Assembly (NCBI GenBank): GCA_020536535.1
Contig: JAHLWZ010000281.1
Coordinates: 1-38,484 of the forward strand
DNA: 38,484 nt
Reading direction: 5' to 3'
Origin: Pelomyxa schiedti
Lineage: Eukaryota > Protista > Evosea
This document shows positions 1 through 38,484 of this stretch, one piece after another; within the stretch, counting starts at the first letter, position 1, and each line of letters begins with the position of its first letter. Below the pieces are notes generated by a model. The model had not been told where the DNA came from, searched no databases, and was given only the letters and a program-made list of their open reading frames with translations. A program made the translations under genes and the position numbers.

Positions 1-727
1 ACCCAACCTGGCCCAAGAGTCAAGAGATCTAACATCCGGAATAGCACGATAGCCGTGACGTCAGCTAGCACCTGCAACGCAAATGATAACCAGAGTAAAT
101 GAAGAATAATAGATACCCCCCCAAAGTTATCCCACTTTATTCCTTAGAAGACCGTCGACTACTACACTCTCCAGCAGAATCTGCTTTGTTAGACCATCTA
201 ATGGTAATTGTTTCCGAAACATCGTTGTTGACTTGGCCACTGCGATCAGAACATTGGTGATGGATTGTTGTGCTTGTGGGAGGAGCTCAGGGAGTTCAGA
301 TAACACACCAGGGCACCCAACGAGCTGTGGCAGTGATGAACCCATTTTGTGCACCACAGCACAATCGCTCGTCTTGGATGTGTCATTTTCAAGGCTACCC
401 TTCATGTTTCCAGAGAGTGCCCTCACGAACGTTCCACCATTCTTCCCTGCTCTCCCATGATTGTGAATATGCCAGTGAACTCATCGCCATTCGGCCACTT
501 CTTCTTACAGCGTGGACACTTCTTCACAAACATGGCACACTGTTGGTGTTGTGTGGTGGTTGTTATCAGCCTCGACGTGGGGGAGTGAGGTGTGTGGGAA
601 GGAGGCGCGCAGATCGCCAATCCAGCAAAAACAAAGCCACCCAGTAACCCCAAAGACCGAGACAGATGGTTGATTGGATGTGATTGACTATCACATCGAA
701 CAGCCATGATGGTTCAACATGTTGCAT
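1..727 (-). CDS. Hypothetical spliced protein, 3' end outside window
   Basis: ATG at 727 (MQHVEPSWLFDVIVNH...), an open segment 127-426 (RALSGNMKGSLENDTSK...LLRNK) followed by a gt...cag intron and an open frame to the window edge. No family recognised. Confidence 0.35.
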
Positions 728-837
728 GGCTGCTCGACCCTTTTGGTGTCGTTGCGTTTTTTTTTCGGAGCTGATGTAGCCTCACTCAATTTGTTCCAAA
801 GTGGCTAAAAAACTTAACTTATTTTGCCAGTCAATTA

Positions 838-2012
838 TCACATGATTGCACAAGGATCACTGGATTTTGTGGAAGGTAGTTGAAGCAATGGGGTTGTGTT
901 CCCAATTAATAATGATGCTCTAAACTCATCTGGTAGTTCACCCATCTGGTTTGACAATAAAACCAAGGTTAGAATAATACAAAAGTGGTATGAGGTACCT
1001 CATAGAAAAGCTGTAAAATGGATGATACGTCTTCATCTTTAGTGTTCTCCTTGCTCTCAAAAATGGTGCATATCTGTGAGGTATAATTGGTATTGTGAAA
1101 TTAATTTATTTAAAAAATGCCTCGGTAAGGCACTGCTGCTGCCTCCTGTATGTTTGTAGATTTGCAGAGCTAAACTTGGAGGCATTATTATCTATCCAGC
1201 TTGACAGCTACTGGTTGGTGAATATCTCCTTGGAGGAGGAAAACAAGGTGGTACCTTATCTTTCAGTAGTAACATTGGCTGATAAAATGCTTGCTTTGAC
1301 ATTATTGGTTTGAACAACTGAGTGAAGGAATCTTTAGTATTAGTTGGGTACCGTCATAGATATTGTATCCATCGTTATTCCAGAGCACCACTCCAAAAAA
1401 ACAGAGGAAACTGATAACCTTAATGAGTAACGCTTCTGAAACTTCATCCTCATCACTTCCAAATTCCTGATGGCCGGTTCGTTGACATTCTGTTAGGACA
1501 CTACCATAATACTGGCCCTAAGTGAAGACGATGGTTCCAATGCAGTAGGCATGGTGTGCTTTCACATACCATTCTTTTGATCTCCTCTGACAGTGATTGC
1601 AAGAATGTCAGCGCTGCTACAAAATGTGAGGTTAAAACACACGGACGCAAGAAACAACACCAACAACACAAAGACAGCAACAACAACGCAAACACACACA
1701 CACACACACACACACACCAGTGCCTGTGCCTGTGCCCGTGCCCGTGCCCGTGCCCGTTGGCGTGGTGTCGCCCATTGCTGGGTGCTGTGGCTCAACAACC
1801 CCCCCTCCCGTGACCGTGACGACCGTGGTTGTGCTTGTGGTTGTGGGACCATTTGGTTGTTGTGGTTGTGGTGCAGTAGCCTGTCGATTTGGTGGTGGTG
1901 GTTGCGTATGAGTAGTTGGGGTCGCAGACGAAGTGTTGCTCTCGTATTCGCGCAGGGCACTCTCGAGTAACGCGTCAAGATCAAGATCGTCTGCCGGCTC
2001 AACCCCACTCAT
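838..2012 (-). CDS. PEX19: Peroxisomal biogenesis factor 19 (Pex19), about 7 exons
   Basis: N-terminal Pex3-binding-type motif DDLDLDALLESALREY. Spliced C-terminal domain reads IMSKQAFYQPMLLLKDK|LSSWIDNN...YRRQQQCLTE|ICTIFE...ILQLFYE|MGELPDEF, matching the Pex19 pattern (LLSKxVLY..., W, Y..Q, IC..FE, G.PP.E). Ends in the CaaX box CAIM-stop (TGA at 838-840). Confidence 0.9.
1692..1757. repeat. (CA)n microsatellite abutting a (GTGCCY)n hexamer repeat
   Basis: acacacac... at about 1692-1717 is the 5' end of PEX19 intron 1 (gtgtgt on the minus strand). The gtgcct/gtgccc repeats encode TGTGTG at the end of exon 1. Confidence 0.9.
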
Positions 2013-2221
2013 GATTTCCCTTAATCTGATCCAAGGGAAAAAGAAAGATTCCCCAGCAGGCACACCAACGTGGTTTCCAATTTTACAAGGGTACACTAGT
2101 TACTGTAACAGTCACTTGAACCGTCCCACCAATATTGCATTTTTCCTCCCACTTTGCACCACTCAGAAGCCCTTATTCTCTCAAGAAAAAGTGAAACAAC
2201 ACTTTGGATTGGTTTGTTGTA

Positions 2222-2861
2222 TCAATCCTCCTCAAGGTTTATTTGTGCTCTCCCAAACTTGCCATAAAGAAGAACTTTTAGTTGAGCAAGCTGTGATTTG
2301 ATGTCGTCAATCTGTGCAGTTGTTGCTGATATCTCCTCATTGAGCTTTGTTTCGGTTTGCATGAGGTAGTCTGTAACTTTGCTTGGCTTCAATGTCACAA
2401 AGACTTCACCAATGTTGTAAAGAACACCTAAGTATTTCCTACAGTTAAAAAAAAAAAACGCAGTGGTTGACATATTAACAAAAGTAACTTTGAATAGGTA
2501 TGTATTTAATGCTTCAAAAACAAATCCGTTGCTAAGAAGACCATAAAAAAAAAGCAAGAAAAGAATGTGTTCCAGCGTAGGGGGCAAAAAAAAGAGAGAG
2601 AAAAAACAGTGGCGTACCGCCATTTGGAGGGAAATCATCGTCGTCAAGCATCATGACCTCAGTCTGGGCGGCCTCGATTTTCTTCATCTCCTGCTCCAGC
2701 TGGTACAACACGCCCTCCAGCTGGTGCATCTTGGACGTCATTCTCCCGAAGGTGTTTATTCTCTGCTGATCCACCGCCGTGACCTCCACCTCGCCCCCGC
2801 TCCCCGTTGTCGCGGATCCGGACGACGCCGCCGTCCCCGTCACCACCGTCGTAGTGCTCAT
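2222..2861 (-). CDS. PFDN4: Prefoldin subunit 4
   Basis: Exon 1 VEVTAVDQQRINTFGRM...EVMMLDDDD; last exon YNIGEVFV...IKSQLAQLKVLLYGKFGRAQINLEED*. These match the PFDN4/Gim3 signatures DQQKINKF, YxIGxVF and LKVxLYxKFG-INLE. Confidence 0.92.
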
Positions 2862-2973
2862 CGCCGAAAGTGTCACTTTTCAGGGAGGGAGGGAGTGAGG
2901 CCTCAATCTGTCTGATGGGTCGAATCTCACAGTTGCAAGAATTGCTTTTTATTCGCAAGTCGGATTTTCGCAG
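2862..2973. promoter_or_regulatory. Putative bidirectional promoter, PFDN4/AlaRS
   Basis: Only 112 bp separate the divergent ATGs at 2861 (-) and 2974 (+). Confidence 0.5.
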
Positions 2974-5900
2974 ATGGCATCAGAGACGAGCACCACGGCA
3001 GCGGCACCCGTGTCTTCGACAACACTGTCGTCATGTGAGGACGCACAACCTGTTGAGATCCAGGCTATGTCCTCCAAGGTTATAATTCTTTTTTTTTTTT
3101 TGCTTGTTTTTGTTTTCCTGTTCGAGGTCTAACAGTCTCTTCCTTTTTGTTATTTGTATTTGTTATATATACAGCAAATAAAAAATATGGCCAAACCGCA
3201 ATTCGCCGCGCAACCAGAGAAGTTTTACCCTGTTACTACATTGAAGGCTTGGGGCTTCCATCGCGCTCAGTGCCCAAAATGTGGAGAACATTTCTGGAGA
3301 CACTCTGAAACTAGAACAGTAACTTGCACAGTTACTACCGGTAGGGTTTTCACACCCACGTAGGTTTGTGGGGATTCCCGTTGTGAAGGAAAATATCACT
3401 TCATTGGAAGAGGAACGGGTAAAGGTGCTAGAGGACAAAAGATAACTTACGCTGAGGCTTGGGAAGGATTCAGACGGTTTCTTCATTCTATTTTTCGAGT
3501 GCCTGACTCTGACTTAAGGTCACTTACTTCTGCAAGAATACCTTGCACTGCAATAAAGCGGTATCCTGTTGTTGCCCGGTGGAGGAACGACGTTGATTAC
3601 GTTGCTGCTGGAATCTACTGCTTCCAAGTATTCCTTTTTATCTCTCTCTGAGTCTGAATTGTTGCTTTCAAAGCCGTACTGCGTTACTGGCGAGCTGGAG
3701 CCACCTGCCAATCCCCTTATCTGCCCGCAGTTCTGCCTCCGGTTCAATGACCTGGACAACATCGGAATCAGTGGAAGACACTTCTCTGGTTTTGTCATGT
3801 TGGGCATTCAAGTGTTCAACACACCCCAGAAATATGTTTTCTTCAAGGAAGAATGTGTGGACTTCAACCTGCGATGGCTCACCGAAGAACTTCAGATAAG
3901 TCTTGATGAAATCACCCTCGTCGAAGATGTCTGGTGTGGTGGTGGTAACCTTGGTCCCTCCGTCGAGTACTTTATTGGTGGCCTTGAACTTGGAAGTGCG
4001 TGCCTTAGTGCTCTTTTTTCTCATTCACAATAACACAGACATGGTATTCATGCAATACAAAATTACGGATCCCTGCACTGGTGCATATGAACCACTCCAA
4101 GTGCAAGTGATTGATGTGGGTATTGGGTTGGAAAGAGTTCCCTGGTTGATCAATGGAGGCCCAACAGCTTACGTAGATGTGTTCCCACAAGCATTGGATT
4201 TCTTGAAGCAGACGTTGGGAATAGATTACATGAATCCAGTTACTTTCGCCATTCTATTAGTTTGGCAATCTCACAAGCCATCCAGATAGTGGAGAAATTC
4301 GGCCCTTACTCTTGTCTTCTCAACATGGATGAAATTACAAACATTGATGAGACTTACACTATGGTGGCTGCTGCATGTGGTAGAACGCCTTGCCTTTGGC
4401 CTGTGCTGTGTACTAAATAAATTCAGGAGTTCCCAATAAAGAGGCTCTCTTGGCTGGAATCAAAGACGCCCGTGATATGTACATCCTGGCTGACCATACT
4501 CGCTCTGTACTTATGGCAATTGAAGACGGTAGCTTGCCCAGTGCTGTTGGTGGTTCTGCGAATCTCAGAAATATCTTGCGAAGGGTGTTCGCCTTGATGG
4601 AGAAAAATGGCTGGTGGCCCAAGGTGCTCTACAATCTTTTTGCGGTAAAACTAATATATTTTTACAGCTGGGAATGAAAGGATTGCTCGCTCTTTTCCAA
4701 AAACACAGAGAAGAACTTGCTGCACTCTATGGGCCGTTCCCTGAATATAAGAGCTTTGGAGACATCATTGAAGTGGAATACAACCGATGGAAGAACACCG
4801 ACGCGAAGGCACACCAACAACTTGCTGCTTATTTGAAAAAGTATTCAATTTTTAACCTCATAATCACTTACACGCATGTAGAAGAAAGACAATTACTGTA
4901 GAAGATTGGATTTGTTGCATCCGAAATTTCGGTGCATCACCTGACAAAATAGCAGAATATTTGAAGACTCCACCCCCAGACAATCTCTACACTAAAATGT
5001 CGGAGCAAGACGAAAATGTATGTTGCTTCCAACTTCACCGCCTTGTTAATTCTAATGCAGAAAGTCCGTCCCCCTCCGCAACAATTGTATGATGCGGCAG
5101 ATCTGCCAGCAACAGAAGAGATTTTTTACTCAAATGGAGACCTATTCAATTTTACTGCCTCCATTGTGGCAGTGAAGAAATTCGCTCATTTGGTGAATAA
5201 TGCCATATTCACGGTACAGTATGCCATTACTTTTGTAACAAATTACTTATCAACTTTCAGACTGACGAGGACAGGGTTATTGTTCTGGACAGAACTTGTT
5301 TCTACCCAAATGCTGGAGGCCAAGACAATGATCTTGGTAGGACCGAGCATTGTCAGTATTGTTTTGTTGGCTCATACCTTTCTTTTAGGAACTCTGACAA
5401 TTGGCGATGTTACCTACAACGTAGTTTATGTGGAAAAGGTAGCCCTACAAGTCTAACCAAAGAATCTGAGTATACGTTAGGTCTCCAAAGCTATACTGCA
5501 CACCTTGGACAAACCACTCCCAAAGGGTGAGTGGGTTGGAACAAAGGCAGTGGGAACCGTTCAATCGGAAAGACGCTACCAATTGCGTAATCACCATACA
5601 GCCACCCACATCATTTACCAGTCTGCAAGAAGAGTACGTTCCGCTTCGATGTCACTGGTTCATAAGTTCATAAAAAAATAGGTTCTGGGACCTCATGTGT
5701 GGCAACATGGTGCCAAGAAAACCGTTGAGGAAGCTCACTTGGACATCACCCACTACAACTCCCTCACTCCCGAGCAAGAACTCGAAATCGAGAACACAGC
5801 AAACCGCGCAATAAGGGCGAATTACACGGTATTCCAATGCACCTTGATACCTAAACTTGTAGTACTTACTGCTTGTTCTCTCCACAGATAACCAAAGTAA

Positions 5901-7036
5901 TGTGGCCAAAGGAGAAAGCGGAGCAAACGTATGGGTTCAAGCTTTATCAGGGGGGAATAGCGCCTGGAAACACTTTACGTGTTGTCGATATTGATGGATT
6001 TGACACTGAGGCTTGCTGTGGTACTCATTGTGACACAACCGCACAGGTTGTTCTTACACTCTGTTTTCTTACGATTTACATCATTAAGGTCGGCTTGATA
6101 AGAATGATAAGGTCCCACAGAATTTCAGATGGTATCCTCCGTCTCCACTTTGTTGCCGGGGATCGTGCTCTGGTTAGTGACGCTGACCTTTTTATTCTGC
6201 TTCAACTGACTCCGGACAGCAACACATGAATTCTGAGACCCGTCTCGTCAACGAACTTTGCTCAATGTGGACCGTGCAGCCCGAGGATGTTGTTCCAACT
6301 GCAAAGAGATTTTTCCAAGGGTACAAGAAGTACATCACGATAGCCCCCAAGCAGGTATCCCTACTAGCTCTCGTAATTAAAACTTTTAACATTGGAACAG
6401 GCAATGGAGCTTCTTCAGTTGAAACTCAAGTTGTTCCTTTCGGACACAACACAAAACCTGTTGCTACTCCATGCAGATGAAACTGAGCCCACGATGTTTA
6501 TTAGCACTATCAAGAATCTCATACTTGTAAGATTCTTCCGCCCCATTTTACTTTGCTTACGCACAGCAGCAAATGCAAGCTAAACGCAAGGCTGTTGTGG
6601 TAATCAACCCAACCTTTTTATATGCCGTACTTGGACACACCGACCTCATCAACTTGGCTGGCCTGAAAGAAGCCCTGGAAGCAGCCAAGCACGAGGACAA
6701 GACCTCAAAGCGGAAGAAGTCCGCACCCACCGAAGGTTCCTAACAATCACATACATAAAATAAAAACACAAACACAAAACAAAACAAAACACAAACACAA
6801 AACAACAACAACTTGACCTGAGACTAACAAAACAAACAGCACTCGCACCCAAGCCCAAGATGATGGACACGAGGATCGACGTGATCAAGGTGAAGAACCA
6901 GCCGGCACCGGGCACCAAGGGCAAGGCCGAGTACGTTGAAGTCCCAGGCTCCCTCGAGATAGTCGCGCCCCTGGTCAACCACGCCCCTGTCCTCACCTTC
7001 CTCGCCACCGCTGGCTTCGCCGACATGAAACTATGA
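2974..7036 (+). CDS. alaS: Alanine--tRNA ligase, archaeal type, multi-exon
   Basis: GFHRAQCPKCGEHFW...CGDSRC..YHFIG N-terminal Zn knuckle; ARWRNDVDYVAAGIYCFQPY...PPANPLICPQFCLRFNDLDNIGISGRHFSGF; VIDVGIGLER; ILADHTRS; editing motifs NHHTATH and EACCGTH. Ends GFADMKL* (TGA at 7034-7036). Confidence 0.95.
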
Positions 7037-7238
7037 TGATCACCCCCCCCACCAACCATACTGCCGCAGGGGAAAAAAAAAAAATTTTTTTGTGTCATCA
7101 AATAGCCAGTGGACTAAAAGGGGGAGGACCAGTCTGAGAACAACTGCATTCAAATTCAAAACGCCAAAGTATCATATGTTTCGAGTGTTTCTATTGTTCT
7201 TTACAGTGTGTGGTGATGGTTGGGGATTGGGGATTCAT

Positions 7239-8582
<1,344 letters not shown>

Positions 8583-8804
8583 CTACTTGTCTAGGCTTTT
8601 TTTTATTGCTCTGTGTCTGTTGCTTGTTTGTTTTATTGTTTGTTTCTTGTTCCCATTGTTTCCTCCTTTTCTGTCGCAAACCGCAACAATTAGCGCAAGT
8701 CACCCAACTTGGCCCCAATTGCACCATCAGTTTTTTTTCTTTTTCTTTTTTCATCGTGAAATGATGCTTTTCTTCGAATCCCACAAGCAAGCATTTTGTA
8801 TTAC

Positions 8805-10391
8805 TCAAAGAAATGAAAATCCTGTCGTCCATTCATCATCGTCGAAATTGGAGATTGCGTTGGCGTCACTTGACGATACTTTGGTGTACTTGACTGCAGC
8901 AGGAAACTCTGGTGTGAGTATTTGGAGCACAACAATGCCTGACATCACCTCAATCACTTTCAGAGCAGAGCTGGAAAACATGAAGAGGAAGCCTGCTTCA
9001 TACACCACTATGTCTTTGCTTTTGTCAAACTCAATCATCTTCACAAGCCTGGTTCTTGCTCTTGTACATTCCCAAATTTGATACAGTGACACCGCTTTGG
9101 TGAGTACATTTCCAACACGAACCATAAGGCAGAACTGATGTTCATTCATCTTGTACAATTCAATACTTGTGTGATAGAAAGGGTCTCTGAACTTGCTGAT
9201 CTTATACACCCTCCCTGTGACTACGTCCAACTCATACAGCCAGTTCGTACCGTAGCAGCGGGTATGAACAACAATGACACAGTCGCCAGTCTCCTTTCTC
9301 CTCAGAATAAGTGCGGTTTCCATCTTGTAATCAGTGGTGGAAGACCGTTTATGAACTAAACTGAATGAAGTAAAGCTCCCCAGTGCGAGGTTCTGTGTGC
9401 GGTGCAGTGCTTCCACGTCAGCAACGATACATATGAATTTCATCTCGGTGGGGTCACCTAACACCACAACCACTTCGTTCATATTTCTCCTGTCTAATTC
9501 AATTGCCAGACCCCAGAAATTCTGCCTGTCTGGCACAGTTACTTGCACACATTCACGGGTGTGTCTGTCTTGGACTTCCAAAACCATCTCTACCTTCATC
9601 ACCTCAGTTTCCTTTTTATCTCCGTTTTGCCAAGACGATGGCGTCTTCTTGTTGTGGCTCACACGCCATTTATTGTTGCTACAACGCCATTCTTTCACCT
9701 TCAATGTCTCAAACCAGTGGATATGCCTCTCATGCACCGGAAACACTTGACTAGCCACTCCATGTAGCAGCGACATGTGAACGGAAAAACACATGTTCCA
9801 GCCACTCCCAACTTCCCCCTGTATTCCAACCACAAACTGCCTCTGGCTCAGCGCAACTGCAATGTAATCCCACAAGTGCCTCAGAACTGCATTTCCAGGC
9901 GGCCCAAGTATTCTCACGGCCGATCTTGAACCGCGCCTGGGGTGGATGCCGGCGGCCAGAAGTGTCCAGAGGCAGTCCCATAATTCTGGATAGGAATCCC
10001 TTAGCACTTGCGCTCGCCTTGTGTGGGTTGGCCGCTGCGACAGGACAATCACACTTGTGGGATCGTCCACCCAACTTGAGGTTTCGTCCTTGTGAGTGAA
10101 CATGATTTTGCCCGTACTTTGTTTAGGTGGTTTGGTTTTGTGTTGTTCTACGACTGTTGGTGTTATCGTTTTTGCAGCCGATGTAGGTCCAGTGTGGCTT
10201 TCATTTGGATGTGCTTTCTTGGGTTTCTTTGGTTTTATTGTTTTTGTTTTTGCAACTGCACAAACAGTGCCTCGTTGGCTGTCTTCTGGCGCTCCCACTG
10301 GTTTTGAGAGCCAAGAGGAACCAATAGTAGGAAGAAACAACACCACGAGGACGAGAAGGGCGTCCAATACAACTGATGTTAGCCACGACAT
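8805..10391 (-). CDS. Intronless HPRxG-motif protein 1 (N-terminal hydrophobic helix, beta-rich C-terminal region)
   Basis: Single ORF of about 528 aa from the ATG at 10391, with [29 protein letters not shown]...LRHLWDYI, and C-terminal blocks shared with the ORFs at 10472 and 27402. Confidence 0.75.
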
Positions 10392-10471
10392 CGTTTGCTT
10401 TTTTTTCTGGATTTCAAGGAAGAATTTTTGTTCCTTGAATGTGATTGGAGAGACCATTCTAGAGGTTTAAT

Positions 10472-11968
10472 TTAAAGCACAAATGAGAAATAATGTGGTC
10501 TGAGGTGTACAGGCTCCTTGAAGTGCAAAGTTAACACACTTGTGCCAGAAGAGGCATCGACCACATCCATTTGGTAATCAGGAGCCACCATGAACAGGAG
10601 GCCCATTTCAGCCACTAAATCGGCACATCGATGTGTGCTGCACACCCTCAGTGGTTTCGAGGCGTCACCATTATCTGCAGTGCACTCCCAGATTTCAAAG
10701 TAGTTCCCACACGTTGGAAATACACAGAATTGTGATTCACCCAGTTGTGACAATTGAAACTCCTGCCCTGACCGTGAAATTTTGAGCCATTTTCCAGTGG
10801 TCTCCTCAAGAAAGATCAATAAAGAACTCTGGTTTAAAGCAGTGCCCCTGATAATGAACATTCTCCCACTGCTGTCACGTTTCCTCAATAGCAACGCATA
10901 ACAGACACAGAATGAATCTGGTGGGAATGTCGTGGTACTGGATGCAGTGTAGGTGTTAGTTGCCCAGGTCTTGGCAACATCACATACATAGAGGGATCCC
11001 CCACCTAAGACGTACTGACACGAATGCACAAGCTCATCGGCATTGAGCTTGTTGAAAAAGAAGCAAAATTCACAGGAGAAGGAGTGCTCACTAAGGGGAA
11101 TTGTAATTGAAGCAGTTGCAGGTACAGCCACAGACCCACAACCACACCCAATTTCATCTTCCAACCCTTCATCTCCCCCACCATTTTGCATGTAAATTGG
11201 TGTGATTTCAACTCTGGTCTCAAAATTCACATTCCGATGCCACACAAACCACCTGTAGTTGAGGGCACAGCCGTAGTGTAAATGTGCCTCAGTCAGAGCC
11301 ACATCCCTTTCCATTGAAGCAGAAGTAGGTATTAACCTGTACTGTGATGCGTCCCTCTTGACCACCATGTTCTGCAGGTTGGTGCCAATCAGTTCTATCC
11401 TCTTCCCACCATTACTGTTGTTGTGGTTATCACCTGGAGTTGTGATCCACAACCTAGGAATCGTGGAACCCAGCAGTACTGGCGACACACCAAACGCAAC
11501 AAGTGCATCCCACTTGCCACTCAGAGCACAGAATCCAACGCTGAACATATTCAGCGTCGACAGAATCCAGTCCCACAAAGGCCTCAGAAAAGCACCAGGC
11601 TGAACAGTCCCAATGAAATGTGACCAAGAAGCACCCGGTTCTAAAGAGTGCATAGAAAATGAGGTGGCCAAAGCAGAATTGGCCCCGCAGCGAGGGTGTG
11701 TCATCATCGCCAAAGCCAAAAACTGGTCACGCAGGCGCACATCAGCATCATCCGAACAACACGACGATGCCCACGGTCCCCCGTCCCCTTCGTTGTCACA
11801 ACTACTAACAATTCTTGTTGTTGTTGTGGTAGTTATTTCGGTGAACAACGTACTGGTCGTTGGTGTGTTGCTGCTGATGTTGATGTTGTTGGTTGTGCAA
11901 CTCAACATGAGTTGGTTGTGATTCGGGTTTAGGGACGAAATCGGATTGAGCGAACCAACCAGTTTCAT
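10472..11968 (-). CDS. Intronless HPRCG-motif protein 2
   Basis: Single ORF (first ATG at 11968; start uncertain) with LRDQFLALAMMTHPRCGANS...LRPLWDWI and QLSQLGESQFCVF...FEIWEC...PLRV...AEMGLLF...VVDASSG. Confidence 0.75.
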   Translation of the reverse strand: MKLVGSLNPISSLNPNHNQLMLSCTTNNINISSNTPTTSTLFTEITTTTTTRIVSSCDNEGDGGPWASSCCSDDADVRLRDQFLALAMMTHPRCGANSALATSFSMHSLEPGASWSHFIGTVQPGAFLRPLWDWILSTLNMFSVGFCALSGKWDALVAFGVSPVLLGSTIPRLWITTPGDNHNNSNGGKRIELIGTNLQNMVVKRDASQYRLIPTSASMERDVALTEAHLHYGCALNYRWFVWHRNVNFETRVEITPIYMQNGGGDEGLEDEIGCGCGSVAVPATASITIPLSEHSFSCEFCFFFNKLNADELVHSCQYVLGGGSLYVCDVAKTWATNTYTASSTTTFPPDSFCVCYALLLRKRDSSGRMFIIRGTALNQSSLLIFLEETTGKWLKISRSGQEFQLSQLGESQFCVFPTCGNYFEIWECTADNGDASKPLRVCSTHRCADLVAEMGLLFMVAPDYQMDVVDASSGTSVLTLHFKEPVHLRPHYFSFVL

Positions 11969-12257
11969 GAAACGAGAATCAGAAAGATATCTCCGGAGTG
12001 TGTCCTCGCACTGTGTCACTAGTCGGGCTGAAACTGAGGTGGATCTTGTTCGATGTCGGCGAAGTACCGAAAACGGTTCGGCGGTTGTGATGATCAACGT
12101 TCCGAAAAAAAAAAAGATCAAGGGTTCACTTCCACTTCCCAACGTTAGAAAATTTGTCCAGTTCAGTCACAAATTAAAAAACCAACAAGGCACACACCAA
12201 AACAAACACACGACTGTTGTGAGTGTAACATATACAACATACCTCATCTCACCCACA

Positions 12258-15200
12258 ATGAGTAACCGAGTTGGCGATGCCGACATTGATGACGAAGGGG
12301 TTGTGAATGCGAATGCCGCAGGCGGGGACGTTACCCATAATTACAACGGCAGTGGCGCGGGCGGGTACCATCAGCGGCGCGAAAACGACGAGGGGCAGGG
12401 ACAAGGGGCGACGGTGTCGGACGAGGCAGGCGGGAGCGTCTCATCAAACTCCTCTTTTGCTTGGTGTGTTTTTATTGTTTCTCCGTTGTTGTTTCGTTTT
12501 TTTCCCTCGTTGATGTTTGATGACACGCTTCTGTCAATGCGTTTGTTGACTGTGCCTCTTTTTTTTTTTTTTTTTTTTTTTTATCATCAGGTCTGACTCG
12601 CGGTCTACTTCATGGAAGATGCACTTCAGTTGGGCTCACCCCTTTTCTTTTTTGATGTTCTACTAACACTCCGCTAAAGACCTGCTGCAGAAGCTGAGTT
12701 TTTTCGTTATGTCCACTCACCTGCCTGCTGGTTTTATTTGGGTTATCGCTATTCTGGAACTTGTTCAAGTTGTCACACTCCCACTCCGCCTGATTCTTCT
12801 CCTGGCTGGTGGTGACTCGACTTCAGCTTGGGAATACATTTCCTACGTGAGGTAGCCAACCAATACATATGTGTTTTGGATAACCGGAACTTTAGAGCAC
12901 CCTACTTACGTGATTATGACATTCATCAATATGTTGTCTGGGGTCTTCTTGGTTTCTTGGCAGCTGCTGAGTTCTTATTTACTTTTACGTACATGTTAAT
13001 GAAGAAGACCAACAATGTTCCGAATATGAAACTATGCCTGGTGCTACGATATACTCTCCAAATCCTGTCAGCCCTGATGTTGCCGATGCTATATTTTTTT
13101 ATTTCCAGTAGGTCATTACTTTCGTTTAGGGTCAATATTAATGAAAACTCCAAAAGTAATTTGCTGCAACTACGGTTTCACTCATTATTCCCTACCATCT
13201 AAATGCTGGGAGGGGAATGATATTTTTATTTATACGTTCTCTGTTGTTGGATTGATACTCCTCATCTCTCTTGGAGGCTACATGTCTATCTTGTATTTCC
13301 AGTTTCCCATTATTCCAACAATTTACCCTGTTTTAAGCCATGTGTCACTGTTGCCTCTCTCCAGCTGGTTCTCACAATCACACACGAGGATCTCGTTCCT
13401 CCTGTTTACTTTCAAAGTGCTTATGTCGTTGATGGAAGGATTTTTGAGCGTACATTACGCACGTGTATATGCAGTGGTCACATTTATAGCAGCGGTGCTG
13501 TTGCTCGTATTGCATGTTATCTTTTTGCCATTTTATAAAAAGCTGGCCAACTATCTTTATGCCTTTTGGTGTGCAAGAAAAGTTTTTCCACGAAATTGAG
13601 TTAACTCCTTGCAGCTATTGGTTGTGTGCATGGGGGAGCGTTGCCATGATTACTGCTACAGCTACTGGAGGTAAAAATGTGTCTCCAATTCTGTTCGCTG
13701 CTGGAACTCCCTTTCTTCTTTTGGGTGAGTTCAAACCATCTCTTGTATCTGTGTTAATCACTCGCAGCGTCATTTCTTGTCACTCAATTGAGGCTACAGA
13801 AATTTAGTAAAGTTCTTAAATCATTCTCCCTTTCAAAAAATTACACACTCAAATATCCTTACCAGGTGAAGTCCTTCTTTTTGTGTGTGTGTGCTAACTG
13901 TAAATCTCAGATCGACCTCCTTTTGCACAGAGTTTACAGAAAGAGTGCACCAGAGACCGACCTGGTCGAGAACGCACACATTCTTTTCCAGCAGGCCATT
14001 GCCAGTTCTTTGCAAAATTCCGCCTATCTCCATGTTTCATATTCTGTGTTCCTCCTCGAAATTAAAAATGATCCCCACACAGGCACGATTCGGACAAAAA
14101 CCACATCTAATTCTAATTACCCCACAGCAAGTATTCATGCCAAAAATGCGAAAAGGATGGACTCTGCTTTTGATCTTTCTTATAAAGCTGCCACTGTTCT
14201 TCAGGTGGCTTCAGATAGAATACATGAAGATGAAAGACACCACAAGTTGGATAATGCCTTGCGTGCCCTTGAAAAACACATTAGGTACCGAACACAGTGG
14301 GCTCTTTTCTGTGCTTACCTCTGTAGTGCTGCCAAAGGATTTGCCTCCCTCTTCTGGCATCAAATCATTCGCGCACAATCTGACTCCGCGCCAAATACGA
14401 ACGCCCTGTTATATTCTGTAAGACAACTGCGATACTATCAGGAAAGGGTGGAGTCAGAGTTCACCGATTTGCTGCACAATTATCCTCATTCATTCAAGTA
14501 TCACATAAAATATTCCTACAGGTGTAACTTTGGCCAGGGTTGTCAGACGATACGGTTGGTTCCAGAAGGTGTTGAAAAACGACAAAGAAGCTGCGGAGGA
14601 AGCTTTTACTCTCGCTGATGAGCTTGAAGATCAAGCAACGAGAAAACATCACAGGTTCACTAGTGTCAGTCATTTTATGCTGAACTTGAAATAGGAGGAT
14701 TGATGTGAAGGCTTCCGTTGCTATTGGGTATTACTAGTATCACATACTATTAAATACCTATTAATCTCTGTAGAGACGTTACTCCAGGTGAACCTGCCTC
14801 AAAAGCTGTCAAATTTGCTGACCATGCAAACAGTTCCTCCAAGTATGAAACTGGATGGGCTTTCATGGGTAACGTTACTAAAAATATGAAGGCTTGCCTC
14901 CAAAGGAGCCCCACATGATAGAGCAGAAGTAAGCAGTGTTTCTTCCACCTCAGTATCAGACACAGAAGTGAGTACAAATACAGCCAGCTCCAGTGGGAGT
15001 GCTGTTTCACATTCAAGGTCAGTAAGAAGGAGAATTGAAACTTCGAAGTTATCTGCACTTAAGCGTCTGCATCTCAGCAATGTTTTCACAATAACAGTCT
15101 TGTGAGTTCACTCACCCACCTGCTCCTTTTCCTTCTAATTTCTATTTCAGATATATTAGCATTCTTGTGGCATATTTGCTCACAAAATCAACATTTTCTT

Positions 15201-18200
15201 CTTTCAAGGCACGGCTCATTGAAATGAACAGGTACGGCTCCCCTTCCTGAGGAAGTTTCACACTGTACTTTAGCACAGTGACTTGCAAGGACTACACACA
15301 ATCAGCTGTCTACTATTCTAGAGCTATAGAGACTGCTCTAATAAGTCACAATAATCAGAGTGCCTCCGACCTGTGTGTCCCCCGCCCCCTCCCCGCACCT
15401 TTTTTTTTTTGGTCATTCTGGATGCTGTAGCTGTGATGAGATGTCAGTAAAAATTGCTGCTTTTGAGGATAGCTTTGCAGAGATGTTTGAGCAGAGTAAA
15501 ATATCTGAAGAGATAAGCAATTATTGGGCTGAGCCACATGTTATGGTGCCCTTATTTTCTTCCAATCGGAAAATCTTAGAGCATCAACAGATAACAACCT
15601 ACATCCCGAGCAACAAGTCGGATTACTATAGCGGCTACAACCTTTACTCAACTGAACAGCTGTGGGATGCTGGGTTCACCTTTACAAACAGCCTCAAAGA
15701 TCTCTGTAAAAGTAATGTTATGGATGGATTGCCCAATCTGCGGGGAAATCCTTCATTTAGATTTGTGAGTCTCCACTTACACAACTTACAATTGACTATG
15801 CCAAAGGTGATGGATAATGGGCCAGTTTCGTTAATTACCGCTCTCAGAGATCTTGGATCTCTGTATTCAATTTCTGCAGCCCAACAAGGCACAAAGATAC
15901 AGATATCGCTGTACATCATTTACCCTGTAACGCTATTGATATCAATTGTCATGGTTCGTGTACTTCCTAGTTGCCTCTTTTTATTCACCTCGACAGGTTG
16001 CAGTTGTATTCTTACCTACTCTTCGAGCGATTTACAAGGAGAGGACATCTCTCATCAGACTCTTCCTTGATCTCCCAAAGGTTTATCGTTTCCACCAAGG
16101 TATTCACTCAATTCTTTAACCAGTCATCTGTGGTGAACACAGCTGAAAAAATTGGTAGTGATGAGAAAGACCTCTCCCAAGGAGCTTCCTATGATAAGTA
16201 TGGGTAATTTGAAAGTATTAGGCACAATACTAAATTTGTTTTGAAGATTCTCTTCACTTCAAAAGCTTTCTTTTGGGTACTTCAGCTCCCTTGCACTACT
16301 CTTAATGATGACTACTCTCATATTTGCATTTGTCATTCCCCTTGCAAATGACTATAAAGTCAGTACTTTTTCTTGGGATTAAGGTTCTCTGTTTTTATAC
16401 ATATATAGAACGCAGGCTACGAAGTTGAGGCTGCTGGGACAAGAGTCAATCTATGCACACAACTTACTTTATGGTGCCAGGAGCTAATTGTGAATGATGA
16501 AACAAGTTATACGCGAAACGAGAGTAAAGGTGATGACCTCCCTTCAAACTGGATTTATTCACTGTGAGAAGTTTATTGGGACTCATTTTATGAGAAATTT
16601 GAGCTCTTGGATCGCGCTCTCAAATATGGCAATGACTCCCTAAATGTGAAAAGGTTTTTTTGCCCTAATGTCGTGTGAAATGCTTAACTCTTCAAGTCGA
16701 ATGAAAACGGAGAAAGATCTTTTTGACTTGTGAGTTTGATTCTTCAAAGCTCTTTTATTACCAAGGCAATAGGTGGTACAATCGCGAATGTCCATCCACA
16801 TTGGGCATTTATAACTGCAAAGGTGCCGCCACTCTTTTACGTTATTACGCAGACCTCATCTACTTGGTTGCAAATGGTTCTCCTTCCAGGTATTGATAAA
16901 ATGCCTGCATCCAATGGTCTGATACTTCGTTAGGCTAATAGTCAGCAATAACTACTACACAAGAGCCGCATCAATTTTACCATATCTCCAGATGTGGCTC
17001 TCTGAAGACACATACAAAACTTGTGAGGTGGCACTTCGTAATTTGGATCGGTGTGCATTTCTCTTTTTGTGAGATTTCTAAGTCTGCAATTTTAGAACAC
17101 TGGAAAAAGTGTCTCTTGTTTTCTACCTTTCACTTCCAATGTGTCTACTCCTCCTCCTCATTGTGAGATTCCTTATTGAGACAATGGGAATAGAAATTGA
17201 ACAGTTACTTCCCAACATTTTTTCCCCCTCACCCACTCTTGAAAGGGTGTTCAAAATGATGCTATTTATACCTGTCAATGTGATCGACACAGTGCCATCT
17301 ATTAAAGAGTACATCGAAACTGGACACAATGTTTCAGAAGCTGCTGAGCAATCATATAGAGTAATTGAAGGTGGTATCTTTTCTGTTCTAATGCCTTTTC
17401 TTACAGGATCAAGAGAAACAAAATAAATCTATTCTTGGTACTCCTGTCATTTTCCCCGAATCACAACTTACCTTTTTCTTTCCCTTTTTTTCGATTTAGA
17501 TGCTTGTGAAGACGCGGTTATTGTATGCAACCAAGTGAAAGCAATAGAATTTCTCAACCCAGCCGCAGAGAAGATGACAGGATTCTCAACCGATGTAGTT
17601 TCGTTGAGCATGTTCTTGTGTTCACCCGTTCCCCATTGCAGGAAGTAACTCTTCAAAGCATTCACTTGATAATACCGAATGAAATTGAATCTAACCGAGC
17701 CCTTCTAGAAGAAGTATTTGAGTATGTTTAACCTGAAATAGGAGCGCTCTGAAATTTTGTAGGGTTAAAACAGCTATGGAGGGATCTGCGTTAATAAGAA
17801 GCGAAGTTACTGTTCAAAAAAAGAGTACCTCTCACCCAGTGTGTAGTCACTCCCTGAACATGCACAGGTGGTGATAGATTTTCTTCCCTTCTTTCTGTTA
17901 GCCACAGCTCTTTGGGAGGAAGAAAAATTCATGCTCTCTTTATTCGGGACATCACCAAACTGAAGGAGCACGAGAAAGAGCTTCAAAAGCAACAAAATCG
18001 GGTTTGTTTGGTTTTTTTCTGTGTGACCACTGAATTTGGTCAGGTTGAAACACTCTTGCTTAATATTCTTCCAAAGTCCATTGCCGACCAATTGCGTCAA
18101 AACCAGTCTCATGAACATGACGGGAAGAAACGAACTTCACTTATCGCACAGCAATTTGAGTCTGTAACGGTTCTTTTTGCGGATATTGTGGGGTACACAA

Positions 18201-19191
18201 CTAGAAAACAAGAAAAAAGAATTAAACTAACAAACTTACTTTCCTACAAGGTTCACATCACTGTCCTCCAGTCTGTCACCTGAACAACTTGTGATGCTTT
18301 TAAATTCTGTTTTTAGTATTTGGGATAAGCTCACTGTACAGTTTGGTGTAGAAAAAATCAAGGTACTCGTTTTTCTCCCTTCTCTTCCTCTCACCCCTCG
18401 ATCCAGACAATTGGAGACTGTTACATGTAAGATAACCTCTTTTTCCCCACAATTCACAACACGCAGGGTGGTTTCTGGGGCCCCTGTTCCATTTGAATGT
18501 AAACAGCTTCGTACTAACCTCTTCAGTCACTTAATATACCACAGCGCACGCAGAGGTCATGATGGATTTTGCAATAGCAATGCTGGAAGCACTGGCCGCC
18601 TATAACACAGTGTGTACATTTCTTTTTCCACAAGCAGTCAGCGTTTGACTCCCAATCAGACTTCACAGCACCCTATAAACATCAGAGTTGGGATGAATAC
18701 TGGAAAAGTTGTAGCTGGGGTGATAGGATTTAGGAAAATTGCCTACGGTACTCGTTATGCACTTCTATTTGTCATTTCTCACTTCACACAGACCTATGGG
18801 GCGATACCGTCAAGTACTCCCTTTTTTCCCTTCAGTTTTTCTCCCAGAACTAATGTATGTCAGCGTTGCATCCAGGATGGAACATAATGGTATGAAATAA
18901 AATATTATTCAAAAACAAAGTTTCTCACAACCATCAGGATTCCCCGGTTGTATTCAAGTTACTGAGTTCACATATGAAAGACTCAAAGATTTGTATGCCT
19001 TCGAACGCCGAGAAAAGGTCATCATTGCCGGCAAGGTAGTTGCTTTCTTTTCTTCATCATCAGAATTCATTCCACAAACAACACAGGGAGAAATGACCAC
19101 TTATTTGTGGAAACCAGAAGCTATCTCTGCCCTCACTGACACGTTTGTTCCTGCTGTCTCTCTTCCCTCAATCATAATACACACACAGTAA
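12258..19191 (+). CDS. Multi-pass membrane adenylyl cyclase (TmcB/TmcC-like TM and TPR-like region, PAS-like domain, class III cyclase), many exons
   Basis: Multiple hydrophobic segments at 12700-13790; helical TPR-like blocks (YLHVSYSVFLLEIKND, FWHQII); further TM segments; PAS-like DAVIVCN..AIEFLNPAAEKMTGFS and FIRDIT; helical linker ETLLLNILPKSIADQL; catalytic domain VLFADIVG, EKIK|TIGDCYM, IRVGMNTGKVVAGVIG, YDLWGDTVN|VASRME, GK|GEMTTY. Confidence 0.9.
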
Positions 19192-19242
19192 CAAACGAGA
19201 AGTACACCGCGGACCCGCTGCTGTTCTGGATGACGACCAAAC

Positions 19243-19311
19243 CACAACAACCACACACAACACACACAACACACACAACACACACAACACACACAACACA
19301 CACAACACCAC
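19243..19311. repeat. (ACACACAAC)n 9-bp microsatellite between convergent genes
   Basis: About 6 tandem copies of cacacacaa. Confidence 0.9.
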
Positions 19312-19455
19312 ATCTGAGTAGAGTGATTCAACCAATGTTAAATTATTTGTGTAACTACAAAGAACGCTTTGTTAACAATTACTGAGATTTTGGTGTATGT
19401 GGCAGATGGGGCAAAAAGATGGGACAAAGATAGATACATGGGCTATCTCTCCATT

Positions 19456-22400
19456 TCAGTCGCCAAGGTAGCCATCACACCAGGCTGCAAGGATGTTTGA
19501 CCCACCGGAGGGGCACTTTTTTGCTCGCTCTCTAAGGCTAGATACCAGCTCCCGCTTTTGTTCCTGTGACTCCGCAAATGTGGTTATGATCCAAATGGTT
19601 GTATCGGGCAAAGAACAGCACCTGTGTTGTGCATTTAGTTTGTTTGGGAGACAGGAATGGCACGTACTTGTCGAAGTTCAGTAGGTGCAGCGCCCAAGCC
19701 TTGGGAATTTCGGGAACAATTCCTTCCATGCAGAATAACATTGCCGGAGATATGTAGTGATACATGTCGATGGTGAACAGTGCGAAATCGTCATCAGTCA
19801 TTAGAAGCGAAGAGCACGCATGGTAATTGGATTCTAGCATTCTCAAAATACCTAAGCCGGGAGTTGGGTACCTCTTGTATACCTTTTGGAATAGAAGAAT
19901 GAGGAATANNNNNNNNNNNNNNNNNNNNNNNNNNNNNNNNNNNNNNNNNNNNNNNNNNNNNNNNNNNNNNNNNNNNNNNNNNNNNNNNNNNNNNNNNNNN
20001 NNNNNNNNTCGTCATCAGTCATTAGAAGCGAAGAGCACGCATGGTAATTGGATTCTAGCATTCTCAAAATACCTAAGCCGGGAGTTGGGTACCTCTTGTA
20101 TACCTTTTGGAATAGAAGAATGAGGAATAATCCAAGTTGTTTGGCTTCATACGTTTTGAATGACTTTTGAGTCTTTGATGTCTTGCAAGCTGAGAGAGAA
20201 ACGGGAAATGAGCCATTCCACAACCTCCACATTGTCAAAGTGATCAATGGCCCCAAGTGCCAAAAGGGCATCAGACCGGTCAAGGGGATAATTCTCAGAT
20301 AAGAACACGGCCATTGGTAGTTTCCCATACTTGCAGGATTCTTGCAGTGCATTGACGGCTCTCAAGTCATCAACAGAGAGGTGCCACTTCTCTGAAATCC
20401 ATTTCATCACCGGAACATTGCCAGAACCACAGACAGCCTCTACAGTTCCACTGTCCATCATTTTTCGCTTGCTGACTTTGAATTTTGACAGAATAAACTC
20501 CACAAGGGCCAAGTCGTTTTGTTGCACACATGTCCATCTGTGAGCGTGGTGAAGATGGGTAAGTGAAAGGAAAAGGAAACTCACTGAAGAGCACTGCCTG
20601 ATGATACGACACTTTTCTCCTTAGAGACTACATCCTCTTTTCTTACCCGGAAGTTCTTCATAAGCCATTTTACAGCCTCAAGATTGTTTGATCCACAGCA
20701 GCTTCTCAGTGCCGAGCTTATCCGACTGGAAGAATACTTGCTTTTGGAGAGTTCTGGGAACTGTGAGAGCATCCACTTGGCAGTTTCAAGATTATTGCGA
20801 GCCAGAATGGGCCCAATCGGCCAGCGGTCATTTTCACACAGTTGGGCAGCAGTAATCCGGAAATGATCCAAAGTCCACTGAGTTCGTTCAAAAATATATG
20901 TATGCGTATTAGGTTACAAAGTGTAAATTCGGTGTCTACCTGGCACAGTTCCATATTTCCTTTTTCAGTTGAAACTAAGAAAAGATCTCTTCCTATGCCT
21001 GGCCAGTGTGAAAATTTGTTTACCACGAAGAATACAAGTTCTGTGTCTTGGCCACTGGTGGGCACAATGCCAAAAAATGTATCATAAAGACCTTCACTCT
21101 GGAAGGTGTCAAAACTCGTCAAACTACACAATCGAGTCAACATCCTCATTTTCGCACTTTGAGTTCCTTTTCCGCCTGCTGCCGATCGAAATGCAGACCA
21201 AATGTCCTCCTTCCAATCAGTCATCTCAGGGAACTGCTCCAAAAGCCAAATCACAACCTCTGTATGGCCTTGATAACAAGGTCCCATTAGAGTTCCACGT
21301 GCCTCCAACACTGTTATGGAGTACTCCTGATACAACCACTTGGCAAATTCAAGATTCCCTGTATCACATGCGTAGCGCAGAGTGGCGCATTGCATTGTAT
21401 CAAATACATGCTGCCGAGGGAAGTGGTATTTGTCCACCAAGTATTTGAATGTTTCGAGACTTCCAAACCCAGCTTGTGATACTCTAATCCTTCTCTGAGA
21501 AGCCGGTCCATAATCAAATGTCTGATTGTGTCAATTCAAGAAACGTCAGAGAAAAATACCTCACATAGCCACCGCACGATATCAGCCCGGTTTGACCTAA
21601 TAGCCTGAGAAAGAGCAGCAGATATGACAACAGAATGTCCAGAGACCCCAAAGGTTTCAATGACCCATTTCAAAATATTCAGATGACCACCACGGCAAGC
21701 AGCCTCCAGAGCAGCAACCGGAACACCTGTTTTCGAGAATTTACGAATCATGTCAAATGTGTTCACAGCCCACATCGCCGATTCCAAGTGTCCTTTTCTA
21801 CAGGCTGCACACAGTAGCTCCGGTGTGTCATACATAAAACTCTGGGACCTAGCTTCCTGCATAGATGGGGGATGGTCCACAAGCCACTTCAAGCACCTGG
21901 CCAAATATAGTTACAACCATAAAATAAACTCCTTTGTACTAGCATTCTCCACACTACTAAAGTGATTTGGTTTTATAATAATTCATTAAGTATTATCATA
22001 AATAAAAATATTTGCACAACACTATTTGTTACCTGCTGAATGAATATATAAAATTCTCCAACACAGAATGAATATGCAACCCACCAAACACGCGTAAAAA
22101 GAAGACTACAACCACAACAATAATGGGATGTCGCGCCATACGCACCTGATCGAATTTACCTGGGCGCACTTGACAGCGACCCAGTGGTGAGGATTCTCGA
22201 CGACCCAACGCCCAACCACGCCCATGCACCACCTGGCAGCCACTCCCACAAGTGGGAACATGGCCCCCGCGCACCGCAGCACCACCTCGCACGCCTCGTG
22301 CATCCGGGCGATCCACTCGCCGTCGAACAGGTCTGCCAGGGGCCTGGGTCGCTTCCAGTCGGGCGAGTGCAGGAACGCCCTGGGCCTGGCCGTCGGCGTG

Positions 22401-22492
22401 CCCAGCGGCCCAAACACAGCGACCGGGAACACGTGGTGCCACATGACGTGTGACATCATAACTATGTCTTCATGGCCTCGTGCATCCCCCAT
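19456..22492 (-). CDS. Ankyrin-repeat protein, multi-exon, spans an assembly gap
   Basis: Degenerate ankyrin units ACRKGHLESAMW, ACRGGHLNILKW, ACDTGNLEFAKWL, CYQGHTEVVIWL, CCGSNNLEAVKWL, VCGSGNVPVMKW, SCKYGKLPMAVFL. GC-rich first exon MGDARGHED...MFPLVGVAAR; predicted end AAWCDGYLGD* at 19456. Confidence 0.8.
19788..20129. other. 100-N scaffold gap flanked by an identical 121-bp duplication (assembly artefact)
   Basis: 19788-19908 is identical to 20009-20129; N run at 19909-20008. Confidence 0.9.
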
Positions 22493-22580
22493 TGTTGTGT
22501 GTGGGTTGGCTGCACGGTCGGTTGGTCTTTTTTGTTTGTTTTTTTGAACCATTCGCCTAAGACGCCAAAAAGGCGAAATC

Positions 22581-24475
22581 ATGTGGATACCCGTTTGTAT
22601 TGTCCTGCTACTCATTGTTGTTGCGTACGTGAGACTCAGGAGGAGACCCAGGTTGGTTGTGGTGGGGAGATGGCAGGTCACGCCGACAGGCGATTACGAA
22701 GGGAGAGAGGTCGTCGTCGGGCACGACGTGATTATGAGCAGCGGGCCCGACATGAGGTTCTGCTATCGGTTTAGCGGAATCCTAAGCGGCGAGCTGCTGT
22801 TGAAATCGCTGAGGGAAATGGTGAACCAGTTCCCACAATTGTGTGGGTCCCTGCGGTGGGCAAAGAGTGGTATTTGCTTTTTCTCTGCTATTATTATTAG
22901 GATTTTTCTTTTTATTTAATCAACCATATGGCCCAGAGATAAACTACAGTTACGTAACTTATCAAGGAACACTAAATATCCATGACAGAGGATAACGCGA
23001 AAAAAATGGAACTTGTATGGGGTGGAAGGAACCCCAGCTGGGCTCCAGTGTTGTTCACAATCCTCAAGGGTGACGCACCGCCCCCCTGCACGCGGAACTC
23101 TATGGGCCCTTATATGCCCTCACTGCCAAGAAGCTCTCGCATTTCCGTGAATTTGGTGATCTTTCCATCTCACGGTTGCTCCTACATCACTGCTTTAGTG
23201 GACCACGGGCTAACTGATGCAGCTGGAGTGTGTATTCCGCACCGCGACTACGAACCCTAATTTTGGTTCAGTGGGGGAATTTGTTTACCAAATGGTCCGC
23301 TCTATGCTGTGGAGCCGATTCCGTGTCTCGAAACTTGACTTTCGCCCGATATCAGTCATTACTCCTGAGTAAGGATACATGCACCACAGTGGAAGAACGT
23401 GTGGGATCCTCAACACCACGAAATGTGCAAGATCTCCAAACTTCCTTTTCTAGATGGTGTAAATTCTCTCCGCTTTCAAGCTGGTACCGGTATGAACCCC
23501 ATATTATTCAAATACTTGAATTCATTTTTGTGAAGGGTAATACCACGCTTGTGTTACTGGATGCTGCTTTCGCAGTCTACAGTGTTCAGGTTTGATATAG
23601 ATCTAATTCAAGGTAAATTCTCCATCTTATTCAGTATTTTTATGCCCCCAAGAATTTATGAAAAAATGCAATGGCTGTACGAAAAATACCATTATGTGCG
23701 CGTTAATAATTGGCTCCATTCATGCCCTTTCCCCACATCAAGCACGGAAATGTGGTGGTTCGGGATTGACAATGACGTTTGATTTGCGGGGAAACAGGCA
23801 AACAGCTTAGTGACAAAACAACTCACTAATGCGTGCACAGAAGTGGTACCACAATTCCAGAAGGATTTATTGGGAATGGGTTCTTCCACTTCCGAAAATG
23901 GATACCACTTGAATCATTGGAAGCTGCCGCTACCGCATTGAAAGAGAAAGGTCCCACAGCGTGTGTGGAAGCACTTGCTCCTCTGATCCAACGTTGGGTT
24001 ACAACTGAGTTGACCGGAACAACTGGAATTGAGATGGTTTGTTGGTTTAGCAGGTTTGTGTAACAACTATCTTCAAGATTAAAGATATCTTCATCTATCT
24101 GACATTCATTTACAGAGTTCACCAGCTGGGACTTGATTCCAAACTCGGAGCCGGACTAGTTGCCTCAATGTAATCCCCTCCTTTCCCCCCTGTTGTATGA
24201 AAGGCGTAAACATTGTGCCCAGTGCCGATGGTGATACTTTGCTTGACAGTGTCACAACGCGCGGCATCTTTGAGAATGTTGCATTCCCACGAGAAGATGA
24301 TGGACAACCTGCAAGGCCAGTTGAAATGTGCCTGCCAATGCTCACAATGAAGCAAGCTTACTTCATAGCGCAAAGCACGGGCAGAGGTGACAGGGACATC
24401 TACATCTCTCTTCCAAGGTCACAACTAAATACTCTCAGCCACTTATGGGAATCTGTGGCAACAAGACGAGACTGA
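22581..24475 (+). CDS. CoA-dependent acyltransferase (BAHD/HxxxD transferase-like) with N-terminal membrane anchor
   Basis: MWIPVCIVLLLIVVAYV anchor; LLKSLREMVNQFPQLCGSLRW resembles the BAHD LxxSLxxxLxxFxPLAGRL block; catalytic VDHGLTDAAG (HxxxD); PEGFIGN resembles BAHD xxYFGN. No clear DFGWG motif. Confidence 0.7.
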
Positions 24476-24671
24476 GTTAGTTTGTAATCGTAACATTAAT
24501 GATAACGGGTTCTCTTCTCTCCTTCCTTCCATCAGAAATTTTAGTTGCAGTTTTAGTGCCATGAAATTCGGTTGGATTGGCGATCTGTGAGGTTTTTCTT
24601 TTACTACTTCGCAATACGATTCGTACATTAAATGAATTTTCCACAACCACTTTCCAAAAAGAAGATAACTA

Positions 24672-25222
24672 ATGCATAAGTTGTGGCACACAGTGGCCGT
24701 CCTGTCATTCTGTTGTTTCCAGGTTTGTTTGTGTGTTGCGGCTGACATCCCAAAAAATCGTAATCCTTGAAATAGGTTTCTGGGTGGTCCAAAAGGAACA
24801 ACGATTTAATTGTACAAAATGCAGTCCCTGACACAGTGAAGCCTTTGTGCTGTTTGTAATTCTGAATTGGGCTTTGTGAAAAGTGTGTGGAGGGTTCTGT
24901 GTTCCCCGAGTTTGGTTGCTTAAGTATGCATGCCTCATTTTTTCTGTGCTCACTCCCATACAGCTGAATCCACTCCAAACAATTTGACCATGGTGATTTG
25001 TTTCCTCTGTGAAAGATACCTCTCACTATCTTGACAACATCTACGCAAAAAGGAAATGGGGTGAAAGGGGGACTATCTGGCCCCGGCTCGGAATTGAGTG
25101 TGTACGTTTCAATAATTGTAATTACAATCGGCAGATATGGCTGGGAACAAAAGGGACTCATCATGGTCACAGCCAGTATGCCGTCATCAGGAATCAAAAA
25201 TAAAAGAAGATTACAAGAGTAA
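24672..25222 (+). CDS. Possible small spliced secreted protein or gene relic
   Basis: ATG at 24672 begins signal-like MHKLWHTVAVLSFCCFQ followed by gt...ag, then short plausible exons (VSGWSKRNNDLIVQNAVPD; CVEGSVFPEFGCL). The model could not be closed confidently. Confidence 0.2.
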
Positions 25223-25503
25223 ACCAAGGTACGCACCCTCTGCAATGAAAAAGTCATTGAAAATACAACCCAGCAAGTGCATCATTGGGTAAAACACCTT
25301 AAGTCGTGAGTACTACCCCTCCAGAGGAGATCTGTGTATCCTTCATGTAAATCTGAGCCTTTTTTTTTCGTGTTCGGCGGAACACTGCGAAGGGAACTCT
25401 TCAAGGCTTGGGTATTAGAAGAAAAGAAAAGAGCAAAGGAAGTACTGCGGAACAAAGCAACCTGTAATCATTAATTATAATATTATTACTATCGGTAGGG
25501 CGA

Positions 25504-26194
25504 ATGGGAGAGTCGTTGCTTGAATGCAGGGGTCTTGTCATCATGATCACGGTGATCGTGGTGAGCTTTGGCGCCATATTTGGAGTCTTCATGTGGCTGG
25601 GTATCTATGAGATGCAGATTATAAACGAAGGCTACACTATTACCTCGGGAACGTGTTACACATGGTCAAAAGGTAGTTTGTTCGTTCTTGCCTGTTTTGT
25701 TTTGAGTTTTTTTCCCATTTGGGCTGATCACTGTGAACAAGAGGTGGATAGTTACTATGACAGTACAGCTGAAATGTGGCAGTTCAGAGCCCAGTGGGAA
25801 GTGGACATTGCTGACAATACCACAGGACTATGGTACTGTGCTTTCACCCGTAATTTCTCAACTTACTGTTCCCTACTTCTCAAGGTACTACTCCAGGGTG
25901 TGCCTGGCTGACACAGGAGAATCTGTTTGGACAACATCAGAAAATAAAGCAGAGAACCAACTTGATATGTGGGCTCTTGGTCAGAACTACACCTGCTGGT
26001 TCAACCCTGATGAAGTTTCAGTGTGGCCTGGCGGCACCTCATTGTCATTGGAGGATTATGCATTCTTCTGGTATGACCCTGATGACATGGACACCTATGA
26101 CACATTCCTGGGTGTACTGTGCCTTGTGGTTGCCTGCATGTCCTTTGTCGCCATGATTGGGTGCATAATATTCGTCTGTGCTTGTTGTACCTAA
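25504..26194 (+). CDS. Two-transmembrane protein with Cys-containing extracellular loop
   Basis: TM1 LVIMITVIVVSFGAIFGVFMWLGI; loop with GTCY, VCL and LGQNYTCWFNPDE plus N-x-T sequons; TM2 FLGVLCLVVACMSFVAMIGCIIFV; ends CACCT*. Two short GT-AG introns. Confidence 0.7.
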
Positions 26195-26264
26195 AAAATA
26201 TAAATTACCAAAAGAAAGAATTCAATTGGTCGCTCAGTGTAAAGTCAAAGCCAACAATACTTAC

Positions 26265-27333
26265 CAGAGATTGATTCCTCCACTTTTACGTTGGTTCTGG
26301 CACTGGTCTCAAAGAATGATGCTGTGAGTGCCTTAGAGTCGCGGTTGTCGCTTGCCTCTCGGATTCAAGGTCAACCTTGTTTAAGCACACCTTGAAGGAA
26401 AAAGTCAGTTTGGGAATCGGCAACGTTCACATACAGGGGAGCTGGAAATGCCTTTCACGTGAAGTGTTTAGAGAACCAAAAGATTCCTTGTAGGTGATGG
26501 AGTACGCAATGAGAAACCCATAGGAGTGGCGGAAGTGATCCTAAGGCATTCCGCAATACTCCTCCCCTCCTGGGAATTGTCACCACTTGTGATTGTTGTG
26601 TTGTGTGGAACTTATGTTGTATCTAACAACTGTACCACGCAATTCTTTCTGGCAACCCTCAGCGATTCATTCGAGGGAATATTAAAGGGGAAATTTATAG
26701 GTTCATGAACCTATAAACACACATAAGAATCCTCCAAGAGCGGGTCATATTCATTAACGCTGTTCGAGAAGAATCAACTTGAGAGTAGTCAAGTTCTGCC
26801 TTACATACAATGTACCGAATAAATTGGACGCACAATGCAGATTTACCCACAGTGCCTCTCCCTGTTATCGCAACTTATACTCGTCATCCACTTGTGCCGG
26901 TGCTGGGTTGTGGGATGGCCCACAAGATGGTNNNNNNNNNNNNNNNNNNNNNNNNNNNNNNNNNNNNNNNNNNNNNNNNNNNNNNNNNNNNNNNNNNNNN
27001 NNNNNNNNNNNNNNNNNNNNNNNNNNNNNNNTGTACCGAATAAATTGGACGCACAATGCAGATTTACCCACAGTGCCTCTCCCTGTTATCGCAACTTATA
27101 CTCGTCATCCACTTGTGCCGGTGCTGGGTTGTGGGATGGCCCACAAGATGGTCTGATGAACGCGATCTGTAAGACGCAGCCGTCCCAGCCGCGGTGCAAT
27201 CTTATTTTTCTTGTGGGGTTCGTTGGGGGGTGACCTCCTGGTGGGACGGGGCTTGCTCTGCTCCACCAATTATGGGAGTGTGCCCTACTGATTGCCCTGG
27301 CACTGCACTGCTGCCTCATGTGGTCTGCCCCAT
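26265..27333 (-). pseudogene. Ras-family small GTPase pseudogene
   Basis: G1 GRGTVGKSALCVQFI is preceded by a frameshifted EYKL; G2 EYDPLLEDSY; G3 LLDT..GEEY followed by an in-frame TAG (26541-26543); YGFLIAYSIT; G4 NKVDL; G5 FFETSAR lies in another frame. Confidence 0.8.
26811..27152. other. 100-N scaffold gap flanked by an identical 121-bp duplication (assembly artefact)
   Basis: 26811-26931 is identical to 27032-27152; N run at 26932-27031. Confidence 0.9.
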
Positions 27334-27401
27334 TGTTTGTAAAAAAAAAAAAAGAGAAAAATTGTTGTTGTCTTCCATGGGGTGTTGTGTGTGTTGTCAC
27401 A

Positions 27402-28640
27402 CTACAACAATGTGGTGACCCTAATGTGTCTTGGCTCAGAGTGAAATGAGATTGTGCAGAGATGCAAGCCACTTGCATCTCTGAGCTCAAGGGTCTTTTC
27501 TCTGTGACCATTGTATTCATTTTTGTGGAAGATGAGTCCAGAGTGTGCAAGTGCAGAGACATTGTGGGACTGCGCAAGTAGGACCCTGAGTGGTGCCTCA
27601 GTGTGGTTGCAATCCCACACTTCAACAGAACCGTCAATCTTTGAGATGCAAAACAGAATGGAGCTCAACTGGCTCAACTGTTGTGCCTGTGTGGAAATGC
27701 CTCTGAGAGTATCAGAAGTATCATCAACCCTGTACACAATCCCACGGGACCGTGGTCCCACATCTAGAACAAGAAAAAGATATCGCTGCTGTGTGTCAGC
27801 TGTGGAGTGCTTTGGCATGTAAAGCGCTGATGGTTGATTTTTGCCACCCAGCATCTCAAACAGAGGCACCCACTTTTTCGAACTGACCACTGACAGATGC
27901 CCAGTTGAATATGTTCTGCGGATGTCAATGACAATGAACAAATTGAAGTCGACCCATTCACATTCAACAAGGAGAAGGGCTTCATCTGGAATCGAATTGT
28001 TGAAGGAAATCAAAGTGCACAGCCCCAACTCGCCATCAGATAGATGATAAACAGGAACACGTGTGTCACATTCCACAGTGCTGCTGCCGGAATCCACCAA
28101 ATTGGCAACAGCAAGGACACTTCCAATGGTGGTCTTAAGCCACCACTTCTGATTGCAATTCTGAACAGAGCACGCAAGCCCACGGCCGCTGTCTCTTGTA
28201 AACAGCAGCCTTTGTTGCTTGGTAACCGCGTTGATCAACGAAAAACTCTTGGTGTTGGGCACAGCACCAGGTGCCTCCATCACCACGTGGGCTGGATCAC
28301 ACACCTCAATTGTGGGTATGGCATCAACAATTGGAGTTGGCCAGCTCCAGGACTGGATCAACTTTGTTGGCCTTGTCACACTTCTCAATGGCAGAGACAC
28401 ACCAAATGTGAACAACAACATTGTTTCACATGTGTCGTCATCGAGTGACGTCATGGCAAGTGCGCCAAACACGACCTCGGTGAGTTGGAGGCACCACTCC
28501 CACAATGGCGACGTGGCCAGCGGCGACAGAGACATGAAATTGCGCGCGGGGCTGTTTGCTCCGCATCGCGGGTGCGACGACATCGCCAACGCGAGAAGTT
28601 GCTGCCGCGCATGCTGTCCCCCGACGATGTCGATCATCAT
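27402..28640 (-). CDS. Intronless HPRCG-motif protein 3
   Basis: ATG at 28640; ARQQLLALAMSSHPRCGANSPA...LWEWC; FNNSIPDEALL; QLSQLSSILFCI...VEVWDCN..PLRV...AHSGLIF. Confidence 0.78.
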   Translation of the reverse strand: MMIDIVGGQHARQQLLALAMSSHPRCGANSPARNFMSLSPLATSPLWEWCLQLTEVVFGALAMTSLDDDTCETMLLFTFGVSLPLRSVTRPTKLIQSWSWPTPIVDAIPTIEVCDPAHVVMEAPGAVPNTKSFSLINAVTKQQRLLFTRDSGRGLACSVQNCNQKWWLKTTIGSVLAVANLVDSGSSTVECDTRVPVYHLSDGELGLCTLISFNNSIPDEALLLVECEWVDFNLFIVIDIRRTYSTGHLSVVSSKKWVPLFEMLGGKNQPSALYMPKHSTADTQQRYLFLVLDVGPRSRGIVYRVDDTSDTLRGISTQAQQLSQLSSILFCISKIDGSVEVWDCNHTEAPLRVLLAQSHNVSALAHSGLIFHKNEYNGHREKTLELRDASGLHLCTISFHSEPRHIRVTTLL

Positions 28641-28889
28641 TTTTGCTTTGATTCCACGTGGAGTCAACGAATAATGATTGCCTTTTTTTTTTTTAATTTG
28701 ACCGTGTGGTGGGGGAACACACAGTTGTGAGGATAAAAATTGGGATGGGCCAGAGTGTGGCCAAACATCCACGAGGCACTGGAGTTAGTTTGCAATCAGC
28801 AAAAAATCTACGCCATCCCTTACGGTCATCAGCTGTAGAAATACCCCAAGCGCAAGGTGATCCTTCCTTCACCCGTGTGACTCGCTTTT

Positions 28890-31604
28890 TGTTGCGTGTG
28901 CATTGGGCTGGTGACGGACCCCGTGACGCTGCCGTGGTGCACCCACACCGTGTGCCGCCTGTGCGCGGGGCCCCTCCTGGGCCTCCTCCCACTCAGCAGG
29001 GGCACTGCCCCTCCCACCGCCCCCGCCCTGCAGCTGCCCGGATGCACCACCTCCTCCTCCTCCTCTTCCTCTTCGGGGTCCAGCAGCCCCACCATGGTGG
29101 GGGGTTGTGTGGGGGGCGTGGTTCTGGGGTGCCCAGTGTGCGGGGCCGGGGGACCGGAGGACAAGCGGGGGGGGCTCGGGACCCAATCCCAGCAGCGGGG
29201 GGGCGTGCGCGACGTGGGGGCACTCGTGCGGAACGAGGAGGTGGCGGCCAGGGCTGACAAGGTCAGGCTGGAATTGGTGTCGGCGACGATGTGCAACGTG
29301 TGCGATGAGTCGGGACTCATGGTATCCTGTTGTATATGTTGCCCGCTGGGTTATATAGCTTATGTAGTTGTAAATATATAGAGTTTGGGTATAGGCGGTT
29401 TCTCATCCTTGGTTTCAGACAAAAGCTGTTGTAATCTGCCAAGTTTGCGAGGCTCCTTTTTGTGCAAAGTGCTTCAGAGATACACACAAAGGGAAAATGA
29501 AATCCCACACCTCTGTTCCAGTTGTAAGATTTTTCTTTTGTCCCTCTCATTTCAACACCCCAAACAGACAGCGGAACTATCAGCCTTCAAGCCACTAATG
29601 TGCCGTGAGCACAACGAACCCTGCAAAATTTGGTGCAAGGATGACAGCACTGCTGTTTGTTACCTCTGCGTTTCTCTCAGCGAATCTCCTCACAGGGGGC
29701 ACGCAACGATTGCAACAAATCAAGCCGCATTGTGCGTTGCACTCACTTGCTCGACCGGTAAAATTCATTTAACTTTTCATCAGGTCCCTCAAAAAAGAGT
29801 TGACGGCAACAATCGCTTCACTGGCTAGTTTGATGGAAAATTGCCATAAGAGAATTGCTGAGTTAACCGAAATGTCAGCAGCAATAGAGAGGGTTCGTGC
29901 ACGAACCCTCTCTATTCCATTTCCATTTACAACCTTTCTCAGCAACGAGTTGATTCGAAGCAAGTAATTTCCTCGTTGATGAGGGTCCTGGTTGAAATGA
30001 TTTCATCAACGGAAAAGAGGCTCCTTGACTCGACTGATCAACACACTTCCAGACTATGTTATGTTATCTTTTCCCAATGATTTTTGGGGCAAACTTCGCC
30101 TGACCTATCAACAGTGTCATCAATCAATGAACGCCATTGGGAACTTGTTTCAGTCATTGAGCAAGCAAATACTTTTTCCGGGCATGCTGAAAAGGTGTCT
30201 TGCAATAAAGATGACGGCTGGATCATGTCCAAACAGTTCATATTGCAAAGAATGATGGTTGTTGTCCTTGGTGGATGGGTTCTTTCCCATGATCACTAAT
30301 TTTTTGACAGGAAACTCTGAACACATTGACCAACGTTGAATTGCCCGAAGTGCCCCCTCCTACCATCTCTTTTGACAGCCCAAGTGATCTCCAATCCCAA
30401 TTGAAGAAACTTACCGTAACATCCCTCATATATTTCTGTGTAAAATCAATTTGTGTGCAGGATTCTTGTCACATAACATCATCAGAACCCATTGAAAAAT
30501 ACGAAGAAGTGGTGACCACAGAAAGGACTCTTTCTGGAGAAGACTACATCATTTCTGGGAATGAGTGTTTTGATGCCAGTAAATCTGCAATCACGCAATA
30601 CCGCAATGTTGTTGTTCAAAGCGGGGCTATTCTGACTGTGAAGCCTTGGGATGGATCCTCTGGTGGTTCAATCTACATCAAGTATACTTGAACTGACTGT
30701 TACGCACGGTGTTAACTCTTCCTCCCAAACTCCTCCCAAACCCAAACAACAAAAATAAAAAGGTGCTCCACATTCACAGTGCAGATGGGCGGCACTGTTG
30801 ATGTCACAGGGAAGGGATACAGAGGTGGTGTTGCTCCAAGAAAATACAGAAATACCGCACCACAGGGGGAATCATCAATTGGGATTGGGTGCCCATCCAC
30901 AGAACCCAATGGAGGTGGCGGTGGCGGTGGTGTTGGCTCTGATTCGTATGGTTCTACAGGTGGAGGTGGAGGGTGCTATGGTATGCCGGGTCTTTCTTTT
31001 TTCCATGAACTAATGAGACCCCCCACTTCTCGATTGAAGGAACCCGAGGGAGGGATTCTCCACCCAACACCTACCGAAAGACAGGACCCCACCCAGGCGG
31101 CAAGGGAGGGAACGTTGTTCCTCCCTCAATCATCAACAACACGCTGCCCACACTTGGATCGGGCGGTGGTGCTGGTGACCCGTGTGTACCCCTCCGGCCA
31201 TAGTAATTCTAAACTAGTCACACACTAGGTATGGCTACACAGCAGGATCAGGTGGAGCGGGAGGCGGAGCCGTTGTGATTGAGGCCTCAGAGATCGACAT
31301 ACAGGGCACCATCCAGGCCAATGGGAACCCAGGTGGCAGCGGCAAGAGCTACGGGTCAGGCGGCGGGGGCGGCAGCGGGGGCCTCATTGCGCTGAGGCCA
31401 TCCCGGTGCGTCGCACTGGGTGCCACCGGGACACTGACGGCCAGCGGGGGCGAGGGTGGGAGCTGCGAGGCAGGTCCATTGGGGCACCAGGGGATATGCA
31501 GCAGGGGAGGGTGTGGGGGTGATGGATGGATATGCCTAAGCAACAGGACTGCGCGGTCACTCCTGGGAAAGATAGTGCCGGCAATGTCATCCTCAAACAT
31601 CTAA
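28890..31604 (+). CDS. TRIM-like protein A (RING, B-box1, B-box2, coiled coil, glycine-rich domain); 5' start apparently missing
   Basis: RING CxxC..PWCTHTVCRLC...CPVC; B-box1 CNVC..CQVC...CAKC...H..H; B-box2 CREH...CKDD..CYLC...HRGH; Gly-rich C-terminus. An in-frame TGA lies just before the RING with no upstream ATG or AG acceptor. Confidence 0.75.
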
Positions 31605-31907
31605 ATGCAGAGTGGAAACAAAAAGGGCAGAAACCACCAAGAGATTCTACTGGCTGAATATTCATAATAAAATAGTCAACAGACTGGAACACGGTAATTT
31701 GCTCAGGATGGCTATTTTTGAAACCCTCTACTTACAATTAAGCCCCTGTTCAGCCTTGCAGTGCGGTGTACCCAACACATACTTTCAGTAGGTAGTTCCC
31801 TCAATCAGAGATCGTTTGTTCCCGCCAACCGAAACAGTTTATTCCTCGAAATTTTCCAAAACACTTTTCCAGAAAACCCGGAACCCCAAATCAACATCTT
31901 CCACTGA

Positions 31908-33887
31908 ATGTTAGCCAACGACACGGACCCGTTGACGTCGCTCTGCCCTGGTACGCCCACGTCGTGTGCCGCCTGTGTGTCCCAGTCAGTACCTCCTCCG
32001 CCACCTCCTCCTCGTCGTTGTACTCCCCCACCACAACCACCACCTCCTCCTGCTCCTGCTCCCGCTCCCGCTCCTGCTCCTCCTGCTCCTCCTCCTCCTC
32101 CGCTAAGGGTAGCAACTTTCAAAGGCCCTATGATCGAAACTTGCCAGCGGAGAAGGGCAGAGTTGAACAACATGTCAGCAGCTATCGAAAAGGTTCGTGC
32201 AAGATTCATTTCCATTTGGAAATTCTGATTACATTCTCAGCAAAGAGTCGATTCGAAGAAAGAAATTTCCTCCATGATGAGGGAACTTGTTGAAATAATT
32301 TCAGCAACTGAAAAGAGGCTCCTTAACTCGACTGACAAACACGCTTCCAGACTATGTTATGTTATCTTTTCCCACTGTTTTGTGTCAACTTCGCGAACTA
32401 ACCTCAACAGTGTCATCAATCGATGAACGCAATCAGGAACTTGATTCAGTTGTTGAGCAAATACAGACTTTTTCCGGGCATGCTGAAAAGAACTCTTGTG
32501 ATCAAGAAGAGATATCGCAAAAAATGATGGTTGTTCGTTGTGGTTCTTGCCTATGATCACTAATTTTTGACAGAAAACTCTGCACACATTGACCAACCTT
32601 AAATTGCCCGAAGTGCCCCCTCCTACCATCTCTTTCAACAGCCCAAGTGATCTCCAATCCCAATTGAAGAAGCTTGCAGTACGATCGCTCATCATTTCTG
32701 TTTAAAATCAATTTGTGTGCAGGATCTTTGTCACATAACATCATCAGACCCCATTGTAAAATTGGAAACCATGGAAAGGACTCTTTCTGAAGAAGACTAC
32801 ATCATTTCTGGGAATGAGTGTTTTGATGCCAGTAAATCTTCAACAAAGCAATACCGCAATGTTGTTGTTCAGAGCGGTGCCACTCTGACTGTGAAGCCTT
32901 GGGATGGATCCTCTGGTGGTTCAATCCGAATAAAGTATACTTGTCACTGTCGCTTTCGGTGGTGTTAACCCTTCCTCCCAAACCCAAACAACAACCAAAA
33001 GGTGTGCCACATTCACAGTAGAGAGCGGGGGTATTGTTGATGTCACAGGGAAAGGATACAGAGGTGGTGTTGCTCCAACAACTTCTGGCAATTCTGCACC
33101 ACAAGGGGAATCGTCAACCGGGTTTGGGTGTGTATACACAGAACCCAATGGAGGTGGCGGTGGCGGTGGTATTGCCTCTGTGAAGTTTGGTTCAGCAGGC
33201 GGAGGTGGAGGAGGCTATGGTATGCCGGGTCCTTTCTTCCCTGGCCCGAACTAATGAGACCCCCACCCACTGCTCAAATTCAGGAACCCAAGGGGCAGAT
33301 GCTGAGCCCAACACCTACCCTAGCGGGAAAGGAGGACCCCACACAGGTGGCAAGGGAGGGGATGCCTTTCCTCCCGGAGCCATCTACAGCCACAACGAGC
33401 TGCCCATACTTGGATCTGGCGGTGGCGCCGGCGACCCGTGTGTATACACCTCCCCCGTTCCCACTTGTCGTGCATGGTCGTTCTGAACTAGTCGCACACT
33501 AGGTGTGGCTACACAGCAGGATCAGGTGGAGCGGGAGGCGGAGCCGTCGTGATCCGGGCCTCAGAGATCGACATACAGGGCACCATCCAGGCCAATGGGA
33601 ACCCAGGCGGCAGCGGCAAGGGCTTCGGGTCAGGCGGCGGGGGCGGCAGCGGGGGCCTCGTCGTGCTGGAGGCGTCCCGGAGCATCACGCTGGGCCTCGC
33701 TGGGGCGCTGGTGGCCAGCGGGGGGGAAGGTGGGGGCGCCCAGGCACACGAGGGCATTAACTGTGGCATGTGCAGCAAGGGAGGGTGTGGGGGCGATGGG
33801 TGGGTATTCGTGCGCCAGTGGAATAGTGAGGGTGATATCGTGGCTAAGACACTCTTGGGAAAGATAGTGCCGGTACTGTCGGTATAG
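31908..33887 (+). CDS. TRIM-derived protein B: RING frameshifted, B-boxes deleted, Pro-rich N-terminus, coiled coil, glycine-rich domain
   Basis: ATG at 31908 reads through poly-Pro directly into MIETCQRRRAELNNMSAAIEK (the coiled coil of A and C). A RING relic LPWYAHVVCRLC lies in another frame. Downstream exons are collinear with A and C and stay in frame. Confidence 0.65.
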
Positions 33888-34041
33888 TCGCCAGCACAAA
33901 AACGGAATTATTGGCTGTTGGTTGTTTGTTGGCCTGGTCACACTCAAACACTACCCCAGTTCCCGCTCCGCCAAAACACCAACTTTTCCTGATGATCAAA
34001 AGGCTTTTTTATCATCAAAAAAACCCGAAACAACGCAGCGA

Positions 34042-36880
34042 ATGGCGGCCAACAAGAACAATAACACGGTGGGAGGTGGTGGAGACCCGTTCGATGGGGG
34101 ACTGACATGCAGCGTGTGCATTGGGCTGGTGACGGACCCCGTGACGCTTCCCTGGTGCACCCACACCGTGTGCCGCCTGTGCGCCGGGACCCTCCTGGGC
34201 CTCCTCCCACTCAGCAGGGGCACTGCCCCTCCCACCGCCCCCGCCCCGCAGCTGCCCGGACGCACCTCCTCCTCTTCGGGGTCCAGCAGCCCCACCATGG
34301 CGGGGGGTGCCGGGGGAGTGGTTCTGGGGTGCCCAGTGTGCGGGGCCGGGGGCCCCCACGATCAGCCGGGGCTCGAATCCCAGCAGCGGGGGGGCGTGCG
34401 CGACGTGGGGGCACTCGTGCGGAACGAGGAGGTGGCGGCCAGGGCTGACAAGGCCAGGCTGGAATTGGTGTCGGCGATGATGTGCAATGTGTGCGATGAC
34501 TCAGGTCTCAAGGTATCTGTTGTAAATAGTGCCCCGCCAGGTTATTTCTCTTGGTTCTACATATGTAATTTGGGATGGGTAGGTTCTCATTCTTGGTTTC
34601 AGACAAAGGCTGTTGTAATGTGTCAACTTTGCGAGGCTCCTTTTTGTGCAAAGTGCTTCAGCGACACACACAAAGGGAAAATGAAATCACACACCACTGT
34701 TCCAGTTGTAAGATTTTTCTTTTATCCCTCTCTTTCTTGTTCAACACCCCAAGCAGACAGCGGAACTATCAGCCTTCAAGCCAATAATGTGCCGTGAGCA
34801 CAACGAACCCTGCAAAATTTGGTGCAAGGATGACAGCACTGCCGTTTGTTACCTCTGCGTTTCTCTCAGCGAATCTCCTCACAGAGGGCACACGACGATT
34901 GCAACAAATCAAGCCGCATTGTGCGTTGCACTCTCGCTCATCCATACGGTAAAATTCATTTAACTTTTCATCAGGTCCCTCAAAAAAGAGTTCGCTGCCA
35001 CAATCGCTTCACTGTCTGGCCTGATCGAAAATTGTCATAAGAGAATTGCTGAGTTAACCGAAATGTCAGAAGCAATAGAAAAGGTTCGTGCAAGATTCAT
35101 TTTCAACAACCTGACTGATTACATTCTCAGCAAAGAGTCGATTCGAAGAAAGAAATTTCTTTACTGATGAGGGGACTGGTTGAAATGATTTCATCAACTG
35201 AAAAGAGGCTCCTTGACTCGACTGATCAACATGCTTCCAAACTCTGTTATGATTTCTTTCCCACTGTGTCAGCTTCGCCTGACCTATCAACAGTGTCATC
35301 AATCGATGAACACCATCGGGAACTTGCTTCAGTCATTGAGCAAGCAAAAACTTTTTCCGGGCATGCTGAAAAGGTGTCTTCCAATCAAGATGACAGTTGG
35401 ATAATGTCCAAACAGTTCATATTGCAAAGAATGATGGTTGTCCTTGGTGGATGGGTTCTTTCCCATGATCACTAATTTTTGGACAGGAAACTCTGAACAC
35501 ATTGACCACCATTGAATTGCCCGAAGTGCCCCCTCCTACCATCTCTTTCGACAGCCCAAGTGATCTCCAATCCCAATTGAAGAAACTTACCGTAACATCC
35601 CTCATATATTTCTGTTTAAAATCATCACAAATTTGTGTGCAGGATTCTTGTCACATAACATCATCAGAACCCATTGAAGAAGTGGTGACCACAGAAAGGA
35701 CTCTTTCTGGAGAAGACTACATCATTTCTGGGAATGAGTGTTTTGATGCCAGTAAATCTTCAACAAAGCAATACCGCAATGTTGTTGTTCAGAGCGGTGC
35801 CACTCTGACTGTGAAGCCTTGGGATGGATCCTCTGGTGGTTCAATCCACATCAAGTATACTTGAACTTAATGTGACTTGCAGTGGTGTTAACCCTTCCTC
35901 CCAAACCCAAACAACAAAACAAAAAGGTGTTCCACATTCACAGTGCGGAGTGGGGGTATTGTCGACGTTACAGGCAAGGGATACAGAGGTGGTGTTGCTC
36001 CAACAACTTCCGGCAATACCGCACCACAAGGGGAATCATCAACCGGGATTGGGTGCGCATCCACAGAACCAAACGGTGGAGGCGGCGGCGGTGGTGTTGG
36101 CTCTGGTTCGTATGGTTCTGCAGGTGGAGGTGGAGGAGGCTATGGTATGCCAGGATATTTCTTCTATTTCTTCCCTGCACTAATTAGCCCCACCCACTGC
36201 TAAATCTCAGGAGCCCGAGGGAAAGATGCTGCGCCCAATACCGGCAACAGAATGCACAACCCAGGCGGCAAGGGAGGGAATGTCGTTCCTCCTGCCATCA
36301 TCAACAACACGCTGCCCATACTTGGATCGGGTGGTGGTGCTGGTGACCCGTGTGTACCCCTCCATTTTCCCAATGCCGATAGTAATTCTAAAAGAGACAC
36401 AGGTACAGCACCCACCAAGCCGGGTCCGGTGGGTCAGGAGGTGGAGCCGTTGTGATTGAGGCCTCAGAGATCGACATACAGGGCACCATCCAGGCCAATG
36501 GGAACCCAGGCGGCAGCGGCAAGGGCTACGGGTCAGGCGGCGGGGGCGGCAGCGGGGGCCTCATCGTGCTGGCCCCATCCCTGCGTGTCACACTGGGCAC
36601 CACCGGGACACTGACGGCCAGCGGGGGCCAGGGCGGGCGCTGCGAGGAAGCCCCATCGTTTCCCGGGATATGCAGCAGGGGAGGGTGTGGGGGTGATGGG
36701 TGGATATGCATTAGTCGAAGGAATCGGAGTTCGTGGGGCAGGGCTGTGACGCAGACACACCCTAACTCCAAAAATTTCCCAATTTACGCGTCAAATCGGA
36801 ACCAAAGTGAGCCTCCAAATTGCTTAACTAGTGCACACTTTGGACAAAGTGGAGGGATTTCCAAAGTGGCACCGCTTTGA
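34042..36880 (+). CDS. TRIM-like protein C, full length (RING, B-box1, B-box2, coiled coil, glycine-rich domain)
   Basis: MAANKNNN...LTCSVC..PWCTHTVCRLC...CPVC (C3HC4 RING), both B-boxes, coiled coil, then LTVKPWDGSSGG..VDVTGKGYRGG..QGES..NGGGGGGG..LGSGGGAG..GTIQANG..GSGGGGGSGG..GGDGWI. Confidence 0.85.
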
Positions 36881-37086
36881 GCATTCTCAAATCGGGCACA
36901 AATTGGGGATTTTCCCAGGTTGCCTACAAATTGGAAGACATAATTTATTTTTTTTTTTCCCCTTACACCTGTGTGGTTGCGTGGTTGCGTGGTTGCTAGC
37001 TGGTGGTCCAGTAACAGAGAGGCTGTCACGGTTGTACTCTACAAAATAATTAAAATAAAATAAGATATGCGGAAAGAACAAACCTG

Positions 37087-37483
37087 CAGGCAGACTCTCT
37101 TGCTCTTTGGCAAAGGTGCTTACATCAAATAATTGTCATGCGAACCTGTGTGGATGTTAGAAGCAGAAAGCCAATAAAAAGGACAAACCAAGTTTGCTGC
37201 CAACTAGCGGAAGTCTGGAACATAACAGCAGCTTGTCAATCTGTGCCTTGGTTAGCTGGGGGAAAAAAAAGGGAGAAGGACATACCGGAGTCGACAACTG
37301 GGATCCAGGCAGACTCTCTTGCTCTTTGCAAGGGACAAAAGCGAATATATCAAATAATGGTTGCCTGTTGTCATGTGAACCTGTGTGGATGTTAGAAACA
37401 GAAAGCCAATAAATGGGACAAACCGGCAAACTCGCTGAAGTCATGAACTTAACAGCAGCTTGTTACAAAATCTATGCATTGGT
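37087..37483. repeat. Imperfect non-coding tandem repeat, period about 219 bp, at least 2 copies, running into a gap
   Basis: caggcagactctcttgctcttt...gaacctgtgtggatgttagaa.cagaaagccaataaa...taacagcagcttgt starts at both 37087 and 37306. Confidence 0.85.
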
Positions 37484-37583
37484 NNNNNNNNNNNNNNNNN
37501 NNNNNNNNNNNNNNNNNNNNNNNNNNNNNNNNNNNNNNNNNNNNNNNNNNNNNNNNNNNNNNNNNNNNNNNNNNNNNNNNNNN
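37484..37583. other. 100-N scaffold gap
   Basis: Run of 100 N. Confidence 0.99.
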
Positions 37584-38081
37584 CTGATGGCCGGTTCGTT
37601 GACATTCTGTTAGGACACTACCATAATACTGGCCCTAAGTGAAGACGATGGTTCCAATGCAGTAGGCATGGTGTGCTTTCACATACCATTCTTTTGATCT
37701 CCTCCGACAGTGATTGCAAGAATGTCAGCGCTGCTACAAAATGTGAGGTTAAAACAAGGACATCAACAACAACGCAAACACACACACACACACACCAGTG
37801 CCTGTGCCAGTGCCTGTGCCCGTTGGCGTCGTGTCGCCGCCCACTGCTGGGTGCTGTGGCTCAACAACCCCCCCTCCTGCGACCACCGTGGTTGTGATTG
37901 CGGTTGTGCTTGTGGTTGTGGGACCATTTGGTTGTTGTGGTGCAGTAGCCTGTCGATTTGGTGGAGGTGGTTGCGTATGAGTGGTTGGGGTCGCAGACGA
38001 AGTGTTGCTCTCGTATTCGCGCAGGGCACTCTCGAGTAACGCGTCAAGATCAAGATCATCTGCCGGCGCAACGCCACTCAT
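37584..38081 (-). CDS. PEX19: Pex19 second copy, 5' part only (cut by gap)
   Basis: MSGVAPADDLDLDALLESALREYE...; collinear with 1467-2012, with indels in low-complexity parts. Confidence 0.85.
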
Positions 38082-38281
38082 GATTTCCCTTAATCCGATT
38101 TCCAAGGGAAAAAGAAATTCCCCAGCAGGCACACCAACGTGGTTAACAATTTTACAAGGGTAACAGTTTTCACTTGAACCGTCACACCAATATTGCATTT
38201 TTCCTCCCACTTTGCACCACTCTGTGGAAGCCCTTATTCTCTCAAAAAAAAGTGAAACAACACTTTGGATTGGTTTGTGTA

Positions 38282-38484
38282 TCAATCCTCCTCGAGGTTT
38301 ATTTGTGCTCTCCCAAACTTGCCATAAAGAAGAACTTTTAGTTGAGCAAGCTGTGATTTGATTTCGTCAATCTGTGCAGTTGTTGCTGATATCTCCTCAT
38401 TGAGCTTTGTTTCGGTTTGCATGAGGTAGTCTGTAACTTTGCTTGGCTTCAATGTCACAAAGACTTCACCAATGTTGTAAAGAA
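38282..38484 (-). CDS. PFDN4: Prefoldin subunit 4 second copy, last exon (partial)
   Basis: Near-identical to 2222-2424; I saw one synonymous change and one D->E change. Confidence 0.9.
   Translation of the reverse strand, partial: LYNIGEVFVTLKPSKVTDYLMQTETKLNEEISATTAQIDEIKSQLAQLKVLLYGKFGRAQINLEED

What the first reader, a model, noticed from the sequence alone, without database searches (positions are those of the whole stretch)
28890..36880. Tandem array of TRIM-like E3 ligases ending in a bacterial-surface-type glycine-rich (polyglycine-II-like) domain
Seen: three tandem paralogues. The complete copy C has the canonical tripartite order C3HC4 RING, B-box1, B-box2, coiled coil. Established: TRIM/RBCC proteins usually carry PRY-SPRY, NHL, MATH, PHD-bromo, FN3 or ARF C-terminal domains, which bind substrate. 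Here that position holds a roughly 250-aa domain of beta strands alternating with Gly runs (LTVKPWDGSSGG, IVDVTGKGYRGG, QGES, NGGGGGGG, LGSGGGAG, GGGAVVIEASEIDIQGTIQANG, GGGGGSGG, LTASGG.GG, GGDGWI). I recognise this pattern from glycine-rich domains of bacterial surface proteins, and it is reminiscent of the ALK/LTK polyglycine-II domain. I know of no described TRIM class with this fusion. Inference: a cytosolic ubiquitin-ligase receptor family, possibly built from a horizontally acquired domain and used to sense or tag intracellular microbes or viruses in a phagotrophic amoeba.
Basis: partly seen in the sequence, partly recalled or inferred. Interest (0 to 1): 0.85.

Follow-up and report, generated by a model that had tools for sequence, protein, structure and literature searches.

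The report
Protist TRIM ligases with polyglycine tips
Three neighbouring genes of the anaerobic amoeba Pelomyxa schiedti belong to an apparently undescribed family of TRIM-type ubiquitin ligases, also found in other amoebae and a metamonad, whose target-binding end has a fold otherwise used in bacterial surface proteins and viral fibres; what it binds is untested.

Summary
Copy C is an 11-exon, 752-aa RING/B-box1/B-box2/coiled-coil gene ending in a ~270-aa glycine-rich domain. Copy A lost its start codon by a ~208-bp deletion; copy B lost RING and B-boxes. The domain folds confidently (pLDDT 90-94) as a short beta-helix capped by a polyglycine-II bundle, arranged like phage gp38. It is not the ALK/LTK domain. 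It has no Pfam or PDB match and only sub-cutoff, collinear similarity to the myxobacterial AgmC N-domain. The fusion is not Pelomyxa-specific: it occurs in Mastigella, Pyxidicula, Anaeramoeba (Metamonada) and metagenomic protists, as single ORFs or transcripts. The same domain also caps BTB-BACK, TRAF-like and PUB proteins. Eukaryotic copies group apart from prokaryotic ones (SH-aLRT 99/95), so recent transfer from bacteria is not supported. Paralogues differ mostly in loops between glycine motifs (3-4x more replacements; dN/dS about 1). Best reading: an old protist class of cytosolic ubiquitin-ligase receptors. A microbial target is plausible (~0.4) but untested; no RNA data were available. 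The scan noted TRIM/TRAF genes with glycine-rich ends elsewhere in this genome; several are described as ALK-type, a family that does not match here. I found no paper on this class.

The parts
28890..31604 (+). Copy A (Pelo_3686): 11 exons, open from the RING to the stop, but the start codon region is deleted (junction near 28894); at best translated from an internal Met without a complete RING
   Evidence: in-frame TGA at 28878-28880
30530..31538 (+). Gly-rich beta-helix/polyglycine-II domain of A (exons 8-11)
31908..33887 (+). Copy B (Pelo_3687): 8 exons, 530 aa; Pro-rich N-terminus, coiled coil and Gly-rich domain; RING and both B-boxes lost
31923..31983 (+). Out-of-frame remnant of the RING-coding sequence in B
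   Evidence: local alignment to C exon 1; frames
32783..33812 (+). Gly-rich domain of B
34042..36880 (+). Copy C, the complete gene: exons 34042-34512, 34603-34707, 34757-34920, 34975-35083, 35131-35245, 35294-35436, 35487-35591, 35643-35854, 35927-36144, 36211-36349, 36403-36880
34108..34341 (+). C3HC4 RING of C (ligands at aa 23, 26, 39, 41, 44, 47, 97, 100); Gly follows the last Cys
34483..34692 (+). B-box 1 of C, split by intron 1
34790..34891 (+). B-box 2 of C
34975..35591 (+). Helical, probably coiled-coil region (exons 4-6) and linker (exon 7) of C
   Evidence: composition; the Anaeramoeba homologue's model aligns with animal TRIM RBCC models
35703..36712 (+). Gly-rich domain of C (exons 8-11): beta-helix plus about 10-12 Gly motifs forming a PGII bundle
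   Evidence: models built on the paralogous A domain
36758..37483 (+). Dispersed mobile-like repeat with a sharp 5' end inserted in C's last exon; replaces about 12 conserved C-terminal codons; an empty-site version exists in the reads' contigs
   Evidence: (table 7)

Best explanation
These are members of an old, uncatalogued class of protist TRIM-like E3 ubiquitin ligases whose C-terminal target-recognition module is a beta-helix capped by a polyglycine-II bundle. Shown: the gene structure, the zinc-ligand patterns, the predicted fold, the distribution, and loop-focused divergence. Inferred from animal TRIM biology (own knowledge): the coiled coil forms an antiparallel dimer that presents two Gly-rich domains; B-box 2 drives higher-order assembly on repetitive targets; the RING recruits E2~ubiquitin and tags the bound target for proteasome or autophagy. 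Inferred from gp38 (PMC12032242; 10.1101/2023.11.25.568672): the Gly motifs are a rigid scaffold and the loops between them set specificity, so tandem paralogues differ in what they bind. The target is most likely a cytosol-exposed surface, either non-self (bacteria, symbionts, viral particles, leaked phagosome contents; about 0.4 overall) or a host protein. The array is in birth-and-death turnover: C intact, A and B RING-less (decoy, heterodimer partner or decaying).
For: Gene models and Pfam. Same architecture in Mastigella, Pyxidicula, four Anaeramoeba proteins and metagenomic protists, including intronless single ORFs and transcriptome ORFs. The domain also ends BTB-BACK, TRAF-like, PUB and coiled-coil proteins; 44 of 46 eukaryotic carriers end within 41 residues of it and only 2 of 46 have a hydrophobic N-terminus, against 22 of 35 prokaryotic carriers. 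Models pLDDT 90 and 94. Top 2 of 48,161 chains for the Gly-rich part are pure PPII bundles, 2pne (80 of 81 residues, rmsd 3.1, Z 6.0) and 7jjv; the whole domain matches beta-helices (1rwr Z 10.6) and gp38 (Z 7.0-7.7, 128-131 aligned). Replacement changes in loops are 0.20-0.31 per site against 0.06-0.09 elsewhere (p<1e-6) with equal silent rates. P. schiedti has cytosolic symbionts (PMC10579272).
Against: No RNA run was available, no E3 activity and no ligand are known. C's RING has a long insertion and Gly, not Arg/Lys, after the last Cys, which could weaken activity. Loop dN/dS (0.8-1.3) is not significantly above 1, so relaxed constraint explains it equally well. Several loop residues are conserved across all eukaryotes and absent in prokaryotes (S122, P139-N140-x-Y142, Y179, Y219, S221, S269), which fits a conserved ligand better than an arms race. 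Fold-match Z-scores are middling. I could not read model coordinates, so neither PGII torsion angles nor the position of the loops were checked.
Confidence: 0.7

Rival explanations
1. Housekeeping ligase or adaptor: the eukaryotic domain binds one conserved endogenous ligand (a protein, modification or glycan), and loop variation among the tandem copies is drift after duplication.
For: Eukaryote-wide conserved loop residues; low to moderate copy number (about 10-12 loci); loop dN/dS not above 1; two of three tandem copies are damaged.
Against: Independent expansions in Pelomyxa, Anaeramoeba, foraminifera and a metagenomic clade; indels and replacements concentrate in loops while the framework is kept; all identified hosts are phagotrophs (own knowledge).
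Confidence: 0.3
2. Non-catalytic scaffold: C's RING is degenerate, and the proteins act as RING-independent receptors (for example autophagy adaptors) or as structural oligomers.
For: 49-aa insertion and Gly after the last Cys in C; RING-less members A, B, C676 and Bbox-CC-only relatives.
Against: All eight ligands are kept in C, the RING/B-box region has dN/dS 0.36, and relatives have compact RINGs with Arg/Lys after the last Cys and Pfam scores over cut-off.
Confidence: 0.15
3. Recent horizontal capture of a bacterial surface domain by Pelomyxa and a lineage-specific fusion.
For: The domain is widespread in bacterial secreted proteins; Pelomyxa carries endosymbionts (PMC10579272).
Against: Three introns lie inside the domain, with matching positions in the ~45%-identical C372 and C553 paralogues. 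The fusion exists in Mastigella, Pyxidicula and Anaeramoeba. The Pelomyxa domains sit among other eukaryotic ones, split from 43 prokaryote-type rows by SH-aLRT 99 (95 in a second sample).
Confidence: 0.05
4. Artefact: adjacent separate genes joined by the reader, or a collapsed assembly.
For: No RNA evidence; near-identical copies on short contigs C1911, C4637, C354, C4119 show local assembly trouble.
Against: Open frame through ten canonical introns with no intergenic gap; intronless single-ORF homologues; transcriptome-derived homologues.
Confidence: 0.02

Closest known systems
Animal TRIM/RBCC E3 ligases with two B-boxes (TRIM45, MID1, TRIM71 and TRIM33 types)
   Same: RING, B-box1, B-box2, helical coiled-coil region, then one C-terminal domain; the Anaeramoeba homologue's model aligns with these over residues 1-385; NCBI names C 'tripartite motif-containing protein 46' and the Anaeramoeba proteins 'bonus isoform c-related'.
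   Different: The C-terminal domain is none of the catalogued ones. Marin 2012 (PMC3503706) found only the MATH-type subfamily A outside animals. Whether this RBCC is orthologous to animal TRIMs was not tested.
AgmC N-terminal domain (NCBIfam NF047640) and unnamed bacterial or archaeal secreted Gly-rich domains
   Same: Collinear profile matches (exon 8 at profile 142-200, exon 11 at 302-400; E to 1e-9); predicted structures TM 0.75-0.83 over 255-278 residues.
   Different: Scores 15-37 bits against a cut-off of 275; lacks profile positions 1-141; cytosolic context; eukaryote-specific loop residues; separate branch in trees.
Phage gp38 adhesin (S16 6f45, PP01 9v85)
   Same: Short beta-helix base built from N- and C-terminal segments plus a PGII bundle; conserved Gly motifs alternate with variable loops (Z 7.0-7.7, 128-131 aligned, rmsd 3.5-3.8).
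   Different: 12-20% identity, middling Z, no sequence match; beta-helix strands are interleaved between Gly motifs; homology not shown.
ALK/LTK glycine-rich domain (PF12810) and Gly_rich_2 (PF21722)
   Same: Gly runs forming a PGII bundle.
   Different: No profile match here; Foldseek to 7lir only E about 6; base is a beta-helix.
Springtail antifreeze proteins (2pne, 7jjv)
   Same: Best structural matches to the Gly-rich part.
   Different: Pure PPII bundles, secreted, no beta-helix; shared geometry only.

Membership tests
TRIM/RBCC | N-terminal C3HC4 RING | tested here: met
   All eight ligands in C; Pfam RING families E 4e-5 but below cut-off because of a 49-aa insertion; homologues over cut-off. 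Not met in B; incomplete in A.
TRIM/RBCC | One or two B-boxes directly after the RING | tested here: met
   PF22586/PF00643 over cut-off on exons 2 and 3
TRIM/RBCC | Coiled coil after B-box 2 | tested here: inconclusive
   Helix-former-rich ~130 aa, weak periodicity on a model with a retained intron; homologue's model aligns with TRIM models at TM 0.32-0.43
TRIM/RBCC | E3 ligase activity and dimerisation | not testable with these tools
   Needs biochemistry; Gly after the last RING Cys is a caveat
TRIM/RBCC | Common descent of the RBCC module with animal TRIMs | not tested
   No RBCC tree was built
Catalogued TRIM classes (SPRY, NHL, MATH, PHD-bromo, FN3, filamin, ARF) | A catalogued C-terminal domain | tested here: not met
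   No Pfam family on the C-terminal exons or on 63 of 64 homologous domains
ALK/LTK GRD (PF12810) | Profile match over the curated cut-off | tested here: not met
   17 matches in the genome, none on C281 or on this family's contigs
ALK/LTK GRD (PF12810) | Structural match to the ALK GRD | tested here: not met
   7lir E 5.9-6.1, TM under 0.11; not listed by VIA-align
AgmC_N (NF047640) | Score at or above 275 bits over the 412-position model | tested here: not met
   15-37 bits per exon, positions 142-400 only; joined protein not scanned against NCBIfam
Polyglycine-II bundle domains | Ordered Gly-rich extended helices packed in layers | tested here: met
   Gly runs at pLDDT above 90 without alpha or beta structure; top matches 2pne and 7jjv. 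Prediction only; torsion angles could not be read.
gp38 adhesin family | Sequence homology and N-terminal fibre-attachment domain | tested here: not met
   No sequence match; only topological likeness

The most novel reading that the evidence does not exclude
An ancient, pan-protist cytosolic pattern-recognition system: the adhesin fold that bacteria, phages and giant viruses display on their surfaces is turned inward and mounted on TRIM, BTB and TRAF-like ubiquitin scaffolds, and variable loops let phagotrophic protists recognise and ubiquitinate cytosolic bacteria, symbionts or viral particles, a TRIM5/TRIM21-like immunity outside animals.
Probability: 0.3. Interest if true: 0.87.

Novelty: new variant of a known kind. 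Interest (0 to 1): 0.63.

Why it matters
TRIM diversity outside animals was reported as essentially one MATH-type subfamily (PMC3503706), and Dictyostelium has a single TRIM (PMC5758549). This is a second RBCC class shared by two supergroups, with a domain that has no Pfam family and no solved structure. It also puts a beta-helix/polyglycine-II adhesin fold in the eukaryotic cytosol, repeatedly attached to ubiquitin machinery. If the target is non-self, it gives a direct, testable handle on cell-autonomous immunity and symbiont control in anaerobic protists. If the target is a host molecule, it is still a new substrate-receptor family for E3 ligases.

Tried and rejected
ALK/LTK identity: rejected. 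Sequence matches in PDB were only to artificial Gly-Ser linkers. Pfam on the domain: one marginal PF21722 hit among 64. RNA evidence: no RNA run holds the stretch; the four runs laid were genomic contigs and showed no splice joints. The AU test of one eukaryotic clade did not finish in two runs, and the careful bootstrap tree did not finish, so support values are SH-aLRT from quick trees. The search for related loci on genome contigs could not build a pattern; viral contigs gave one weak locus, not followed up. A third homologue search added little. A one-base frameshift as the cause of A's missing start was considered and dropped once C354 showed a ~208-bp deletion. Positive selection on loops could not be shown. 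Paper searches found nothing on this class or on AgmC's structure. Joined models were used only inside scripts for frame checks and codon counts; full-length searches and folds used database proteins returned by the tools.
Full report
OBSERVATION. The window is contig C281 of a 52-Mb eukaryotic assembly; database names identify it as Pelomyxa schiedti. I built gene models by hand. Copy C runs 34042-36880 in 11 exons with ten GT-AG introns of 47-90 bp and one open frame of 752 aa. Copies A (28890-31604) and B (31908-33887) share intron positions and are also open. Exon-by-exon Pfam scans give RING families on exon 1, a B-box on exon 2 and a B-box on exon 3, and nothing on exons 5, 6 and 8-11. 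All eight C3HC4 ligands are present in C, with 49 residues between ligands 6 and 7 and Gly after the last Cys. B is identical to NCBI Pelo_3687, and Pelo_3686 is my A model from residue 69; NCBI's C model keeps intron 10 and loses the last third of the domain.

STATE OF THE THREE COPIES. Only C has a full start. A has a stop 12 nt before its RING. A related stretch on contig C354 has the same upstream DNA plus about 208 bp that hold the start codon seen in C, so A lost its start by deletion. B keeps the homologous ATG, but the RING survives only as an out-of-frame remnant and both B-boxes are gone. At 36758 a dispersed repeat with a sharp 5' end (at least 25 copies, 83-99% identical) interrupts C's last exon; contigs from three runs continue at that point like A and B, so an empty-site version exists (table 7). 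This is a birth-and-death pattern.

FAMILY IN THE GENOME. A profile of the domain finds it on C281 (three times), C372, C553, C605, C902, C676, C178, C911 and on the short near-copies C1911 and C4637. C372, C553, C605, C902, C178 and C911 all show RING, two B-boxes and a helical region upstream; C676 shows the B-boxes without a RING. PF12810 (ALK/LTK) matches 17 other loci and PF21722 four, none on these contigs. So this is a separate Gly-rich family from the ALK-type ones that other readers noted in this genome.

WHAT THE DOMAIN IS. It has no Pfam family and no sequence match in PDB apart from artificial linkers. NCBIfam gives collinear but sub-cut-off matches to the N-terminal domain of myxobacterial AgmC. 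AlphaFold2 on a 64-row alignment gives mean pLDDT 90.3, pTM 0.87: strands at 12-71, 192-207, 230-248 and 278-281, with long ordered non-alpha, non-beta Gly segments between them. The whole model matches right-handed beta-helices (FHA secretion domain Z 10.6, bactofilin Z 9.0) and phage gp38 tips (Z 7.0-7.7 over about 130 residues). Folding the Gly-rich part alone (pLDDT 94.4) brings two pure polyproline-II bundles to the top of 48,161 chains: 2pne (80 of 81 residues, rmsd 3.1, Z 6.0) and 7jjv (Z 5.0). These Z-scores are middling, but the identity of the top hits is what the hypothesis predicts. The fold is therefore a short beta-helix capped by a PGII bundle, the arrangement described for gp38 (PMC12032242). 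Predicted structures with TM 0.75-0.83 are bacterial secreted proteins; Foldseek also finds prasinovirus, Pandoravirus and Orpheovirus fibre-like proteins at E 1e-13 to 1e-6.

DISTRIBUTION. A profile of exon 11 against 1.84 billion representatives and two word-index searches show the same RING/B-box/B-box/coiled-coil/domain order in Mastigella eilhardi (Archamoebae), Pyxidicula operculata (testate amoeba), four Anaeramoeba ignava proteins (Metamonada) and unnamed metagenomic eukaryotes. Three of these are intronless single ORFs and several come from transcriptomes, which removes the 'two genes' objection for the family. The domain also ends BTB-BACK proteins (Anaeramoeba, a metagenome) and, in foraminifera, coiled-coil/FN3-like, TRAF-like, PUB and CAP-Gly proteins (FN3-like and TRAF-like are my reading of the sequence, not Pfam hits). 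In eukaryotes it is almost always terminal and lacks a signal-like N-terminus (2 of 46, against 22 of 35 prokaryote-type proteins, a hydropathy proxy only).

ORIGIN. In a 94-row tree all 47 non-secreted eukaryotic domains, the Bodo saltans surface protein and two rows of unknown origin (P0009, P0030) lie on one side of a branch with SH-aLRT 99; 43 prokaryote-type rows and a choanoflagellate secreted protein lie on the other. A 48-row sample gives 95. The AU test and bootstrap did not finish, metagenomic rows were labelled by architecture or sequence type, and Gly-rich alignments carry composition bias, so this is moderate evidence. It argues against a recent bacterial gift to Pelomyxa. It does not tell ancient inheritance from later spread among eukaryotes, and an ancient bacterial source is still likely.

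EVOLUTION OF THE TANDEM COPIES. Between A and C, dN/dS is 0.36 in RING/B-boxes, 0.33 in the coiled coil, 0.31 in the beta-helix and 0.80 in the loops between Gly motifs; with B the loops reach 1.15-1.3. Replacement changes are 3-4 times denser in loops (Fisher p<1e-6) while silent changes are not, but loop dN does not differ significantly from dS. I defined the loops from the model and consensus, so the boundaries are approximate. Across eukaryotes some loop residues are kept and are rare in prokaryotes (S122, P139, N140, Y142, Y179, Y219, S221, I267, S269), pointing to a conserved patch beside the variable ones.

MECHANISM. By established TRIM biology (own knowledge; PMC5758549) the C-terminal domain binds the target, the coiled coil dimerises, B-box 2 multimerises and the RING transfers ubiquitin. 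In gp38 the PGII bundle is a stable platform whose loops set specificity (10.1101/2023.11.25.568672). Combining these, the most likely working model is a cytosolic ubiquitin-ligase receptor whose loops choose the target (0.7). The repeated fusion of the same domain to BTB-BACK, TRAF-like and PUB scaffolds is the strongest independent hint of a substrate-receptor role. Whether the target is non-self (about 0.4 overall; P. schiedti has bacteria and methanogens free in its cytosol, PMC10579272) or a host molecule (about 0.3) is open. No step after the fold has been shown.

COMPARISON AND NOVELTY. It works like a two-B-box TRIM and meets the sequence tests for RING and B-boxes, but not for any catalogued C-terminal class, ALK/LTK GRD, AgmC_N or gp38 membership. 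Marin 2012 (PMC3503706) lists only MATH-type TRIMs outside animals, and my paper searches found no description of this fusion (the library lacks most subscription papers). The scan itself has noted TRIM or TRAF genes with Gly-rich ends on other pieces of this genome; some first-reader notes may be paralogues of this family. Verdict: new variant of a known kind, interest 0.63.

Noticed in passing
window 36758-37483: Dispersed repeat of at least 720 bp with an invariant 5' end (starts CACCCTAACTCC) at 25 or more loci; looks like a DNA transposon end; insertion into C appears polymorphic (empty-site contigs in three runs).
   Followed up: partly
window 27402-28640 (- strand): Intronless ~412-aa ORF divergently placed next to copy A, no Pfam match; already noted by another reader as an HPRCG-motif family.
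   Followed up: no
window 26865-27160 (- strand): Ras-like GTPase fragment, duplicated around an N gap; probably a local assembly artefact.
   Followed up: no
G000:C354:21990-22766: Partial duplicate of the 5' end of this gene family that keeps the start codon missing from A but breaks off within exon 1.
   Followed up: partly
G000 contigs C45, C800, C908, C444, C997 and others: 17 loci with a true ALK/LTK-type glycine-rich domain, a separate family from the one studied here.
   Followed up: no
P0106, P0059, P0225, P0247, P0259, P0240: The same domain ends BTB-BACK, TRAF-like, PUB and CAP-Gly proteins in Anaeramoeba and foraminifera; deserves its own family model.
   Followed up: partly
L027:714-1442 and L033:1385-3010: In metagenomic protist contigs the TRIM-like gene lies head to head with a GH25 lysozyme-like gene (weak hit) in one case and another B-box gene in the other.
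   Followed up: no
(BFVD hits): Prasinovirus, Pandoravirus and Orpheovirus collagen-like or fibre proteins carry the same predicted fold (E 1e-13 to 1e-6).
   Followed up: no
P0025, P0158, P0220, P0223, P0224, P0226, P0290: A well-supported clade of intronless, AT-rich metagenomic eukaryote genes with one degenerate B-box, coiled coil and this domain; host unidentified.
   Followed up: partly
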